Source: Thermodesulfobacteriota bacterium
GTDB lineage: Bacteria; Desulfobacterota_D; UBA1144; Nemesobacterales; Nemesobacteraceae
Length of the DNA: 64,000 nt
Direction: 5' to 3'
NCBI GenBank assembly: GCA_965197885.1
Contig: OZ240231.1
Coordinates: forward strand, 1,839,366 to 1,903,365
Shown here piece by piece: positions 1-64,000 of this stretch. Within the stretch, counting starts at the first letter, position 1, and every line of letters starts with the position of its first letter. The notes under the pieces are model-generated. The model had not been told where the DNA came from and searched no databases. It worked only from the letters and a program-made list of their open reading frames with translations. A program made the translations under genes and the position numbers.

Positions 1-530
1 ACATCAGATGTACGGTACACGGTGGAGAGAAAGGCACTGACTTCTTTGGGTTTGCGATGAGTCGTAACGGTTACCTGATGCATAGCGCAACGGGACAGTT
101 CGACGACAAGCAGGTAACACCTCCGTATTTCTATGGCAAGACGGACTGGGGCAAGTTCAACATGAAGGTAATAACGCGTCCGGACGTATCGAGTTCGGAG
201 TGGCAGCTGACGTATCTGCCATCGGCGTTGCCGCCTCCGTTTGACGCAATGATCCAGGGGCACAGGTTCAAGATCAAGCCTGAGCACACCAGGACGGCAA
301 GTGGAGACGCGATAAACTGGTTCATGCAGGCTACACCGTTTGACAACATGGGAGCGGAGCTGAAGATCCAGGAGATAACGGGACTGATATCGTTTGTATT
401 CGATCTCGTAATACCGCCGGCGGTGGTACTGTGGACGGAGACGTACGAGAGGCCAGCGAGTTACCGGGGATATGCCACACCATACAAGTATGGATTGAGG
501 CAGCAGTTCCCGATCAGTCAGGGTTCATAA
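1..530 (+). CDS. Acetoacetate decarboxylase (ADC) family protein, 5-prime partial. The frame is open back to nt 1.
   Basis: Its C-terminal half aligns with the next gene (YGKTDWG, TRPDV, VTYLPS, GLISF-F-L-IPPA motifs). No stop lies upstream of the ATG at 57, so the gene probably starts before the window. Confidence 0.55.
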   Translation, partial: IRCTVHGGEKGTDFFGFAMSRNGYLMHSATGQFDDKQVTPPYFYGKTDWGKFNMKVITRPDVSSSEWQLTYLPSALPPPFDAMIQGHRFKIKPEHTRTASGDAINWFMQATPFDNMGAELKIQEITGLISFVFDLVIPPAVVLWTETYERPASYRGYATPYKYGLRQQFPISQGS

Positions 531-559
531 GCAAAGAAAGTTAAGGAGGTAAGACCATA

Positions 560-1531
560 ATGGGATTACAAGCAAATGAGTATAGTTATCCTTGGCTGGA
601 TGAGGGAGAAGTTCCACCATTACCATTGGACAGGGACAGGATCCATATCATCAGTCAGGGCGTAGCGGACCCGGTGTTCGACTACGATATCATACCGCTA
701 ACGTATACAGAGAGCAGGTGGATGGCCTATGTAATAAGGGCAGACATCAATGCAATGAAAGCGGTGGTACCGGAGCCGATCGAGGTCCATGATGATCTAA
801 TAGAGTTTTGGTACGTAATACACAAGAACACGATGTTAGGTCCATACATGGAGATGGGCGTAACGTTCTCGGCAACGGTGGATGACGGGAGTGGTCACAT
901 ATACAGGGCGGGATACTATCCGTACATGTATCTGTCAAACGACTCACCGATATTCGCGGGTAAAGAGCCCTTCGGATTTCCGAAGAAGGCTGCTTACATC
1001 GCCGGGTATGAGCATGGTACCAATAACAACTACTTCAATCATCTGATGGAGCGCAGAGGTTATATACTGCACACAGCGAACGGGCGTTATTCTGACAGGC
1101 CGCTATCGGCGAGGCCGACATTTTACGGCAAGACCGATTGGGGACGTATGAACTACAGGATAACAACGAGGCCGGATGTAGCGAACAGTATCCACGAAGT
1201 AACGTATCTTCCTTCGGATCTTCCTCCGGGATTTGGGACTGGACACAGGTTCATGCTGAATCCTGAGAGTGTAAGGACCGCGGTAACAGAGGATGTACGT
1301 TCGTGGTTCATGTCAGGCACACCGTTTGACTATATGGGTGGACAGATACCGGCGACGGAGGTAGTAGGGTTGATAAGCTTCACGTTCAACCTGATCATAC
1401 CGCCGGCGTTGACGATCTGGACAAGGACGGTAGAGAGGGCGACTGAGGACTTTGGTCATGTTGTCTACTCCACGCCGTTTGTGTACACGATGCGTCACAG
1501 GTTCCTGCTGCCGCAGTATAGCCAGGGCTAA
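560..1531 (+). CDS. Acetoacetate decarboxylase family protein
   Basis: Recalled ADC signatures are present: VVPEPIEV near the N-terminus, YMYLSND and FGFPKK around the catalytic Lys. An RBS aggagg lies upstream. Confidence 0.7.
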   Translation: MGLQANEYSYPWLDEGEVPPLPLDRDRIHIISQGVADPVFDYDIIPLTYTESRWMAYVIRADINAMKAVVPEPIEVHDDLIEFWYVIHKNTMLGPYMEMGVTFSATVDDGSGHIYRAGYYPYMYLSNDSPIFAGKEPFGFPKKAAYIAGYEHGTNNNYFNHLMERRGYILHTANGRYSDRPLSARPTFYGKTDWGRMNYRITTRPDVANSIHEVTYLPSDLPPGFGTGHRFMLNPESVRTAVTEDVRSWFMSGTPFDYMGGQIPATEVVGLISFTFNLIIPPALTIWTRTVERATEDFGHVVYSTPFVYTMRHRFLLPQYSQG

Positions 1532-1587
1532 TGACAAAGATGAGCTTGCGTCAGTAGACGTTGAGCTTGTGATAGTTGAAGGGGGGA

Positions 1588-1632
1588 GGGAAGCCGGAAA
1601 CGGTTATCCTTCCCCCCTTTTTTTGTCCTTGG
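1588..1632 (+). terminator. Rho-independent terminator after the ADC gene pair
   Basis: GC-rich stem aaggggggagg / ccttcccccctt followed by a T7 run. Confidence 0.55.
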
Positions 1633-1766
1633 TCAGCTGGGAGGAGAGAGTTTTCTATTCAGCCTTAATGGTGGCGAAGGGTTAACGAAGCGTAAGCGCG
1701 ATGTCGCGAGGTGTGGTCTTAAGGAAGTGCGTGACTCTGAAGATATACGGCCCTTTTTCTAAATCT

Positions 1767-2978
1767 TTAACGCCAGAGAGGGCTGAATACGAGTCCGGAG
1801 AGAATTTTCGGATAGAAGTAGGTGGTCTTGTGAGGCATCTTGGTTCCGTCGAGAACCACTTTGAATATGTCTTCTGATTTTAGTTTAGGAAGAAGAAATC
1901 CGGCCTCAAACTCACCGTTGTGCACGCTCTCGAATACTTCTTCCGGGAACTTGGAGTATCGTACACCCGCATTGTTTTCTTCTATCAGTTTTCCGAACAC
2001 CTGATTGTGAAGAATTATCACGGCGAGGTTCTTGTAGTCTTTTTCACGTTTTGTCTTGGGGGTAACCCTGAAAGTTCTCCCGGGATCTTTGGTTACAACG
2101 GATATCTGGTCCGGGCCAAGATCAAGTGAATGCTCAAGCGAAATTCTCTCGAGTTCGAAATCTTCCCGCAGATTATCAATCAGGTTTCCTCCGACGTTTC
2201 TTGCCATTCTGTGGGTGGGGTTGACTACCAGTCCCTGGCCTTCTCCCCGCGAGAGATAGGTCATTACGTAGTCCCAAGGCATCGGTCCTGAATTTCTTCC
2301 AGTCTCCTTTCTCTTAAGGTTTCTGAAGTTTATCGAGGTTTCATAACGGTGGTGACCGTCTGCGATCAGGATAGACTTGTCTGCTAGGCGGCTTTTTATG
2401 TGTTGTATGATTTTCGGGTCGGATATCTTCCAAAGAGTGTTTCTTATTCCCTCTTCGAACGTAACGTCCACAAGGGGTTCACCGATATTCTCGTCTATGT
2501 TTTCCTCGATCTCTCCTGAGGCGTCTGGGTAAACGCAGAAAATCTGGCTCAGGTTAGAGTTGCAGGCGATTGTGAGTGCCAGGCGGTCTTCCTTGTGTTT
2601 TCTGAAAGTCTGTTCATGAGGCAGGATAATTTTTTTGTCGAAGTCTTCAACTTTTACATTCGCTATAAACCCTTTTCTTGTGTAGCGCTGTCCTTCAAAC
2701 TCGAAATCCTGATAATAAGGATAGATTGACGGCTCGTCGTCCCTTATAAGTACCTTGTCCTGGAGCCACTTCGAATAGGTTTCTTTCGCGTTTATGTAAC
2801 GCTGTTTGCCCTCTCCGCCGGGCAACTCAATCCTCACGGTGTTAAAAGGACTTTTTGCGTAGAGTTCCTCGCGTTGCCGCGGACTTATGACGTCATAGGG
2901 AGGAGCAATGACTTTTGCGAAATCCTCGACCGCTTCTTCGTTATATCTTATACCTCTAAGAGGTTCTATCTCAGCCAT
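1767..2978 (-). CDS. DUF1015 family protein
   Basis: 403-aa ORF. The N-terminal PPYDVIS and RYNEE motifs are typical of DUF1015. Confidence 0.55.
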   Translation of the reverse strand: MAEIEPLRGIRYNEEAVEDFAKVIAPPYDVISPRQREELYAKSPFNTVRIELPGGEGKQRYINAKETYSKWLQDKVLIRDDEPSIYPYYQDFEFEGQRYTRKGFIANVKVEDFDKKIILPHEQTFRKHKEDRLALTIACNSNLSQIFCVYPDASGEIEENIDENIGEPLVDVTFEEGIRNTLWKISDPKIIQHIKSRLADKSILIADGHHRYETSINFRNLKRKETGRNSGPMPWDYVMTYLSRGEGQGLVVNPTHRMARNVGGNLIDNLREDFELERISLEHSLDLGPDQISVVTKDPGRTFRVTPKTKREKDYKNLAVIILHNQVFGKLIEENNAGVRYSKFPEEVFESVHNGEFEAGFLLPKLKSEDIFKVVLDGTKMPHKTTYFYPKILSGLVFSPLWR

Positions 2979-3588
2979 AAAGAATCTTCTCTATCTCGGT
3001 TACGGAAAGGTCACCTTCTCTGATAATCTCGGGTGACAAGGTTGTTAGATTCACTATTGCGGAACCCGTTGAGGATGGAAGAGTACCAGAATCCACGATA
3101 ACATCAATTCCGCTTGGGAAATCCCTGCGAATATCGATGAATCGATTGGAGTTGCCCCTGCCGCTTATGTTAGCGCTCGTAGATGTTATAGGTTCGCCCA
3201 CGCGACGAAGAACCTCTTTTACGAAGGGGGATGTGGAGATTCTTACTGCGACGGAGTCTCTGCCTCCTGAGACCTCTTCGGGGAATGTGGATTTCGGATG
3301 CAGTATAAGCGTGAGGGGTTTTTGGCTTCGGGAGTATCTTTCGAGCAGCTTGGCTGGAACATGGAAGTGGCGGTCCAGCATCTCTTTATCACTTACGAGA
3401 ACTATAAGCCCCTTCTCTTCGGATCTTCGTTTTATCTTTACTATTCTCCGGCAGGCCTCTTGGTTAAACGCAAGACATCCTATCCCGTAGAGCGTCTCGG
3501 TCGGGTATATGATCACCCCTCCGCCTGTAAGGCACTCGGATATTTTGTCGAATACAAGCGGATCGTTTTCTTTTATAATCTCAGTCAA
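2971..3588 (-). CDS. tsaC: L-threonylcarbamoyladenylate synthase (Sua5/YciO/YrdC family)
   Basis: TETLYGIGC and PITSTSANISG motifs; 205 aa. Confidence 0.8.
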   Translation of the reverse strand: MTEIIKENDPLVFDKISECLTGGGVIIYPTETLYGIGCLAFNQEACRRIVKIKRRSEEKGLIVLVSDKEMLDRHFHVPAKLLERYSRSQKPLTLILHPKSTFPEEVSGGRDSVAVRISTSPFVKEVLRRVGEPITSTSANISGRGNSNRFIDIRRDFPSGIDVIVDSGTLPSSTGSAIVNLTTLSPEIIREGDLSVTEIEKILYG

Positions 3589-3630
3589 TTTTTAGCGTTT
3601 GCCAGGTTGCGATATACTATAAGTTTAACG

Positions 3631-5118
3631 ATGAGTTCGCAAGCCGCAAAAAGAACTGGAAAATGGAAATCCCGTATCGCTTCGGAACTCGTAGCAATAC
3701 TGGGCACAGAAGCCGTTATCTCCGCCGAGGATGAACTGATTGCCTATGAAAGCGACGGGCTTACTGGATACAGGGTAAAGCCTGTTTTCGTCGTTCTGCC
3801 TTCGAGCGTAGAGGAGGTTTCCCGGGTAGTAAAGCTTTGCAGTCGGGAGAAAATCCCTTTCGTGCCCAGAGGAGCGGGAACCGGGCTCTCCGGAGGCGCT
3901 CTTCCGAACCGTGAGGGAATAGTGATAGCGCTTTCAAGAATGAACAGGATTCTCGACGTGGATATCCCTAACCGCGTAGTAGTGGTCGAGCCCGGAGTGG
4001 TGAATATTTCTGTGACCGAGGCTGTAAGCGCCGAGGGGTTTTATTACGCCCCCGATCCTTCAAGCCAGATCGTGTGCACCATAGGAGGCAACGTTGCGGA
4101 AAACTCGGGAGGAGTGCATTGTCTTAAGTACGGAGTCACGACCAACCATGTGCTCGGAGTGGAGATGGTTCTTCCCGACGGTGATGTGATTACGCTCGGG
4201 GGCATGACCCCGGAGAATCTCGGGTACGACCTTCTCTCGCTCGTGGTTGGAAGCGAGGGACTTTTGGGGATTGTCACCAAGGTCTTTTTGAGGATAATCA
4301 AAAAACCCCAAGCGGTTAAAACTCTTTTTGCCTCGTTTGAGAGAATCGAAGATGCCGGAGCGTCGGTCTCTGCGATTATTTCTTCCGGGGTGATTCCCGC
4401 GGGAATGGAAATCATGGACAATCTCAGCATAAACGCTGTCGAATCAACTGTGGGCGCTGGATACCCAAGGGACGCCGGGGCGATTCTTCTCGTGGAGCTT
4501 GACGGGCCCGGGGTAGAAGTTAACGCTCAGGTTCCTGCCGTAATCGGGATACTTCGGGAAAACGGCGCGATTGAAATAAAGCTGGCGGCGGATGAAAGCG
4601 AGCGCCAGCTTTTCTGGAAGGGGCGTAAAAGCGCGTTTGCCGCAATGGGGAAAATAAGTCCTGGATACTATGTTCAGGATGGCGTAATACCTAGGAGCAG
4701 CTTGGCCAGGGTACTTGGAGAGATAGGGGAACTGGGTAACCGGTACGGTCTTCGAGTCGCGAACGTCTTTCACGCGGGAGACGGGAATCTGCATCCGCTT
4801 GTGCTCTATGATCCCGAAGTTGAGGGAGAATCAGAGAAAGCCGAGGAGCTTTCCGGAGAAATTCTCAGGGTATGCGTTGATGTCGGCGGGAGCATTACCG
4901 GAGAGCACGGCGTCGGGTTTGACAAAAAGAGATTCCTTCCGCTTATGTTCAGCGAACAGGAAATAGATACAATGAATTTCGTGCGGTGCGCTTTTGACGA
5001 GGAGGGGCTCTGCAATCCCGGCAAAGTATTTCCGACGCCGAGAACGTGTGTTGAGCCCGGGATGCGAAAACAGGACTCCCAAGCTCCTCCAACAAAGGAA
5101 ATGGGGGAGCTTTTCTAA
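3631..5118 (+). CDS. glcD: Glycolate oxidase FAD-linked subunit GlcD
   Basis: FAD-binding PCMH-type domain (GAGTGLSGGA). Start trimmed to MSSQAAK at 3631; the track ORF from 3298 overlaps tsaC on the opposite strand. Confidence 0.8.
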   Translation: MSSQAAKRTGKWKSRIASELVAILGTEAVISAEDELIAYESDGLTGYRVKPVFVVLPSSVEEVSRVVKLCSREKIPFVPRGAGTGLSGGALPNREGIVIALSRMNRILDVDIPNRVVVVEPGVVNISVTEAVSAEGFYYAPDPSSQIVCTIGGNVAENSGGVHCLKYGVTTNHVLGVEMVLPDGDVITLGGMTPENLGYDLLSLVVGSEGLLGIVTKVFLRIIKKPQAVKTLFASFERIEDAGASVSAIISSGVIPAGMEIMDNLSINAVESTVGAGYPRDAGAILLVELDGPGVEVNAQVPAVIGILRENGAIEIKLAADESERQLFWKGRKSAFAAMGKISPGYYVQDGVIPRSSLARVLGEIGELGNRYGLRVANVFHAGDGNLHPLVLYDPEVEGESEKAEELSGEILRVCVDVGGSITGEHGVGFDKKRFLPLMFSEQEIDTMNFVRCAFDEEGLCNPGKVFPTPRTCVEPGMRKQDSQAPPTKEMGELF

Positions 5119-5120
5119 TT

Positions 5121-6476
5121 GTGCTAGGGCCGTATTCTCGGTTTCATGGCCCGTTCGTTAAAAAGATGTCTTACGTAGCAGAATTTTCCAAGATGGTTTC
5201 AAGTTTCTATGTTCCGGGTTCTGGAGACGCGGATCGAAGCGTTCCGGAATTCGGGTTCGCTCCCGAAATAATTCTCTATCCTGAAACCGTCGAGGAGATA
5301 TCCCGGATCCTGAGGTTTGCTTCGCAAAGGAGCATCCGTGTTTTTCCTTTTGCGGGAGGCACCAAGCTTTTTCTCGGTAATCCTGTTGGGACGGTCGGAG
5401 TGGCGCTTTCGCTCAGGCGTCTTTGCAGGGTTTTGTTTCACGAACCTTCCGATATGGTTTCCACGGTTGAGTGCGGCATGGAGGTCAGGGAGTTTCAGAA
5501 GGTTGTCGGGTGCGAGAATCAGCTTTTTCCCGTGGATCCGCCCCGTCTTACCTCCGGGGCGACTGTGGGAGGGCTGGTGTCAACAAATCTTTGCGGTCCA
5601 CTGAGCACCAGATACGGTACCTGCAGGGAACTTATCCTCGGAGTCAAAGCCGTAAGGGCTGACGGCGAGATCATAAATTTGGGAGGAAAAGTAGTTAAAA
5701 ACGTAGCGGGCTATGATATTCCTAAACTTATGGTAGGTTCGCTCGGAACCCTGTGCGTTTTGGTAGAAGCGACTTTCAGGCTCTATCCCCGACAGCCATT
5801 ATCTAGGACTGTTGTCCTGAGTTTCGACGAGCATGTTCCCTGTTCCCGGGCTGCCCGAGCGATACTTGCTGCGGATATTGTTCCCACATGCTTTGAAATA
5901 CTGGATGAAAAACTCTCTTCTGAGCTTGAAGTGGCACAGGGGGCGAAAAGGAGCATCCTGCTTCGGTTCGACAGTTTCGAAGATGCCGTAGTCGACCAAA
6001 TAAAACAGGTAGGGGAAATAACCTCAGGCGAGTCTGCTGCCTTTGTTGAAATGGACGATGAGCATTCGCAGAACTTATGGGATGCGGTAAGGGAGTTTCC
6101 GTTTTCGCCCGAGGCGAGTTTTTCCTCCAAACTCACTCTTCCCGTCACGGGCTCAATAGAGGTTCTTTCTGATATTGAGAGTAATCCGGCGCTCTCGGGA
6201 GTCACGGTGCGATGTCTTTCAAGGCCTGCCAGAGGGGTTGCGCTTGTTTCTGTAAGCGGCGAGAGTGACAGGGCGGTCGGCGCATCGCGTTTTCTCGAAA
6301 ATCTTGCTGATTCGCTCGGGGGCCGTATCATGTTTTCGGGAATCCGCCACGAACTCAGAGAGAGGGTAAAAGCGTGGGGAGATTTCGGAGAGGCGCTTTT
6401 GCTTATGAAAAACATTAAACGGCGTTTTGATCCCGGGGACATACTGCCCGGCGAAAAAATACTCGACGCGGACTGA
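5121..6476 (+). CDS. glcE: Glycolate oxidase FAD-binding subunit GlcE, with a C-terminal extension
   Basis: FAD-binding domain (LGGKVVKNVAGYD) immediately downstream of glcD. The true start may be the internal MSYVAEF. Confidence 0.7.
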   Translation: MLGPYSRFHGPFVKKMSYVAEFSKMVSSFYVPGSGDADRSVPEFGFAPEIILYPETVEEISRILRFASQRSIRVFPFAGGTKLFLGNPVGTVGVALSLRRLCRVLFHEPSDMVSTVECGMEVREFQKVVGCENQLFPVDPPRLTSGATVGGLVSTNLCGPLSTRYGTCRELILGVKAVRADGEIINLGGKVVKNVAGYDIPKLMVGSLGTLCVLVEATFRLYPRQPLSRTVVLSFDEHVPCSRAARAILAADIVPTCFEILDEKLSSELEVAQGAKRSILLRFDSFEDAVVDQIKQVGEITSGESAAFVEMDDEHSQNLWDAVREFPFSPEASFSSKLTLPVTGSIEVLSDIESNPALSGVTVRCLSRPARGVALVSVSGESDRAVGASRFLENLADSLGGRIMFSGIRHELRERVKAWGDFGEALLLMKNIKRRFDPGDILPGEKILDAD

Positions 6477-6487
6477 GGATACTGATT

Positions 6488-7282
6488 ATGATAAGAAGAG
6501 AATCCGGCGAGGGATGGACACTCATAACGCAGCCAAGCCATGCTTTTCTTTCTTCTAGAATAATGAATTTCTGGGGCAATGAGGATTTTGAAAGCATCGC
6601 TCCCAGAGATGAGGTGATGCTGGCGATAAGAGAACATGACTGCGGATGGGAGAAAACGGATACCATGGCTGAACTCAACCCGGGAAACGGCTATCCAAGA
6701 AACTTCATGGAGATGCGGGCCGAGAGCCAGTTAGAGATCTGGTCCGAGTGTTTCAAGAGACATCTCGGCGAACATCCATACGCCTGCGCGCTTATAGCGC
6801 TTCACTTCTCCGAACTTAACGACAGAACCATATACAGAGATCCGGCCAACGAAGCGGCCGTTTCGCTTAGAAAGAAAATCAGGGAACTTCTGCGCCAAAG
6901 CCTTGGGATCAAAACTGGAGAAGGAAGCCTGAATGGATACCTTCCTGCCGATGTCCGGACCAATGTCAGGTTTCTTCAGGTAGGTGACATAATATCGCTT
7001 GCTTTTTGTCACGGAACAAAATCAGTCACGATTCCTGATGTTCCGGTTAATTACCTCGGAGACACGACGGAAGTAACCCTGCTATCAGAAGACGGGCTTA
7101 ACTATACAGTTTTCCCCAATCCTTTTTCACGGGACTTACTTCGTTTTGACATATCGGGCAGAAAACTTGAGAAAAAATCGTTTGGCGCGACGTCGGAACT
7201 TGAAGAAGCGTTTTGCCACGCGGGCGGCGAAACCTTCGATCTTTCGATTTCTTTGCGAGTGGAGGGAAAGAATGTCGCTTGA
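6488..7282 (+). CDS. Hypothetical protein, possibly DUF3891-like, between glcE and glcF
   Basis: 264-aa ORF on the same strand. Its stop overlaps the glcF start as ATGTCGCTTGA. Confidence 0.4.
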   Translation: MIRRESGEGWTLITQPSHAFLSSRIMNFWGNEDFESIAPRDEVMLAIREHDCGWEKTDTMAELNPGNGYPRNFMEMRAESQLEIWSECFKRHLGEHPYACALIALHFSELNDRTIYRDPANEAAVSLRKKIRELLRQSLGIKTGEGSLNGYLPADVRTNVRFLQVGDIISLAFCHGTKSVTIPDVPVNYLGDTTEVTLLSEDGLNYTVFPNPFSRDLLRFDISGRKLEKKSFGATSELEEAFCHAGGETFDLSISLRVEGKNVA

Positions 7283-8567
7283 GACCGCTTTTGACGATAC
7301 AGACCGCCCGAGCAGGAAGATAATACAGGATTGCGTTCACTGCGGGTTCTGTCTTCCCTCCTGCCCCACCTATCTTGAAACCGGAAACGAACTCGACTCT
7401 CCCAGGGGAAGAATCCATCTGATAAAAGCCGCGGAAGAGGGGAGAATCCCGATGGGTTCCTCGCTTGTAAAACATCTTGACCTGTGTCTTGGGTGTCTTG
7501 CCTGTGAAACCGCGTGTCCCTCAGGAGTCAAGTATGGAAGCCTGATAGAAATGTCGAGGGATCAGATTGAAAGGAGATTCAAGAGGGGGCTGCGGGAGAA
7601 AATGCTAAAGGCTTTTATCTTCAGCATTTTTCCCTATCCGCGAAGGCTAAGGTTTCTTCTGCCGTTTGTCTACCTAGTAAAAGCACTTGGCCTTAAGAAA
7701 ATTTTCCCGCCGTGGCTTCTTGACAGGGTAAGTCTCTCGGCTTCTTCCATGTTCCATATGCTCCCCGAGGTCAACTCTGCTTTCGGGGAAACTCTTACGG
7801 CTTTTTATCCGGCACTTGGAGAGAGAAAAAAGAGAGTCGCTCTTCTGAGCGGCTGCGTGCAGGGGGTTTTTTTCCCCGAAATAAACAGGGCTACGGCCGA
7901 AGTGCTTAGCGCAGGCGGTTGCGAAGTTCTTGTTCCGCAGAATCAGGGGTGCTGCGGAGCCCTTTCCATTCACTCTGGAAGGCTTGAGGAGGGAAGGAGG
8001 TTCGCAAGAAGACTCGTGGATCTTTTCGCCGCCGTGGATGTAGATGCCATAGTTGTTAATTCCGCTGGATGCGGTTCGACCATGAAGGAGTACGTCGAGA
8101 TTCTGCGGGGGGATCCGGTTTACTTCGAAGCTGCAGCGCGACTTTCAGAGAAAACCGTAGATGTCATGGAATTTCTTTCAGATATGGAAATCGGGGCGCA
8201 ACTGCACCCTCTTGATATAAGGGTTACTTATCAGGACGCGTGCCATATCGTTCACGGCCAAGGGATAAAATCTGCTCCAAGGGAACTTCTGAAAAGCGTC
8301 CCGGAGCTCACGCTTACCGAGATGCAAAGATCGGATCACTGCTGCGGAAGTGCCGGAATATATAATATGATACAACCGGAGATGTCCGCCAAGCTCCTTT
8401 CTGGGAAGGTGCGGGAAATACAAAAAACCGGTGCCGATTATCTGGCTGTCGGGAACCCTGGATGCATGATGCAGATCCGCAAGGGGTTGCTCGGCTCAGA
8501 CTCTGGAACCAAGATTGTACATCCCGTCGAAATCATCAACTGGTCGCTCAAAGGTGGTATCAGTTAA
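7272..8567 (+). CDS. glcF: Glycolate oxidase iron-sulfur subunit GlcF
   Basis: Two 4Fe-4S ferredoxin motifs (CVHCGFCLPSCP, CLGCLACETACP) and two CCG cysteine-rich domains. Start set at MSLETAF. Confidence 0.8.
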   Translation: MSLETAFDDTDRPSRKIIQDCVHCGFCLPSCPTYLETGNELDSPRGRIHLIKAAEEGRIPMGSSLVKHLDLCLGCLACETACPSGVKYGSLIEMSRDQIERRFKRGLREKMLKAFIFSIFPYPRRLRFLLPFVYLVKALGLKKIFPPWLLDRVSLSASSMFHMLPEVNSAFGETLTAFYPALGERKKRVALLSGCVQGVFFPEINRATAEVLSAGGCEVLVPQNQGCCGALSIHSGRLEEGRRFARRLVDLFAAVDVDAIVVNSAGCGSTMKEYVEILRGDPVYFEAAARLSEKTVDVMEFLSDMEIGAQLHPLDIRVTYQDACHIVHGQGIKSAPRELLKSVPELTLTEMQRSDHCCGSAGIYNMIQPEMSAKLLSGKVREIQKTGADYLAVGNPGCMMQIRKGLLGSDSGTKIVHPVEIINWSLKGGIS

Positions 8568-8586
8568 GCAAAGTCAGGAGACGCTT

Positions 8587-8883
8587 TTAACCCAGCACAG
8601 AGTCCTTGCAGGCTTTTGCCACCCTGAACTTCAATACCTTTCTAGCCGGTATGTTGATTGCTTCACCGGTAGCGGGATTTCTTCCCATTCTGGCGCTACG
8701 ATTGCTAATAACCAGTTTGCCGACTCCGGGAATTGTAAATTCTCCTTTTGCTTTTACTTCTTCACATGCAATTGACGCTATAGAGTCAATAACGGTTTTG
8801 GCTGTTGCCTTCGTTATTCCCACCTTCTCTGCGAGGCTGCTTGAAAGCTGGGATTTTGTTAATGGTTTTTCGTTCACTAACAT
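8587..8883 (-). CDS. hup: HU family DNA-binding protein
   Basis: 98 aa with a typical HU/IHF fold signature (GFGKF-like GEFTIPGVGKL, RNPATGE). Confidence 0.85.
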   Translation of the reverse strand: MLVNEKPLTKSQLSSSLAEKVGITKATAKTVIDSIASIACEEVKAKGEFTIPGVGKLVISNRSARMGRNPATGEAINIPARKVLKFRVAKACKDSVLG

Positions 8884-9021
8884 CCTCCTTAAGGATTTCT
8901 TAGTAGATTATCGGAGTATTTTGGTTAAAAGTCAATCATTTTATCCGTTGTTGCCAAACCTCAGGACTCTTGATACTGTATAAATATCCTGTTTTATTTG
9001 AATTTTTGGGTGGAAAGCTAG

Positions 9022-10155
9022 ATGAGATCTTGGTTCAGGGAAAAGAGAAGCTGGTTGGTTTTCCTTTCAATATTCTTGGGGTTCCTCTTTGTTCTGGTTT
9101 TTCTGTATGCGAAGTTTCTTTACGAAAGGGAGTCGAATGCGCACTATCATTCAGAAGAGAGCGCCTACAGGCCCATAAAGGTAATGACGCCTGTTTCATC
9201 TTCAGGTTCAATTTACACCGAAGTTCTCGGAAGGGTCCGCGGCAAGCAGACTGTCTTGGTCCGCACGACCGTTTCGGGATGGGTAAGGCGGATAGATTCC
9301 GGCCGGGGCCAAGAAATTGAGAAGGACGGAATCATTCTGGAGCTCTACGATTACCGTGTGGAAACGCGGCTTGACGAGGCGAAGTACAATCTTGAATCCG
9401 TTAGGGGAAAGCTTGCCGAGGCCGACAGAGTATACCGAAGGAACACGGCTCTTTTTGAGAAGGGAATAGTATCTGGGGATGAGACCGAAGCGTCGCGCAA
9501 CCTGTTTGAAACCGCTTCGGCAAGTGTAAAAGCGCTTGAAGCTTCTTACAACAGGGCCAAGTGGAATTATGACAACCTCAAAATCCGGTCCCCTATCCAG
9601 GGTCAGGTTGTTGAAATCGTTCCCGACATCGGACAGGAAATAAGAAACGGGGACGTAGTAGCGAGGGTCGTTAACCTAAGTGGCAGAAAAGTAATAGCTG
9701 GTGTGGACGTGTTGGTTGCTAGAGGCGTCAAGCGGGGGGATGTTCTGGAGGTGGTTCTCTCAAGAGATGGCATTGTGGAAACCGTCAAGGGCGAAGTTGA
9801 GGGCGTAAGTCCAGGTTCTGATGATTTCTCGGGTACCTACGATATCGAGATTGCCATATCCGATCCCTCGGTAAAATGGTGGCCGGGGGAAATAGTTTCC
9901 GTGAAAATATTGATGCGGAGATTTGATAATGTCGTCAAGATTCCTAAAACAGCCGTTTTATTCGACAATAAGGAAGCTTTTTCTTTCGTGCTGGTCGAGA
10001 AAAATGGGGAAGTTTCCAAGATTAAAGTGACACCCACCTGGATTGACAATAACTCGGCTTACATATCTTTTAATTCACTTCCGCCAGATTCCAGAATTAT
10101 AACCGAGGGAAACTTCGGTCTGCTTCCTGGCCAACTAGTAAGGATTATCGACTGA
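9022..10155 (+). CDS. Efflux RND transporter periplasmic adaptor subunit (HlyD/membrane fusion protein family)
   Basis: N-terminal TM segment, coiled-coil region and beta-barrel/lipoyl-like motifs. Its C-terminal RIITEGNFGLLPGQLVRIID is duplicated in degraded form at 16141-16204. Confidence 0.75.
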   Translation: MRSWFREKRSWLVFLSIFLGFLFVLVFLYAKFLYERESNAHYHSEESAYRPIKVMTPVSSSGSIYTEVLGRVRGKQTVLVRTTVSGWVRRIDSGRGQEIEKDGIILELYDYRVETRLDEAKYNLESVRGKLAEADRVYRRNTALFEKGIVSGDETEASRNLFETASASVKALEASYNRAKWNYDNLKIRSPIQGQVVEIVPDIGQEIRNGDVVARVVNLSGRKVIAGVDVLVARGVKRGDVLEVVLSRDGIVETVKGEVEGVSPGSDDFSGTYDIEIAISDPSVKWWPGEIVSVKILMRRFDNVVKIPKTAVLFDNKEAFSFVLVEKNGEVSKIKVTPTWIDNNSAYISFNSLPPDSRIITEGNFGLLPGQLVRIID

Positions 10156-10161
10156 TTTTCC

Positions 10162-10260
10162 ATGCATATCGCCATTTTTCAACTTTTGTGGTACTTTATC
10201 CGGTTCCCTGCCTTTATTTGGCTCTTGACGATATTGGCGAGAGGCGATGGAGACGTTCTG
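10162..10260 (+). pseudogene. Remnant of an RND permease gene: the first ~20 nt are fused to the last ~75 nt
   Basis: atgcatatcgcc-atttttca matches the RND start at 16211. ctttatttggctcttgacgatatt matches the RND 3-prime end at 19229-19252. The fusion is out of frame. Confidence 0.55.
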
Positions 10261-10281
10261 TCCCCACAAAGGCACTCGGGT

Positions 10282-11445
10282 TCAGTGCGGGTGGTTCCTG
10301 AGAAATTCGCATTTCTGCCTGATGATTTCCGTCGCCGTTTCTACCTCATCGAAACTGTTTTCTGGGCAGAAACTGAATCTTACGCTTGAATAAGCGTGCT
10401 GTTCGCTGAGTCCCATGGCGGTTAGCACGTAGGAGGGCGCAACCTCGAAATTTGTGCAGGCGGAACTCTGCGAACACCTTATTCCCGATTCATCAAGGAG
10501 AGAAACCAGTTTTCTTCCGTTAGTTCCCCCGAAATGAATATTCGTGGTGTTACATACTCTTTTTCCGGCAAGTCCGTTAATTGAGGTCTGCGGTATGGAT
10601 TTGATGATTATTTTCTCAAACTGATCGCGAAGGTCTTTCATTTTCCCGACGGCTTTCTCAAAATTTACGCGTCTTATCTCGCATGCGGCCCCGAGGCCCG
10701 CTATACCCGGAAGATTCTCGGTTCCGGGACGAAACCCTTCTTCTTGGAATCCTCCGAAAAGAAAAGGATTCACAAGCAGTCTGTCTTTTGCGTATAGAAC
10801 TGCGGCGCCCTGAGGCCCGTTGATTTTATGAGCCGTGAAGGAAAGGAAATCCACGTGAAGCTTCTCCAGGTCCACCCTGAGTTTTCCTATGGCTTGGGCG
10901 GCGTCGGTGTGAAAAGGAACCCCCTTCTCCCTGCAAAGTTCGGAAATAGGTTCCATGTCCTGTATCACTCCAGTTTCGTTGTTAACCCACTGAACAGAAA
11001 CAAGATCGGTTTTTTCGCAAAGCGCGTCTTCCAGCCTGCGGACATCAAGAATCCCTTGTTTGTCCACCTCGAGTATTTCCACGTGGACACCGTTCAGTTC
11101 GAGAAAACTGCACATCTTCATTATCGAGGAATGCTCAATTCCCGTTGTGACGATTCGGGGTTTTTTCTTCTTCCCTGTGCAGGAATAAAAGACCATGTTA
11201 TTTGATTCCGTGCCGGAGCTTGTGAATATAAGGTCTTCTGGGGAACATCCCAGAAGACCGGAGGTACGTTTGCGCGCAAGCTCCATGCGGTGCCTCGCCC
11301 TCTCGCCCGCCGAGTGGGCACTTGAAGGATTGCCGAATTGCTCCCCAATGGCCTCGCACATGGCCTCCGTCACCTCCGGAAGGGGCCTTGTGGTTGCATT
11401 GTTGTCAAAGTAGATTTCGCCGGAATTTTCCTCTATACACCCCAT
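10282..11445 (-). CDS. Cysteine desulfurase (NifS/IscS family, class V aminotransferase)
   Basis: YFDNNATT near the N-terminus, SFTAHKINGPQG with the PLP lysine, and a C-terminal SSACT motif. Start set at MGCIEEN. Confidence 0.8.
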   Translation of the reverse strand: MGCIEENSGEIYFDNNATTRPLPEVTEAMCEAIGEQFGNPSSAHSAGERARHRMELARKRTSGLLGCSPEDLIFTSSGTESNNMVFYSCTGKKKKPRIVTTGIEHSSIMKMCSFLELNGVHVEILEVDKQGILDVRRLEDALCEKTDLVSVQWVNNETGVIQDMEPISELCREKGVPFHTDAAQAIGKLRVDLEKLHVDFLSFTAHKINGPQGAAVLYAKDRLLVNPFLFGGFQEEGFRPGTENLPGIAGLGAACEIRRVNFEKAVGKMKDLRDQFEKIIIKSIPQTSINGLAGKRVCNTTNIHFGGTNGRKLVSLLDESGIRCSQSSACTNFEVAPSYVLTAMGLSEQHAYSSVRFSFCPENSFDEVETATEIIRQKCEFLRNHPH

Positions 11446-11474
11446 TATGAAGCTAATAATACATGATTTTGCGG

Positions 11475-11882
11475 CTAAGGTGTCTCTTGCGGCAGGTCTT
11501 CTGGCAGAAGAAGGGTTATGCAAGGTTCCTCGGAGTCTTTCGTTACCGGCCCTAGACAGGAAATGACCTGAAATTCCTGACCTTTTCCGTCTTTGGTAAC
11601 TGAAGCGGTGAAATTGATCAGGTTTGTTCTCCTCGTCTTTCTAGTCGCCCTTATTGATGAAACAAGCGGAGAAAGTATCTCTTTTAGCCTCGTGTTCTCA
11701 TCCTCGCCGCGGGCTGTGGCCTCGGAGTCAGGCTCCATTATTTCTTTTTTCAGCAGAGAGGTCACGAATATGCGGATCATGAGGCCTGATTCTCTCGCCA
11801 CCTCAGATACCTCGAACTGTTTTTCCAGTTCGATGTCCGCCTCTCTTTCCATGCAGAACATTTCCATTTTTCTCTCCGGCAA
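11475..11882 (-). CDS. Hypothetical protein upstream of the desulfurase on the same strand
   Basis: 135-aa ORF sitting 27 bp before the nifS-like start. I recognise no domain. Confidence 0.3.
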   Translation of the reverse strand: MPERKMEMFCMEREADIELEKQFEVSEVARESGLMIRIFVTSLLKKEIMEPDSEATARGEDENTRLKEILSPLVSSIRATRKTRRTNLINFTASVTKDGKGQEFQVISCLGPVTKDSEEPCITLLLPEDLPQETP

Positions 11883-11954
11883 TATCAGTAGTATATACTA
11901 GATAGTTTAGCCGGGATATACAAAACGCGGTCGTGGAAGCGGGAGAGATTTTAG

Positions 11955-12731
11955 ATGAGCAAAACTGGAGAAATAAGACTTGTTTCCCTCGGGGGAATGC
12001 GGGAAGTGAAAAAGGGAGACAATCTCGGGGAGATGATCCTTCGCGCCGCCGCCCGGGAGGGGTTTTTGTTTCTCGACGGAGATGTCTTGGTGGTTGCGCA
12101 GAAGGTGGTCTCGAAAGCTGAAGGCAGGGTCGTTAATCTTTCCCGGGTCAAGCCTTCTGGTTTTGCAGTTACGGTTTCGCGGGAGGTTTCAAAGGATCCT
12201 AGGCTCGTAGAGGTAATTCTCGGGGAGACTAGAAGGATCGTAAGAATGGACCAGAGGGAAAGCGGCAAGGGGAGACTTATAGTTGAGACCGCTGGGGGGT
12301 TTATACTGGCAAATGCTGGCGTGGACGCCTCAAACGTTTCTGGAGGAGAAGATGTCACACTTCTGCCGCTTGATTCCGACCGCTCCGCCGGGGTTATAAG
12401 AGAACATATAAAAGGAGAAACTGGCAGAGATGTTGCCGTTATAATAACCGACACTGTCGGACGTCCCTGGCGGGAAGGTCTTACAGACATTGCGATTGGC
12501 TGTAGTGGCATGAAGGCGCTTTCTGATCGCAGGGGGGAGACCGACGCCAAGGGGCTTGTGCTTACCGCGACTGAGATGGCGACTGCTGATCAAGTGGCGT
12601 GTGCTGCCGGGATGCTGATGGAGAAAACCGCAGCGACCCCTGTGGTGGTAGTGCGCGGGGTCGACTACATTCGGGGAGAGGGAGGCTCGGGTGAACTGAT
12701 CAGAGATCCGGCTCATGATCTGTTTAGATAG
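11955..12731 (+). CDS. cofE: Coenzyme F420-0:L-glutamate ligase family protein (CofE-like)
   Basis: GDVLVVAQKVVSKAEGR and ILANAGVDASN motifs as recalled for the CofE/FbiB N-domain. Confidence 0.65.
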   Translation: MSKTGEIRLVSLGGMREVKKGDNLGEMILRAAAREGFLFLDGDVLVVAQKVVSKAEGRVVNLSRVKPSGFAVTVSREVSKDPRLVEVILGETRRIVRMDQRESGKGRLIVETAGGFILANAGVDASNVSGGEDVTLLPLDSDRSAGVIREHIKGETGRDVAVIITDTVGRPWREGLTDIAIGCSGMKALSDRRGETDAKGLVLTATEMATADQVACAAGMLMEKTAATPVVVVRGVDYIRGEGGSGELIRDPAHDLFR

Positions 12732-12745
12732 TTTCCACGGATTTC

Positions 12746-13429
12746 ATGAAAGGTTTTTTCGAAAAAGATTTTCTTCTCATTTCTCATCGGGGCGCTAGTC
12801 ATTACGAACCGGAGAACACGCTTCGATCTTTCCGCAGAGCTCTGGACATGGGATCCAGTGCGATAGAATTCGACGTAAGAAAAAGTCTTGAGGGCCGTCT
12901 GGTAGTCATTCACGACGGGACGGTTGACAGGACCACGGACGGTAAGGGAACCGTTTCGGGAAAAACTCTTGGCGAACTTCGATCTCTTGATGCCGGCTGT
13001 GGGGAACGGATACCGACTCTTGAGGAGGTATTGGAGAATTTCGGGGGGCGTTGCGGACTTGTAGTCGAGCTCAAGGAAAAAGGCACGGAAGAGAAAACGG
13101 TTTCGCTTATAAAGAAACATGGTCTTACAAAAGATGTCGCGGTGGTTTCTTTCCGCGAGGACTGTATCCGTGCGGTAAGGGAGCTTGATCGCTCAATTAC
13201 AACGGGACTTATTACGGTTTTCGGCTTCGGATGCGTTAATAAGGCTCTTTCGCTCGGTTGCCGGGTAGTTGCTACGAATTACCGTTTCATGACGCGCCGG
13301 CTTGCCTCGAAAGCGCGAAGAAACGGTCTTTTTGTGTGCTGCTGGACGGTCAATGACCCAAAGCGAGGTGAAAAACTGGCCGGGATTGGGATTGACGGGC
13401 TGATTACCAACAAGCCCGACCTGCTTTGA
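12746..13429 (+). CDS. Glycerophosphodiester phosphodiesterase
   Basis: HRG-x-ENT and EFDV motifs of the GDPD family. Confidence 0.8.
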   Translation: MKGFFEKDFLLISHRGASHYEPENTLRSFRRALDMGSSAIEFDVRKSLEGRLVVIHDGTVDRTTDGKGTVSGKTLGELRSLDAGCGERIPTLEEVLENFGGRCGLVVELKEKGTEEKTVSLIKKHGLTKDVAVVSFREDCIRAVRELDRSITTGLITVFGFGCVNKALSLGCRVVATNYRFMTRRLASKARRNGLFVCCWTVNDPKRGEKLAGIGIDGLITNKPDLL

Positions 13430-13569
13430 AACCCGTTTGCCGCCACGCCCGATTTTACCCCCGCGGCGTTAACCTGCTGAAATTAACTTGACTCCAGGTT
13501 GCTTCCGGTACTGTGCGTTGCCGTGATTTGCGCGGTTGATCGGTTATTATTCGATATCAGATATGCTGT

Positions 13570-14754
13570 TTGACCGACGGTGAAAAAATGTCGCCCGATC
13601 CCGGACATTACATATATCTCGACTATAACGCGACCACGCCCCTTGACCCGTGCGTTCTGGAAGAGATGATTCCCTATCTTGCAGAAAATTACGGGAACCC
13701 TTCCAGCATTCACTCTCCCGGAAGCGCCGCGCGCGCGGCGCTTGACTGCGCTCGGGAGAGAGTATCGAGTTGCCTGGGGGCTAGGCCAGGAGAAATAGTT
13801 TTTACTTCCGGGGGGAGTGAAAGCAACAATTTTGCCGTGAAGGGTCTCGCCTGCGCTCTTTCGGACAGGGGAAACCATCTGGTTACGACCGCGGTCGAGC
13901 ACGCCTCGTGTCTTGAAACGTTCAAGTTCCTTGAGCGCAGCGGTTTCGAAGTCACTTACCTTCCGGTGGATTCCTTCGGGCTGGTTTACCCTGAGCAGTT
14001 CCGGGAAGCGATTACCGAGCGAACGATTCTTGTATCCTGCATGTACGTTAACAACGAGACCGGGGTTATAAGCCCGATTCGCAAGATAGGAGAGATTGCC
14101 CGCGAGAGGGGTGTGATTTTTCACACGGACGCGGTACAGGCTCTAGGAAAAGTGGAAATAGACTTTGCGGACCTGCCGGTGGATATGGCGTCTTTTTCCG
14201 CCCACAAGGTCTGCGGTCCGAAAGGAGCCGGGGCTCTTTACGTAAGAAAGGGAGTCGGACTGGAATCTTTTGTTCACGGCGGGGGACAGGAGAGGGGAAA
14301 GAGGTCGGGAACCGAAAACGTGGCGGCCGTCTGCGGATTCGGTTTTGCGTGCGAACTTCTCCGCGGGCAAGTGGGGTTTGAGAACAAAAGACTGACAAAC
14401 TTGCGAGACCGTCTCTTCGAAGAGCTTTCCCGGAGAATAAAGGATGTTTATCTGAATGGACATCCCGATGAGAGGGTCTGCAATACTCTTAACGTGGGTT
14501 TTTCCGGGACTCCGGGCGACTCGGTGGTAATGAATCTTGATACCGAGGACGTGGCGGTTTCAACCGGTTCAGCTTGTTCCGAGGGGAACGTGGACGCTTC
14601 CCATGTATTGATCGCTATGGGACGCGAGGAAAAGGAGGCGCTCAGCTCGGTCAGGTTTAGCTTCGGCCGTTTTACACGGGAGGAGGAAGTCGACAGGGTG
14701 ATCGATCTTCTCCCGGCGGTAGTGAGAAGAATAAGAGAAATCCAGAGCTTGTAA
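13570..14754 (+). CDS. Cysteine desulfurase (NifS/IscS family), second paralog
   Basis: YLDYNATT, SFSAHKVCGPKG and SSVRFSF motifs. Confidence 0.8.
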   Translation: MTDGEKMSPDPGHYIYLDYNATTPLDPCVLEEMIPYLAENYGNPSSIHSPGSAARAALDCARERVSSCLGARPGEIVFTSGGSESNNFAVKGLACALSDRGNHLVTTAVEHASCLETFKFLERSGFEVTYLPVDSFGLVYPEQFREAITERTILVSCMYVNNETGVISPIRKIGEIARERGVIFHTDAVQALGKVEIDFADLPVDMASFSAHKVCGPKGAGALYVRKGVGLESFVHGGGQERGKRSGTENVAAVCGFGFACELLRGQVGFENKRLTNLRDRLFEELSRRIKDVYLNGHPDERVCNTLNVGFSGTPGDSVVMNLDTEDVAVSTGSACSEGNVDASHVLIAMGREEKEALSSVRFSFGRFTREEEVDRVIDLLPAVVRRIREIQSL

Positions 14755-14817
14755 GAACCCAGAATACCTAACCTATTTAAAATGTTGACATTACCCTTAT
14801 AATAAGCCCCGCCGAAA

Positions 14818-15858
14818 CTAGGGATAAAGCGGGAGGGAGTCAAGTCCGAGACTCTCGGGAAGGTCAAGCATAATGTTCATGTTCTGTATCGCTTGGCCCG
14901 AGGCTCCCTTTACAAGGTTGTCTATAGCGCACACTAGGACTGCGGTTTTTTTGTCAGAATTTGCCTTTACACCTATGTCGCAGAAATTCGAGCCCCTGAC
15001 GCAGGAAGTGTTCGGAAATGTTCCCTCCGGAAGAATTCTCACGAAAGGCGAGTTCTCGTAAAATTGCCCGAGAGCGTCCAGAAGTTCGCGGGTTGTATGC
15101 TTGCCTGAGAGGGTTACGTATATTGTCGAGAGGATTCCCCTGTTTATCGGTATCAGGTGTGGTGTGAAAACGACTTCTATTTTGCCGCCGAGAAAATCCG
15201 AAAGACCCTGCTCTATTTCAGGGGTATGACGGTGTTCGCCGACTTTGTAGGCTTTCATCCCTTCAGAGATCTCGCAGAAATGAAGATCAAGTGAAGGGTT
15301 CCTTCCGGCACCCGAGGCGCCCGATTTCGAATCGATAATTACCCCTTCCGTTTCCACCATGCCGTTCTCGAGAAGCGGGGCGAGCGGAAGAATTGAAGAG
15401 GTGGGGTAGCATCCCGGGTTTGCCACCAGTTTTGCCTCCGATATCTGCTCCGCATGCAGTTCGGGGATTCCGTAAACGGCGTTTTCGAGAAGGTGGGCGC
15501 ATGGATGATCCCCGTACCACTCTTTGTAGGTGCCTTCCTTGAGGCGGAAATCTGCCCCGAGATCAATTATTCTTATGTCTCTTCCGTAAATTTCTTCTAT
15601 AAGTTCGGCGGATGCGCCGTGTGGCAGTGCTGCGAATACCACGTCGGTATCGTGTGGAATGAGCGAAGGGTCAGAATTGGAAAGTTCAAGATCGGTTATT
15701 CCGCCGAAGTGCGGAAAAACTTCTGCCAATGCACGCCCGGCGTGCCTTGACGCGGTTAAATGCGAAATGCTCGCTTGGGGATGTCCCTGAAGCAGTCTTA
15801 TGAGTTCCGCTCCCGTGTAGCCGCTTGCTCCCAGAATACATACGCTAAGCCTTTTCAT
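14818..15858 (-). CDS. argC: N-acetyl-gamma-glutamyl-phosphate reductase
   Basis: GASGYTG N-terminus and the active-site motif PGCYPT. Confidence 0.9.
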   Translation of the reverse strand: MKRLSVCILGASGYTGAELIRLLQGHPQASISHLTASRHAGRALAEVFPHFGGITDLELSNSDPSLIPHDTDVVFAALPHGASAELIEEIYGRDIRIIDLGADFRLKEGTYKEWYGDHPCAHLLENAVYGIPELHAEQISEAKLVANPGCYPTSSILPLAPLLENGMVETEGVIIDSKSGASGAGRNPSLDLHFCEISEGMKAYKVGEHRHTPEIEQGLSDFLGGKIEVVFTPHLIPINRGILSTIYVTLSGKHTTRELLDALGQFYENSPFVRILPEGTFPNTSCVRGSNFCDIGVKANSDKKTAVLVCAIDNLVKGASGQAIQNMNIMLDLPESLGLDSLPLYP

Positions 15859-15929
15859 AACCGTGAAACGATACTACGGGAATTGGGAAAACTCAATCCA
15901 TATTCGCAATTCGGGCATCTGTCCGAGAG

Positions 15930-16204
15930 ACTACGGAAGGAATTTTACGTTGCTGATACTTCTTTCTGGAAGTTCCGGTGCTTCTTCCGAGAATTAGGCG
16001 GTGTTCTATTATCCGGTACAATTACCGAAGGCGTTTTGAAGTCATGACTGACTGTAGATCGGGTGGAAATTCTGTTTGACAAGGCAAGATACGGTTTCTA
16101 GTCCCAGGGGGAAATCTGCCGATACCGAAGAGACATACAGCTTGATCGGTTTCCCGCAGACTCCGGGGATTATAATAGAGTGCACAGTAAGTATTATCGA
16201 CTGA
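15930..16204 (+). pseudogene. Decayed 3-prime remnant of an efflux adaptor gene, directly upstream of the intact RND gene
   Basis: 16141-16204 aligns to the adaptor gene end at 10081-10155 with a 24-nt deletion. The terminal agtaag.attatcgactga is 18/19 identical. Confidence 0.5.
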
Positions 16205-16210
16205 TTTTCT

Positions 16211-19200
16211 ATGCATATCGCCGATTTTTCAGTAAGAAATTCCTTTTTCGTGAACCTGTTGATGGGAGCCATAATATTTATAGGGCTTCTGTTTTCATTC
16301 TCCCTTCCTCTTGAGCTGTTTCCGTCTGTCAAACTTGAGATGGTGACAGTAACCACGTCTTTTCCGGGTTCTTCAGCCGAAGACGTCGAGAATCTTGTAA
16401 CTATTCCTATCGAGCAGCAGATAAAAAACGTCTCCGGCGTCAAGATCGTAAAATCCGTTTCTTCCGAAGGCTTCTCACGGGTTACGGCTGAGGTTTATCC
16501 AGGTGAAGACACCCGAAGAATCTCTTGGGAGATCGATTCCAAAATCAACCTGATAGCGGATGATCTTCCCGAGGACGCCGAGGAGCCTGTGACCGAAGAG
16601 AAAGAGGCGAGTTTTCCGCTTGTGAGCGTTTCTATTTCAGGGGATATGCCAATAGCTGTTCTCTATCCCAGTGCCAAAAAATTGCGGGATGAACTTGCGC
16701 TTTTAGACGGTATTGACAACGTAACTTCCGTAGGGCTGCCCGACCCGGCCCTGTGGGTGTATCTCGATTATCCGAAGATGGTGCAGTTCGGACTGGGCAT
16801 TGAAGAGATTTCAGATGCCATCAACAGAAGAAATCTGGATGTTCCCGGAGCGAACTTTACGCGGAGCAATGCTGATTTTCTGTTGAGAACCGAGGGCAAG
16901 ATAAGATCTGTGGAAGACCTTCTCGATATTCCGGTCGCTAAAAACGTGGAGGGCAAACATGTTCTGCTCCGCGACGTGGCGACGGTCACTATCGGCGAGC
17001 AGCAAGAGGATTTGAGGTCAAGAATAAACGGTCGCCCCGCGATTACCTTCTGGGTGGAAAAGCAGAAAAACGTCGATATCTTGGATACAGTCGACCGCAT
17101 AAAGCAGCTTACCGAAAAATACGAAAGCGAACTGCCAAAAGATGTGGAGATAACCCTGGCGTTTGACAGGTCAGACTGGGTGAAAAGTCGTCTTGGTACC
17201 ATGCTTAGAAGCGGTGGACTGGGGCTTGTTCTGGTAGTGATCCTTCTCGGTCTTTTTCTTGACCGCAAGGCGGCCTTTATCGCCGCCTTGGGAATTCCCG
17301 TTTCTTTTCTGGGAGCCGCGATATTAATGAAGATGACCGGAACAACGCTAAGCACCCTTTCCATGTTCGGTCTTATAATGATGCTGGGCATGATCGTGGA
17401 TGACGCAATAATCGTCGTTGAGAATGTGCAGAGGCATATATTAAGGGGAGTGGAACCGCTGAGGGCGGCGGTAATAGGGACAAAAGAGGTCGCTTGGCCT
17501 GTGGTTGCGACGGTGCTGACCAATATCGCCGCGTTTACCCCCCTTCTTCTCGCGACCGGGCTCATGGGACAGTTCCTTTCCATCATTCCCAAGGTCGCGA
17601 TCTTTGCGCTTTGCTTTTCCCTTTTCGAAGCCTTGGTGATTATGCCGTCTCACTGCGCCGACTGGCTTCCGGCAAATGGCGCAGCGAGACCCCCTCGCGG
17701 AAACGCGGCACTTCTGCGCGTAAGAGGCCTTTATCTGCGAGGACTTCTATTTGCGCTTAGAAACCGTTACGTGGTAATAGGCTGTTTCTCGGTCATTTTT
17801 CTTTTTTCGGTTTTTATATTTGTCCGGATTCCCAACGTCATGTTCTATCTTCATGATACCGAGGAGATACTGGTAAGGGTTGAGAATCCTCCCTCATCCA
17901 GCTTGGAGTATACGGTCGCTTCCGTAGCCCAGGTGGAAGAAGCCGTACGCAGTAGCGTTCCCTCTCATGTTCTGAAGAACACTTTATCCATGGTAGGCAT
18001 TGATATGTCTGATCCTGACGACCTGTTTTTTATGGGGGACCACGTGGCAACGGTCCTGATTGAATACGAGGATTATTCCGCTAGGAAAGAAAATGCGATT
18101 GAACTCTCCAAAATCGCAGAAAAAAATGTAGAGGAAACGGTTACGGGACCTAAACAAGTTGATTTCATCACGACAACGGGTCTTCCCACCGGAAAACCGG
18201 TAGACGTCAAAATAAGCGGAGATGATATCCCGGTGCTGATGGACATAGCTTCTCAGACCCGGGAGTTTCTGAGTAGTCAATCGGGGGTGAGCGCCGCGGC
18301 AAGCAATCTTGTTTACGGAAAGCCTGAGGCCACAGTCGAAGTGGACGGGAGAAAAGCCGGGGTGTTCGGTCTTGACAAGTGGAACGTGGCGCGGGAAATC
18401 AAGGCTCTCGGAGACGGTCTCACGGTTGCCAAGACAAGAGTGGGGGAAGAAGAGGCTGAGATAAGCCTGCGATACCATACGGGGGAGTCCGATGTCTTCT
18501 CGGTAAAATCGCACCAGATTCCGACTCCTCTCGGGCGGAGGGTTCCTATCGGCACTGTGGCGGAGATAAAGGACTCTAAGACACCGCTTGAGATAAGAAG
18601 GGAGAACCTTCGCAGAACGGTAACCGTAACGGCTGAAGTGGACGTCCGAACGACTACTTCAAGGGAGGTAAACGCGAATCTTTCGCGGTATCTCGACAGC
18701 CTTTTAGAGAACTACTCGGGCTACTCGTTTCGATTCGCGGGGGAGGAGGAGCAGTACACCCAAGCGATAAGCGACATAAAAAAGGCGTCGCTTGTTGCCC
18801 TGCTTCTCATTTATCTCATTCTCGCGAGCATACTGCGCTCCGGCTTTCAGCCGCTTATCATAATGAGCGTTCTGCCTCTTTGCGTTACTGGCGTGCTCGT
18901 GGGGATTCTGCTGCGTGGAGAGCCCATGACGCTTCCCGCCATAATAGGAATAGTTGCGCTTCTGGGCATAGTTGTGAACGACAGCCTGCTGCTGCTGAAT
19001 TTTATCAACCGAAGGGCGAAAAAAATGCCGAGCAAGGCAATAGCCGTCATGTTTTCCGCAAGGTATCGCTTTCGGCCCATCGTTCTTACCACGCTTACGA
19101 CTTTCTCTGGACTTTTCTCCCTGATGTTAGCCTATAAGGGCCAAGCAGGCATTCTCGCTCCTATGGCCACTTCCATTGGATTCGGACTTGTTTTCTCGAC

Positions 19201-19327
19201 CTTTGTTATACTTTATCTGGTACCTTGTCTTTATCTGGCTCTTGACGATATTACCAAGCGGTTACGATATTTAACCCGTGCGAAAACATTCGGACCAAGT
19301 GTGGGAGGTTCCCTGCAAACTGGCTAA
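16211..19327 (+). CDS. Efflux RND transporter permease (AcrB/CzcA family)
   Basis: 1038 aa with 12-TM RND topology and large periplasmic loops. Confidence 0.9.
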   Translation: MHIADFSVRNSFFVNLLMGAIIFIGLLFSFSLPLELFPSVKLEMVTVTTSFPGSSAEDVENLVTIPIEQQIKNVSGVKIVKSVSSEGFSRVTAEVYPGEDTRRISWEIDSKINLIADDLPEDAEEPVTEEKEASFPLVSVSISGDMPIAVLYPSAKKLRDELALLDGIDNVTSVGLPDPALWVYLDYPKMVQFGLGIEEISDAINRRNLDVPGANFTRSNADFLLRTEGKIRSVEDLLDIPVAKNVEGKHVLLRDVATVTIGEQQEDLRSRINGRPAITFWVEKQKNVDILDTVDRIKQLTEKYESELPKDVEITLAFDRSDWVKSRLGTMLRSGGLGLVLVVILLGLFLDRKAAFIAALGIPVSFLGAAILMKMTGTTLSTLSMFGLIMMLGMIVDDAIIVVENVQRHILRGVEPLRAAVIGTKEVAWPVVATVLTNIAAFTPLLLATGLMGQFLSIIPKVAIFALCFSLFEALVIMPSHCADWLPANGAARPPRGNAALLRVRGLYLRGLLFALRNRYVVIGCFSVIFLFSVFIFVRIPNVMFYLHDTEEILVRVENPPSSSLEYTVASVAQVEEAVRSSVPSHVLKNTLSMVGIDMSDPDDLFFMGDHVATVLIEYEDYSARKENAIELSKIAEKNVEETVTGPKQVDFITTTGLPTGKPVDVKISGDDIPVLMDIASQTREFLSSQSGVSAAASNLVYGKPEATVEVDGRKAGVFGLDKWNVAREIKALGDGLTVAKTRVGEEEAEISLRYHTGESDVFSVKSHQIPTPLGRRVPIGTVAEIKDSKTPLEIRRENLRRTVTVTAEVDVRTTTSREVNANLSRYLDSLLENYSGYSFRFAGEEEQYTQAISDIKKASLVALLLIYLILASILRSGFQPLIIMSVLPLCVTGVLVGILLRGEPMTLPAIIGIVALLGIVVNDSLLLLNFINRRAKKMPSKAIAVMFSARYRFRPIVLTTLTTFSGLFSLMLAYKGQAGILAPMATSIGFGLVFSTFVILYLVPCLYLALDDITKRLRYLTRAKTFGPSVGGSLQTG

Positions 19328-19499
19328 TGCCTAATCATCCGGTACAATTACAAAAGGTGTTTCGAGGGGCTTAGTTAACTGGAAGCCGGGTGGAAAGAAC
19401 AAACTAAAATCACGATGCTTTACCATTCGTATGGCTGTGTGAAATGGCGCGGTCACGGGGCGAAACACTGTGATTGTTCTCAAATTGATTATCCTATTT

Positions 19500-19532
19500 G
19501 ACTAACCGCAGACAAGTGTATAGTTTTTGCGA
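19500..19532 (+). promoter_or_regulatory. Candidate sigma70 promoter for the gap-pgk-fbaB cluster
   Basis: TTGACT, then a 15-16 nt spacer, then TATAGT, about 30 nt upstream of the gap RBS ggagg. Confidence 0.35.
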
Positions 19533-19562
19533 AATTCAAAGTCAAGTTTCGGAGGTTTTACG

Positions 19563-20570
19563 ATGTCTATCAGGGTTGGAATAAATGGGTTCGGGAGGAT
19601 AGGAAGGCACGCACTTAGAATTGGTCTTGGTAGAGAAGATCTTGAGTTCGTGGGCATAAACGATATTACCGATACAGAAACCCTGGCCCATCTTTTCAAG
19701 TATGATTCGGTGTTCGGTCGCTACCCGGGAGAGGTAAAGTGCGACGGCGAGGGAATAACCGTTGACGGAAAATCCATAAAGGTGTTTTCTGAGAGAAACC
19801 CTGCGAATATTCCGTGGGCCGACACGGGAGCGCAGGTCGTGGCGGAGGCAAGCGGTATTTTCAGAACCCGCGAGGCTGCGGCGGCGCACATGGGCGAGAC
19901 CGTGAAAAAGGTCATAATTACCGCGCCCGCAAGCGGCAAGGTGGATTTCACTACGGTAATGGGTATAAACGACCATGAGTACGAGCCCGAAAGTCACGAC
20001 GTGATCTCAAACGCGTCCTGCACGACCAACTGTTTCGGTATGCTGGTCAAAGTTCTCCACGAAAATTTTGTGATCAGGCGGGGGGAGATGACCACCATAC
20101 ATTCCTATACGAACGATCAGAGAATACTTGACACCCCTCATAAGGATAAAAGAAGGGCAAGAGCGGCCGCTCTTTCAATTATTCCCACCAGCACCGGGGC
20201 GGCAAATGCAATACAGATCGTCTTCCCTGAACTCAAGGGAAAACTCTCCGCGGTAGCCGTGAGAGTACCTACACCCAACGTATCGCTTGTGGATTTTACC
20301 TGTGAGGTGGAGAAAGGAACTTCTACGGAGGAAGTAAACGCAAAATTCAAGGAGGCGGCCGAAGGAAACCTCGGCGTTTACCTGGCATACGTCGAGGACG
20401 AAATCGTTTCTTCCGATCTGGTGGGAGACACCCATTCCTGCTCTCTTGACTCCATGCTGACTTCGGTTGTAGAGGATAGTCTGGTCAAGGTTGTCGCCTG
20501 GTACGACAACGAGTATGGATACACTTCCAGGGTAGTTGATCTTATAGCGCTTGTCGGGAGAACGCTTTGA
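19563..20570 (+). CDS. gap: Type I glyceraldehyde-3-phosphate dehydrogenase
   Basis: INGFGRIGR N-terminus and the active-site motif SNASCTTNC. Start trimmed to MSIRVG at 19563. Confidence 0.9.
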   Translation: MSIRVGINGFGRIGRHALRIGLGREDLEFVGINDITDTETLAHLFKYDSVFGRYPGEVKCDGEGITVDGKSIKVFSERNPANIPWADTGAQVVAEASGIFRTREAAAAHMGETVKKVIITAPASGKVDFTTVMGINDHEYEPESHDVISNASCTTNCFGMLVKVLHENFVIRRGEMTTIHSYTNDQRILDTPHKDKRRARAAALSIIPTSTGAANAIQIVFPELKGKLSAVAVRVPTPNVSLVDFTCEVEKGTSTEEVNAKFKEAAEGNLGVYLAYVEDEIVSSDLVGDTHSCSLDSMLTSVVEDSLVKVVAWYDNEYGYTSRVVDLIALVGRTL

Positions 20571-21763
20571 AGAAAAAGCTTCTTGTAACCGATCTTCCCG
20601 GTTCGCAGTACGAAGGGAGAAGAGTTTTCGTAAGGGTTGATTTCAACGTTCCTGTAAACGGTGGGAAAATAACCGAAGATTACAGGATAAGACGCACTAT
20701 CCCCACAATCGATTACCTTACCAAGTGCGGAGCCAGGGTAATACTTGCTTCCCACATGGGAAGACCCAAGGGACGCAGGGTAGAAGATCTTTCAATGGCT
20801 CCGGTGGCGGCGAGGCTTAGCGAGTTTCTGGGAGCCAAGATCCGTTTTCCGGGTGCCGTTGTGGGCAAGAAGGTTGAAAACGCCTCGAAAAAGCTCAAAA
20901 ACGGCGAGGCAATGCTCCTTGAGAACCTCAGGTATCACAATGAGGAAGCGGAAAACGACGCGGATTTTTCGAAAAAACTTGCGTCTTTGGCCGATATCTA
21001 TGTGAACGAAGCTTTTGGCACCTCGCACAGGGCTCATGCTTCTACTTACGGAATGACTGCCCACTTCGAGAAAAAGCTCGCCGGCCTCATGGTGGGAAAC
21101 GAAATAAAGTTTCTTAGCCGTCTAATAAAAAAACCCAAGAAACCCTACGTGGTCATTGTAGGGGGAATGAAGATAAAAGACAAGATAGGCGCTCTCAAGA
21201 ACATAATCAAAAAGGCGGACAGGGTTCTTTTAGGTGGCGGGGTGGCCTATACTTTTCTGGCGGCGTCCGGGGTGAGCGTCGGGAAATGCTCCGTGGAGAA
21301 GGAAATGCTTTACTGGGCCCGGGAGGCTCTTGAAACCTACAAGGAAAAAATCCTTCTCCCCATTGACCACGTAATGGCCGAGACCGCCAGCGGCAAAAAA
21401 ACACTTGTGGTGACTGCCGCAGAGATTCCCGATGACATGACGGCTTTTGACATAGGGCCGAAGACGGTGGAGAAATTCACTTCCCATATAAAAGGGGAGG
21501 GCACGGTTTTCTGGAACGGCCCCATGGGATTTTTCGAGAGGGACGATTTTTCAAACGGCACGAGCTCCATCGCCAGGTCGTTCGCTCTCGCCACGTGGAG
21601 GGGGGCTACTACGGTTCTCGGAGGAGGAGACAGCGTGGTGGCACTTAAAAAGTCCGGTGTTAAGTTCTCCGAAATAACCCACGTGTCTACCGGGGGCGGG
21701 GCCTGTTTTGAATTTCTAGGAGCATCCGACCTTCCGGGAATATCGATTCTCAGTGACAGTTAG
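20567..21763 (+). CDS. pgk: Phosphoglycerate kinase
   Basis: TTG start overlapping the gap stop (TTTGA). Pgk motifs RVDFNVP and GGGD are present. Confidence 0.9.
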   Translation: MKKKLLVTDLPGSQYEGRRVFVRVDFNVPVNGGKITEDYRIRRTIPTIDYLTKCGARVILASHMGRPKGRRVEDLSMAPVAARLSEFLGAKIRFPGAVVGKKVENASKKLKNGEAMLLENLRYHNEEAENDADFSKKLASLADIYVNEAFGTSHRAHASTYGMTAHFEKKLAGLMVGNEIKFLSRLIKKPKKPYVVIVGGMKIKDKIGALKNIIKKADRVLLGGGVAYTFLAASGVSVGKCSVEKEMLYWAREALETYKEKILLPIDHVMAETASGKKTLVVTAAEIPDDMTAFDIGPKTVEKFTSHIKGEGTVFWNGPMGFFERDDFSNGTSSIARSFALATWRGATTVLGGGDSVVALKKSGVKFSEITHVSTGGGACFEFLGASDLPGISILSDS

Positions 21764-21815
21764 AACTCGATCAGGTATTTATTTCGATAGAATCTGAGAT
21801 TTTCAGGGGGAACTC

Positions 21816-22889
21816 ATGGCCATAAAAGAACTTAAGGGGATCGATAAGATACAGGCGGTGCTGGGAGAGGATTCGGAATACCTGCTCGGCCACAAGTGCT
21901 CTACTATAAGCAAAAAAAGCCTTTATCTCCCCGGCCCGGATTACATAGACGAGGTATTCGTCCAGAACGACCGCTCGCCCGCGGTAATCAGAAACCTGCA
22001 GACCATCCTTAATCACGGACGTCTCGGAGGAACTGGATACGTATCAATTCTTCCGGTGGACCAGGGGGTTGAGCATTCGGCGGGAGCTTCTTTTGCGGTG
22101 AATCCTATCTATTTCGATCCGGAGAACATAGTAAAGCTTGCAATTGAGGGGGGCTGTAACGCCGTGGCCTCGACCGTGGGGGTGCTGGGTTCGGTCTCAA
22201 GAAAATACGCTCACAAAATTCCTTTCATAGCCAAGATCAACCACAATGAGCTGCTTAGTTATCCCAATACCTTTGACCAGATTCTCTTCGGAAACGTCGA
22301 CCAGGCTTTTCAGATGGGAGCAGTAGCGGTCGGCGCGACGATATATTTCGGCTCCGAGGAAAGTCCCCGTCAGATCGAGGAAATATCCGAGGTTTTCAGC
22401 CATGCTCATTCCCTAGGTCTTGCGACCATACTCTGGGCTTATCTGAGAAACCCGGCTTTCAAGCAGGATGAGGCCGACTACCATGTCTCAGCTGATCTCA
22501 CGGGGCAGGCAAACCACCTCTCGGTGAGTGTAGGTGCCGATATAGTCAAGCAGAAGCTTCCGGAAAACAACGGCGGCTTCACGGCCCTTTCCTTCGGAAA
22601 GACCCACGAGCGCGTTTATTCAAAACTGACTTCCGATCACCCCATAGACCTCACCCGCTATCAGCTCGCAAACTGCTACATGGGAAGAATAGGGCTAATA
22701 AATTCGGGGGGTGCTTCGGGTTCAGACGATCTCGGAGACGCGGTGAGAACCGCCATTATAAACAAAAGGGCCGGAGGAATGGGGCTCATAAGCGGAAGAA
22801 AATCTTTCCAGAAACCCATGCGCGAAGGAGTCGCGCTTCTGAAAACCATTCAGAACGTCTACCTGGAGCGGGGAATCACGGTTGCCTAA
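21816..22889 (+). CDS. fbaB: Class I fructose-bisphosphate aldolase (FbaB/DhnA type)
   Basis: Near-collinear with recalled E. coli FbaB ([23 protein letters not shown], [19 protein letters not shown]). Confidence 0.9.
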
Positions 22890-22899
22890 ACGGCGGGAA

Positions 22900-23952
22900 T
22901 CACTTGAAGTGACCGGTTACTTCCCCTGCAAGAACGTCAAAGGAATATTCTAGGTCGGGACTGAAATCCCTGATTATGAAGTGGGTGACTCCGGCTTCTA
23001 TGTATTCCTCAAACCTTTTTATAGCGTCGCGGGCCGTTCCGTAAATCACGAAATCAGACAGTATCTCCCGGGTATAGTACTTTTCTCCCATCTGCCTGAA
23101 TCTGGTTAGCATATCTTGGTCGTTTGGCATTATGCTTGTATAGGAAAGCCCCTTGTACAGCGGGTCTATTTTTAGATCGTATCCGGCTTCCTCTATGACA
23201 TCGGGCCAGATTATAGCGTGTTTTATTCTGTCCAGAGTCCCGTAGGCAGTGTCTTTATCCTTGGCGATGGACACAAAAATGTATATGCACTTCTCAAAGT
23301 TCTCCGGGGCGACGGGATTCTCATTCATGGCTTTTTCCACTTCACCGAGTTTGCTTGAAAAAACCCAGGTTGGCATCGCATTTGTTACCCAGCCGTTTCC
23401 AAGCGCACCGGCGGCCCCGAGAGCTTTCGGGCCGGTTGCGGCTATGTATAACGGGACTTCTTTTCCGTCAACCGGGCTTATCCTTACTTCGGCTTCACTA
23501 AGGGAGTAGAACTCGCCTTGGAAGGTCACCGTCTCTCCTGCCCAAAGCCGCCTCATAAGCGGCACAGCTTCCCGCAGACGCGCAAGAGGCCTGTTCCAGT
23601 TTATGCCGTAGTAATCAAGATTCATCTTTTCCCCGTACCCAAGACAACTGAATGCTCTTCCCTGAGAGAGATTGTCTATGGTTGCGAGTCTGTGGGCGAA
23701 TATTGCTGGATGGGATCTGTGAGGGTCCCCGATGGCTCCAAGGCGGATTCTGTCCGTTTTTACCGCAGCCGCCGTGATTATTGACCACACTTCGGGGGTC
23801 AGTTTTTTCGCCATAAACAGTATGTGGTCGGGAAACCATACGGCATCAAAACCGGCAGCCTCGCAGCGGACGGCGAAATCCACGAGTTCGGTAACGGGTT
23901 TGCCCGGAAGAGGTGCAGTAAGCCCGAAACTGATTTTTTCGCCCATTCTCAC
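22900..23952 (-). CDS. LLM-class flavin-dependent oxidoreductase (luciferase-like, possibly F420-dependent)
   Basis: TIM-barrel luciferase-like motifs (DAVWFPDH, GIGxxGYG-like). Confidence 0.65.
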
Positions 23953-24968
23953 CCCTCCTCGGATTCTTTAGTGTCTTTTAAGAAGTTCAGAACCTTGCTT
24001 ACCATGTTATAAGAACCAATATATATCGGGGTTCTCTGGTGAAGTTCCGTCGGATGAATATCAAGCGTTCTCTCCGTCCCGCTCGACGCCGCTCCTCCGG
24101 CTTGTTCAACGATAAACGCCATCGGGTTACACTCGTAGAGAAGTCTGAGTTTTCCGTTCGGAGAATCTGAAGTCTGCGGATAAAGAAATATTCCTCCCTT
24201 AAGCAGGTTCCTGTGAATGTCGGCGACCATGGATCCGACATACCTGAGCGAAAGACTGGAACTGTTTTCCCCGTCCCTGCAGTGGTCGAGATACTCCCTT
24301 ACCCTCTTGGGGAATTTCGAGTAGTTATAGTAATTGACCGAGAAGATATCGCCGTGACTGGGAATCTTTATGTTTGGATGGGAGAGGCAGAATTCCCCTA
24401 TCGACGGGTCAAGAGTAAATCCGTTTACTCCGTGCCCGGTAGTGTATACCAGCATGGTCGAAGAACCGTATATTATGTATCCGGCGGCCGTCTGGGCCTT
24501 GCCCGGTTGCAGGAAATCCTCCTTGAGACACGGGGAGAACATCTTCGACATTCTTCTGTATACGGAAAATATAGTTCCCACCGACACGTTTACGTCTATG
24601 TTGGAGGACCCGTCGAGAGGGTCCATCGCTATGACGTATTTCGAGGTTTTTGATTTATCGTCTGAAAAAGGTATGAAATCCTCATTTTCCTCAGAAGCCA
24701 CCCCCGCGCATTCTCCGCCATGTTCAAGCGCGATCAGAAACCTTTCGTTCGCGTAGGAATCTAGCTTTCTTACCTCTTCTCCCTGAATGTTTATCTGGCC
24801 CGTTTTGCCCAGGATATCCGCGACCAAACCGGCTTTGTTTACTTCCCTGTGAACTATTTTCGCCGCGAACCCTATATCCCGAAGCAGCCTGGAAAGCTCC
24901 CCGGTGGAATAGGGAAATTCATACTGATTTCTTATGATGAATTCGTCAAGAGTAGTTATTGAAACCAT
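23949..24968 (-). CDS. fbp: Class 1 fructose-1,6-bisphosphatase
   Basis: [10 protein letters not shown] metal-binding motif and GKLRLLYE. Confidence 0.85.
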
Positions 24969-25173
24969 GTTGAGAGTTGTTCTAGAAAAAGGCCCCAGAC
25001 AAAACGCTTTTCCTATAAGAGTTTAACTGAATCGGAGGAGTTAATTAAGGGAAGATCGGTTAATAATAATTGCAGAAAAAACGTTTCAGGCTCACAAACC
25101 ACGCAGGTTTCCAGGATCCTTAAGGTAGCGTTGTGGAGAAGGCAGCTATGAAAATCCAACGGTTCATCTTTGC

Positions 25174-25710
25174 TTATTCAAAGTCTGACTCTCGTTTTCC
25201 TTCCCGAAGTTCCCGGAGTTTTTCCAAGCTTTCGTCAATGTTATCCGGCACCTGTTCCCTGATAATGTGATATCCGATGATCACTTTGGGCGCCAGAACG
25301 GAATTTTTAACGAAAGGAGCATCCTCGTCTACAAATTGCTTTACCCCTGCTACCACGAGGTAACAGAGCAGCAGACCTATTATAAATCCCAGTGCTCCTC
25401 CGAGAAGGTGGTTAAGCCACCCCATATTAATTTTTTCCACCAGGGCTGTCAGGAAATGCGAGAGATAATGTATGAGCATGTACGCGAGGCAGGCTACTAT
25501 CAGAAATCCCAGAATATCCGCGATTTTCGGTTCGGCGATGATATTGTTTTCAAGTAAGACAGTTCCGAGAGATTCGTGAAAAAAAAAGCCCAGCACGATT
25601 CCCCCTATTATGGCTGTGAGGGAGAAAACCTGCTTTATAAGACCTGATCTGAGTCCCGCCGCGAAACAGATCAGAATCATGCATAAGAGCAAGATATCGA
25701 AATAGTTCAA
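25174..25710 (-). CDS. cvpA: CvpA family membrane protein
   Basis: 178 aa with 4 TM segments and a typical CvpA N-terminus (NxxDxLLL). Confidence 0.65.
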   Translation of the reverse strand: MNYFDILLLCMILICFAAGLRSGLIKQVFSLTAIIGGIVLGFFFHESLGTVLLENNIIAEPKIADILGFLIVACLAYMLIHYLSHFLTALVEKINMGWLNHLLGGALGFIIGLLLCYLVVAGVKQFVDEDAPFVKNSVLAPKVIIGYHIIREQVPDNIDESLEKLRELREGKRESDFE

Positions 25711-25840
25711 ATCGGTTTACCGTTACGCTTTTGTAAACTATCTTACGTAAAATTTCATTTGAAAAAGGAAACTTACATTAGGTTCACGGCGGTGTCCAGT
25801 CTTTGACTTGTCGGGTTCATTCATATAGTCTAAGCGTCCG

Positions 25841-26824
25841 ATGGAGTTCTCGGACATAATTGAGATAATTCACCCCAGCCTTGCGGAAACGGAAAGGAAA
25901 ATCGATGAATTCATAAAATCCGATATTCCGTTGGTTTACGAAATAGCCAGGTATCTGCTTGGCGGAGGGGGAAAAAGAATCAGACCTTCTCTCGTTCTTC
26001 TCTCAAGCGCGGCCTGCGGGCTTGCCGAAGGGGAGGACCGGATTGCAGCCGCCGCGGGTATTGAACTTTTTCACGCCGGCACCCTTTTTCACGATGATGT
26101 AGTTGATCAGGCGGAATTCAGAAGGGGAAACGCCTCTTCCAATATGGTATGGGGAAACAAACCCACCGTGCTCGTAGGGGACTTTATGCTTGCACGAGGC
26201 CTTGAGCTCATATACAGCTGTGGCAGTCTCGAACTTCTGAGGGTGGTTTCCAGGGCCTCATCACGCCTAGCCGAGGGTCATGTACTTGAGATCATGAGCG
26301 AAAGAAAGATGATTGAAATTTCAGAGGATTTCTGTTTTTCCGTAATTGATCACAAAACGGCGGCGCTCATTGAGTGCTCGACCGAGACCGGAGCGCTTTT
26401 GGCGAACACTTCAAATGGAGCGGTTAAAGCTCTTTCATGCTACGGCCACAACATAGGAATAGCGTTTCAGCTCATAGACGATGCGCTTGATTACTGTTCG
26501 GAGGAAAACAAGTTCGGAAAAAAGACCGGCCAGGACCTGGCTGAACGCAAGATGACCCTCCCGCTTTACTATTCAATTGAAAACGCCCCGGAAGACATAA
26601 GACGCAAAGTGATCGAAACGCTTGATAAGGAAGATGAACTTGATAGTTCCGAGATAGCGGAAATAACGGAGATCGTAAGCCACTACCGGGGAGTCGACCT
26701 GACCAGGCAACGTGCAAAAGAATTTGTTGTCGACGCAAAAAAGTCTCTGGATGGGATAGCCAAGAGCGATTATAAAGAATCCCTCGGCTGCCTTGCCGAT
26801 TACGTGGCTGAGAGAAACTTCTGA
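25841..26824 (+). CDS. Polyprenyl synthetase family protein (IspB-like trans-prenyltransferase)
   Basis: First and second Asp-rich motifs (LFHDDVVD, LIDDALDY) and GGGKRIRP. Confidence 0.8.
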   Translation: MEFSDIIEIIHPSLAETERKIDEFIKSDIPLVYEIARYLLGGGGKRIRPSLVLLSSAACGLAEGEDRIAAAAGIELFHAGTLFHDDVVDQAEFRRGNASSNMVWGNKPTVLVGDFMLARGLELIYSCGSLELLRVVSRASSRLAEGHVLEIMSERKMIEISEDFCFSVIDHKTAALIECSTETGALLANTSNGAVKALSCYGHNIGIAFQLIDDALDYCSEENKFGKKTGQDLAERKMTLPLYYSIENAPEDIRRKVIETLDKEDELDSSEIAEITEIVSHYRGVDLTRQRAKEFVVDAKKSLDGIAKSDYKESLGCLADYVAERNF

Positions 26825-27273
26825 TAGTATAGATCAAGCGCAAGGCCCATGACAAAAGCGTCTCCCCTGTCCCTGCTGTAGTAGTTTTTACGCGTCCTTA
26901 TGATTTCGAACCCGAGTTTTTTGTAAAGAGCGATTGCGGGGGTGTTTGTTGTTCTTACCTCAAGAATTACGGAGAGAGCACCCATTTTCTCGTAAAAATT
27001 AAACGTGTCGGAAAGCAGTTCAATCGCCACTCCCTTTCTCCTGTGGCAGCGTGACACGGCGATCTTAAATACGTGAATTTCATCGTAAATAAGGGTGGAT
27101 ATGGAGTAGCCCGCAACATTCTCGTCGCTTCCGCTTATCGCGATGTTGCAGAAAAACCCCGGTTTTTTTATGTAATCGGCGAGTATCTGTTTCGGCCACG
27201 GGGTGATGAAGGAGTCGTCTTCGATTCTCACGATCTCGTCAATGTGTTCGGGTGAAACAGTTTTGATAATCAT
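26800..27273 (-). CDS. GNAT family N-acetyltransferase (RimI-like)
   Basis: Acetyl-CoA binding motif RRKGVAIELL. Overlaps meaB by 4 nt. Confidence 0.65.
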   Translation of the reverse strand: MIIKTVSPEHIDEIVRIEDDSFITPWPKQILADYIKKPGFFCNIAISGSDENVAGYSISTLIYDEIHVFKIAVSRCHRRKGVAIELLSDTFNFYEKMGALSVILEVRTTNTPAIALYKKLGFEIIRTRKNYYSRDRGDAFVMGLALDLYYQKFLSAT

Positions 27274-28295
27274 TGTTCTCGTGCCGACGGGGACAAGCGA
27301 AGCTTTTCAAAATAGAGGTCAAGCAGATTCGCGGCTCCCGTGTACGGGTCCGTTTTTCCTTCCATCACTTCTTTTTCCATTTCGCCGAGCGTTTTTTTGA
27401 CCAGAGGGTTTTCGTAAAAGCTGTCTTCAAGGTTCTGGGTCAGCGCTTCGTGCAAACGGTATTTCGCCTGTTTTTTCCTTTTTTCCATAAAGTATCCGTT
27501 TTCTCTGCAGAGCTTTTCATACTCAACGACGCATTCCCAGATTTCCCTTATTCCGTAGCCCGTAACGGAGGAGCAGGCGTAAGACTTTGGAACCCACCCG
27601 GATTCAGGCGGTTTATGAAATCTGAGCGCTTCTTCCATTTCCTGTCTCGTAATCTCCGCCTTCTTTTTGTTCCTTCCGTCCGCTTTAGCTATCAATACGG
27701 CATCGGCGCGTTCAATTATTCCCTTTTTTATCCCCTGAATGTCATCTCCCGCCCCGGTAATCATGAGCAGCATGAAAAAATCGACCATGGAGTGGCAGGT
27801 GATTTCAGACTGTCCGACTCCCACTGTTTCTATGAGAATCGTGTCGAATCCCGCCGCTTCGCAGAGAATCACCGCGTCACTTGTCTTTTTTGAAACTCCT
27901 CCGAGGGAGCCGGCCGACGGAGAAGGCCGTATATAGACGTTTTCGTGTCTGGAAAGTTCTTGCATTCTGAGTTTGTCGCCGAGAACACTTCCTCCCGTTT
28001 CGCTGCTTGTGGGGTCAATTGCGAGCACGGCTATCTTTTTTTCGCACTCGCGCGCGAGGTAGAGGCCCAAAGATTCTATGAAACTGCTTTTTCCAACTCC
28101 CGGTATGCCTGTAATTCCTACCCTTATGGATTTTCCGGACCGTGGCAGACACCACGTGATTATTTCCCGCGCAAGTTTTTTATGCTCGGGCAGGGTGCTT
28201 TCCGCAAGGGTTATCGCTCTGCTCAGAACGGTTATCTCTCCCTTGGCTATACCCTGGCGGTAGGCCTCCGCTTCTGTTTTTCTGCGCGGCGTCAT
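27270..28295 (-). CDS. meaB: Methylmalonyl-CoA mutase-associated GTPase MeaB/ArgK
   Basis: P-loop GIPGVGKSS, switch motifs and ETVGVGQSE. Confidence 0.85.
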
Positions 28296-30424
28296 ATTCG
28301 GGTTTCCATCAGGGACAGGAGTATAGCTTCAGCCGCCGTGGACAGCACGGTTCCCGGACCGAATATCTGCGAGACTCCGGCGTCCCTTAGGTAATCGTAA
28401 TCGCGTTTCGGGATAACTCCTCCAGCCACTACCATTATGTCTTCTGCCCCCACTTCTCCGAGCTTTTTTATCAGTTCGGGAATAAGAGTTTTGTGACCGG
28501 CGGCCAAGCTTGATATTCCGATTACGTGGACATCATTTTCAACCGCCTGTCTTGCCGCCTCTTCGGGAGTTTGAAAAAGCGGGCCTATGTCCACGTCGAA
28601 ACCGAGGTCGGCAAACCCCGTCGCTATTATTTTCGCTCCGCGGTCATGGCCGTCCTGTCCCATTTTGGCGACCAGTATTCTGGGTCTTCTCCCTCCCGCC
28701 GCGGCGAAACGGTCGGCAAGCTCTCTTGCCTTGGCAAATCCAGCGTCCTTGGAGATTTCCGAGGAATATACCCCCGAGATCGTGCGCCATCCGGGCTGAT
28801 ATCTTCCCCATACCTCTTCGCACGCGTCTGATATTTCTCCCAGGGTGGCGTTTTCCCTTGCGGCCTCAACTGCCAGGGAAAGGAGGTTGCCTTCACCGGT
28901 TCTGGCACATTCGGTGATTTTCTGAAGCGCGTGTGCTACTGCCTTGGAGTCTCTTTTTTCTTTTAGCCTCTTGAGTCTTTCGATCTGGTTTTGCCTCACC
29001 TTGCGGTTATCCACTTCCAGTATATCGAGTTCTTCCTGTGTGTCCGAGTCGTATCTGTTAACTCCCACTATCACGTCTTTCCCCGAATCTATTCTCGCCT
29101 GTTTTCGGGCTGCCGCCTCCTCGATTCTCATTTTCGGTATGCCGGTTTCTATGGCTTTGGACATTCCTCCCAGATCCTCTATCTCCATTATAAGTTCCCA
29201 TGCTTTTTTTGCCAGATTGTGAGTCAGGTATTCAACGTAGTAGGATCCCGCCCAAGGGTCGATCGACCTGCATATATCGGTTTCTTTCTGGAGATAAAGC
29301 TGGGTATTTCTCGCTATTCTGGCGGAAAAGTCGGTGGGAAGGGCGATGGCTTCATCAAGGGCATTTGTGTGAAGCGACTGGGTGCCGCCGAGCACTGCGC
29401 TTAGGGCTTCAACGCAGGTTCTCGTCACGTTGTTAAACGGAGACTGTTCCGTAAGACTCCATCCGGAAGTCTGGCAGTGGGTTCTGAGCATAAGCGATTC
29501 CGGACTTTTAGGGTTAAACTGCTTGACGATTTTGGCCCACAGCATTCTCCCTGCCCTCATCTTTGCGATTTCCATGAAATGATCCATGCCTATTCCCCAG
29601 AAAAAGGAGATTCTGGGCGCAAAATCGTCAATGTTGAGTCCCGCTTCAACCCCTGCTCTTATGTACTCACGGCCATCTGCCAGCGTGTAAGCAAGCTCTA
29701 TGTCCGACGTGGCCCCCGCTTCCTGCATGTGGTAGCCGCTTACGCTTATTGAATTAAACTTCGGCATCTTTTTCGACGTGTATTCGAAAATGTCCGATAC
29801 TATTTTCATTGAGAATTCGGGCGGGTAAATGTAGGTGTTCCTTACCATGAACTCCTTGAGTATGTCGTTTTGGATCGTGCCGCTCAGTTTTTCCGGCCCC
29901 ACTCCCCGTCGCTCCGCAACGACTATGTAGAAAGCCATGATCGGCAGAACCGCGCCGTTCATGGTCATGGAAACCGAGATTTGATCAAGAGGTATTCGAT
30001 CGAGAAGAATTTCCATGTCAAGAACCGAATCTATTGCCACGCCTGCCTTTCCGACGTCTCCCGAAACCCTGGGGTGATCCGAGTCATACCCCCTGTGAGT
30101 CGGAAGATCGAAGGCTATGGAGAGCCCCTTCTGCCCCGCGGCCAGGTTTCTTCTGTAAAAAGCGTTTGATTCCTCGGCGGTGGAAAAGCCCGCATACTGC
30201 CTTATGGTCCAAGGTCTTGTAACGTACATGGTCGGGTAGGGTCCGCGAAGATAGGGCGGGATTCCTGAGACAAATCCCAGGTGTTCCGAGCTGCTGAGAT
30301 CGTCACGGACATAAAGCGTCTTTATTTCTATTTTTTCCGGTGATTGACGCGCTATATTCCCCGCTGCCTCGGTGCTGCCCCTTGGGACGCTGCCAAGTTT
30401 TATTTTCGAAAAATCGGGTCTCAT
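28292..30424 (-). CDS. scpA: Methylmalonyl-CoA mutase large subunit (catalytic, with C-terminal B12-binding domain)
   Basis: 710 aa with a B12-binding DxHxxG-type region ([13 protein letters not shown]) and a conserved mutase core. Confidence 0.9.
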
Positions 30425-32340
30425 GTTCGGGCCTCGTCTGAGAAAAACGGCTGCTGGTATCTTTCAAGCACATCGCAGACATCGGAATCTGCGTGGATGA
30501 AGTCATCCGCTCCTGCCTGAGCGAGTCTCTCCAGTACGCTTTGTGCGCCCTCAGAGACGACTACTTTCATTTCCGCTCTTTTGTTTTTGAGTTTTCTTAT
30601 CGCTTCCTCCGCGAACTGCTCGTAATCTCTGTCGGAACCGCAGATTACTACCGCCAGCGGGTTCTCGGAAAGAGCTGCGGTGACTCCCTCATGCATTCCC
30701 GGATTTCCCGCTCCGTCAACTAACGCAAATCCCCCGCATCCGAAAAAATTCATCGAGAAAGCCGCTCTTGCTATTGTCTGCGGAGAATCGCCCAGATGAA
30801 GAAGAAAAACCCTTGGCCCTCCGCCCGTTTTTTCCGCGTATTTTTCGCTTAGAAGCCTTATTTTTTCAAAACGCTGCGCCTCTCTTGATTCCCCAAGAGG
30901 TGTCACTTTCGGAGCCGCGCTACTCATCTCTTTTCCGGCGGACGCGGTTTTCCGGATATTTGCTGTCATCTTTTCCAGTGGATTGGGAAACTCATTTGTT
31001 CCGATGAGCGTTTTTTTCCTTCGGGAAATGTCGTGGAGCGTTTTTTTTCTGCTGGTTTCAACCGCGTTCTGTATGAACCCGTTTTTCAGACATTCAAGGT
31101 AGCCGCCTTTTGTTTCTATTTCCTGGAACAGCTCAAGGGATTTTTGTGATATGGACTGCGTCAGCTTCTCTATGTGATAGGAGCCGCCCCCGGGGTCGGT
31201 TACCACGTCGAGGTGAGATTCGTTTTTTATCAGAAGCTGGATGTTTCTCGCCACTCTCCTCGAGAACTTGCCGGGTTCCCCGTAGTGGGCGTCAAAGGGC
31301 TCCACGGTCAGAGAATCCGTCCCTCCGATTACCGACGCCATGGCTTCAAGTGTTGCCCGCGGTATGTTTACATGGGAGTCGTAAACGGTTTTGTTGAAGG
31401 TCGCGGTGCGGCAATGGATTTTCATTTTTGTAGACTCGGCGGAGGCGGGGGCGAATTTCTCCGCGATGTTCCCCCAGAGCGCTCTTGCGGCGCGAAGCTT
31501 AGCGATTTCCGTAAAGTAGCTTGAGCCGGTGGAAAAGGAAAAAACGAGATGACGGCAGGCGCAGTCCGCATCAACGTCCCTTTGGCGAAGCATGACCAGA
31601 TACTCGACGGCCGCGGCGATTGTGAAAGCGAGTTCCTGAGTTATTGTTGCCCCTGAGTTTTTAAACGCTGAGCTTTTTACCGAAAACGCCGCGTAACCGG
31701 GTGCGGCATCGGAGAGATGTCCAATAGTTTTTGCGATTTTCTCCACGTGTTTGTCAAGCGTCGTCGCCAGAGACCCGTGGGCGAGCAACTGTGAAAGAGG
31801 GTCGAAAAAAAATGCCCCGCTCAGTTCCTGGGTGTTGATTCCTTTCTTCCTGCAGCAGGAAATAAAAAGCGCGCAGACTTTTTCCGGATCTTCTCTCAAA
31901 GCAAAATTGAAGCTGGTGCGCAAGGGATCTATATCTTTTATGAGAGTTTCCATAACCTCGCGTTTTATCTTCGTTTCCGCAAAGAAGGTAAGGGAACCCG
32001 CTCCGCCTTTTATCGCCGTAAGCGCATCACGCACCGCGTCTTCTGGGGCGGCGAGTTTTATGTCTTCGGTTAGAAGCCAGCTGTTATCTTTTTTGCGGGT
32101 TCCGCGGACGAAGGGGAACTCTCCCGGAAACTGGTTTTCCCTGAAGAAGAAATCCTTGGTTTCCTCTTCGGTGTAGAAAGGTTCAACCGCTATGCCGTCT
32201 TCTGTGTGCCATACCAGATCTTCGTAGCGGGCATGCTTTGCGATTCTTTTTTCGGCTTCTTTTTTCCAGCTCTCTTTTGATACGCTTGGAAAATCATCGA
32301 AAAGAAGAATTTGCCCATGTTTTCTTTTCGCTTCGCTCAT
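30421..32340 (-). CDS. mutA: Methylmalonyl-CoA mutase small (beta) subunit
   Basis: MCM-fold without the canonical B12 His motif. Start trimmed to MSEAKRK at 32340, which has a ggaga RBS. Overlaps scpA by 4 nt. Confidence 0.75.
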
Positions 32341-32515
32341 AGAATTTCTCCGTGCCGTGCCTCCCCCGACTTTTGGGTAAGTAAGTATATAATTCACATT
32401 TGTTTCTGCCAACATGCTGAAACCGTTTAAATTTCGATTTTTCCCGCCTGTCGCCGTGGTGCCGGTTCGGTTGCGGGAATTGTTATTTGCTTTTTTCGGC
32501 TTTAATATTAAACGA

Positions 32516-33190
32516 GTGTCTGGAAAAGCCGTTGTCATGCTCTCGGGAGGAGTGGACAGTTCTACCCTCTGCTACAAAGCGGTGCGGGAAGGTTACGAAG
32601 TCTTTCCTCTTAGCTTTATCTACGGGCAGAAACATGAAAAAGAGATTCACTCCTCGGAGAATATATGCCGCCATCTGGGACTTCGGCCGAACATAGTTGA
32701 TCTTTCTTCCATAAAGGATCTTTTCGGTGCCAGCGCGCTTACCGACCGGGACATCGAGATTCCAAGGGTTTCCGCATCCGCGCGCAATTACGAGACTCTC
32801 TCCTCTACGGTTGTTCCGAACCGAAACGCCATTTTTCTTTCCCTGGCAGTCGCGTATTCGCAGAGCATCGGCTGCGACACGGTGTTCTACGGCGCGCATC
32901 ATTCCGACAGGGGCGTGTATCCCGACTGTCGCCTGGAGTTTGTTTCCGCTTTCGAGGAGGCGGAGAGACTCGCGACTGATAACAAGCGGCTCGCCATAGT
33001 CGCTCCGTTTGTGGATATGGACAAGTCCGGTATAGTCAGGCTCGGTGTGCGTCTCGGAGTTCCTTTCAAAGACACGTGGTCATGCTACGTGGGTTCCCGG
33101 GTGCACTGTGGCACCTGCAGTTCCTGCAGAGAGAGAAAAAGGGCTTTTATCGAAGCGGACGTGGCCGACCCGACCGAATACGAGGCGTAA
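32516..33190 (+). CDS. queC: 7-cyano-7-deazaguanine synthase
   Basis: SGGVDSS PP-loop and a C-terminal zinc motif CxxC (CGTCSSCRER). The start is uncertain: GTG at 32516 or ATG at 32537. Confidence 0.8.
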   Translation: MSGKAVVMLSGGVDSSTLCYKAVREGYEVFPLSFIYGQKHEKEIHSSENICRHLGLRPNIVDLSSIKDLFGASALTDRDIEIPRVSASARNYETLSSTVVPNRNAIFLSLAVAYSQSIGCDTVFYGAHHSDRGVYPDCRLEFVSAFEEAERLATDNKRLAIVAPFVDMDKSGIVRLGVRLGVPFKDTWSCYVGSRVHCGTCSSCRERKRAFIEADVADPTEYEA

Positions 33191-33195
33191 TTGCG

Positions 33196-33837
33196 ATGAA
33201 GGTAAGCGAGATCTTCTTTTCAATACAGGGGGAGGGAGTCCATATCGGGCTGCCGACGGTTTTTCTCAGGCTTTTTGCCTGTGATCTAAGATGCAGCTGG
33301 TGCGATACCATGTACGCGGTGGAGGGAACCGATTTCCGGGAAATCGAAAACGAGAAAGTGCTGAGCAGAATTCTTGAGTACGGCTGCTCCCGCGTCTGCA
33401 TAACCGGCGGTGAGCCGCTTATCCAGCGGGAGGCCGTGGAGGAGGTAGCGGAATTTCTGCTCGAAAGGGATTTTGCGGTCGTGCTTGAAACGAGCGGAAA
33501 CAAGAAACCGCCTGAGATTTTTTCCCACCCGAATTCGATTGTGAGTATGGACTGCAAGTGTCCCGGTTCGGGCATGGACTCCAGAATGGATTTTTCACTT
33601 TACGATTCCTTGGAGGAAAAGGACCAGCTTAAGTTCGTGATAGCCGACAATGCGGATTACGAATACGCAAGGGGTGTTATAGCGGAGCATAATATCAGGG
33701 CTTCGATCATATTCCAGCCCGTTTACGGCACACAAGCAGACTGGATAGCCGAGAGAATTCTCCGTGATGGTATGGGAAACGTGAGAGTGCTTCCCCAGCT
33801 TCACAAAATATTCTGGGGAGAAAAAAGAGGGGTTTAG
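33196..33837 (+). CDS. queE: 7-carboxy-7-deazaguanine synthase (radical SAM)
   Basis: FSIQGEG and Cx3Cx2C-like CDLRCSWCD motifs. Start trimmed to MKVSEIF. Confidence 0.8.
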   Translation: MKVSEIFFSIQGEGVHIGLPTVFLRLFACDLRCSWCDTMYAVEGTDFREIENEKVLSRILEYGCSRVCITGGEPLIQREAVEEVAEFLLERDFAVVLETSGNKKPPEIFSHPNSIVSMDCKCPGSGMDSRMDFSLYDSLEEKDQLKFVIADNADYEYARGVIAEHNIRASIIFQPVYGTQADWIAERILRDGMGNVRVLPQLHKIFWGEKRGV

Positions 33838-33966
33838 CCTCGTTGCTTGTTTTGGAAACTTCCACGTCGTTTTTGATTTTTTAACGTTTTTATTGCTATT
33901 GTGTTAGAATTCAGGGTATAAAAGGTATGTTGTGCGGGCGGGCTAAAAGCCGAGGAGAGATACACG

Positions 33967-34830
33967 ATGGAAAAGCATGCTGAAGATTATAATTATGAGC
34001 CTTTTGCCGATACAGAAGAGTACAGAAAGGTAAACGGCGATATAACAAGAAACTGGATACAGATAATGGTCGACAGGGGAGTGGAGAGTCTTGACAGGTT
34101 TCTTGACATCGCTACCGGCGCGGGCACAATGGCCCAGCTTTTTTTCGATATGCTTCCCTCGCACCTCAAGGAGTCCGCGGTGTTCTGCCTTGACCAGTCG
34201 GCCGGCGCGCTTAAGCTTGCCAAACGCAGGCTTGAGAAAGAGGTTGACAAGCTGACTCTTATAAATTCATCCATACAGGAACTTGATTTGCCTCCGAAAA
34301 GCCTTGACGTAGCGATATGGGGTAACGGCATTCACTACCTTGACGAGGAGGAGCAGATTCTGAGCCTTAAGGCGATTAAAAAAGCACTCAAGCCTGGAGG
34401 CTGGTTTTTTTTCAACACCGCTTTCTACGAAGAGGCAAGGCCCGCGGAAACAATACCTTTCTACAGAACCCAGGTGAAAAACGCCGTCCAGTTCCTGAAA
34501 AAACAGGGAGTGAAGAGAGTTAGGGTTGAGAAAAAAGCCGAGGCCGCGAAATTTCACCCGCGTTCTTACTACGAAGAACTGGTTGGCAAGGTGGGATTTG
34601 ATCTTATTGATGCTCAGGAATTTGCCGCCGATCTTACCAAAGAAGCGTGGGAACATATAAGTTCCTTCCAGCAGTACGCCTCAGGGGCTCTTCACGGCTA
34701 TCCGGATGATGTTGCGTCCGATGCGATGAAAAACGCGGTTGAACCCGCCATCCTTCTCCACGGGGAAGTGAATGAAGACGGCGACCACTTCGTTACCAGA
34801 AACTGGCTTTCGATAAGCGCGCGGGCGTGA
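33967..34830 (+). CDS. Class I SAM-dependent methyltransferase
   Basis: Motif I LDIATGAGT and motif post-I/II. Confidence 0.6.
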   Translation: MEKHAEDYNYEPFADTEEYRKVNGDITRNWIQIMVDRGVESLDRFLDIATGAGTMAQLFFDMLPSHLKESAVFCLDQSAGALKLAKRRLEKEVDKLTLINSSIQELDLPPKSLDVAIWGNGIHYLDEEEQILSLKAIKKALKPGGWFFFNTAFYEEARPAETIPFYRTQVKNAVQFLKKQGVKRVRVEKKAEAAKFHPRSYYEELVGKVGFDLIDAQEFAADLTKEAWEHISSFQQYASGALHGYPDDVASDAMKNAVEPAILLHGEVNEDGDHFVTRNWLSISARA

Positions 34831-34848
34831 TTTTCCGACGCGGGGACG

Positions 34849-35202
34849 TTATTTGCCCGGCACACAGTTTTTTCTGAGAAAATCGAATGTGTAGAACCCG
34901 GTTTCGCACCAGGTCTCTCCTATAAACCTTATAGCGTAATTCCCAACGTATTCTATTCTCTCCGGTGCCAAGCCGCTTTTTCCAAGGGGAATGCGTTTTT
35001 TAAACGGAAGTTTTCCCGTCCTGCTTTTCTTTCTGAGTCTCCTGCAGGTGGCGCAGGGACAGATTTCCCTGAGTTCGTCGTAAAAGAATATGTTTTCTTC
35101 TCCGTCATCCCAGACGATCTGAAGAGCTTTTTCAGTAAATTCGTTTATTTCCTTAGGTTTTACGCCCATAACACGATATTCTACCTGTCCGTTGAAGAGC
35201 AA
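34849..35202 (-). CDS. DUF971 family protein (gamma-butyrobetaine hydroxylase-like N-terminal domain)
   Basis: 117 aa with a CPCATC motif. Confidence 0.5.
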   Translation of the reverse strand: MLFNGQVEYRVMGVKPKEINEFTEKALQIVWDDGEENIFFYDELREICPCATCRRLRKKSRTGKLPFKKRIPLGKSGLAPERIEYVGNYAIRFIGETWCETGFYTFDFLRKNCVPGK

Positions 35203-35293
35203 TCGATCTAAACCAGACTCACTATGTTATGAAGAGTTTCTCCTCAAGAGCTTTTAACAGGATGAAATCTATGGAAAGAATTTTCCGCGGAAT

Positions 35294-36295
35294 CTAATCT
35301 CTGGTGCCGGCGAAAACCTGCTCTCCGAATATAACCGCGGTCAGGTCAACCAGGAGTTTTGCCGTCTGTCCCCTGTTGTCGAGAAACGGGTTTAACTCCG
35401 CAAGATCAAGAGATGACAAAAGCCCGCTCTCGTGGATCATCTCCATAATAAGGTAAGCTTCCCGCAGTCCCAGTCCCCCGGAGACCGGAGTGCCTGTGCC
35501 CGGAGCCAGCGACGGATCTAGCGAGTCGGCATCAAAAGAGACATGCAGAAGACCTTCTTCCTCACGTACCCAGTTTAGATAGTCCAATAAGAGTGGTGCG
35601 CGGACGCCTCCTTCGCTCACGGAACGTATATTGATAAGCTCGATTCCACTGGATTTAAGCCCGATGCGTTCGATCCGGTCAACGGAACGCAGGCCGACTA
35701 GCGCTACTCTTTCCCCCGAGATCGGACAAGGCGGAGAGGGAAACTCTTCGACTTCAAAGCCCGATTGCCCGGTCAGCCAAGCGACGGACATGCCGTGAGT
35801 ATGTCCGCTTTCGCTTGTCATGGGCGTGTTAAAATCGCTATGGGCATCAATCCAGAGTAAAAAGAGCTTGCGGTCCATCTTGGCGGTCCGTAGGGCCATT
35901 GCGGAGACAGAACCCATGGAGAGCGAGTGATCGCCTCCAAGAAAAATCGGTAATTCTTCATCGCCGAGGTCTTCTCCGACCTTCTGCAGGGCTTCAATCC
36001 AATTGACGGTCTGTTCGGGCTCGTGGATGATCGGTTCGTCAAACATCGGGTCATCAAGCATAGCATCGTCAAGCATCGGATCGGGTACCGGAACATGAAT
36101 GGGTGAGGAAAGAATTTCGGATGGGATAATGGAACCTATGTCACGCACGTTGTGCTCCAGATCCTCAAGAGCCTTCGCCAGACCGGCGACATGCAGCGCA
36201 TCCGGTCCCATTCGACAGCCTTTCTGACGTTTTCCGCTGTCAACCGGCGCTCCAATCAGACATATGTTTTTCGGAGTAATTGTTTTTTCTGCCAT
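35294..36295 (-). CDS. Arginase family protein (arginase/agmatinase/formiminoglutamase-like)
   Basis: GGDHS, DAHSD and SFDADSLDP Mn-binding motifs, plus an unusual Asp/Pro-rich insertion. Confidence 0.75.
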   Translation of the reverse strand: MAEKTITPKNICLIGAPVDSGKRQKGCRMGPDALHVAGLAKALEDLEHNVRDIGSIIPSEILSSPIHVPVPDPMLDDAMLDDPMFDEPIIHEPEQTVNWIEALQKVGEDLGDEELPIFLGGDHSLSMGSVSAMALRTAKMDRKLFLLWIDAHSDFNTPMTSESGHTHGMSVAWLTGQSGFEVEEFPSPPCPISGERVALVGLRSVDRIERIGLKSSGIELINIRSVSEGGVRAPLLLDYLNWVREEEGLLHVSFDADSLDPSLAPGTGTPVSGGLGLREAYLIMEMIHESGLLSSLDLAELNPFLDNRGQTAKLLVDLTAVIFGEQVFAGTRD

Positions 36296-36545
36296 GGAAA
36301 CAGTATTACTCTATTTAAGGTCGGATGTTCCACTGTTAATTTTTAATCCAAAAAGAATATCTTGCTGTAATTCGTTGTCAAAATGCTGCGATGCGAGTAG
36401 GCAGTTGCGGCGGCGTAATGCATTTCCGTGGTTTCCCCGAACGTATCACTACATGCAAATTGACGCGTACGGTGCAAGTACAGTTTTAATTCGCCGCCTG
36501 CTTTTATTCAGCGTGGTTTCAAGTGCCAAACGTAGCGGGTGGATC

Positions 36546-36590
36546 AGTTCCGAAGAACAACTGATCCGGTGTTTTTCGCGGTCTGAATTC
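36546..36590 (+). other. Stable hairpin followed by a T-run (terminator-like) inside the 360-bp divergent intergenic region
   Basis: GGATCAGTT-ccgaagaac-AACTGATCC, then ggtgtttttcg. Confidence 0.3.
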
Positions 36591-36658
36591 GTTTGCTGTC
36601 GGTAAGCTGCAATCAATTTGCGGACAGTTGACGCAAGCGGTTATAATCAAAACCTGAA

Positions 36659-37423
36659 ATGAGCGAGCAGGAACAGGATGCGCTTTCGGTTACAGTAACC
36701 TGGATTCGGGAGTCCTCCCAAGTAGTTTTTCTTACTGGAGTTGAGCTTTCCCTTGATGTCGGGCTGCCGGACGTTTCAGATCTTAGCTTCAATCCCGACA
36801 TAGGAAAATTCAAGAATCGCCCAGAGGTCAGAAGGGAGTACTGGGAAAAAATAAAGGATTTCTATCCCAGAATTTCAGAGGCTCGGCCTTCTCCCGCCCA
36901 CGAAGCGATTTACGAGATGGAGTTTCTCTGCAACGTCGATTGCGTTTTGACCCAGGCGGCCGACGGGTTGCACAGCAAAACCGGCAGCGAAAAGATAATA
37001 GAGATATACTCGACGATAAACTGGGTCCACTGCCACGAATGCGGAAACGATTACCGGACTGACGGGATTTTGCTTTCTCTTGAAGACAGCAAAACCGGTA
37101 TTCCGAAGTGCAGGGAATGTCAAAGCGACCAGATGAAGCCTCCGCTGTCCTTTCCGGGCCAGCCACTTCCTCACTGGGAGATAAGAGAATCTTGGATGAG
37201 GCTTCAGCACTGCGATCTTTTCATAATCGTCGGGGCGAACCTGGAAATCGAACCCGTGGCGTCTTTTCCCTTTCAGGTCATGAACAAGGGAAACAGGGTC
37301 GTTATTATCGGCGAGAGAAAAACTCCAGCTGACGATCACGTGAGCGCCGTCATATACGGAAGCCCCAGCATGGTGATGCCTTACATAGTCGATAAACTCA
37401 AGGAAACGCAAACGCTTTCCTGA
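36659..37423 (+). CDS. Sir2-family (sirtuin-like) protein with degenerate catalytic motifs
   Basis: Collinear with CobB, including the Zn ribbon (CHEC...CREC). GAGIS becomes GVELS, QNID becomes QAAD, and the catalytic HG becomes YS. Confidence 0.6.
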   Translation: MSEQEQDALSVTVTWIRESSQVVFLTGVELSLDVGLPDVSDLSFNPDIGKFKNRPEVRREYWEKIKDFYPRISEARPSPAHEAIYEMEFLCNVDCVLTQAADGLHSKTGSEKIIEIYSTINWVHCHECGNDYRTDGILLSLEDSKTGIPKCRECQSDQMKPPLSFPGQPLPHWEIRESWMRLQHCDLFIIVGANLEIEPVASFPFQVMNKGNRVVIIGERKTPADDHVSAVIYGSPSMVMPYIVDKLKETQTLS

Positions 37424-37460
37424 ACCGCTTGGGCCATGGGCTGGGGACCGGGGAGCAGAT

Positions 37461-38960
37461 TTGTCTGTCGAGGTGAAAATGGCACTGGATGATAATAGCG
37501 TCGCCCGAGAAATGGAACGTTACGTTTCGAATCTCGACAGGGACATTTATACCATAAGCAATATTCCCGAAGAAGTCGTTGCTGTTATCTTCGCCTATGT
37601 AAGCAGAAGCCCGAAAAGTTTCAGGGAAAACATAGATACTGTGATAAGGGAGCAGGAGATGGGGAGGGACAGGGCGGAGAAGTTCCATGAAAAATGGGTT
37701 CTTAACTACGGTCACGCCTCTGTTGCCGAGCACGCGACTGTGCACATAGGCGTTGAGAGGGTTTCAAGACTTTTCTCTTCCCTGCTTGAGTGCGCAAACG
37801 AGTTTCTCTCGTTCACCGAATATTCCCAGAGATACCAGAGACCGCGCAAAGGCGATAATTACATTCCCGAAGAGCTTGACTCACACCCGGCTCTTAAAAG
37901 AGAGTTCGAGTCGCTTTGCGATTTTCAGTACGAAGTTTACTCGAGGCTTAATGGGGAACTTTTTGATTTTCTGAAAAGAAAATTTCCCGTCCCCGAAGGC
38001 AAGGAGGAAAAACCCCACTTCAGGGCGCTTGAGAAAATAGCGTTTGAAGACGCGAGGTACGCTCTTAATCTCTCTACCCTTACGAATCTGGGTATGACGG
38101 CAAACGCAAGAGCCATAGAGCAGACTATCTCCGCGCTTCTTTCAAGCTGCTACCTTGAGGCGAGAAAAAGGGCCGAGGAGATAAAAAGCGAGGTCGGATT
38201 CTCCGTTCCTACGCTTGTAAAATACGCTGACGAAAACCCTTACATAGTCAAAACGCGCGAGGCGCTTGCGGAATTTTCCCGCGGTCTTGGCGGTCCGGAA
38301 AAAAGCAAACCCGAAAACGGATCCTCTGTGACTCTTTTTGACTACACAGGAAAGGGAAAGGAACGTCCCCAGGTCGAGGCGTTAAAGGAGATCGCTAGGG
38401 GGCTTCTTTTCGAATTCTCGGGACTTTCAGCCGGCGATATAGAAAGACATCTTTCCGAAAACACCTCTGAACTTGAGGGGATTTTCTCAATTGCCGTTGA
38501 GGCACTCGGAAGGCACGATAACCCGGCCGGGATATTCAAATCGGTTAGTTACAACGCGGAGTTTGTCCTGAGCGAGGCGGCGTGGCATCAACTGCTCAGG
38601 CACAGGAAAGTCAACTGGACCGCGAAGGAGCCTTCTATTGAGCAAGGCGTGACTATTCCCCCGCACGTTACGGAATCAGGAACGGAGGAACTCCTGCTCG
38701 AGGCCGTCGGACGAAGCGAGCAGTTCTACGAAAAACTCATTGACGCTGGTTTTCGCGATGTCGCGAGCTATGTTGTCACAAATGCTCATAACAGGAGGGT
38801 TTCGGGCAGTTTCGACCTATGGGAGCTTTATCACCTGACGAATCTCAGAATGTCTACCTCGGCACAGTGGGATATAAGAAATGTCGTCAGGCAGCTTGCG
38901 CAGAGCATTGAAGAGGTTCATCCGGTCTTCGTCCGTTCCGCCCTGCGGAGAGTCGAGTGA
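37461..38960 (+). CDS. thyX: FAD-dependent thymidylate synthase ThyX, tandem two-domain form
   Basis: Domain 1 has GHASVAEH and EYSQRY but lacks RHR. Domain 2 has RHR and NLRMSTSAQWDIRN, the ThyX LRxxxHAQWE motif. Confidence 0.65.
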   Translation: MSVEVKMALDDNSVAREMERYVSNLDRDIYTISNIPEEVVAVIFAYVSRSPKSFRENIDTVIREQEMGRDRAEKFHEKWVLNYGHASVAEHATVHIGVERVSRLFSSLLECANEFLSFTEYSQRYQRPRKGDNYIPEELDSHPALKREFESLCDFQYEVYSRLNGELFDFLKRKFPVPEGKEEKPHFRALEKIAFEDARYALNLSTLTNLGMTANARAIEQTISALLSSCYLEARKRAEEIKSEVGFSVPTLVKYADENPYIVKTREALAEFSRGLGGPEKSKPENGSSVTLFDYTGKGKERPQVEALKEIARGLLFEFSGLSAGDIERHLSENTSELEGIFSIAVEALGRHDNPAGIFKSVSYNAEFVLSEAAWHQLLRHRKVNWTAKEPSIEQGVTIPPHVTESGTEELLLEAVGRSEQFYEKLIDAGFRDVASYVVTNAHNRRVSGSFDLWELYHLTNLRMSTSAQWDIRNVVRQLAQSIEEVHPVFVRSALRRVE

Positions 38961-38978
38961 GGAAAAAGGGATAATCCG

Positions 38979-39185
38979 ATGCCGCTGCAACCTGTCAGAA
39001 GATGTGAAGAGTGCGGTTACGAAAGCACCGCGAAAACTGATGTCTGTCTTGCCTGCGGGGAGAGGATTCGAGGCAAGATGAAAGGTGGTCTAAGGGGGTT
39101 TCTTCGAAGCATAATACTTCTCGCGATAGCGGTTTATATCCTTTTGTCCGCGTTTAAAGTTTTCGGATTTTCACTGGCGGTATGA
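38979..39185 (+). CDS. Small zinc-ribbon membrane protein
   Basis: CEECGY...CLACG zinc ribbon plus a C-terminal TM helix. Sits 19 nt after thyX and 4 nt before the next gene. Confidence 0.4.
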   Translation: MPLQPVRRCEECGYESTAKTDVCLACGERIRGKMKGGLRGFLRSIILLAIAVYILLSAFKVFGFSLAV

Positions 39186-39189
39186 TACT

Positions 39190-39687
39190 GTGGCTGATTC
39201 AAATCACGTCTCGAAAATAAAGGAGGGGGCGGCCGCGTGGAACCGTTGGCGGGGAGAGGAGCCCGATGTTCTGCCGGATCTTGGCTGGGCTAATCTTAAC
39301 GGGCTTAATCTTGACGGTGTGGTATTTGCGAAATCGGTTCTCAAGCTCGCTTTCTGCAAGGGGTGCAGTTTGGTGGGCGCGGATTTCTCCGGGGCTAATC
39401 TGCGCGGAATTAATCTTGAAGGATGCGATCTTCGTGGCGCGGTATTCAGTAATGCTAACCTTGAAGGAGCCCACATGCTGGGCGCTGATCTTACGGGTGC
39501 CGATTTTGCGGGAGCTGACCTCAAGCTTGCCAATTTCGACGGGGCGATCCTGAGGGATGCTAATCTTGCGGGCGCGAAAAAACTGCGGGCTTCCCAGCTT
39601 TTCAGTCTTGGGGATCTTGAAAATCTCAAGGTTTCAGACAAAATCCTGGAGAAGGTGAAAAGCCAGTCCCCTCATCTGTTTGAGTAG
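39190..39687 (+). CDS. Pentapeptide repeat-containing protein
   Basis: Repeated A(D/N)LxG pentapeptides (ADFSGANLRGINLEGCDLRGAVFSNANLEGAHMLGADLTGADFAGADL). GTG start. Confidence 0.8.
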   Translation: MADSNHVSKIKEGAAAWNRWRGEEPDVLPDLGWANLNGLNLDGVVFAKSVLKLAFCKGCSLVGADFSGANLRGINLEGCDLRGAVFSNANLEGAHMLGADLTGADFAGADLKLANFDGAILRDANLAGAKKLRASQLFSLGDLENLKVSDKILEKVKSQSPHLFE

Positions 39688-39852
39688 GTTTTCTCTTCGG
39701 GAACATTCTTTGAAGCTTTACCCTCGTCTCTAAAAGCGGCTCCGTGCTTTCGCTTGGATGTTTACCTATACGAAGATTCTGTGCCGCCGCTTGCCTGTGG
39801 CTTTTCTGGGGAATTTCACCAAAGCTTTTGGTATTTGGACGGAAATTTAAGC

Positions 39853-39908
39853 TTGACTTAGGAAATTATTTACTTATTATAGCAGATAATGATATTTTAT
39901 GCATATCA
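39853..39908 (+). promoter_or_regulatory. abiEi promoter with an inverted-repeat operator
   Basis: -35 TTGACT at 39853-58, a 16 nt spacer, and -10 TATTAT at 39875-80. The inverted repeat TGATAT-N7-ATATCA lies at 39890-39908 over the predicted transcription start. Confidence 0.45.
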
Positions 39909-39922
39909 ATACGGAGACTGCC

Positions 39923-40720
39923 ATGAATAATAAGCGCCCTAGGGCAAGCAGTGTCATAGATGAGTTTGCCTCGGTCGGCCGGTACCATTTCACTGCCGCG
40001 GAAATACGTTCGGCACTAGGCGTATCAGATGCTGCGACTAGACTTGCTCTTGGAAGGCTGGTGAAAAAAGGTTTGGTTGCGAGTCCGGGCCGTGGCTTCT
40101 ACGTCATCGTGCCGCCCGAATACCGACGCTTCGGATGTCTGCCTCCGGCCCAGTTTATCCCGCAGCTTATGGAGCGTCGTGAACGACCGTACTATGTCGC
40201 TTTGCTTTCCGCCGCCCAGTATCATGGGGCCGCTCATCACCGTCCGCAGGTATTCCAAGTCGCCGTCTCCGGAAGCCGCCGCCCGATTTCCTGTGGCGCG
40301 GTCAGGGTTTCCTTCATCTCACGGGCGCGCATTGCCGAGGTTCCGGTTCAGACTCTCAATACGCCATGCGGGACGCTTCTTCTTTCAACCGTTGAAGCAA
40401 CCGCGGTTGACTTGGTGGGTTACGCGCGACGCGCTGCGGGGTGGGACAACGTGGCGACAATTCTCTGCGAACTTGCTGAAGAAATTGATCCGAATCTGCT
40501 GTGCGAAGCTGCGCGAACCGCTCCGGTCACCTGGGCTCAGCGCCTTGGCTATCTCCTGGAACTTGTCGGCGCGGCGGATAAGGCGTTGCCGCTAAAGAAC
40601 TATGTGCGGCGCTACGCCCGTGACATCACGCCGCTCATTCCGCATGCCGCCGTAGATCACGCGAGGCGCGCCGATGACTGGCGGCTGTTGGTAAATGCCG
40701 ACGTGGAGTCTGAGGTATGA
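39923..40720 (+). CDS. abiEi: AbiEi family antitoxin/transcriptional regulator (type IV toxin-antitoxin system)
   Basis: N-terminal winged helix-like region and the AbiEi architecture. GC is clearly higher than in the flanks. Start set at MNNKRPR with a ggaga RBS; the track start at 39899 lies inside the operator. Confidence 0.7.
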   Translation: MNNKRPRASSVIDEFASVGRYHFTAAEIRSALGVSDAATRLALGRLVKKGLVASPGRGFYVIVPPEYRRFGCLPPAQFIPQLMERRERPYYVALLSAAQYHGAAHHRPQVFQVAVSGSRRPISCGAVRVSFISRARIAEVPVQTLNTPCGTLLLSTVEATAVDLVGYARRAAGWDNVATILCELAEEIDPNLLCEAARTAPVTWAQRLGYLLELVGAADKALPLKNYVRRYARDITPLIPHAAVDHARRADDWRLLVNADVESEV

Positions 40721-41532
40721 TCCCGCACCGTTACATCGCCGAGTGGCGAACTCAGGCACCGTGGCTGGAGGATTTCCAAGTCGAGCAGGACCTAATAATA
40801 AGCCGCGCGCTAGTTGAAATATTTTCCCATCCCGTCTTGGCGGCCGGACTTGCTTTTCATGGCGGCACGGCCCTCTACAAACTCTACCTGGAGCAGTCGA
40901 GCCGTTATTCGGAAGATATAGATCTGGTTCGGATAGCTCCCGGACCCGCCGGTGCCATAATGGATTCCATTCACGAAGTTCTCGATCCGTGGCTCGGTAA
41001 ACCTAAATGGAAACAGACCGAGCGCTCCGTTACGCTTCTTTACAGGTTTGAATCAGAAGATACACCGCCTTTACGCATGACTCTGAAAATTGAGATCAAT
41101 TCCCGCGAGCACTTCTCTGTCTTTGGCTATAATAAAGTTCCTTTTTCCGTCATTTCTTCCTGGTTTAACGGAACCTGTGATATTGTTACGTACTCGCTAG
41201 ACGAGCTTCTCGGCACGAAATTGCGCGCCCTTTATCAGCGCAAGAAAGGACGGGATCTTTTTGACTTGGCAACTGCGCTGGATAACGCGGCTGTCGATCC
41301 CGAACGTGTTATCACAGCATTTTTCGAATACATGAAACGGGGCGGCGACCACATCACCCGTGCCTTGTTTGAACGAAACATGGCGGACAAACTGCAAGAC
41401 CCGCGATTTGACGCCGACATAGTACCCTTGCTGGCGCCTGGCTGCCTCTGGAATATGGAAGAGCTGGCTAGAAGCGTTTCCACACGGCTCATTGCATTGT
41501 TGCCCGGTCAACCGTGGAAGGGAGAGGGATGA
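40717..41532 (+). CDS. abiEii: Nucleotidyltransferase AbiEii/AbiGii toxin family protein (DUF1814)
   Basis: HGGTALYKLY...RYSEDIDL nucleotidyltransferase motif. ATGA overlap with abiEi. Confidence 0.8.
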   Translation: MIPHRYIAEWRTQAPWLEDFQVEQDLIISRALVEIFSHPVLAAGLAFHGGTALYKLYLEQSSRYSEDIDLVRIAPGPAGAIMDSIHEVLDPWLGKPKWKQTERSVTLLYRFESEDTPPLRMTLKIEINSREHFSVFGYNKVPFSVISSWFNGTCDIVTYSLDELLGTKLRALYQRKKGRDLFDLATALDNAAVDPERVITAFFEYMKRGGDHITRALFERNMADKLQDPRFDADIVPLLAPGCLWNMEELARSVSTRLIALLPGQPWKGEG

Positions 41533-41729
41533 TTGTAGTAGATAATGACAGTAATTTTGGTAAGTTCTGTTATGCTGCTTGTTCCAGTCTCCATTACTGA
41601 AAGATCCGGTCAATCAGGGCAATTTAAATCGATTCTTACGGATTAGGGAATTTTTACAGTTTAAACTATGTCGAGCGTGATCTCTTGGTCTATGGCCTTG
41701 CCAACGCACTGCCAACCGATTAGCTTAGG

Positions 41730-42887
41730 TTGAAGATGAGCAGAAAAATCTACAGTGTATCGGAACTCAATTCCTCGATAAAAGGGGCGATTGAACTTGA
41801 GTTCGGCGGGCAGACGATATGGGTTGCGGGAGAGATCTCCGGTTTTAAGGGGCATTACGCAAGCGGCCACTGGTATTTTTCCCTAAAGGATGAGCAAAGC
41901 CAGATCTCCGCTGCCTGCTTCAGAAGGGACAACCAGCAAATAAAGTTCACGCCGGAGAACGGAATGGAAATTATATGCGCTGCTCGCGTGGGGGTTTACG
42001 AGAAAAACGGCGTTTACCAGTTATACGTAAGCGCTATGGAACCGAAAGGAGTGGGTGCCGATGCGCTCGCACTTGAAAGACTCAAGCAAAAGCTTCTGGA
42101 AGAGGGACTTTTTGACGTCTCGAAAAAGCGACCCCTTCCGTTTCTCTCCCGTAAAATAGGGGTTGTTACTTCTCCTTCGGGAGCCGCCGTGAGGGATGTC
42201 ATAAAGGTCGTGTACAGAAGGTCTCCCAATGTTGAGGTGATTATTTCACCCGCGAGCGTTCAGGGAGATGGTGCCCCGGGTGAGATAGTTAAAGCTCTTG
42301 AGAGGCTTTACGGCATGGAAGACCTTGATCTTGTGATCGTAACCAGGGGAGGGGGGTCAAAAGAAGATCTGAGGGCTTTTAACGATGAGTGGGTTGCGAG
42401 GAAAATCGCCGCTTCCCCCTTTCCCGTGATCTCCGCCGTAGGTCATGAAGTGGACGTGACCATAGCCGATCTCGTATCCGACGTGAGGGCGGCCACGCCT
42501 TCAATGGCCGCCGAACTTGCCGTAAAGGAAAAAAGGGAGATTCTCGAAGATCTCGCGCAGTTTCGCCGCAGGCTCGATTTTTCTCTCACAAGCCGCATCG
42601 ATATGTTCTCCATGCAGCTTGACGGACTCGCAAACAGCTTCAAACATCACATGACCTTCCGGATTGAGAATCTTGAACGCCGCATCGAGAATTATTCGGG
42701 AAAACTCACTTCTCTTAACCCTTTCGGTGTTCTCCAGAGGGGGTACGCCATAGTTTCAAAGGAAGAAAGCGGCGAGATAGTGCAGGATTCCCGGACGCTT
42801 GAGCACAAGGAAAAGCTCGTTTTAAGACTCAGCAGAGGCAAGGCGTTTTGCAGCGTTGAGGGGACGGAGAACGAACCGCAGACTTGA
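41730..42887 (+). CDS. xseA: Exodeoxyribonuclease VII large subunit
   Basis: N-terminal OB fold (IWVAGEIS) and the catalytic region VISAVGHEVD. Confidence 0.85.
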   Translation: MKMSRKIYSVSELNSSIKGAIELEFGGQTIWVAGEISGFKGHYASGHWYFSLKDEQSQISAACFRRDNQQIKFTPENGMEIICAARVGVYEKNGVYQLYVSAMEPKGVGADALALERLKQKLLEEGLFDVSKKRPLPFLSRKIGVVTSPSGAAVRDVIKVVYRRSPNVEVIISPASVQGDGAPGEIVKALERLYGMEDLDLVIVTRGGGSKEDLRAFNDEWVARKIAASPFPVISAVGHEVDVTIADLVSDVRAATPSMAAELAVKEKREILEDLAQFRRRLDFSLTSRIDMFSMQLDGLANSFKHHMTFRIENLERRIENYSGKLTSLNPFGVLQRGYAIVSKEESGEIVQDSRTLEHKEKLVLRLSRGKAFCSVEGTENEPQT

Positions 42888-42890
42888 TCT

Positions 42891-43886
42891 TCAGGAGATG
42901 ACCGAAAGGCTCCTAAGCTCGACAACGGATATGTTCTCTGCGAGCAGTCGGGCTCTTGTTTTCTCAGGTGGGGAGACATCCGTAAGTATCAGCCTTATCC
43001 TTCCGCCGAGACCACTTCTGAGGGTTTCCGCCGAACCGTTTTCACCGCAAAGCTTGTTAACTACGTTTTCAATCTCCGCGCCCGGAAGAAAGACCATAAC
43101 CGGCATTATCTCGGGAACATCCGCAAAAAAACCCTCAGCGTCCTCCGCTATGGCCCCCCTAGCCGCGGTCTGCAGGTTAAGCAGATTGGCGAATTTCGAA
43201 AAAGAACCGCTGTGGGGAAGGTAGGAAAACGTCTGGTCCTCGATCGAAACCGCTCCCAAATCCTGTTCCGAGAGGCGCAGAAGATCAAGTATGTCTCCAT
43301 GGGAAAAGCTCTTACTCTCAGCCGGGCCGACTCCCGCGTTGAATATTACAGCCGCTGAGTCTTCTTTTACCGAACTTCCAAGCGCGCTTATTTCGTCCTT
43401 AAGCTTTTTTCTGGCGAGAAAGCCGAATTTTACGACGTTTGAGTAACTGACTGTTTTTTCCTCCACGGGAATCCTTTCATTCACGCTAAGAAAGGCTTTT
43501 TCTATTTTCTCTGCGAGCACGGGGTCGTTAACGAGTCCCCGCGCGTCATCAGCGCTTGCGGAAAGGGAAAAGCAGTTTCCAGCCGAGTTCAGAAGGATCT
43601 CTCTTGCTTCCTTCATGTTCCTTGCTGGCAGGGAGATTCCTCCGAGCGTTAATACAGCCAGTTCGAAGAAAAGACACTCCAGAGTGTTGGGAGAGAGAAC
43701 AACAATTCTGCTTCCGGTGGAGAACCCCGAATTCAGAAGAAAACAGGCTATACTTTCAACCTCGGTTGAAAGATCGGGCCAGGTGATTTGTTTCCAGCTC
43801 CACCCGTCTTTTTTCTGAAACAGCAGCCTTGAGCCGTTTTCCTTTGTCTTTTGTGCAAGAAAATTATGGAAATTCCTTTGGTTCAT
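42891..43886 (-). CDS. AMP-binding (adenylate-forming) domain-like protein, short and degenerate
   Basis: N-terminal half resembles acyl-CoA synthetase (WKQITWPDL, SPNTLE), but the core adenylation motif is degenerate and the protein is only 331 aa. Confidence 0.4.
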   Translation of the reverse strand: MNQRNFHNFLAQKTKENGSRLLFQKKDGWSWKQITWPDLSTEVESIACFLLNSGFSTGSRIVVLSPNTLECLFFELAVLTLGGISLPARNMKEAREILLNSAGNCFSLSASADDARGLVNDPVLAEKIEKAFLSVNERIPVEEKTVSYSNVVKFGFLARKKLKDEISALGSSVKEDSAAVIFNAGVGPAESKSFSHGDILDLLRLSEQDLGAVSIEDQTFSYLPHSGSFSKFANLLNLQTAARGAIAEDAEGFFADVPEIMPVMVFLPGAEIENVVNKLCGENGSAETLRSGLGGRIRLILTDVSPPEKTRARLLAENISVVELRSLSVIS

Positions 43887-43973
43887 TGTTCTTCGGACCG
43901 CCTTTACCGGTTGTGATTCGGGTAAAATTAAAAACTATAATTTAACCGGTTTGCGCGCTATGGTGACGAATTT

Positions 43974-45329
43974 ATGAAAAGGGAACTTGATTTTGAGAAG
44001 AAAACTTTCGCGGGGGCACTTGAGATCGTAAAGACCCTCGGGGAAAAGGGGCACGAAGCTTTTTTCGTGGGCGGATGCGTGCGCGACGCCCTGCTTGGTG
44101 TTGCGTGCGACGAGATCGATATAGCCACAAGCGCGACTCCGGAGCAGGTGCAGCAAGCGTTTGAGAAGACCGTGGCCGTGGGGGAGAGCTTCGGCGTGGT
44201 GCTCGTGATAAAAGGAGACATGAAGTTTGAGGTTGCCACTTTCAGGAGGGAGTCAAGATATGGTGACGGAAGACACCCAGAAAGTGTCGACTACACGAAA
44301 AGTGCGGAAGAAGATGTCCGAAGAAGGGATTTTACGATCAACGGCATGTTGTACGACCCGGTTTCGGGAGAGCTTTACGATTATGTGGAAGGCCTTGGGG
44401 ATCTTGAACGTGGATTGGTCAGGACCATAGGGGATCCCGAGAAAAGGTTCGGCGAGGACAGGTTGAGAATGATGAGGGCGGTGCGCTTTACGTCATGTCT
44501 CGGTTTTGAGCTTGACGGGGCGGCGCTTTCGGCCATCCGTGAGGCGGCTTCAGGCATATCTGTTGTAAGCGGAGAGAGAATACGGGAAGAACTCGTTAAG
44601 ATACTTACCCGCCAAAATCCGGGTGCCGGACTCAGTCTTCTGAGCTCCTGCGGTCTTCTTCAGCACTTTCTCCCGGAAGTCGAATGCATGCATGGAGTGC
44701 AGCAGCCTCCTCAGTTCCATCCCGAAGGTGATGTGTTTGACCACACCTGTCTCGTGATGGAGATGCTCTATGGCAACACAGACGGCCGCTACTCTGAGGA
44801 ACTTGCGGTTGCCGCGCTTCTCCATGATGTGGGCAAGCCGCCTACTTACAGCGAATCCGACAGGATAAGGTTCAACGGACATGACAGGGTGGGGGCCAGG
44901 ATGTCGGAGGATATATGCAGGAGGCTCAGATTTTCCAAAAAGCAGATAAAGAGAATTTCCGAGCTTATCCTCGAGCATCTCAAGTTCAAGGACGTTTTCA
45001 ATATGAGAGAAAGTACCCTGAAAAAATTCCTTTCACTTCCGTATTTTGAAGAACATATGCAAATGCATCTTGCCGACTGCATGGCCAGCCACGGGAAAAC
45101 GGACGCCTACGATTTTATCAGGGAAAAGATGGAGGAGTACGGACGGGAGGAAATAAAGCCCCTTCCGCTTCTCGGCGGAGGGGATCTTATAGACCTCGGT
45201 TATTCTCCCGGTCCCGTTTTTTCCGAAATACTGGGACAGGTGGAAGAACTCCAGCTTGAAAACAGGCTTTCCTCAAAGGAAGAGGCTATAGATTTTGTTC
45301 TGAAAAATTATCCCGGCAACAACAGTTAG
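43974..45329 (+). CDS. cca: CCA tRNA nucleotidyltransferase with an HD domain
   Basis: GGCVRD and DIDIAT polymerase-beta motifs, and the HD motif LLHDVGK. Confidence 0.85.
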   Translation: MKRELDFEKKTFAGALEIVKTLGEKGHEAFFVGGCVRDALLGVACDEIDIATSATPEQVQQAFEKTVAVGESFGVVLVIKGDMKFEVATFRRESRYGDGRHPESVDYTKSAEEDVRRRDFTINGMLYDPVSGELYDYVEGLGDLERGLVRTIGDPEKRFGEDRLRMMRAVRFTSCLGFELDGAALSAIREAASGISVVSGERIREELVKILTRQNPGAGLSLLSSCGLLQHFLPEVECMHGVQQPPQFHPEGDVFDHTCLVMEMLYGNTDGRYSEELAVAALLHDVGKPPTYSESDRIRFNGHDRVGARMSEDICRRLRFSKKQIKRISELILEHLKFKDVFNMRESTLKKFLSLPYFEEHMQMHLADCMASHGKTDAYDFIREKMEEYGREEIKPLPLLGGGDLIDLGYSPGPVFSEILGQVEELQLENRLSSKEEAIDFVLKNYPGNNS

Positions 45330-45350
45330 CGGTTATCCTTCAAGCTTCGC

Positions 45351-45530
45351 TCACGATCTGACCTGTAGTGGCAGATTTTCCGGATCAATAGCAAAGGCAG
45401 CGGGATCACCGAGCCATTCGTCCGCATATTCGAATACAGAACTTCGGCCTTGGGGCCTGAAATGGCGTAACAGTCCGACCATGCGTGCACCGTCTGGCCG
45501 ATCAATATGGACTTCAATTGTGTCTGTCAT
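45351..45530 (-). pseudogene. hipA: Truncated HipA toxin gene: only the N-terminal 59 codons remain
   Basis: Frame read by eye as MTDTIEVHIDRPDGARMVGLLRHFRPQGRSSVFEYADEWLGDPAAFAIDPENLPLQVRS, which fits the HipA N-terminal domain pattern (VG.L, F.Y...WL, LPL). ATGA overlap with the upstream XRE gene. The kinase core is absent. Confidence 0.5.
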
Positions 45531-45898
45531 CGGAAAATCCTGTTTTTCCTGCGGCGGGTAGGCATGATTTTCTTGGGCAGATGGTCCTCGTCGAGGTCAA
45601 GACCCAAGGTGTCATTGATGCGATCGGCAACTTGACCGAGGCCTTCTGCGAGACCAAGGATAGCGAGAACTGCCGCGTAGATACCTATCGAGACTGTGGG
45701 GTCGCCCTTTTCAACCTTGTAAAGCGTGGCGCGACTGATAAAGGCGCGTTCCGCCATTGAGACCGTCGAGATACGGCGTTTTTTGCGCGCAACAGCTATA
45801 TCCGCGCCGAGTTTCACTAAAGCTCGCCGGGCTGCCCGAGGAAGCGTTCTTGGTGCTTGTGATTTCATAATTTGTCTTATATTATTACCGATAGACAT
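45527..45898 (-). CDS. hipB: XRE-family HTH regulator (HipB-like antitoxin)
   Basis: HTH motif ISTVSMAERAFISRATLYKVEKG. The start is uncertain: ATG at 45898, 45868, or GTG at 45922. Confidence 0.6.
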   Translation of the reverse strand: MSIGNNIRQIMKSQAPRTLPRAARRALVKLGADIAVARKKRRISTVSMAERAFISRATLYKVEKGDPTVSIGIYAAVLAILGLAEGLGQVADRINDTLGLDLDEDHLPKKIMPTRRRKNRIFR

Positions 45899-45921
45899 TA
45901 GTTTGTCTATTATACAAGACA
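45873..45921. promoter_or_regulatory. Cluster of TGTCT/AGACA half-sites at the hipB 5-prime end (putative HipB operators)
   Basis: TGTCT 45873-77, AGACA 45893-97, TGTCT 45904-08, AGACA 45917-21. They form TGTCT-N8-AGACA and ATAGACA-N6-TGTCTAT palindromes. Confidence 0.45.
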
Positions 45922-46161
45922 CTAAATTAAAAAAAGAGGTTGCGGGTGTGCCGACAAACCTGTGATTACAGTCGGAGCACTTCTTCGCGAAATATGTCTT
46001 TCGGGTAATTTACATAAGATGCATGGCTTGGATGGAAGGCCGGAATCTGCAAATAACGGGTTCTTCTCCCACAACAGGCCATGAACGGAACGGCAGGGAA
46101 TAAAATAAAAGACGGAGAACGACGTATTGTTCCGCTGTTCCCCGTCCTTGTTGTGTATGCG

Positions 46162-46488
46162 TCAGATTTTTCCCTGAAGCAGGAATGCTATCAGCAGGGC
46201 GTAGATTACCAGAGACTCGATCAGGGCGAGACCAATAATCATCGGCGGCTGAATCTTCCCCGAAGCGCCGGGATTTCTTGCTATGCCGTCAAGGGCGCCA
46301 GCCGTTGCGAGCCCTTGTCCTATTCCCGCGCCGCCGGCGGCTATGCCTATTCCTACGCCGGCACCGATGCCAAGCCCCATTTTCGCCATTTCTCCTAGGC
46401 CCCCCTCCGTCGCGGCAACCGCGTCAGGAACGAAAGCGCCCAGCGAAACAAGCGCCGTCAGACCTATAAAAGAAAACAACCTTCTCAT
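46162..46488 (-). CDS. atpE: F0F1 ATP synthase subunit c with an N-terminal signal-like extension
   Basis: Gly-rich helix 1 ([20 protein letters not shown]), ARNP loop and IGLALIESL. It is 108 aa versus the usual ~80. Confidence 0.85.
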
Positions 46489-46528
46489 TTCTTACCTCCT
46501 AGATTTATGTCAATAGTAGAATTAGGTT

Positions 46529-47218
46529 TCATTGTTCATGCGCTTCGGCAAGCGCGATATATATGGTCGAAAGCATAGCGAATATAAAAGCCTGTAGAAA
46601 AGATACGAAAATACCTAGTCCCACAAAAGCCATGGGAATCAATATATGCGTGAGGTTGGTAAATACCCCAAGCACCATGTGGTCGCCCGTTATGTTCATG
46701 AAAAGCCTTAGGGAAAGCGACAGGGGTCTTACGAGATGGCTTACCACCTCGATGATCACCATAAGCGGCGCTAGGAAAATTACCGGGCCCAGAAAATGTT
46801 TCAGGTAACCGAACCCGTGCTCCCTTATTCCGTAGTAGTTGTACACGACGAATATGAGAAGCGAACACGCGACCGTGGTGTTGAGATTTCCGGTCGGCGC
46901 AAGAAAGCCCGGAATCATTCCCAGCAGGTTCGCAAACAATATGAAGAAAAACGACCCGGCTAGAAGCGGGAAGTATTTTTTGGCTTTCTCGCGGGATCCG
47001 AACACGGTTTCAATTGTGGTGAAAAGAAACTCAAGCCCAATGAGTTCGTAGAAAACATTCATCGACGGCTTTTCTTCGGGGATTACGGATTCTTCTTTCG
47101 AGTAATGATTTTTTATCCTCAAGCCCGTAAACAGTATGAACAAAATTACGAGCACTCCGCCCAGAATATGGTCGTATTCTATAAGACCGGCCAGTGAAAA
47201 CCAGCTGAAATGTTCCAT
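46529..47218 (-). CDS. atpB: F0F1 ATP synthase subunit a
   Basis: Conserved LSLSLRLFMNITGDH region containing the essential Arg. Confidence 0.9.
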   Translation of the reverse strand: MEHFSWFSLAGLIEYDHILGGVLVILFILFTGLRIKNHYSKEESVIPEEKPSMNVFYELIGLEFLFTTIETVFGSREKAKKYFPLLAGSFFFILFANLLGMIPGFLAPTGNLNTTVACSLLIFVVYNYYGIREHGFGYLKHFLGPVIFLAPLMVIIEVVSHLVRPLSLSLRLFMNITGDHMVLGVFTNLTHILIPMAFVGLGIFVSFLQAFIFAMLSTIYIALAEAHEQ

Positions 47219-47220
47219 GT

Positions 47221-47562
47221 CTAGCCCTTCAAACCCTTACCTATTATTATTATCATTACGGAAGCTAAGCCTATCATTAAACCATATATATTTAGTTTTG
47301 CAAATAGGAGTAAAACCGCTATTATCGCAAGCAGCGCGAGCAATTTCATAACCAGTATGAATATGGAAAACGCGAGTGAATACCTGTTTTCCGCAAGCGC
47401 TCTTACGACAAATTTTATGGCCACGTAATCCAGCAGAAAAAGTACTCCCGCGACCGCTATGGCCACCGCGACCTCTCTTTCCCCGATGGCGATATTCACG
47501 GCGAAAAGAAGTGCCGTTACGGCCAAAGACAGTTTCTCAACTCCAAGATTAAGATTCTTCAT
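47221..47562 (-). CDS. atpI: ATP synthase protein I-like small membrane protein
   Basis: 113 aa with 3-4 TM segments, immediately upstream of atpB. Confidence 0.45.
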   Translation of the reverse strand: MKNLNLGVEKLSLAVTALLFAVNIAIGEREVAVAIAVAGVLFLLDYVAIKFVVRALAENRYSLAFSIFILVMKLLALLAIIAVLLLFAKLNIYGLMIGLASVMIIIIGKGLKG

Positions 47563-47786
47563 CGTTGCCGTCTTCTCTTTTCTGTCTCAGTTTCAGGGTC
47601 CGCAAAAGCAGGGTCAGTCCCGCTATTACTCCGCACACAAGACCTAGCAGGGTAAAGAAAGGGAAGGCGGTGTCAAGTTTTCCGTCGATATAGTCGCCGA
47701 GGAAGAGCCCCGCTATGACGGAAAAAGCGAACTCAATTCCGATTACAGCGAAAAAAAGCCAGTTAGGATTTCTGATTTTTCTCTCC

Positions 47787-49070
47787 TCAGGAAATTTCCT
47801 TAAGTGAGGTGCGTATGGCTTGAAGCGTCTGGTCTATCTGTTTTTTCGTGTGCGCGGCTGAAACAAATACGCTTTCGAACTGAGACGGGGGAAACATGAC
47901 CCCGTTTTGAAGAAGATTTCTGAAGAAGCTCGCGTACTTTTCGGTATCGCATCCAAGCGCCCCGGCGTAATCCGTGACCCTCTCTGCGGTGAAAAACACG
48001 GTGAACATTGAGCCTACCGAGTTTACGGTGGCGGAGATACCGAGCTCGGCTATTGCCTCCTCTATTCCCGATACCAGAGAGCCGGTTAAGCCCTCCAGGC
48101 GTTTGTAGGTTCTTGCGTTAAGTTCTTTTATGGTCGCAAGCCCCGCCGCCATGGCAAGGGGATTTCCCGACAGGGTTCCCGCCTGGTACATGGGACCTTC
48201 CGGGGAAACCATCCGCATTATTTCCCCGCTTGCACCGTATGCTCCCACCGGAAGCCCTCCTCCTATTATTTTCCCGAGGCAGGTTATGTCCGGGGTTACG
48301 CCGAACAGCGCCTGAGCGCCCCCTCTTGTGAGTCGAAACCCTGTTATGACTTCATCAAAGATAAGAACTGCTCCGTGTTTTTTGCATATCGAACGCAGCT
48401 GTTTGAGGAAGCTTCTTCCCGGGGTTACCACTCCCATGTTCCCAGCCACGGGTTCGATTATCACTCCGGCGATTTTCCGGGGGTACTTCGCGAAAAGCCT
48501 TTCGACGGAACCTATGTCGTTATACCGCGCAAGCAGCGTTCTGTTCACAAACGATTTCGGAACCCCGGCGCTGCTCGGATTACCGAAAGTCGTGGCTCCG
48601 GAACCGGATTTTACAAGCAGAAAATCCGAGTGCCCGTGGTAGCACCCCTCGAACTTGACTATGTATTCCCTCTCGGTGACCGCTCTTGCGAGCCTTATGG
48701 CGCTCATCGTTGCCTCGGTTCCGGAGTTGGTCAGGCGAACCTTTTCAATCGAGGGAAAGCTTCTGGCTATAAGCGTGGCAAGATCCGTTTCCAGTTCGCA
48801 CGGGGCGCCGAAACTGGTTCCAAGAGGAAGCCTTTTCTCAATGGCGCTTACGACCGAGGGGTGTGAGTGACCCAGTATCAGGGGACCCCACGAGGCCACG
48901 TAGTCGATGAACCTGTTGCCGTCCGCGTCATACACGTAAGAACCCTCGGCCCTTGATATGAAAAGGGGAGAACCTCCCACGGCCGCAAAAGACCTCACGG
49001 GACTGTTTACACCGCCCACGAGAACGTTTTTCGCCCTGCGAAAAAGCTTTTCTGAGTTGTCAGTATTCAT
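47787..49070 (-). CDS. hemL: Glutamate-1-semialdehyde 2,1-aminomutase
   Basis: Class III aminotransferase with typical HemL N-terminus (SEKLF..A....GGVNSPVR) and the PLP Lys region. Confidence 0.9.
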   Translation of the reverse strand: MNTDNSEKLFRRAKNVLVGGVNSPVRSFAAVGGSPLFISRAEGSYVYDADGNRFIDYVASWGPLILGHSHPSVVSAIEKRLPLGTSFGAPCELETDLATLIARSFPSIEKVRLTNSGTEATMSAIRLARAVTEREYIVKFEGCYHGHSDFLLVKSGSGATTFGNPSSAGVPKSFVNRTLLARYNDIGSVERLFAKYPRKIAGVIIEPVAGNMGVVTPGRSFLKQLRSICKKHGAVLIFDEVITGFRLTRGGAQALFGVTPDITCLGKIIGGGLPVGAYGASGEIMRMVSPEGPMYQAGTLSGNPLAMAAGLATIKELNARTYKRLEGLTGSLVSGIEEAIAELGISATVNSVGSMFTVFFTAERVTDYAGALGCDTEKYASFFRNLLQNGVMFPPSQFESVFVSAAHTKKQIDQTLQAIRTSLKEIS

Positions 49071-49105
49071 AAGAAACGGTTAGGAGGTGACCACAATTGA
49101 AGTTT

Positions 49106-49921
49106 TTATTCTTCCGGTGCCGACAGGCTCTTTAGGTGTTTTTTCGCCTCGGCGGCCTCGGGCGACTCCGGGTATGCCTCAATCAGGGATTCGAAAAAAA
49201 GACTTGCCTCGTTCGGTTTTTCTATCTCCATAAGAGCGAGTCCCTGGTTGAGCTGGCAAAGAGGGATTTTGGGGCTGGCGGGCCAGGTTTCGATTATGTT
49301 CTGGTATTCGAGTATGGCTTCTTCGTAAAGCTTTTCCCTAAAATAGGAGTCCGCGATAAAGAACATCGCATCTGAAGCCTCATCGCTCCTGGGGGCATTG
49401 GCCAGGTATTTTCTCAGCGTCGCTCTTGCGGCCTCGTAATTACCGTCGGCGAACTCCTTTCGTCCAAGATCGTAGTTCTCCTTGGGATCCTTTTCCACGG
49501 GAGGGGATTTCATTTCGGGTTCCCCGGTTGAACTTTCCTGAGTCTTCGGGGGATCCGTTGCGGGCGGTGTTTCCGGTTTCGGGACTGAGTCTTGGGATAC
49601 AGAGCTTTCTCTCATCGACAATCTGCCCTCTATTGTCTTAAAGCGCTCTTCATTCTGCGTGTGCATTTCTCCTATTATCTGTTCCAGTTCCAGGAGCTTG
49701 TTTTCGAGTTCGAAAGTCTTTTCATTCAGATCCAGTATGTTCTCTTCTTTCTTGACTTCCGCCTTTAGCCAGTCGATATCCTTCTGCGTTTTTTTTAAAG
49801 TCGTTTCAATTTCCCTTTGCCTTGAGTAAAGAAAATCCATGTCTCCTTCCGATGCTACGCACCCGTACATGAACATGGAGCAAAACGATATTGCGGCGAC
49901 GGCCAGATATTTTTTTCTCAT
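49106..49921 (-). CDS. ybgF: Tol-Pal system protein YbgF/CpoB
   Basis: Signal peptide, coiled-coil region and C-terminal TPR repeats. Confidence 0.75.
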   Translation of the reverse strand: MRKKYLAVAAISFCSMFMYGCVASEGDMDFLYSRQREIETTLKKTQKDIDWLKAEVKKEENILDLNEKTFELENKLLELEQIIGEMHTQNEERFKTIEGRLSMRESSVSQDSVPKPETPPATDPPKTQESSTGEPEMKSPPVEKDPKENYDLGRKEFADGNYEAARATLRKYLANAPRSDEASDAMFFIADSYFREKLYEEAILEYQNIIETWPASPKIPLCQLNQGLALMEIEKPNEASLFFESLIEAYPESPEAAEAKKHLKSLSAPEE

Positions 49922-50691
49922 TGGTTGTCTGAAGAATTATCTTTTGAGAGAGCCATGAAGTGTCCACGCCTGTTGCGGCTGTAGGCCTCTTCGGACGTTC
50001 CTTCCTGCCATATTTCCGTCTCTCCCTTGCTGATGGAGTGCAGCATGTCAGGAGACACTCCCCGCCCGATCATGTATTTCTTGATCTCATCCGCTCTTTT
50101 TTTTCCGAGGGACAGGTTGTATTCCTCGGTCCCGCGGGTGTCGCAGAAACCGAAGACAAGGATGAATTTGATTTTGTCCTCATCTTTTTCAAAGACGCTT
50201 ATGTTGCTGTCGATTACCTCCATTGCCTCTTTTGATATCTCCGCTCTGTCGAATTCGAAAAACACGTCCGAAGTGGGAAGGTTAATGAGGTTTTCCCTTG
50301 AGAAGGAGCCGCGGAGCAGGGATTTTCGTCTTTCCTGCGCCTCTTCGTCAAAGCCCTCCATGTAAGTATCTTCCCTGACGGCTCCAACCGCTTGGGTGGC
50401 CCTGAGTTCCGCCTGAGAAAGAATCTCTTCCGCCTCCTCAAGCTCTCCCTTGCTGATCAGATCTTTGGCCAGCTCGAAAAGTTTTTCCGCCTCCTGATAT
50501 TCCCAGGTGTCTTCGGCGTTTTCCGCGCGGGCTTCTTCAAGTTTTTCTGAAACTGCCAGAACCCTGTACTCAACTTCCGTTGAGGGTTCTTCAGGCGGGG
50601 GAGGCGGGGGAGTCTTCTTTGAGCACCCAGAAATGTGCAGAACACCAACGACCAGGAAGAGAAAAGCGACCGCCGGAATTATTTTTTTCAT
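49918..50691 (-). CDS. pal: Peptidoglycan-associated lipoprotein Pal (OmpA-like C-terminal domain)
   Basis: Lipobox LHISGC, Pro-rich linker and OmpA domain (FEFDRAEI, NLSLGKKRA). Confidence 0.85.
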   Translation of the reverse strand: MKKIIPAVAFLFLVVGVLHISGCSKKTPPPPPPEEPSTEVEYRVLAVSEKLEEARAENAEDTWEYQEAEKLFELAKDLISKGELEEAEEILSQAELRATQAVGAVREDTYMEGFDEEAQERRKSLLRGSFSRENLINLPTSDVFFEFDRAEISKEAMEVIDSNISVFEKDEDKIKFILVFGFCDTRGTEEYNLSLGKKRADEIKKYMIGRGVSPDMLHSISKGETEIWQEGTSEEAYSRNRRGHFMALSKDNSSDNQ

Positions 50692-50831
50692 AATAGGATT
50701 TCAGTCTGTTTAAAAGGCGCCGACGCGTTGTTGCGGGTAAACTTAAAAGATCGGGTTACTATAGCACAAGGGGGATGTTTTTTCAATTCTCCCGCAGCAT
50801 TTTTTGCTCGGTATAAAAAAGGAGTTTTCTA

Positions 50832-51407
50832 GTGAACGACGCGTCTTCGGTTTCAGGGGTTTTCTGGCATAGTTCCCCGGTCGTGGTTATAACCAGCAGG
50901 CGGGAGGATGATATAAACGGCCAGGTGGCCGTAACGCTTGTTACCTCCTCCATAGTCCATACCGTCCCGAGACTCCTTATCGGGATATGGAAGGGGAACC
51001 ACACTCACGGATTCATAATGAAAAGCAGGAATCTCGTGGTTCACCTTCTGAAAAAAGATCAGATAGCCCTTGTGCGAAACTTCGGCTTTTATTCGGGCAG
51101 GGAAAGGCAGAAGTTCCCCGGCATAGACCACTTCGAGGGTAAAAACAGGTGCCCTGTCCTAAGGGATGTCCATTCCTATGTTGAGTGTTCGGTGCTAAAC
51201 GCCATGGACGGCGGAGATATGACAGCTTTTCTGGTGAGCGCCGACTACGGGGAGATAGTAAGGGGAGGGGAGTGGATGACGCTTGGGGACTTCTACGCCC
51301 TGGCTCCCGAGCAGTGGGTTATTGAGTACGGACAGAAGCTGATGGAGTCTGTTAGTTTCTCCATGCCGATAATCCATAAAATAAGCCACGAGCCGTTTCA
51401 GCCGTAA
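50832..51407 (+). CDS. Flavin reductase family protein (FMN-binding split barrel)
   Basis: Flavin reductase-like domain pattern with the VVVITS N-terminal strand. Confidence 0.6.
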   Translation: MNDASSVSGVFWHSSPVVVITSRREDDINGQVAVTLVTSSIVHTVPRLLIGIWKGNHTHGFIMKSRNLVVHLLKKDQIALVRNFGFYSGRERQKFPGIDHFEGKNRCPVLRDVHSYVECSVLNAMDGGDMTAFLVSADYGEIVRGGEWMTLGDFYALAPEQWVIEYGQKLMESVSFSMPIIHKISHEPFQP

Positions 51408-51426
51408 AAGGCGGCCGTTTTTTCCT

Positions 51427-51825
51427 TCAGCGGATTATTATGGTCGCGGAGCCGGAGTTTCTCTCCGCATATTTCCTGAGCCTGTTTTGAAGTTCTTTTT
51501 TGAACCAGTTTCTGGTTAAGGGAATAAGAAGGGAGAACCCCAGAAGGTCCGTAAGCAGTCCCGGAGTTAAAAGCACCACCCCTCCCACGAGTATAAGAAG
51601 GCCGTTTAGAAGGCTTTCCGTAGGCGCTCTGCCCTGGGCGAGTTCCGCTCTTATAGCGCCGACGGTACGCATGCCCTGGTTTCTGGCGAGCGCCGCTCCC
51701 AGCACTCCCGTCGCTATGACTATGGATATAGTCGGCCAGAGCCCTATTAGGTTTCCGAGCTTTATGAGCAGCGCCAGCTCAATGAGCGGAACCACGGTGA
51801 ACAGAATTAAAAGTCTTACAAACAT
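51427..51825 (-). CDS. fxsA: FxsA family membrane protein
   Basis: 132 aa with a PLIELALLI-type N-terminus and FxsA topology. Confidence 0.7.
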   Translation of the reverse strand: MFVRLLILFTVVPLIELALLIKLGNLIGLWPTISIVIATGVLGAALARNQGMRTVGAIRAELAQGRAPTESLLNGLLILVGGVVLLTPGLLTDLLGFSLLIPLTRNWFKKELQNRLRKYAERNSGSATIIIR

Positions 51826-51893
51826 TTGAAGTTGTCAGAGATAATCCCAGCTATCTGTACGGTATAATAATATATCTGGGGGGAAATGCCGAA

Positions 51894-52640
51894 TTGTTGA
51901 TGGGAAAGCTGCCTTCGCGAAGAAAAATTCTCATATCTTTTCTGCTTGTTTTATGTCTGGGGGCGGGGGGATGCCGGCTTTTCAGGTTCCTTGAGGTAAA
52001 GGGCCAGCTTGGGAATTTCAGCGAAAATTTCAGTGTGAGCGACCACGACGGTCTACGCCTCTCTTTCAAAAACCCGGCGCTGCTCGCAGAAGACATTGCA
52101 TGGCTTATGGTCTACTCGCCACCCGTAAAAACCCGTGTTTCCAAGGACACGGAGCTTTGGGTCTATGACCTGGTGAAAAAATACCCGGGCAGAAAAACCG
52201 AAAGCGGGAATTTCGATCTGGCCATGGGGATGAAGCTTTGTCGCGGAAAACTCTGCGAGGTCGTCTTCCCCGACCGTCTCACAAAGTATATAAACAAAGA
52301 GGTTCTCGGCAAGATAATGGGTTCTGTGGGCGGCGCCGAAGTGAAAAAGCTTAAGAAAACCAGCACCGCGGCTGTAAAGTCTCTTGAAGACAAGGAAATC
52401 CCAAGCCTCTCCGAAGTGATTGAGATTCTCGGCCGTCCGTACGCAAGGCTAAAAGATGAAGGCGGCAGTGTTTTTGTCTACAAATACAGGCTGCGGGAAA
52501 AAACCCCGGAGGGAAAGTACATCATGTTCAGGCTTCTGCTGAGCTTTGACGAAAAAACAGCCAAGCTCAAAAGACTGGTGCTTCCGCTTAGAAGCGTGAG
52601 GCTTACGATGAATTTCGAGCCGGGCGTGGCGCGAAGATGA
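51894..52640 (+). CDS. Hypothetical lipoprotein
   Basis: Signal peptide with lipobox LGAGGC. Overlaps the ispE start by 4 nt. Confidence 0.4.
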   Translation: MLMGKLPSRRKILISFLLVLCLGAGGCRLFRFLEVKGQLGNFSENFSVSDHDGLRLSFKNPALLAEDIAWLMVYSPPVKTRVSKDTELWVYDLVKKYPGRKTESGNFDLAMGMKLCRGKLCEVVFPDRLTKYINKEVLGKIMGSVGGAEVKKLKKTSTAAVKSLEDKEIPSLSEVIEILGRPYARLKDEGGSVFVYKYRLREKTPEGKYIMFRLLLSFDEKTAKLKRLVLPLRSVRLTMNFEPGVARR

Positions 52641-53503
52641 GTTCTCTAAAGCTTCTCTCCCCGGCGAAAGTAAACCTGTTTCTCAGGATTCTCGGAAAGC
52701 GCCCAGACGGGTACCACGAGCTCCAGTCCTTAGTGCAGCCCGTAAGCCTTTTTGACGAAATAAGCCTTTCGGTCGAACCGGGAGAGGGGATCAGTCTTTC
52801 TCCTTCGGGAAGGGAGATGCCTTCTGGGAGGGACAATCTTGCCGTGGCCGCCTGCAACCTTTATCTTGAGGCGGCCGCGATGCGAAAAAAGGTCTTGATG
52901 GGAATAAAAAAGAATATCCCCCTGGGCGCGGGACTCGGCGGCGGAAGCTCAAACGCCGCGGCGGTTCTCGTGGGCCTTAACAAGGTCCTCAGGAAATTTA
53001 CCGATAGAGATCTGCTGCGGATGGCCGCATCTCTCGGAGCGGATGTCCCGTTCTTTATAAGATCCACCTCTTCGTTTGTCGAGGGGGTGGGGGAGAGGGT
53101 AGAGGTGATTTCGGATTTTCCGCTTTTTCACTACGTTATCCTCTTCCCCCGTAAGAGCCTCTCGACCCGGGAAGTCTATGGCAGGTGGAAGAGCCCCGAC
53201 CGTTCCCCCGAGAAAGTCAAAAGCGCTTCCCTGGTGGAGCAGTTCCACCGCGGCGATTTCCCCGTTGAAAACGGTCTTTCCGAGGCGGTTTTCGGGATTT
53301 TCCCCGATATTCTCTCCCTCAGGGAGATTTTCCGGTCGCTCGGAGCGCGGTTCGTGCTCGTCTCGGGAAGCGGGTCATCGGTTTTTTCCGTTTTCCGCAA
53401 ACAGGGGGAAGCCGAGGAAATCTATGAATACCTGAGAACCTCTTCCGAATTTGATGTTTTTCTGGCCCGGGGAATAAAAGGCTGGCACTTTCTTGCGGAC
53501 TGA
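52637..53503 (+). CDS. ispE: 4-(cytidine 5-prime-diphospho)-2-C-methyl-D-erythritol kinase
   Basis: GHMP kinase motif PLGAGLGGGSSNAAA and N-terminal PAKVNLFL. Confidence 0.85.
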   Translation: MSSLKLLSPAKVNLFLRILGKRPDGYHELQSLVQPVSLFDEISLSVEPGEGISLSPSGREMPSGRDNLAVAACNLYLEAAAMRKKVLMGIKKNIPLGAGLGGGSSNAAAVLVGLNKVLRKFTDRDLLRMAASLGADVPFFIRSTSSFVEGVGERVEVISDFPLFHYVILFPRKSLSTREVYGRWKSPDRSPEKVKSASLVEQFHRGDFPVENGLSEAVFGIFPDILSLREIFRSLGARFVLVSGSGSSVFSVFRKQGEAEEIYEYLRTSSEFDVFLARGIKGWHFLAD

Positions 53504-53627
53504 ACCGTTTTAAGTTGCGCCGCTTGGCCGCGGTCCCCATTTCCGCTTAACAAAAAAAAGGGATGACAGATAGTCCCAAAATCAGTAGTATAGAAGTGTC
53601 GTTGCATATAAAAAAGGAGGTCTCAAG

Positions 53628-54977
53628 ATGAGAGTGGCGTGTTTGGGAAAACTTGGAAATCACTTTTTGAACAATGGTAATTATGTAGCGCGGGTTGGAA
53701 AAAGAGTTGCCAAATCTCTTGACGTTTCGCGCGTTTTTATCGTGGCGGCTGGCCTCCTGCTCGGGTTTTTGCTTCTGGGCGGACCCGTGGAGGTGAGAAC
53801 ACAGCAGACCAACTCCGACGGCGATCTTAGGCTGGTGGACAAGACAGCAGGTACGGTAATTGACCTCACTACGGCTACGACGCCTTCGGGCAGACTTGAG
53901 ATATTTGATGATGAGGATGGCGACGGTACCGGGGAATGGAAGGGAATATGCGATGATGCTCTGGGAGTGCTGGGAACAGAAAAGGAAGGAAACGTTCGGG
54001 TGATCGGCAGGCAGGAGGCCGAGGTCGCGTGTCGCCAGTTGGGTTTCTCGGGAGGCACTCCGATAACTCAGTTGACGTTGCCGGATGATTCGGATTACCT
54101 GCTTGACAATCTTGAATGCGCGGGTTCGGAAGCAAAAATTCTAGGAGAGGGCAAATGCAGACATAACACGCGCGGAGAACATAATTGCGAAAGCGCGGAG
54201 GCTTTTGGCGTCACCTGTGCGGCCGCCACCACGAACAACGATGCCGTAGGCCGACTTGCGATCACGGGAACAACTCAGTTGCGCCAGACGCTTACCGCGG
54301 ATCACACCGGTATCACCGATGAGGACGGCAAGCCGACCGAGGCGACTTCTTTTAGCTATCAGTGGATCAGGGTTGATTTTTACTGGAACGAGACCGAGAT
54401 CTCGGGCGCAACGTCTTCCACCTATGTCCTTCAGGACGCCGATGAGGAAAACTGGATCAAGGTGAAGCTTACTTTCACGGACGATGAAGAGAACGAGGAG
54501 GAGGTTTTCAGTTTTGAAGAGGGATCTGTCTATACCGACAAGCCCGACGGTTCCCTTCGATTAAAGCCCCTTAGGCTTACTTATGATCTTGGTGGTGGTG
54601 TTAGTATCACCGTGGACTCGGATGAATTCACGGGCATGGTTGAAATATATGATGAGCCGAGCAAGAAATGGAAGGGGGTATGTGATGACGGGGCGGGTAA
54701 TGAGAATCTGGGATGGGGCACGGAAGAATCGGAGGTTGCATGTCGCCAGCTGGGTTTTGCGGGAGGCACCCCGCTAACCCAGATAAATGGGGCCACTTAT
54801 CCGCCGATCTATTTCCTGCTTGATGAAGTAGTGTGCGAGGGGACGGAGGATAAGCTGCTTGATTGTGAGCATGCGGAACGTGGAACCCACGACTGCACCT
54901 CCGCGGAATACGCAGGTGTTTTTTGCGACGATCCTGATGCTGAAGACGACAGCACCACGGACGACAGCGGCAGCTAG
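53628..54977 (+). CDS. Secreted protein with two scavenger-receptor cysteine-rich (SRCR)-like domains flanking an Ig-like domain
   Basis: Each SRCR unit has LRLV...GRLEIFD...W.G.CDD...EA.VACRQLGF.GGTP...LLD.(V/L)(E/V)C.G.E..L..C.H...G.H(N/D)C...E.AGV.C with six Cys. The middle domain is SFSYQWIRV...ISGATSSTYVLQ.ADE..WIKVKL.FTD. An AAGGAGG RBS lies upstream. Confidence 0.7.
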   Translation: MRVACLGKLGNHFLNNGNYVARVGKRVAKSLDVSRVFIVAAGLLLGFLLLGGPVEVRTQQTNSDGDLRLVDKTAGTVIDLTTATTPSGRLEIFDDEDGDGTGEWKGICDDALGVLGTEKEGNVRVIGRQEAEVACRQLGFSGGTPITQLTLPDDSDYLLDNLECAGSEAKILGEGKCRHNTRGEHNCESAEAFGVTCAAATTNNDAVGRLAITGTTQLRQTLTADHTGITDEDGKPTEATSFSYQWIRVDFYWNETEISGATSSTYVLQDADEENWIKVKLTFTDDEENEEEVFSFEEGSVYTDKPDGSLRLKPLRLTYDLGGGVSITVDSDEFTGMVEIYDEPSKKWKGVCDDGAGNENLGWGTEESEVACRQLGFAGGTPLTQINGATYPPIYFLLDEVVCEGTEDKLLDCEHAERGTHDCTSAEYAGVFCDDPDAEDDSTTDDSGS

Positions 54978-55070
54978 GCTCAGAAAATTTCCGAGGTGAA
55001 TTGAAGAACCATCCGCGCCTTGGGAGCAACCTGATTGTATCAAGCGGAAAATAAAAGGACTGAGAATATC

Positions 55071-56204
55071 ATGAAAACTGTAAAATTTCTGCTTCTTTTC
55101 TGTTGTATGTTGGGGCTTGCTTGTCATAACGGTTCTGACGAAGGCATAACCGTCGGTGAAGTTACAGACGATGTCACCACCTTGAGAGAATTCGTGGAAT
55201 ATGCGGCAGGGCGCCTGCAGGACTCGGCCAGTTTTGAAGAAGCGATGCAGCTCATAAACGAGTTCAGGGATGTTGGGGGGGACTGGAACGATGGTTCCAC
55301 GTACCTCGTTCTTCTTACCAAGGGTGGCGGTGTGTATATCCATGCAAAAAACAGAAAGCTTGAGGATCAGGACTGGTCTGGTCTTCAGGATGCAAGTGGC
55401 AAGAATGTGGGAGAAGAGTTTCTCAGGGAGGAAGGGGGTTTTGTAGGATATCATGGGGAGGACGGGGACCCGAAGGTGAGTTATGCGTTTCCGTTTGCCG
55501 CTACGTCTGTTCCGCTTACCAATCCATTTGCGCCTGAAGGACAGGAGCTTGTCCTGGTTGGCGGCTTTGATTATGAGCCCCCGGAGGTCAGTGAAAAAGC
55601 TTCCTATGAGCAGCTTTCCGACTCTTATAATCTACGCCAGTTCGAGCCGACTCTGCAAGCCAGATATGTGGATACTCGAGCGGAGCTAAAACAGTTCGTG
55701 GAAGAGGCGATCAGTTTTTTTACAGGAGCCTTGGCACGGGGTGTTTCTGGTCATTCGGTGGTGGGGGATGCTGCTGGCAATATTGACGTCGTGCTGTTAC
55801 GGAGAATCTTCAGGCTTGAAAATGGCCCTTGGCGATATGGTTCCACCTACATCTATATAATGGATGACCGGGGCAATGTTGTATTCAACGGGGCCAACAG
55901 AAGTATTGAGCAGACAAACTTGTGGGATTTTACTCCTCCTGACAGTGTCGATACGTTTATTCAGAGGATCATAGCCGCGGCGGAGATACCGGGCGGAGGT
56001 TTTGTCGACTACAACTGGGATGATCCAGAGGATCCGAAGGACGACCCGCCTGGTGGTGGTGCCGGAGGTTCTTCGCCCAAGCTTGGCTACGCGAAAGCCG
56101 TCCGGATCGATAAGGGCGATCCCATGTCCCCCGTCTATGTTTTTGGTTCCGGGCTCTACCATCCGGAGCGACTGGAGGAGCCGAAGGAAGAACCCGGAAG
56201 ATAA
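55071..56204 (+). CDS. Lipoprotein with two Cache-like (extracellular sensor-type) repeats and no transmembrane or signalling domain
   Basis: Lipobox LGLAC. Two repeats end in GGFVGYHGEDGDP and GGGFVDYNWDDPEDP, which resembles Cache G-x-G-(F/Y)-V-x-Y-x-W. Start trimmed to MKTVKF. Confidence 0.45.
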   Translation: MKTVKFLLLFCCMLGLACHNGSDEGITVGEVTDDVTTLREFVEYAAGRLQDSASFEEAMQLINEFRDVGGDWNDGSTYLVLLTKGGGVYIHAKNRKLEDQDWSGLQDASGKNVGEEFLREEGGFVGYHGEDGDPKVSYAFPFAATSVPLTNPFAPEGQELVLVGGFDYEPPEVSEKASYEQLSDSYNLRQFEPTLQARYVDTRAELKQFVEEAISFFTGALARGVSGHSVVGDAAGNIDVVLLRRIFRLENGPWRYGSTYIYIMDDRGNVVFNGANRSIEQTNLWDFTPPDSVDTFIQRIIAAAEIPGGGFVDYNWDDPEDPKDDPPGGGAGGSSPKLGYAKAVRIDKGDPMSPVYVFGSGLYHPERLEEPKEEPGR

Positions 56205-56524
56205 AAAGCAAATTAAGATTTAAAAATCATGCCGGGGCTGCAACACCGCCTGATTTATATGTGATCACTGCAGTATTGCTCCCAAACACCCACTGTTTTT
56301 CGCCGACACTGTCGGTTCCAGATTCTTCTTAGCCCATTTATGTTTCTTTTTAGTCATCCTTCTTTTGCTGTTGCGAAGTTTCCGTCAGACGGTCTGCTTT
56401 TGTGAAACTTGCCTTAGAAGCGGACTCCAAAAACTGGACGGTGTTTTAACTTGGCCTATGTCCGCGGTTCTGGCTTTTGCTTTAACAGTCGCGCGGATGT
56501 GGTAACATAAAACTTCTTCCCGAC

Positions 56525-56598
56525 TGGGGCGTCGTCTAACGGCAGGACACCGGGTTTTGGTCCCGGTAGTGGGGGTTCGAGTCCTCCCGCCCCAGCCA
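56525..56598 (+). tRNA. tRNA-Gln (anticodon TTG)
   Basis: Cloverleaf folded by hand. Acceptor stem TGGGGCG/CGCCCCA has the U1-A72 pair typical of bacterial tRNA-Gln. Anticodon loop is TTTTGGT and the T-loop is GTTCGAGTC. CCA is encoded. Confidence 0.8.
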
Positions 56599-56620
56599 AA
56601 GAAGACGGTTCAAAGCGCCC

Positions 56621-58747
56621 GTGCCAAAAAATTCTCTTAAAGGACTTAACTCTTCCCAGATCGAAGCCGTAAGCCATGGAGAAGGCCCTCTGCTTGTTCT
56701 AGCGGGTACAGGTACAGGAAAAACTAGGATAATAGCCCACCGGATCGCCTACCTGCTGAACGATCTTTCGATTTCTCCCAGAAACATCTTGGCCGTAACT
56801 TTTACCAACAAGGCGGCCGCGGAGATGAAAAAAAGAGCGGGGGAACTATCGGGCGAGCGGACAAGAGGCATCTGGCTCGGCACCTTTCACTCGATTTGTC
56901 TTCGGATTCTTAACATAGAGGCGGATTCTCTTGAGGGACACACTAGGGATTTTGTCGTCTACGACCAGAACGATCAGCTGAACTTGATAAAAAACTGCAT
57001 GAAGGAGCTTGACTATGGGGAAAGCCTTTTCTCGCCCAAGGGTGTGCTTTCCGAATTTGATGCTGTTGAGAACCGAGGAGACGTGTTTTTCAAAGATGAC
57101 TTTTACGGCCGCGCGCTGAGAGAGCTTTATGATTTCTGCAAAAATGAGCTCGTGAAACGAAACGCCATGACGTTTAATGACCTGCTACGCCTTGCGAACA
57201 AGCTTCTTTCGGAGAATGAAGAGGTTTGTTCCCGCTATCAGGACAGGTTCTCTCACGTGCTTGTCGATGAGTATCAGGATACAAATGTTGTTCAGTACCG
57301 CTTCGTAAAGACCCTCTCGCAGCGGCACCGAAACCTTTTCGTGCTAGGTGATGACAGCCAGTCGATTTACGGGTGGAGAGGGGCTGACATAAACAATATC
57401 CTTAACTTCGAGAGAGACTTTTCGGGGGCCAGGGTTGTTAAGCTTGAGCGCAATTATCGCTCGACGTCTACCATACTTGGCATTGCGAACTCGGTAATAG
57501 AGAAAAACCTGAGGAGAAAGAAAAAAAAACTCCGGACCGAAAACCCTGCGGGAGAGAGGGCGGTGGTATTCAGAGCCGGCGACGGCGCTGACGAAGCTCA
57601 GTTTGTTGCGGAGCGAATTTCACTTCTGGTCGAATCCGGGGATTTCACATGGGGCGACGTGGCGATTTTCTACAGGGCAAACTTTCAGTCGAGGGTGATT
57701 GAGGAAGGACTCGGGGCCGGGGGGATCCCCTACAGGATAGTGTCGGGAGTCGGCTTTTATCGGAGGGCCGAGATAAAGGACGTGGTCGCCTACCTTCGGC
57801 TGATTCAGAACCCGAGGGACGACGTTAGCTTTGAGAGGATAGTGAACGTTCCCCCGAGGAAAATAGGGAAAATCACGCTTCGAAAACTGCGCGAGGTTTC
57901 GGAAGCCGGCGGATTCACTCTTCTGGACGCTATTGAATACAGCCAGGAGGAAAACCTTCTGTCGGGACGCGCGCTCCTGGCGCTCTCACGGTTTCTTGAC
58001 ATCATAAAGGAGCTTAGCTCGGCGGCGCAAGACCAGCCGGTGGCAACCGTTATCAAGGCTCTTTTGGAGCGTACCGGTTACCTGGATTACATCGGAGAAG
58101 AGCACTACAGGGTGGAGAACGTTAAAGAGCTTTTAAATGCCGCTGAGGTCTTCGGGGAAATGACCCTATCTGATTTTCTCGACCTTGTGCTGCTCGCTAC
58201 AGACGAGGACAGAGCGGATCCCGGAGAGGGAAAAGTTTCCCTCATGACGATTCACGCGGCAAAGGGGCTTGAGTTTCCCGTGGTGTTCGTGGTCGGGATA
58301 AACGAGGGTCTGCTTCCCCACTATAGATCTGCTTCCACTCTTGAGGGGCTTGAGGAGGAGAGAAGACTTTTCTATGTTGCGGTCACCCGGGCCAAGCAGC
58401 TTCTCTACCTCAGTTACGCTTCCCAAAAAGCTGCTTCGGGTCGCATGCATAGCGCGCACAGATCAGTTTTTCTGGATGATCTCCCGTCGGAACACGTCGT
58501 CTACGAATCCCGCAAGGAAGAAATTTCCGGTCGGGGTTCTGACCTTTCTGCGGATTCGTCCTCAAAAACACCGCGCGAGTCCGGGGACGAAGGTCAAAGC
58601 TTAAGACCCGGCCAGAGGGTTACCCACCCGACTTTCGGTCCCGGGATCGTTAACCGGATTGATGGTAAAGGGAACGAGGCCGAGGTCACGGTTGATTTTT
58701 TTGGTTCCGGAGTGAAGAAGATCGTCGCGAGTTTTCTTACCTCCTAG
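56621..58747 (+). CDS. pcrA: ATP-dependent DNA helicase (UvrD/PcrA/Rep family)
   Basis: Walker A AGTGTGKT and helicase motifs I-VI. GTG start 23 nt after the tRNA. Confidence 0.9.
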   Translation: MPKNSLKGLNSSQIEAVSHGEGPLLVLAGTGTGKTRIIAHRIAYLLNDLSISPRNILAVTFTNKAAAEMKKRAGELSGERTRGIWLGTFHSICLRILNIEADSLEGHTRDFVVYDQNDQLNLIKNCMKELDYGESLFSPKGVLSEFDAVENRGDVFFKDDFYGRALRELYDFCKNELVKRNAMTFNDLLRLANKLLSENEEVCSRYQDRFSHVLVDEYQDTNVVQYRFVKTLSQRHRNLFVLGDDSQSIYGWRGADINNILNFERDFSGARVVKLERNYRSTSTILGIANSVIEKNLRRKKKKLRTENPAGERAVVFRAGDGADEAQFVAERISLLVESGDFTWGDVAIFYRANFQSRVIEEGLGAGGIPYRIVSGVGFYRRAEIKDVVAYLRLIQNPRDDVSFERIVNVPPRKIGKITLRKLREVSEAGGFTLLDAIEYSQEENLLSGRALLALSRFLDIIKELSSAAQDQPVATVIKALLERTGYLDYIGEEHYRVENVKELLNAAEVFGEMTLSDFLDLVLLATDEDRADPGEGKVSLMTIHAAKGLEFPVVFVVGINEGLLPHYRSASTLEGLEEERRLFYVAVTRAKQLLYLSYASQKAASGRMHSAHRSVFLDDLPSEHVVYESRKEEISGRGSDLSADSSSKTPRESGDEGQSLRPGQRVTHPTFGPGIVNRIDGKGNEAEVTVDFFGSGVKKIVASFLTS

Positions 58748-58754
58748 CGGCGGA

Positions 58755-58782
58755 GGCCCTTATAAAGGGGTTTTCCGCCCTA
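58755..58782 (+). terminator. Weak terminator-like hairpin after the helicase gene
   Basis: ggaggCCCTtataaAGGGgttttcc. Confidence 0.3.
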
Positions 58783-58897
58783 GAACGGATAATTCGCTTT
58801 TCTGCACTGTGCCGTTTAAGTCGCCTGCGGTTCTGCATAATATTTTTGACTCGACCGGTTGTTTCCAATATTCTTATATTAGTGCATTTTACTTGCG

Positions 58898-60100
58898 GTG
58901 GGGAAAATGACTAGATCTTTTAAAATTCTGCATATTTTCCTGGTTGCGGTGGCGCTTTTACTGCTGGGAGGGTCCACGCAGATAAGTGCGCAGGGTACCA
59001 ATGCTGACGGCGACCTTCGGTTAGTGGATACGACCGCCGGCACTGTGGTGGACACTACTGCCGCTACTGGGCTTTCGGGCAGGCTTGAGATATTCGATGA
59101 TGCGGACGGTGATGGCACCGGCACGTGGAAGGGAATATGCGATGATTTCATGGAACCGGTAAACGGGGTGATGAGGGGCACAGAAGAGGCACAGGTTGCG
59201 TGTCGGCAGCTTGGCCTTTCTGGGGGTACTCCGATGACCAGGCTTACCGTACCGGAGAGCACGTACTCCTCGGACTATTACCTGCTTGATGAGCTTGAGT
59301 GCACGGGTTCGGAGACCAGGATCCTCGGCCAGGATAAGTGCAGACACCGCCCGCGCGGGGAGAACAACTGCTTCAGCATTGAGGCTTTTGGCGTTACCTG
59401 TGTGGCTGCTACAACTTCCTCGAACAGCACTGCCACTGGCAGGCTCACAATCTCGGGCACGACAGAAACAGGGCAGACTATGACCTCAGACCGCTCCGGG
59501 GTGACTGACGAGGATGTTATGCCATCAGAGGAAAGTTCGTTTTCCTATCAGTGGATCAGGGTAGGTTATTACGACTACAGCGAGACTGAAATTTCCGAAG
59601 CGACGAGCTCGACATATGTTCTCCAGTCGGCGGATGAAGACCACTGGATCAAGGTAAAGCTTAGTTTTACCGACAAAGAGGAGAATTCGGAGGAGATCTC
59701 AAGCTTCCCGGAAGGTCCTGTTTATCCCGATGTTTCCGACGGCACCCTTCGTTTAAGCCCTACCAGCGATTCCTCGGATAATTACACGGGCATGCTTGAA
59801 ATATTCGATAACCAAAAGAAGCGATGGAAGGGAGTATGCGATGACGGCTGGGGCACGGAAGAGGCGCAGGTTGCATGCAGCCAGCTGGGATTCTCGGGTA
59901 ATACTCCGAAGACGGACATAATCAGGACGGGGTGGCCGCCGCTGCTTTTCCTGCTTGACGAAGTGGATTGTGACGGTACGGAAGAAACTCTGCTAGATTG
60001 CGACCATGCGGAACGCGGCGTGAACGACTGCGTTGCCTGGGAGTACGCGGGCGTCTCTTGCGAGGCTCCTTCTGAGCCGGAAGTCTCGCCCACGCAATAA
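58898..60100 (+). CDS. Secreted SRCR-Ig-like-SRCR protein, paralog of 53628..54977
   Basis: Canonical signal peptide (cleavage near ISA-QG) and the same three-domain order with conserved Cys spacing. Confidence 0.7.
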   Translation: MGKMTRSFKILHIFLVAVALLLLGGSTQISAQGTNADGDLRLVDTTAGTVVDTTAATGLSGRLEIFDDADGDGTGTWKGICDDFMEPVNGVMRGTEEAQVACRQLGLSGGTPMTRLTVPESTYSSDYYLLDELECTGSETRILGQDKCRHRPRGENNCFSIEAFGVTCVAATTSSNSTATGRLTISGTTETGQTMTSDRSGVTDEDVMPSEESSFSYQWIRVGYYDYSETEISEATSSTYVLQSADEDHWIKVKLSFTDKEENSEEISSFPEGPVYPDVSDGTLRLSPTSDSSDNYTGMLEIFDNQKKRWKGVCDDGWGTEEAQVACSQLGFSGNTPKTDIIRTGWPPLLFLLDEVDCDGTEETLLDCDHAERGVNDCVAWEYAGVSCEAPSEPEVSPTQ

Positions 60101-60143
60101 TAAGGGCCACTGGCAAGCCGGCCGCAGACGGGGGTTTTTTCAG

Positions 60144-61619
60144 CTAGGAAAGACAGCTCACGACGAGGTCTTTTGCCCACTCGGGGGAGGAAATTGCGTA
60201 GTTCCCATACTCCGGCTGATCCGAGAAGGGATTCTCGAAGATCCTCCTTACTTTTTCTATTTCCGAATAGTCTTCCCGCTCAAGAGCCTCCCTTATCGCG
60301 GTCTCCATTATATGGTTTCTCAGGACGTACCTGGGATTAACGGAGTCCATGAGCTTCTTTCTCTTGAGGTCAGGAAGCGAATTTCCCCTGAGCTCCCCGA
60401 CGTACTCACGGAACCACCGCCGCCATTGCTCCGAAGTTTCGGAGAGTTCTACGAGCCATGGGTTTTCCCCGAAAGAGCCGTCACTCTTTACGTCCGAGAT
60501 GTTTCGAAGAAAGATATGGTAATCCGTTTTGAATTCGGCGAGCATCCCGAGAGTCTTTTCGATGAACCGCAGGGATTCCTTTTTTTCCTTTTCAAAACCG
60601 AACTTGCGCAGCATGAGTTCTCTGTAGGCATTTGAAAACGTTTTGTTGTAGACTTCGATTGCGTCCCGCGCCTGTTTTTCGTCCACGAGGCCGTCGAGGC
60701 ATTTTGTGAATTTCTCAAGGTTCCACCGCGCGATTGCGGGCTGGTTCGCGTAGCTGTACCTGCCGAAATGATCCGAGTGGTTTGAGACGTGATCCCTGTC
60801 GAATGTCTCGAGGAATCCGTACGGTCCGTAATCAAGGGTTAGACCCGTTACGGACATGTTGTCGGTATTCATTACGCCGTGGGTGAAGCCGAAAGCCTGC
60901 CACTTTGCGATTGTGGAAGCCGTTTTTTCGGCCGTTGCGGACAAAAAGAGCCCGTAGCCTTCCTTTGTCCGGTGGGGAATCTCGGGGTAGTGGCGGGCGA
61001 TTACGTAATCCGCAAGCGTCTGGACGTTTTCCTCCTCCCCCCGGTGATAAAAGCCTTCGAAAGAACCGAACCGCACGTGGGTTTCCGCGACCCGAAGCAT
61101 CATCGCGGCGGGTTCCCTGGTTTCCCTGTCGATTTTCTCTGTGCTACCCACCACGCAGAGCGCCCTTGTGGAGGGAATCCCCAGATGATGAAGAGCCTCG
61201 CTTCCGAGATATTCTCTTATGGAGGACCTGAGCGTAGCCCTTCCGTCAAAGCCTCTTGAAAACCTGGTCGCTCCGCATCCCTTGAGATGGAGATCCCACC
61301 TGCGGTTTTGCTCATCGATTATCTGCCCGAGCAGAAGCGCTCTTCCGTCTCCAAGGTGCGGGTTATAGACACCGAACTGCCACCCGGCGTAGTACATCGC
61401 CAGGGGGTCTGCGCCCGCGATGGTCCTTTTCCCGCAGAGATACTCTGCCAGAAGGGGGTTTTGTTTCTCGCCGGGGTCTATGCCTATCTGCGCAGCCAGG
61501 TTTTCATTGAACGCCACCATATGGGGGCTCTCAAAGGGGACAGGGTCTTTTTTCTGGTAGAACCCAGGCGGCAGTTCCGCGTAGGCGTTTTCAAAGCGAA
61601 GGTTTGTTATTTTCCTCAT
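60144..61619 (-). CDS. selO: Protein adenylyltransferase SelO (YdiU/UPF0061 family)
   Basis: 491 aa with a SelO kinase-like fold signature (GDGRA, HGVMNTDNMS). Confidence 0.85.
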   Translation of the reverse strand: MRKITNLRFENAYAELPPGFYQKKDPVPFESPHMVAFNENLAAQIGIDPGEKQNPLLAEYLCGKRTIAGADPLAMYYAGWQFGVYNPHLGDGRALLLGQIIDEQNRRWDLHLKGCGATRFSRGFDGRATLRSSIREYLGSEALHHLGIPSTRALCVVGSTEKIDRETREPAAMMLRVAETHVRFGSFEGFYHRGEEENVQTLADYVIARHYPEIPHRTKEGYGLFLSATAEKTASTIAKWQAFGFTHGVMNTDNMSVTGLTLDYGPYGFLETFDRDHVSNHSDHFGRYSYANQPAIARWNLEKFTKCLDGLVDEKQARDAIEVYNKTFSNAYRELMLRKFGFEKEKKESLRFIEKTLGMLAEFKTDYHIFLRNISDVKSDGSFGENPWLVELSETSEQWRRWFREYVGELRGNSLPDLKRKKLMDSVNPRYVLRNHIMETAIREALEREDYSEIEKVRRIFENPFSDQPEYGNYAISSPEWAKDLVVSCLS

Positions 61620-61729
61620 GTCGGGGCGTCCTCTGCCGCTTCGTTACCAAATTACGGAGGATTGGGGAACTGGGGAAAATCCTCGCACCCGGCCGTGGGA
61701 TACCCGCCAGTTCCTGTAAATGAAGTATA

Positions 61730-62032
61730 ATGTTTCTTGGAGAGAGTATGAAATACAGAAAAAACAAGATAAAAACCGAACATTCTATAATAAAGGGACT
61801 CCGCCGTTTTCTTGAGGACAACATTTCGGGCCTTGACCACGTGACGGGAATCATCCCCGGTGAGATAAAGGTCGGTCGCGCCACGGGGGAGAACCTCGCG
61901 GTAAGCTACAAGTACAACACCCGAAGCGGGGCCAAGCTCATAGCGAGAAGCGGCACTTCTGTGCAGGAGGTGTTCATTATTACGAAGGACCCTGAGGAGC
62001 TCAAAACGGTTATAGAGCTTTCAGGCAAATGA
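61730..62032 (+). CDS. Hypothetical small protein
   Basis: 100-aa ORF whose end overlaps the dnaE end. No recognised domain. Confidence 0.3.
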   Translation: MFLGESMKYRKNKIKTEHSIIKGLRRFLEDNISGLDHVTGIIPGEIKVGRATGENLAVSYKYNTRSGAKLIARSGTSVQEVFIITKDPEELKTVIELSGK

Positions 62033-64000
62033 GCTTTCCCTGAGGGTTACCGCTCCTTCCCCGAGCAGCCCCTCCACGTTTTGTATGAGTTCATCCCTGA
62101 AGTCAACCTTGCAGTTTCCGACCCTCAAAACGGCCTCTGAGCGGCTGGTTTTCATATCTATTATCACGGTTGAGTCTCCCGGGAACTTCTCGAGGATTTC
62201 TCTCAGGCTTGTTATGTTCTGCTCGTTTGCGGCTTCACAAGCAATGCTGATATAGACCGCGGAGTTCGTTCTGGTTTCCCTGAGTGAAGAGATGTCGCTT
62301 GTGAGAAGACGTACTTTTTCATCCGAAATCTCGACCCTTCCCTTCACTATTACCGGTTCTACCTTCTGCTCGAGGAGCACTCGCGACCTCTGCAGGACAT
62401 CGTTAAAGACTATCGCTTCGGTGAATCCGTTTAGGTCTTCGAGGGTCAGGTAACCGATAAAACTGGTTCCTTTTTTGGTGTTTTTGATCTCGATCGATCT
62501 CACCACCCCGGCGATTCTCACCTCAGAACCGTCTTTCGCCTGCTTTATGGATTCGGTGTCGTAAAGGGGGCTGTATTTTTCAAGCTCAGAAGAGTACTTT
62601 CGAAGCGGGTGGGATGATATGAAAAACCCGAGCACGTCAAGTTCGTTCTCAAGCCTGATGCGGTCGTCCCATGGCTCGCTTTCCTCAAGCGTCGGGGCGG
62701 TCACTGAATTTGGAAGGTCAAACAGCATTCCCTGCCCGTTTGTCGGCGTGTGATGTTTTATGGAGTTATAGTCGAGCAGAGACTCGCGGGAAGCAAACAA
62801 CCGCGCCCTGCTCGGTTCGAGGGAATCGAAAGCGCCCCCCATCACCAGGCTTTCAAACGCTTTTTTGTTAAGCTTTCTCGAATCCACCCTGGCGCAGAAG
62901 TCGGTAACGGATTCGAATACCCCGTCTTTTTCCCTGGTTCTGACTATTTCCTCGACCAGACTGTCGCCGACGTATTTGATCGCGGTGAACCCGAACAGTA
63001 TTTTCCCGTCTGAAACCGTAAACCCCGAGCAACTGCGGTTTATGTCCGGCTGCAGCACGTCGATTCCAAGTCTTCTGCACTCGGTTATGCCGGAGATCAC
63101 CTTGTCCACATTATGTGCCTCGACGGACATGAAGGCTGCCATGAATTCCGCCGGGTAGTGCGACTTGAGGTAGGCCGTCTGGTAGGTGATCATTGCGTAG
63201 GCGGCGCTGTGACTTTTGTTAAAGGAGTATTCGGCGAACTTCTCCAGAGTATTGAAAAGCTCGCCGGCTTTTTTGCGTTCTATGCCTTTTTTCTCCGCTC
63301 CCGTGAGAAACCTTTTGCGCTGGGCCCTCATTTCGCTTGATTTCTTCTTGCCCATCGCCCTTCGCAGAAGGTCCGCCTCCCCCATGGTAAAACCCGCAAG
63401 CTCGCTTGCCGTCTGCATTATCTGTTCCTGGTAAACGAAAAGGCCGTAGGTCCCCCCCAGTATCTCCCGAAGCGCCGGATGCGGGAAATCAACTTTGCTC
63501 CCCTTTTTTCTCAGGGTGAACTCCTCCGCCATGCCGCTGTCAAGAGGACCCGGGCGGTAAAGCGCAAGGGCGGCCGTTATGTCCTCAAATTCCGAGGGCT
63601 GCAGTTTCGCCAGAAGGTCTTTCATCCCCGCCGATTCAACCTGGAATATCCCCATGGTCGCGCCTTCACTGAGCAGAGTGTAGACCTCCGGGTCGTCAAG
63701 AGGAATTTTGTCCAGGTTAAACTCCTTTTCGCCCTTTTCCTGGTTTTCCCGGACGTACTTTACCGCCTTGTCGATTATGGTAAGGGTTTTAAGGCCGAGG
63801 AAATCGAATTTCACGTAACCCAGCTTCTCTATGGAGTTCATGTCGAACTGGGTTACGATCTCGTCCTTGCTTCCCTTGTATAGGGGTATGTAATCGGCAA
63901 TCGGTTCGTTTGATATCACGATGCCCGCGGCGTGAGTCGAGGAATGACGCACCATGTTCTCAAGCGATTTCGCAAGTTCCACCACTTCGGCAAGCTGCTT
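62021..64000 (-). CDS. dnaE: DNA polymerase III subunit alpha, C-terminal part. The gene runs off the window end.
   Basis: Fingers/beta-binding/OB regions (FNKSHSAAYA, GMLFDL). The ORF is open to nt 64000. Confidence 0.9.
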   Translation of the reverse strand, partial: KQLAEVVELAKSLENMVRHSSTHAAGIVISNEPIADYIPLYKGSKDEIVTQFDMNSIEKLGYVKFDFLGLKTLTIIDKAVKYVRENQEKGEKEFNLDKIPLDDPEVYTLLSEGATMGIFQVESAGMKDLLAKLQPSEFEDITAALALYRPGPLDSGMAEEFTLRKKGSKVDFPHPALREILGGTYGLFVYQEQIMQTASELAGFTMGEADLLRRAMGKKKSSEMRAQRKRFLTGAEKKGIERKKAGELFNTLEKFAEYSFNKSHSAAYAMITYQTAYLKSHYPAEFMAAFMSVEAHNVDKVISGITECRRLGIDVLQPDINRSCSGFTVSDGKILFGFTAIKYVGDSLVEEIVRTREKDGVFESVTDFCARVDSRKLNKKAFESLVMGGAFDSLEPSRARLFASRESLLDYNSIKHHTPTNGQGMLFDLPNSVTAPTLEESEPWDDRIRLENELDVLGFFISSHPLRKYSSELEKYSPLYDTESIKQAKDGSEVRIAGVVRSIEIKNTKKGTSFIGYLTLEDLNGFTEAIVFNDVLQRSRVLLEQKVEPVIVKGRVEISDEKVRLLTSDISSLRETRTNSAVYISIACEAANEQNITSLREILEKFPGDSTVIIDMKTSRSEAVLRVGNCKVDFRDELIQNVEGLLGEGAVTLRESSFA

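What the first reader, a model, noticed from the sequence alone, without database searches (positions are those of the whole stretch)
45351..45925. Decaying hipBA module with intact HipB, a truncated HipA N-terminus, and four operator half-sites
The XRE-type regulator gene (45527-45898) is translationally coupled by an ATGA overlap to a 59-codon ORF that is too short for the ORF track. Read by hand, it fits the HipA N-terminal domain pattern (VG.L, F.Y...WL, LPL). The HipA kinase core is missing and the ORF stops just before the convergent cca gene. Upstream of hipB are four TGTCT/AGACA half-sites forming TGTCT-N8-AGACA and ATAGACA-N6-TGTCTAT palindromes, reminiscent of the multi-operator HipB binding region. 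This is either a toxin-inactivated TA remnant whose antitoxin and operators persist as an orphan regulator, or a genuinely novel short HipA-N protein. It lies between cca and the atpI-atpB-atpE group.
Basis: partly seen in the sequence, partly recalled or inferred. Interest (0 to 1): 0.55.

Follow-up and report, generated by a model that had tools for sequence, protein, structure and literature searches.

The report
HipBA toxin-antitoxin remnant, toxin deleted
This is an ordinary hipBA toxin-antitoxin module in which a roughly 1.07-kb deletion removed the HipA kinase toxin, leaving the HipB repressor gene, its operators and a 59-codon toxin stub; it is one stage in the usual decay of such modules.

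Summary
hipB (best start 45868, 113 aa, not 45898) overlaps by ATGA a 59-codon ORF (45530-45351). That ORF is HipA codons 1-56 plus three codons read from former intergenic DNA.

Syntenic Dadabacteria/Thermodesulfobacteriota genomes carry atpE - hipB - full hipA (406-410 aa, Pfam HipA_C 175 bits) - convergent cca at this site. Against them the window lacks 1,068-1,083 bp, with the junction at 45362|45361. An independent contig (L012, 98.5% identical) has the same deletion, so it is an inherited allele and not an assembly error.

Among 26 species loci (L013-L037 plus L052), 14 are intact and 9 lack the module. One has an independent hipA deletion that spares hipB, one keeps only a degenerate hipB remnant, and one lacks atpE nearby. 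Together these form a toxin-first decay series.

The four TGTCT/AGACA half-sites are real. TGTCT-N8-AGACA encloses a TATAAT and is conserved. The outer half-sites lie 39-40 nt apart and co-vary across the wider family. The ATAGACA-N6-TGTCTAT palindrome is specific to the window's clade.

The "novel short HipA-N protein" reading is not supported. Whether hipB is still under selection cannot be decided. This is a known kind of thing, of low interest.

The parts
45527..45868 (-). hipB: XRE-type HTH antitoxin/autorepressor, 113 aa, intact
   Evidence: Pfam HTH_31 2.6e-5 and NCBIfam couple_hipB 3.9e-7, both below their cutoffs. Best PDB match is 9u9g, 'XRE family transcriptional regulator, HipB', E = 8.8e-13. 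There are 768 homologues, 75-97% identical among the listed hits, and they are followed by full-length hipA in the neighbourhoods inspected. The start at 45868 is set by family conservation. One window-specific change, T66A, falls at a site that is 96% conserved.
45351..45530 (-). hipA remnant ORF, 59 codons: HipA codons 1-56 (45530-45363; the deletion junction lies inside codon 57), then codons 57-59 (VRS) and the stop, read almost wholly from former hipA-cca intergenic DNA
   Evidence: 55 of 56 residues are identical to intact L013 HipA. tblastn to L001 HipA residues 1-57 gives E = 7e-24. Pfam Couple_hipA is only E = 0.2.
45361..45362 (.). Deletion junction. 1,068 bp are missing relative to L001 and 1,083 bp relative to L013, from hipA codon 57 to about 20 nt past the hipA stop
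   Evidence: blastn shows two collinear blocks that abut in the window and are 1,068 or 1,083 bp apart in the relatives. No microhomology is seen at the junction. L012 has the identical junction.
45904..45921 (-). Operator O1: TGTCT-TGTATAAT-AGACA on the hipB sense strand. The N8 spacer contains a perfect TATAAT, a -10-like hexamer
   Evidence: The pattern occurs once in the window against 0.04 expected. It is conserved in almost all Dadabacteria hipBA loci and in several metagenome loci, including HipB only 49% identical. In many family members a TTGAcc-like hexamer lies 16-17 nt upstream of the TATAAT-like spacer (read by eye).
45873..45890 (-). Operator O2: a degenerate inner half-site, N8, then AGACA, ending 4 nt before the hipB ATG. 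It is the inverted partner of O1
   Evidence: Inverted repeat with 13-nt arms at 45873-85 and 45909-21, 85% complementary. The equivalent repeat has 28-nt arms in L002 and 17-nt arms in L006. The outer half-sites lie 39-40 nt apart across the family and co-vary as TGTCT/AGACA, TGTCC/GGACA and CGTCT/AGACG.
45891..45910 (.). Clade-specific palindrome ATAGACA-N6-TGTCTAT. The extra half-site at 45893-45897 occurs only in the window, L001, L012 and L013
   Evidence: other Dadabacteria and proteobacterial loci lack this half-site.

Best explanation
The locus is a chromosomal type II hipBA toxin-antitoxin operon whose toxin gene was destroyed by a single deletion of about 1.07 kb.

Ancestral state, shown by synteny: hipB and hipA overlap by ATGA and lie between atpE and the convergent cca gene. 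Inferred by analogy with E. coli and Shewanella HipBA: HipB dimers bind two N8-spaced operators arranged as a roughly 49-bp inverted repeat. O1 covers the TATAAT -10 element and O2 abuts the start codon, so HipB represses its own operon. [quoted passage not shown]

In the window lineage the deletion runs from hipA codon 57 to about 20 nt past the hipA stop. It removes the rest of the N-domain and the whole HipA_C kinase core, including the GGARPK (residue 174), DDHLRN (about 302) and SPAYDL (321) motifs. The reading frame runs on for three codons into former intergenic DNA and stops.

The result is a non-toxic locus with an intact, probably still self-repressing hipB and a 59-codon stub. The stub may still be translated through the ATGA coupling, but it is most likely functionless.

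Because losing hipB first would release the toxin, decay has to go toxin-first. The window is therefore the expected intermediate between intact modules and the degenerate or empty sites seen in sister species.
For: **Synteny.** L001, L002-L005, L013 and 13 further species loci have atpE - hipB - hipA (403-410 aa) - cca. Full-length relatives pass the Pfam cutoffs for HipA_C (175.6 bits) and Couple_hipA (34 bits) and match HipA and HipT structures.

**Deletion.** The junction maps to 45362|45361. The stub is 55 of 56 identical to L013 HipA.

**Inheritance.** L012 has the same allele over a gapless 8,180-bp alignment at 98.5% identity. In the cca tree the window and L012 fall in one tight group with the intact L001 and L013.

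**Decay series.**
- L027 has an independent deletion of about 977 bp covering hipA codons roughly 6-330 plus a frameshift, with hipB intact.
- L029 keeps only a degenerate hipB remnant.
- Eight loci are empty and L014 has unrelated DNA in place of the module.
- Further decayed copies occur in unrelated metagenome contigs, and truncated HipA-N ORFs with unrelated tails occur in the protein library.

**Operators.** Conservation, constant spacing and compensatory changes in the outer half-sites are shown. The N8 geometry matches E. coli; Shewanella uses GTGTA-N6-TACAC repeated four times (PMC4150777).
Against: No experiment here shows HipB binding, transcription of the remnant, or toxicity of the intact relatives' HipA.

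The direction of change at empty sites (loss versus never gained) is not resolved. Only L027, L029 and the window/L012 allele are demonstrably losses.

hipB has stayed intact in two strains that differ by dS of about 0.045. Its dN/dS is 0.43 (5 nonsynonymous, 4 synonymous), which is below neutral but not significantly so (binomial P = 0.18). A retained function for hipB therefore cannot be excluded.

Only 64 kb of this genome was visible, so a hipA paralogue elsewhere is possible.
Confidence: 0.9

Rival explanations
1. Orphan HipB kept by selection. After hipA was lost, hipB and its operators are maintained as a working regulator. It could act as an anti-addiction or immunity factor that neutralises or represses incoming mobile hipBA modules of the same family, or as a cross-regulator of a paralogous hipBA elsewhere in the genome.
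For: hipB and both operators are intact in the window, L012 and the independently deleted L027. dN/dS of hipB between the two deletion-bearing strains is 0.43, below 1. The same family (HipB 77% identical, same operator layout) sits in ICE-like contexts with a TraG-type coupling protein and IS21 in marine alphaproteobacterial contigs, so exposure to mobile copies is plausible.
Against: Toxin-first loss is forced by the lethality of losing the antitoxin first, so hipB-only intermediates are expected without any selection. The N:S ratio does not differ significantly from neutral (P = 0.18). The window HipB carries T66A at a site that is 96% conserved. L029 shows that hipB does eventually degenerate at this site. 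No second hipA lies within the 64 kb.
Confidence: 0.2
2. A genuine short HipA-N protein, HipS/HipA^N-like. In this reading the 59-aa product is a functional small protein, for example an antitoxin or modulator of a split HipT/HipA^C kinase as in the tripartite HipBST systems.
For: The ATGA coupling to hipB is preserved. Free-standing HipA N-subdomain proteins do exist and act as antitoxins: HipS, and H. influenzae HipA^N of 106 aa (PMC9438503, PMC8262856). The identical ORF is present in a second strain (P0121/L012).
Against: The stub holds 56 HipA residues, about half of the roughly 100-aa N-subdomain-1. Its C-terminal three codons and stop are accidental read-through into intergenic DNA. No HipA_C kinase gene lies next to it or anywhere in the window. 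The only differences in the stub from L012 and from L013 are nonsynonymous (A15V, S28G), with no synonymous change. Pfam Couple_hipA is not significant. Other short HipA-N ORFs in the databases have unrelated frameshift tails, which marks them as pseudogene products.
Confidence: 0.03
3. Assembly artefact. In this reading the deletion is a mis-join in a metagenome assembly and the real genome has a full hipA.
For: The window probably comes from a metagenome-assembled genome. A co-occurring strain with full hipA exists in the sample that yielded L012 (L001 at 573x against L012 at 11x by contig name).
Against: The same junction, to the base, occurs in an independent contig (L012) that differs from the window at 124 of 8,180 positions. 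No repeat or microhomology at the junction would promote a mis-join. Both flanks are collinear with the relatives.
Confidence: 0.02

Closest known systems
E. coli K-12 / Shewanella oneidensis hipBA (type II TA; HipB XRE repressor plus HipA Ser/Thr kinase)
   Same: Gene order hipB then hipA, with overlapping stop and start codons. HipB is an XRE-type HTH protein. Relatives' HipA has Couple_hipA plus HipA_C domains. Multiple palindromic operators lie upstream. The 5-bp half-sites separated by 8 bp match the E. coli geometry; Shewanella has N6 repeated four times (PMC4150777).
   Different: In the window the kinase is deleted. The half-site sequence is TGTCT/AGACA rather than the Shewanella GTGTA/TACAC (PMC4150777) or the E. 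coli TATCC/GGATA (the latter from my own recollection, not checked here). There are two operators in inverted orientation rather than four. HipB is 113 aa with a basic C-terminal tail. Sequence similarity of HipA to E. coli HipA is low (PDB hits E about 1e-7 over the kinase core). The target of the kinase is unknown.
PDB 9u9g, 'XRE family transcriptional regulator, HipB' (153 aa)
   Same: It is the closest solved relative of the window HipB, E = 8.8e-13 over residues 9-98, covering the HTH and the following helix.
   Different: Only distant similarity. I found no paper for this entry in the library, so nothing about its operator or partner can be transferred.
HipS / HipA^N of tripartite HipBST systems (E. 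coli O127, Legionella, H. influenzae)
   Same: A small ORF homologous to the HipA N-terminus, located directly downstream of hipB.
   Different: HipS and HipA^N are about 100-106 aa, cover the whole N-subdomain-1, and are followed by a HipT/HipA^C kinase gene that they neutralise (PMC9438503, PMC8262856). The window ORF has 56 homologous residues, arose by deletion, and has no kinase partner in the window.
Orphan (solo) antitoxins and degenerate chromosomal TA loci in general
   Same: The toxin is lost first and the antitoxin and its autoregulatory region persist. Presence is patchy among sister species and neighbouring IS insertions are seen.
   Different: Nothing essential. This is one more instance, documented here with its intact, independently deleted, degenerate and empty sister alleles.

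Membership tests
HipBA type II toxin-antitoxin module | Upstream gene encodes an XRE/Cro-type HTH protein (HipB) | tested here: met
   HTH_31 2.6e-5, HTH_26 and HTH_3. NCBIfam couple_hipB 3.9e-7, below its cutoff. PDB HipB 9u9g E = 8.8e-13. In the eight listed hits whose neighbourhoods were looked up (P0002, P0007, P0095; P0027, P0085, P0089, P0106, P0111 by matching contig length), hipB homologues adjoin full-length hipA.
HipBA type II toxin-antitoxin module | Downstream gene encodes a HipA kinase with a HipA_C catalytic domain | tested here: not met
   In the window only codons 1-56 remain, and there is no HipA_C anywhere in the 64 kb. The feature is met in syntenic relatives (HipA_C 175 bits). 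The window is therefore a remnant of a member, not a working member.
HipBA type II toxin-antitoxin module | N-terminal HipA domain (Couple_hipA) in the short ORF | tested here: inconclusive
   Pfam gives E = 0.2 and 12.6 bits against a 22.5 cutoff, because only about half the domain is present. Direct homology to full-length HipA is unambiguous: 55 of 56 identical to L013 and E = 7e-24 to L001.
HipBA type II toxin-antitoxin module | Bicistronic operon with overlapping or coupled genes | tested here: met
   ATGA overlap at 45527-45530. The same arrangement is seen in relatives.
HipBA type II toxin-antitoxin module | Palindromic HipB operators over the promoter (autoregulation) | tested here: inconclusive
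   The sequence evidence is strong: a conserved TGTCT-N8-AGACA enclosing TATAAT, and an inverted second site with co-varying outer half-sites. Binding and repression cannot be tested with these tools.
HipBA type II toxin-antitoxin module | Toxin arrests growth and the antitoxin neutralises it | not testable with these tools
   This needs expression of the L013/L001-type HipA with and without HipB.
HipS / HipA^N small antitoxin (tripartite HipBST) | A protein of about 100 aa covering the whole HipA N-subdomain-1 | tested here: not met
   56 homologous residues plus 3 accidental ones. HipA^N is 106 aa (PMC9438503) and N-subdomain-1 is about 100 aa (PMC8262856).
HipS / HipA^N small antitoxin (tripartite HipBST) | An adjacent HipT/HipA^C kinase gene lacking the N-subdomain | tested here: not met
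   The next gene is the convergent cca, 21 nt away. tblastn with HipA finds nothing else in the window.
Orphan antitoxin retained under selection | Purifying selection on the antitoxin after toxin loss | tested here: inconclusive
   dN/dS is 0.43 on 9 substitutions between the two deletion-bearing strains, against 0.20-0.25 for the pairs that involve the intact L001 (0.34-0.52 for the pairs with intact L013). The binomial test against neutrality gives P = 0.18.

The most novel reading that the evidence does not exclude
HipB and its dual operator are kept by selection after toxin loss, as an immunity (anti-addiction) device against horizontally arriving hipBA modules of the same family. That family circulates on ICE-like elements with near-identical HipB and the same operator layout. 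Two independent hipA deletions at this locus (window/L012 and L027) both spare hipB and the operators.
Probability: 0.15. Interest if true: 0.4.

Novelty: new member of a known kind. Interest (0 to 1): 0.2.

Why it matters
It matters little beyond annotation. The locus should be annotated as hipB plus a hipA pseudogene fragment, not as a TA system or a new small protein.

The modest value is comparative. One chromosomal site (cca-atpE) in a little-studied clade of uncultured Dadabacteria/Thermodesulfobacteriota shows every stage of TA turnover: intact, two independent toxin deletions, a degenerate antitoxin, empty sites, and IS-invaded sites.

The wider HipB family also shows a clearly defined dual operator with compensatory half-site changes. 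That gives a ready-made target for anyone testing HipB-DNA recognition or the anti-addiction hypothesis.

Tried and rejected
- **Pfam and NCBIfam on the 59-aa ORF.** Nothing significant (Couple_hipA E = 0.2).
- **Post-deletion decay of the stub.** I suspected that the divergent patch in the stub (LLRHFRPQGR against WFRYVDRRHSQ in L001, with a 3-nt indel) reflected decay after the deletion. Rejected, because the intact L013 HipA has the same patch.
- **Microhomology or repeats at the deletion junction.** None found.
- **Exact 22-nt junction search in JGI metagenome contigs.** No hit. The allele is known only from the window and L012.
- **Exact-sequence look-up of the window's 59-aa product.** Not on record. 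The 98% identical P0121 is.
- **Literature search for PDB 9u9g.** Only irrelevant hits.
- **Selection test on hipB after toxin loss.** Too few substitutions to decide.
- **My automatic parser for outer half-site pairs.** It mis-anchored several loci, for example L001, L013, L109, L119 and L127. The pair counts I quote are corrected by eye from the sequences printed and are approximate.
- **The cca tree.** L019 is misplaced because I extracted the wrong coordinates, so its long branch should be ignored.
- **Structure prediction.** Not run, because it would not change the verdict.

Full report
**What is in the sequence.** On the minus strand an XRE-type gene ends at 45527. It overlaps by ATGA a 59-codon ORF that runs from 45530 to 45351 and stops 21 nt from the end of the convergent cca gene (43974-45329). 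Upstream lie atpE (46162-46488), atpB (46529-47218) and an unassigned 113-aa membrane ORF. They form TGTCT-N8-AGACA (45904-45921) and ATAGACA-N6-TGTCTAT (45891-45910). TGTCT-N8-AGACA occurs once in the window against 0.04 expected.

**Identity of the two ORFs.** Profile libraries are weak here. The HTH protein hits HTH_31 (2.6e-5) and NCBIfam couple_hipB (3.9e-7), both below cutoff. The 59-aa ORF hits Couple_hipA at only E = 0.2.

Homology and gene context settle the matter. The HTH protein has 768 homologues, and the listed best hits are 75-97% identical. Its closest solved relative is a protein deposited as HipB (9u9g, E = 8.8e-13). In the neighbourhoods I looked up, the gene downstream is a 406-407-aa protein with HipA_C. 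Those full-length proteins pass the Pfam cutoffs for HipA_C (175.6 bits) and Couple_hipA (34 bits) and match HipT and HipA structures. The window ORF is 55 of 56 identical to the N-terminus of the L013 protein.

Family conservation starts at the ATG at 45868 (MKSQAP...), which gives a 113-aa HipB.

**The deletion.** The reverse complement of the window aligns to L001, a 2.14-Mb contig, as two collinear blocks (95% and 97% identity in the stretch compared). The blocks abut at window 45362|45361 but lie 1,068 bp apart in L001. Against L013 (OZ252213.1), the closest species representative with an intact 410-aa hipA, the gap is 1,083 bp.

The deletion starts in hipA codon 57 and ends about 20 nt past the hipA stop. 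The frame then reads V-R-S-stop from what used to be the hipA-cca spacer. Everything catalytic is gone: GGARPK at residue 174, DDHLRN at about 302, SPAYDL at 321, and Pfam HipA_C spanning 173-382. No microhomology flanks the junction.

A second contig, L012 (ERZ25072670 ctg181949), has the same junction. It aligns without gaps over 8,180 bp at 98.5% identity, with 124 differences. The deletion is therefore an inherited allele shared by two diverged strains and not an assembly error. L012 comes from the same sample as the intact L001 strain.

**Clade survey.** A scan with the cca protein recovered 26 Dadabacteria/Thermodesulfobacteriota species loci, L013-L037 and L052. Their state at the cca-atpE site:

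| State | Number | Loci |
|---|---|---|
| Intact hipBA | 14 | two of these, L025 and L033, have an extra ~2.7 kb between cca and hipA |
| Empty | 8 | L017, L018, L020, L022, L024, L032, L036, L037 |
| Unrelated 1.7 kb in place of the module | 1 | L014 |
| hipB intact, independent ~977-bp hipA deletion (codons ~6-330) plus a later frameshift | 1 | L027 |
| Degenerate hipB remnant only | 1 | L029 |
| No atpE nearby | 1 | L052 |

In a cca tree, intact and empty states are interleaved. The window and L012 sit in one tight group with the intact L001 and L013 (L019 is misplaced by my extraction error).

Metagenome loci of the wider family show the same pattern. Most have full hipA, but several unrelated lineages carry truncated or frameshifted copies. 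The protein library holds many short HipA-N ORFs with unrelated tails.

This is the familiar toxin-first decay of chromosomal TA loci. Loss of hipB first would be lethal, so hipB-only intermediates are expected.

**Is anything still under selection?** The divergent patch in the stub is shared with intact L013, so it predates the deletion. Since then the stub has gained only nonsynonymous changes: A15V in L012 and S28G relative to L013.

hipB differs between the window and L012 by 5 nonsynonymous and 4 synonymous changes, a dN/dS of 0.43. Pairs that involve the intact L001 give 0.20-0.25. The other pairs give 0.34-0.52, including window-L013 at 0.52. Flanking genes give 0.04-0.46 (0.08 for cca, 0.46 for atpB). 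The departure from neutrality is not significant (P = 0.18). The window HipB has one change, T66A, at a site that is 96% conserved. I cannot decide between residual constraint and insufficient time.

**Regulatory region.** On the hipB sense strand the window reads TGTCT-TGTATAAT-AGACA-AACTAA-TGTCT-ATCGGTAATAATATA-AGACA-AATT-ATG.

Comparison across 19 syntenic loci and 56 distinct metagenome upstream regions shows a conserved layout:
- A left site, TGTCT-N8-(A/G)(G/A)ACA, whose spacer is TATAAT-like.
- An inverted right site ending in AGACA, 0-4 nt before the ATG.
- Outer half-sites a constant 39-40 nt apart.

The repeat finder reports this as an inverted repeat with 13-nt arms in the window, 28-nt arms in L002 and 17-nt arms in L006.

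The outer half-sites change together. The counts below are corrected by eye and are approximate.

| Outer half-site pair | Distinct upstream regions |
|---|---|
| TGTCT/AGACA | about 37 |
| TGTCC/GGACA | about 9 |
| CGTCT/AGACG | 4 |
| One-sided intermediates (TGTCT/GGACA) | about 5 |

The exact TGTCT-N8-AGACA also appears upstream of HipB proteins only 49% identical (L155-L158). In many loci a TTGAcc-like hexamer lies 16-17 nt upstream of the TATAAT-like spacer, so O1 overlaps the -10 element. In the window the consensus scan instead proposes TAGACA-N17-AATAAT. Which promoter is used is not resolved, and there is no obvious Shine-Dalgarno sequence.

The third half-site (45893-97), and with it the ATAGACA-N6-TGTCTAT palindrome, occurs only in the window, L001, L012 and L013.

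The N8 geometry matches E. coli hipBA. Shewanella uses GTGTA-N6-TACAC four times (PMC4150777). Binding itself is inferred, not shown.

**Comparison with known systems.** The locus works like, and descends from, a canonical bicistronic hipBA. It is not a working member, because the defining kinase gene is absent.

It is not a HipS/HipA^N-type small antitoxin. Those are about 100-106 aa, cover the whole N-subdomain-1 and precede a split kinase gene (PMC9438503, PMC8262856). This ORF has 56 homologous residues, an accidental tail, and no kinase in the 64 kb.

**Verdict.** Its alternative, a novel short HipA-N protein, is rejected. The phenomenon is well known and I score interest at 0.2. The one reading with some novelty that the evidence does not exclude is selective retention of HipB as an anti-addiction factor against mobile copies of the same module, which occur in ICE-like contexts. 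I give that a probability of about 0.15.

Noticed in passing
window 39899-41532 (+): An apparently intact AbiEi (PF09407, 3e-45) and AbiEii (PF08843, 9e-38) pair with overlapping genes lies about 4 kb from the hipB remnant, next to xseA. It is a second TA/abortive-infection module in the same neighbourhood.
   Followed up: partly
L001 2247-3342; L004 647-2416: In sister strains the atpE-hipB spacer is invaded by IS elements: an IS1595-family transposase plus small ORFs in L001, and a DDE_Tnp_1 transposase in L004. The cca-atpE gap is an insertion hot spot.
   Followed up: no
L025 and L033 (about 6350-9080); L014 6348-8071: Two species carry about 2.7 kb of extra DNA between cca and hipA. L014 has 1.7 kb of unrelated DNA where hipBA would be. 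The content was not examined.
   Followed up: no
L006-L011 (marine alphaproteobacterial contigs), hipB at 4001-4336: A hipBA with HipB 77% identical to the window's and the same inverted-operator layout sits among a TraG-type T4SS coupling protein, DUF3363, Peptidase_S26, IS21 and Mu-like transposase genes. The module appears to travel on ICE-like elements across phyla.
   Followed up: partly
L027 6342-7299: An independent hipA deletion in another species. The first 5 hipA codons are fused to about codon 330, followed by a frameshift, and hipB (112 aa) and the operators are intact.
   Followed up: yes
L129, L130, L132 (hipB only); L140-L143 (frameshifted hipB plus hipA stub to residue 89): A metagenome lineage with the CGTCT/AGACG operator variant has no intact hipA. 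On L130 and L132 two hipB copies lie 2.64 kb apart, which suggests a repeated unit.
   Followed up: no
P0122, P0124, P0128, P0131 (protein library): Short ORFs of 66-110 aa begin like this HipA family and then continue with unrelated tails, several diverging near the LPL motif around residue 57. They are probably frameshifted or truncated hipA genes, and whether that breakpoint recurs was not tested.
   Followed up: partly
It is conserved in position in sister genomes.
   Followed up: no
window 45868-45873 and family-wide: The right-hand operator half-site ends 0-4 nt before the hipB ATG, and no Shine-Dalgarno-like sequence is visible. hipB may be translated from a leaderless or SD-independent mRNA. 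The transcription start is unknown.
   Followed up: no

Follow-up and report, generated by a model that had tools for sequence, protein, structure and literature searches.

The locus and its genes

The window, that is, the whole 64-kb stretch of DNA that was analysed, comes from a Dadabacteria-type bacterium that NCBI labels "Thermodesulfobacteriota bacterium", and it carries BamD and OmpA genes, as in a diderm cell. Two open reading frames that an earlier note on this DNA had placed at 53628..54977 and 58898..60100 were both present there, and their products, which it had estimated by eye to be about 60% identical, aligned with 60% identity over 397 aa. Between them, directly after paralog 1, lies the gene of a Cache-like protein (Table 1).

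Table 1. Features of the SRCR locus (positions in the window)
Feature	Position	Strand	Remarks
Two overlapping sigma-70-like promoter matches, upstream of paralog 1	53547..53591	+	consensus matches only
Shine-Dalgarno AGGAGG	53615..53620	+	7 nt before ATG 53628
Paralog 1, 449 aa	53628..54977	+	basic N-tail, hydrophobic segment, SRCR, Ig-like, SRCR, short acidic tail
Paralog 1 export region	53628..53795	+	35-aa basic tail (pI 11) and 21-aa hydrophobic segment
Paralog 1 N-terminal SRCR domain, aa 66-198	53823..54221	+	with DDEDGDGTG acidic insertion
Paralog 1 Ig-like middle domain, aa 205-300	54240..54527	+	IG_AIR9 E 0.11
Paralog 1 C-terminal SRCR domain, aa 306-434	54543..54929	+	
Tandem sCache_2-like protein gene, 377 aa	55071..56204	+	lipobox-like MLGLAC N-terminus
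Promoter-like hexamers upstream of paralog 2	58846..58880	+	
Paralog 2	58898..60100	+	ORF from GTG 58898; Sec signal, SRCR, Ig-like, SRCR
Paralog 2 predicted signal peptide	58898..58990	+	ends in ..LLLLGGSTQISA, followed by QG; sequence features only
Paralog 2 N-terminal SRCR domain, aa 38-170	59009..59407	+	
Paralog 2 Ig-like middle domain, aa 178-272	59429..59713	+	SCAB1 Ig match
Paralog 2 C-terminal SRCR domain, aa 281-390	59738..60067	+	

The region held seven sigma-70-like matches against 4.6 +/- 2.2 in shuffled sequences, which is no excess. The Shine-Dalgarno sequence so close to ATG 53628 indicates that the long N-terminal extension of paralog 1 is translated. The earlier note had given each protein a signal peptide; the sequence features of paralog 2 agree with this, but paralog 1 begins with a basic tail that precedes its hydrophobic segment, and by its sequence this N-terminus would be either a signal anchor or a Sec signal with a long n-region. 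No twin-arginine motif was present in the paralog 1 export region. Both proteins had also been credited with an acidic tail, which is short in paralog 1 (15 aa), hardly acidic in paralog 2 (10 aa) and conserved in neither; the whole mature proteins of both paralogs are acidic (pI ~4.1).

The paralog 2 frame was searched at its full 400 aa, and its true start is probably ATG 58907 (397 aa) because all orthologs start there, and a transcript contig that begins at 58901 suggests the same. This contig (P0001), from a Geodia/Pachastrella sponge metatranscriptome (IMG 3300042672), matched paralog 2 with 98% nucleotide and 97% amino acid identity, and at least one SRCR copy is transcribed in the sponge host.

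The two proteins are bacterial members of the SRCR superfamily

The SRCR-like domains described in the earlier note were confirmed by both profile and structural comparisons. The Pfam SRCR profile (PF00530; gathering score 26.1 bits) matched two stretches in paralog 1 (E 5.8e-28, 97.6 bits) and two in paralog 2 (E 2.4e-30, 105.2 bits). A phmmer search against PDB sequences returned CD163, CD5L, SCARA5, LOXL2, M2BP, DMBT1 and MARCO, the top match among solved structures being CD163 (E 1e-42). The AlphaFold model of the SRCR-Ig-SRCR protein (pLDDT 85.4) is predicted to contain the compact alpha/beta SRCR fold of ~100-110 residues, and Foldseek aligned it with single SRCR crystal structures (7c00, 1by2, 2oy3, 6j02 and 6san, with SCARA5, M2BP, MARCO and DMBT1 among the matches) at TM 0.80-0.89, rmsd 2.0-2.7 A and 30-34% identity. 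Both proteins are genuine bacterial SRCR superfamily members.

Six cysteines per unit had been noted as a group A-like feature, and the family bore this out. In paralog 2 they lie at 81, 102, 135, 148, 158 and 168 in the N-terminal domain and at 314, 327, 358, 368, 378 and 388 in the C-terminal one, and each of the 12 is retained by 47-49 of the 49 family members compared. They occupy positions C2, C3, C5, C6, C7 and C8 of each unit, and the pattern is that of group A because the two additional group B cysteines (the C1-C4 pair), before GRLE and in LGxSG, are absent. Group A domains pair these as C2-C7, C3-C8 and C5-C6; C81 (C2) and C158 (C7) were lost jointly in P0090/P0091, as a C2-C7 disulfide would predict.

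In animal SRCR domains an acidic cluster binds Ca2+ and so forms a bridge to anionic ligands; in SALSA SRCR8 the cation sites are formed by D1019/D1020/E1086 and D1058/D1059/N1081, and ligand binding is lost when these residues are mutated (PMC7043408). Judging from motifs and the HMMER alignment, this dual cation-site motif appears to be retained in the bacterial proteins, each head keeping the cluster CDD, LD[D/E], N/D-C and E-x-[F/A]-G-V. Among the 49 members, the N-terminal site residues D82, D83 and E162 were found in 49, 47 and 46, and N157 was N in 31 and D in 13; in the C-terminal head D315 and D316 were each kept in 44, D354 in 49 and E382 in 48, E355 was E in 24 and D in 22, and D377 was D in 38 and N in 11. 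At the site positions, most or all members carry the same residue or a conservative replacement, the most variable position being LD[D/E] of the N-terminal domain.

The middle domain had been described as an Ig-like module of bacterial surface type. Its homology and its predicted beta-sandwich (seven strands, all-beta in the AlphaFold model) agree with this, but by itself it falls short of the Pfam threshold: IG_AIR9 scored 12.8 bits (E 0.11) against a gathering score of 27.5, and the domain scanned alone against Pfam gave no Ig match. It shares 32-49% identity (E down to 1e-19) with repeats of P0093, P0095 and P0104, which themselves pass the IG_AIR9 cut-off, and Foldseek matched it to the SCAB1 Ig domain (E 2.5e-4). 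The middle domain is homologous to the IG_AIR9/SCAB-Ig repeats (PF23197/PF16709) of other bacterial surface proteins.

The ~110-aa fold with six cysteines, the acidic cation-site motifs and a location outside the cytoplasm (predicted here) are shared with animal group A SRCR proteins (SCARA5, SR-AI/SCARA1, MARCO, Mac-2 binding protein). Unlike these, the bacterial proteins are encoded with a Sec-type signal, have no collagenous, coiled-coil or transmembrane stalk, and place two heads around an AIR9/SCAB-type Ig repeat; the N-terminal head has a longer first loop as well as an acidic insertion, DxDGDG(T/S/A)G, which is conserved, and the gene is paired with a Cache-domain gene. With DMBT1/SALSA/gp340 and CD163 they share several SRCR heads per chain and a putative Ca2+-dependent broad ligand surface, conserved at residue level, whereas those are group B proteins with eight cysteines, SID/CUB/ZP or transmembrane regions and many more repeats than the two group A-pattern heads found here.

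A Cache gene accompanies the SRCR gene

The Cache partner belongs to the Cache superfamily, with profile matches to sCache_2 (PF17200, E 1e-17) and dCache_2 (E 4e-17) and a PAS-like fold in its AlphaFold model (pLDDT 84.9), which Foldseek matched to sCache chemoreceptor sensor domains (4k08, 2qhk, 5g4y, 3ub8). Each of its modules resembles the sCache_2 sensors of Adeh_3718, V. parahaemolyticus 2QHK, PscD and TlpB in fold and Pfam family. Unlike these chemoreceptors, it is a standalone exported protein of two modules, without transmembrane helix or transmitter, probably anchored via a lipobox or a C-terminal DGGC-type tail. One N-terminal hydrophobic segment was found, and no transmembrane or cytoplasmic output module or other domain; an MCP or histidine kinase transducer was ruled out, given the lack of flanking transmembrane helices and of an output domain. 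By these features the partner is a standalone exported protein, probably with a lipid anchor.

The SRCR gene adjoins the Cache gene in seven of eight lineages, the exception being L015, which has the SRCR ortholog and lacks the Cache gene. Paralog 1 orthologs occupy the same ispE-SRCR-Cache-uvrD position in loci L001, L002, L008, L009, L003-L007 and L013. The Cache gene follows the SRCR gene even where the SRCR architecture is unrelated, it also adjoins P0113, and several Cache paralogs occur per genome. This conserved SRCR-Cache pairing is a new observation; adjacency alone is no proof of a physical or functional interaction between the two proteins.

Distribution, host and evolution

The earlier note had asked whether the motif might belong to a widespread cysteine-rich family of free-living bacteria. 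The ~90 full-length relatives found carried only the names Candidatus Dadabacteria or "Thermodesulfobacteriota bacterium", in searches whose genome-contig scan covered close relatives only, and within that scope the family does not appear to be a widespread one of free-living bacteria. The note's suggestion of a host-associated life gained support, since every traceable source is a sponge: among the matches listed, which include metagenome loci, and leaving out IMG 3300047102, IMG 3300012932, the ERZ assemblies, NGUY21 and SHAF22, three homolog sources could be traced and all were sponge holobionts. Loci L014 and L015 come from a Sarcotragus foetidus metagenome, and the ROBB21-1 tag on L004 and L007 is read as the Robbins 2021 reef-demosponge study. 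The source bacterium lives in marine sponges and has a small genome of ~1.9 Mb, of a type unlike that of the pelagic streamlined Dadabacteria.

The SRCR genes are stable and chromosomal, the orthologous locus lying on circular chromosomes of ~1.85-1.9 Mb with conserved synteny. They have bacterial Shine-Dalgarno and signal sequences, no introns and the GC content of their flanks. They are under purifying selection, with dN/dS of 0.13-0.25, similar to neighbouring genes, and divergence is greater in the SRCR cassette than on either side of it. Lineages differ in how many copies they have and in how these are arranged, with single, tandem, truncated and split forms. In the tree, paralog 2 and its orthologs fall outside every clade of the paralog 1 type, which supports the proposal of an old duplication. 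The SRCR domains from bacteria group in a clade of their own; no close sponge donor was seen in the comparison, and the best eukaryote matches were echinoderm or mollusc proteins with 24-31% identity. A literature search on SRCR with Dadabacteria or bacterial genomes found no paper describing bacterial SRCR proteins, and titles and abstracts on SRCR and sponge symbionts concern host biology.

Possible functions

We infer that a function outside the cytoplasm, in adhesion or mimicry, is the most likely. The presence, in a sponge symbiont, of a domain with which animals such as sponges carry out immune recognition suggests binding or mimicry of host recognition molecules. That the proteins form a lineage-specific exported SRCR-Ig-like-SRCR family of two-headed Ca2+-dependent binders for host-matrix adhesion or receptor mimicry is, in our estimate, an even bet. 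Sec export and disulfide formation would yield two SRCR heads held apart by the Ig-like spacer and, because each head keeps the acidic cluster, the protein may bind polyanionic or glycan/protein ligands in a Ca2+-dependent manner. The likeliest ligands would come from the mesohyl matrix of the sponge or be recognition molecules of the host, and binding could anchor the symbiont in its host or compete with the host's large SRCR receptor repertoire as mimic or decoy. In the most speculative step, the lipid-anchored Cache protein would work with the SRCR protein at the envelope as tether or small-ligand co-sensor.

A role unrelated to the host, with the SRCR protein remaining periplasmic or surface-bound and acting together with the Cache lipoprotein, is possible but clearly less probable. 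It could consist in nutrient capture or sensing (carboxylates via sCache, or dissolved organic matter of polyanionic kind) or in the organisation of the bacterial envelope itself. The pairing conserved across lineages and architectures fits such a role, as do the resemblance of the Cache modules to small-carboxylate/amide sensors, the description of Dadabacteria as degraders of microbial dissolved organic matter, and the several Cache paralogs per genome, which make the Cache family general to this lineage. So does the possible signal anchor: if uncleaved, it would keep paralog 1 periplasmic, where the protein could not meet host ligands unless it was secreted further, and no secretion system genes were found in the window. 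Against this stand the sponge origin of all traceable occurrences among the matches listed, the absence of any transporter or signalling output gene beside the Cache partner, and the fact that SRCR heads with intact cation sites bind macromolecules in every characterised case (PMC7043408).

Animal SRCRs also commonly bind bacterial surface polyanions via the same cation site (PMC7043408), so the protein might agglutinate or bind other bacteria (through polyanions of the LPS or teichoic-acid type) or phage within the dense sponge microbiome, as a bacterium-made analogue of the DMBT1/SALSA agglutinin. The two-headed architecture suits this, and the varying copy number and arrangement and the divergence of the cassette above its flanks would fit an interaction arms race; with dN/dS not elevated and no toxin, defence or secretion genes linked to the SRCR genes in any locus examined, we consider it unlikely. 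SRCR domains are overwhelmingly animal and sponges carry hundreds of SRCR genes, which raises the question of sponge DNA mis-assembled into a bacterial contig or of decaying relics of a transfer. The same locus was found in independent assemblies, including the circular chromosomes, and together with the bacterial gene signals, intron-free frames, matching GC, dN/dS of ~0.2, bacterial-type Ig repeat and distant eukaryote matches this effectively refutes an artefact, whose probability we regard as negligible.

Within the adhesion or mimicry proposal, a bolder version is rather doubtful: the SRCR-Ig-SRCR and tandem-Cache proteins would together make up a surface recognition module, found only in Dadabacteria that live in sponges, whose SRCR part imitates the pattern-recognition domain of the host. 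If so, the SRCR heads would occupy or sequester the ligands by which sponge SRCR receptors separate food bacteria from residents, as a bacterial decoy for an animal innate-immune receptor family, and the Cache partner would link this to the sensing of a small molecule from the host. The eukaryote-like proteins of sponge symbionts differ in their domains (ankyrin, TPR, LRR, HEAT, WD40, cadherin, fibronectin-III; SRCR is unlisted in the sponge papers), and unlike the intracellular repeat effectors the SRCR proteins are predicted to be extracytoplasmic, disulfide-bonded modules. They are alike in combining an animal-type domain with a sponge-associated bacterium and transcription in the host, and in a proposed role in maintaining host association.

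The locus encodes two bacterial SRCR proteins

The earlier note had described two paralogous secreted proteins of roughly 60% identity with animal-type SRCR domains. Both ORFs are present where it had placed them, and the Pfam SRCR profile (PF00530) recognised two separate stretches in each, with E values of 5.8e-28 for paralog 1 and 2.4e-30 for paralog 2 and scores far above the gathering score of 26.1 bits. BLASTP aligned the two proteins with 60% identity across 397 residues, and no third SRCR gene was found elsewhere within the window. Since all paralog 2 orthologs start with MTRSFK and a sponge transcript contig begins 6 nt upstream of an internal ATG, translation of paralog 2 probably starts at that codon (see the table below). 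A Shine-Dalgarno sequence (AGGAGG) lies 7 nt ahead of the paralog 1 ATG, indicating that the unusual 35-residue basic tail (pI 11) preceding its 21-residue hydrophobic segment is translated. This tail has no twin arginine, and a Tat signal was rejected. Signal sequences were judged from sequence features; the mature proteins are strongly acidic (pI ~4.1).

Coordinates of the features in the window and in contigs of its relatives
Feature	Location	Strand	Length or content
Paralog 1 (SRCR1), ORF	53628..54977	+	449 aa
Cache partner gene	55071..56204		
Paralog 2 (SRCR2), ORF	58898..60100	+	400 aa
Paralog 2, probable start	ATG 58907		397 aa
Match of the P0001 transcript contig	58901-60371		contig of 1471 nt, ~98% identical
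Transcript extension past the paralog 2 stop	60098-60371; L012:1200-1471		~270 nt
SRCR and Cache genes compared for dS	53628-56204		
AbiEi antitoxin gene and overlapping ORF	39899-41532		ORF of 271 aa
ORF with two Thy1 (ThyX) stretches	37461-38960		499 aa
CofE gene; luciferase-like monooxygenase gene	11955-12731; 22900-23952		
Short SRCR gene upstream of the full-length gene (example)	L003:9279-9833		153-185 aa in L003-L007
SRCR gene of the P0090/P0091 lineage	L010:8001-9266		
Rearrangements downstream of paralog 2	L002:11433-13990; L008; L009:11243-17707		
Cache gene with C-terminal tail (example)	L016:7623-8873		

Domain anatomy and fold

An alignment of 49 family members together with an AlphaFold2 model of paralog 2 (mean pLDDT 85.4, pTM 0.78) delimited a signal (aa 1-31), an SRCR domain (~aa 38-170), a seven-strand all-beta module (~aa 178-272) and a second SRCR domain (~aa 281-390) followed by a short tail. 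In a Foldseek search of the PDB, the model matched CD163 (E 1e-15) and the single-domain SRCR crystal structures of SCARA5 (7c00), M2BP (1by2), MARCO (2oy3), SCARA1 (6j02) and DMBT1 (6san), the latter five with TM scores of 0.80-0.89, rmsd of 2.0-2.7 Å and 30-34% identity. The PDB sequence search agreed, with CD163 at E 1e-42 and further matches to SCARA5, LOXL2, neurotrypsin, M2BP, DMBT1 and MARCO. Each SRCR unit carries six cysteines, kept in 47-49 of the 49 sequences, and because the two additional cysteines of group B are absent, the units belong to group A, as the earlier note had read from the motif. Two homologs, P0090 and P0091, are missing an N-domain cysteine, and both have lost C81 and C158 jointly, as the canonical C2-C7 disulfide predicts.

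The middle module, which had been called Ig-like, fell below the Pfam threshold (IG_AIR9, E 0.11 in the whole protein), and when isolated it matched no Ig family in Pfam. Tandem repeats in other bacterial proteins of surface type share 32-49% identity with it (E down to 1e-19). Three of these proteins (P0093, P0095 and P0104) pass the IG_AIR9 cut-off; SCAB-Ig matches all three and passes in P0104, which also has cadherin and Calx-beta domains, and two more (P0097 and P0107) have precomputed FN3 matches. Foldseek also matched the model to the SCAB1 Ig domain. The name Ig-like is thus correct by transitive homology and predicted fold.

A putative cation site in both heads

In SRCR8 of SALSA/DMBT1, one surface cation is held by D1019, D1020 and E1086 and a second by D1020, D1058, D1059 and N1081. 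When D1019 or D1020 is mutated, the domain no longer binds hydroxyapatite, heparin or a streptococcal protein, and the authors make the case that SRCR domains in general share this site (PMC7043408). By motif position and HMMER alignment to CD163, equivalents of these residues are conserved in both heads of the bacterial family (paralog 2 numbering). They are D82 (49/49), D83 (47/49), N157 (N in 31/49, D in 13/49) and E162 (46/49) in the N head, and D315 and D316 (44/49 each), D354 (49/49), E355 (E in 24/49, D in 22/49), D377 (D in 38/49, N in 11/49) and E382 (48/49) in the C head. From these positions we infer that the residues would cluster in three dimensions. An acidic insertion, FDDxDGDG(T/S/A)GxW, is also conserved in the N head and, by its sequence, resembles another calcium loop. 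P0090 and P0091 belong to the most divergent lineage, whose N head additionally lacks two of the cation-site residues (K replaces D83, and S or H replaces E162) and whose C head is intact; the N head may be degenerating or changing function there.

The genes are stable residents of a bacterial genome

The rest of the window encodes ordinary bacterial housekeeping functions (glycolysis, methylmalonyl-CoA mutase, an RND pump, ThyX, CCA-adding enzyme, DnaE, BamD and OmpA) and its GC content is uniform (~0.51). The closest genomes are chromosomes of 1.85-1.92 Mb labelled 'MAG: Thermodesulfobacteriota bacterium' (OZ252213.1, OZ253668.1) and include two ERZ contigs bearing the circular '_c' tag, and more distant homologs are named 'Candidatus Dadabacteria bacterium'. 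Across these relatives the order ispE-SRCR-Cache-uvrD-(SRCR)-selO-DUF2103-dnaE is syntenic, and dN/dS of both SRCR genes (0.13-0.25) lies in the same range as that of ispE, uvrD and selO, indicating that they are stable, selected bacterial genes and not contamination or relics. Host contamination and chimeric assembly were rejected on synteny, signals, GC and selection.

When compared with the distant relatives L003 and L013, the SRCR and Cache genes showed a dS two to three times that of flanking ispE, uvrD and selO (for example, 1.47 and 2.44 against 0.67-0.90 at the same syntenic loci). This suggests that the cassette has a history different from its flanks, which could be allelic replacement or recombination, or that the estimate is saturated. 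Close relatives have rearrangements on the downstream side of paralog 2: L002 and L008 contain an IS1595-family transposase insertion and a leftover selO 3' fragment, and L009 contains duplicated selO and uvrD fragments; the region next to the second SRCR copy is a local insertion hotspot.

A Cache protein accompanies the SRCR gene

The gene directly downstream of paralog 1 matched sCache_2/dCache_2 (E 1e-17). The SRCR-Cache pairing was found in 7 of the 8 distinct lineages examined and is missing only in L015; it persists even where distant homologs otherwise have different neighbours (L010, in which 17 nt separate the two genes, and L011) and at the tandem-duplicate locus L014. A protein of different architecture, P0113, a singleton with Big_12 repeats and one SRCR domain on a 315-kb bacterial contig, likewise has a gene of this Cache family (52% identity) downstream.

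The only membrane segment of the Cache partner is a hydrophobic stretch at its N-terminus that ends with a lipobox-like MLGLAC; this points to an envelope-anchored location. Its model (pLDDT 84.9) contains two PAS-like modules resembling the sCache sensor domains of chemoreceptors (Adeh_3718, 2QHK/4EXO, PscD, TlpB), which bind small carboxylates or amides; it has no transmitter and therefore is not itself a transducer. The Cache family is large (331 matches), with several paralogs per genome. A survey of the window copy, the L016 copy and proteins P0155-P0268 revealed two nearly exclusive modes of anchoring: an N-terminal lipobox in 20 members, including the window copy, and a conserved C-terminal tail in 77, with both in one member and neither in ten. 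The tail consists of an acidic linker, DGGC[A/S], a spacer, a hydrophobic helix and a basic cluster, the same three-part layout as exosortase- or rhombosortase-type sorting signals, and may be an undescribed sorting signal; NCBIfam has no model for it, for the Cache family or for the SRCR family. Three relatives of the Cache partner (P0269, P0271 and P0272; 42-43% identity over two thirds of the query) matched, in place of the Cache models, Spondin_N (PF06468), which is a further domain characteristic of the extracellular matrix of animals.

Sponge association and transcription

The homolog P0001 is 97% identical to paralog 2 and comes from IMG 3300042672, a metatranscriptome combining three deep-sea sponges, Geodia barretti, G. 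pachydermata and Pachastrella ovisternata (PMC10837836). The near-identity of its contig to the window indicates that paralog 2 is transcribed inside the sponge, by an organism almost the same as that of the window. This transcript contig runs past the paralog 2 stop and overlaps, in antisense, the 3' end of selO, which is oriented convergently, and no clear intrinsic terminator was detected in the 43 nt between the two genes. IMG 3300047102 contains a divergent SRCR member (P0078) and a Cache member (P0187) as gene-length contigs (L018 and L019, 1353 and 1989 nt), which would fit transcript assembly and co-expression.

A metagenome scan yielded at least two further loci, L014 and L015, on LXNI01 contigs, from the Sarcotragus foetidus sponge metagenome (PMC5099237). 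The P0069 lineage was found in contigs tagged ROBB21-1. This tag we take to denote a reef-demosponge study. That study reported 22 Dadabacteria MAGs (PMC8163846), and a 'Thermodesulfobacteriota bacterium' MAG of similar size has been reported from Cliona cf. orientalis (PMC12639293). Pelagic Dadabacteria, unlike the window genome, have genomes of ~1.22 Mb with low GC (PMC8115339). All sources traced, with provenance followed for three studies, were sponges.

Origin and duplication of the family

Scored with the C-domain profile, the N-domains of the same family reached 72-89 bits, much like the 71-79 bits of sea-urchin DMBT1 domains. An NJ tree, built without bootstrapping, placed the N and C domains as sister clades inside one bacterial group, which was not nested within any animal group. 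The best eukaryote matches were echinoderm and mollusc proteins (24-31% identity), not sponge. A recent transfer from sponge was therefore rejected, and any transfer would be ancient.

SRCR copy number and arrangement vary among relatives: a single copy in L010, L011, L013 and L015, a tandem pair in L014, a truncated Ig-SRCR gene beside a full-length one in L003-L007, and two copies split by Cache-uvrD in the window clade. The short gene of L003-L007 (the P0069 lineage; two loci carry the ROBB21-1 tag) lies directly upstream of the full-length gene, encodes only the C-terminal part of the Ig-like module and one SRCR domain, and represents either an incomplete duplicate or a variant with a single head. 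In a tree without support values, the paralog 2 clade branched outside all paralog-1-type clades; thus, the duplication is old, as the earlier note had concluded, or the copy came from a divergent lineage.

Functional interpretation

With about even confidence, we favour a role of the SRCR proteins as Ca2+-dependent, two-headed extracytoplasmic binders that the symbiont would use to attach to the sponge or for mimicry inside it. The two heads would bind in a Ca2+-dependent manner outside the cytoplasm, the binder would serve attachment or mimicry, and the anchored Cache protein would probably cooperate with it. The main rival, capture of nutrients or ligands inside the envelope with no host target, is favoured by the possible signal anchor of paralog 1 and by the Cache link, and we consider it appreciably less probable than host binding. 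A microbe-microbe agglutinin is unlikely, and the conserved synteny and purifying dN/dS leave an artefact effectively excluded.

Literature searches that paired SRCR with Dadabacteria or bacterial genomes yielded no relevant report, and the related SRCR papers, judged by their titles and abstracts, concerned host or animal biology. The eukaryote-like proteins described in the sponge-symbiont papers PMC8163846 and PMC10837836 are of ankyrin, TPR, LRR, HEAT, WD40, cadherin and fibronectin types, with SRCR not among them. The proteins of this locus belong both to the SRCR superfamily and to the eukaryote-like proteins of sponge symbionts, and have an architecture and a partner gene of their own. 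With them the SRCR superfamily reaches into bacteria, where it forms a conserved family under selection; this is relevant to how the fold arose in evolution. How sponges distinguish resident symbionts from food bacteria is a long-standing question, and few host candidates for this recognition have expanded as much as the SRCR receptors. A symbiont lineage with SRCR heads, intact putative ligand sites and at least one copy transcribed in the host offers a concrete, testable handle on it: the proteins are small and soluble, with predictable point mutants, and Dadabacteria, both sponge-associated and free-living, can be scored for whether they carry them.

Other features of the window

Within the housekeeping DNA, an AbiEi antitoxin gene (Pfam AbiEi_1, E 3e-45) followed by an overlapping ORF is probably an AbiE toxin-antitoxin or abortive-infection pair. 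The ORF with two Thy1 stretches is about twice the 191-position Thy1 profile and may be a fused tandem ThyX. Genes for F420-0:gamma-glutamyl ligase (CofE) and a luciferase-like monooxygenase hint at F420-dependent metabolism in the symbiont.
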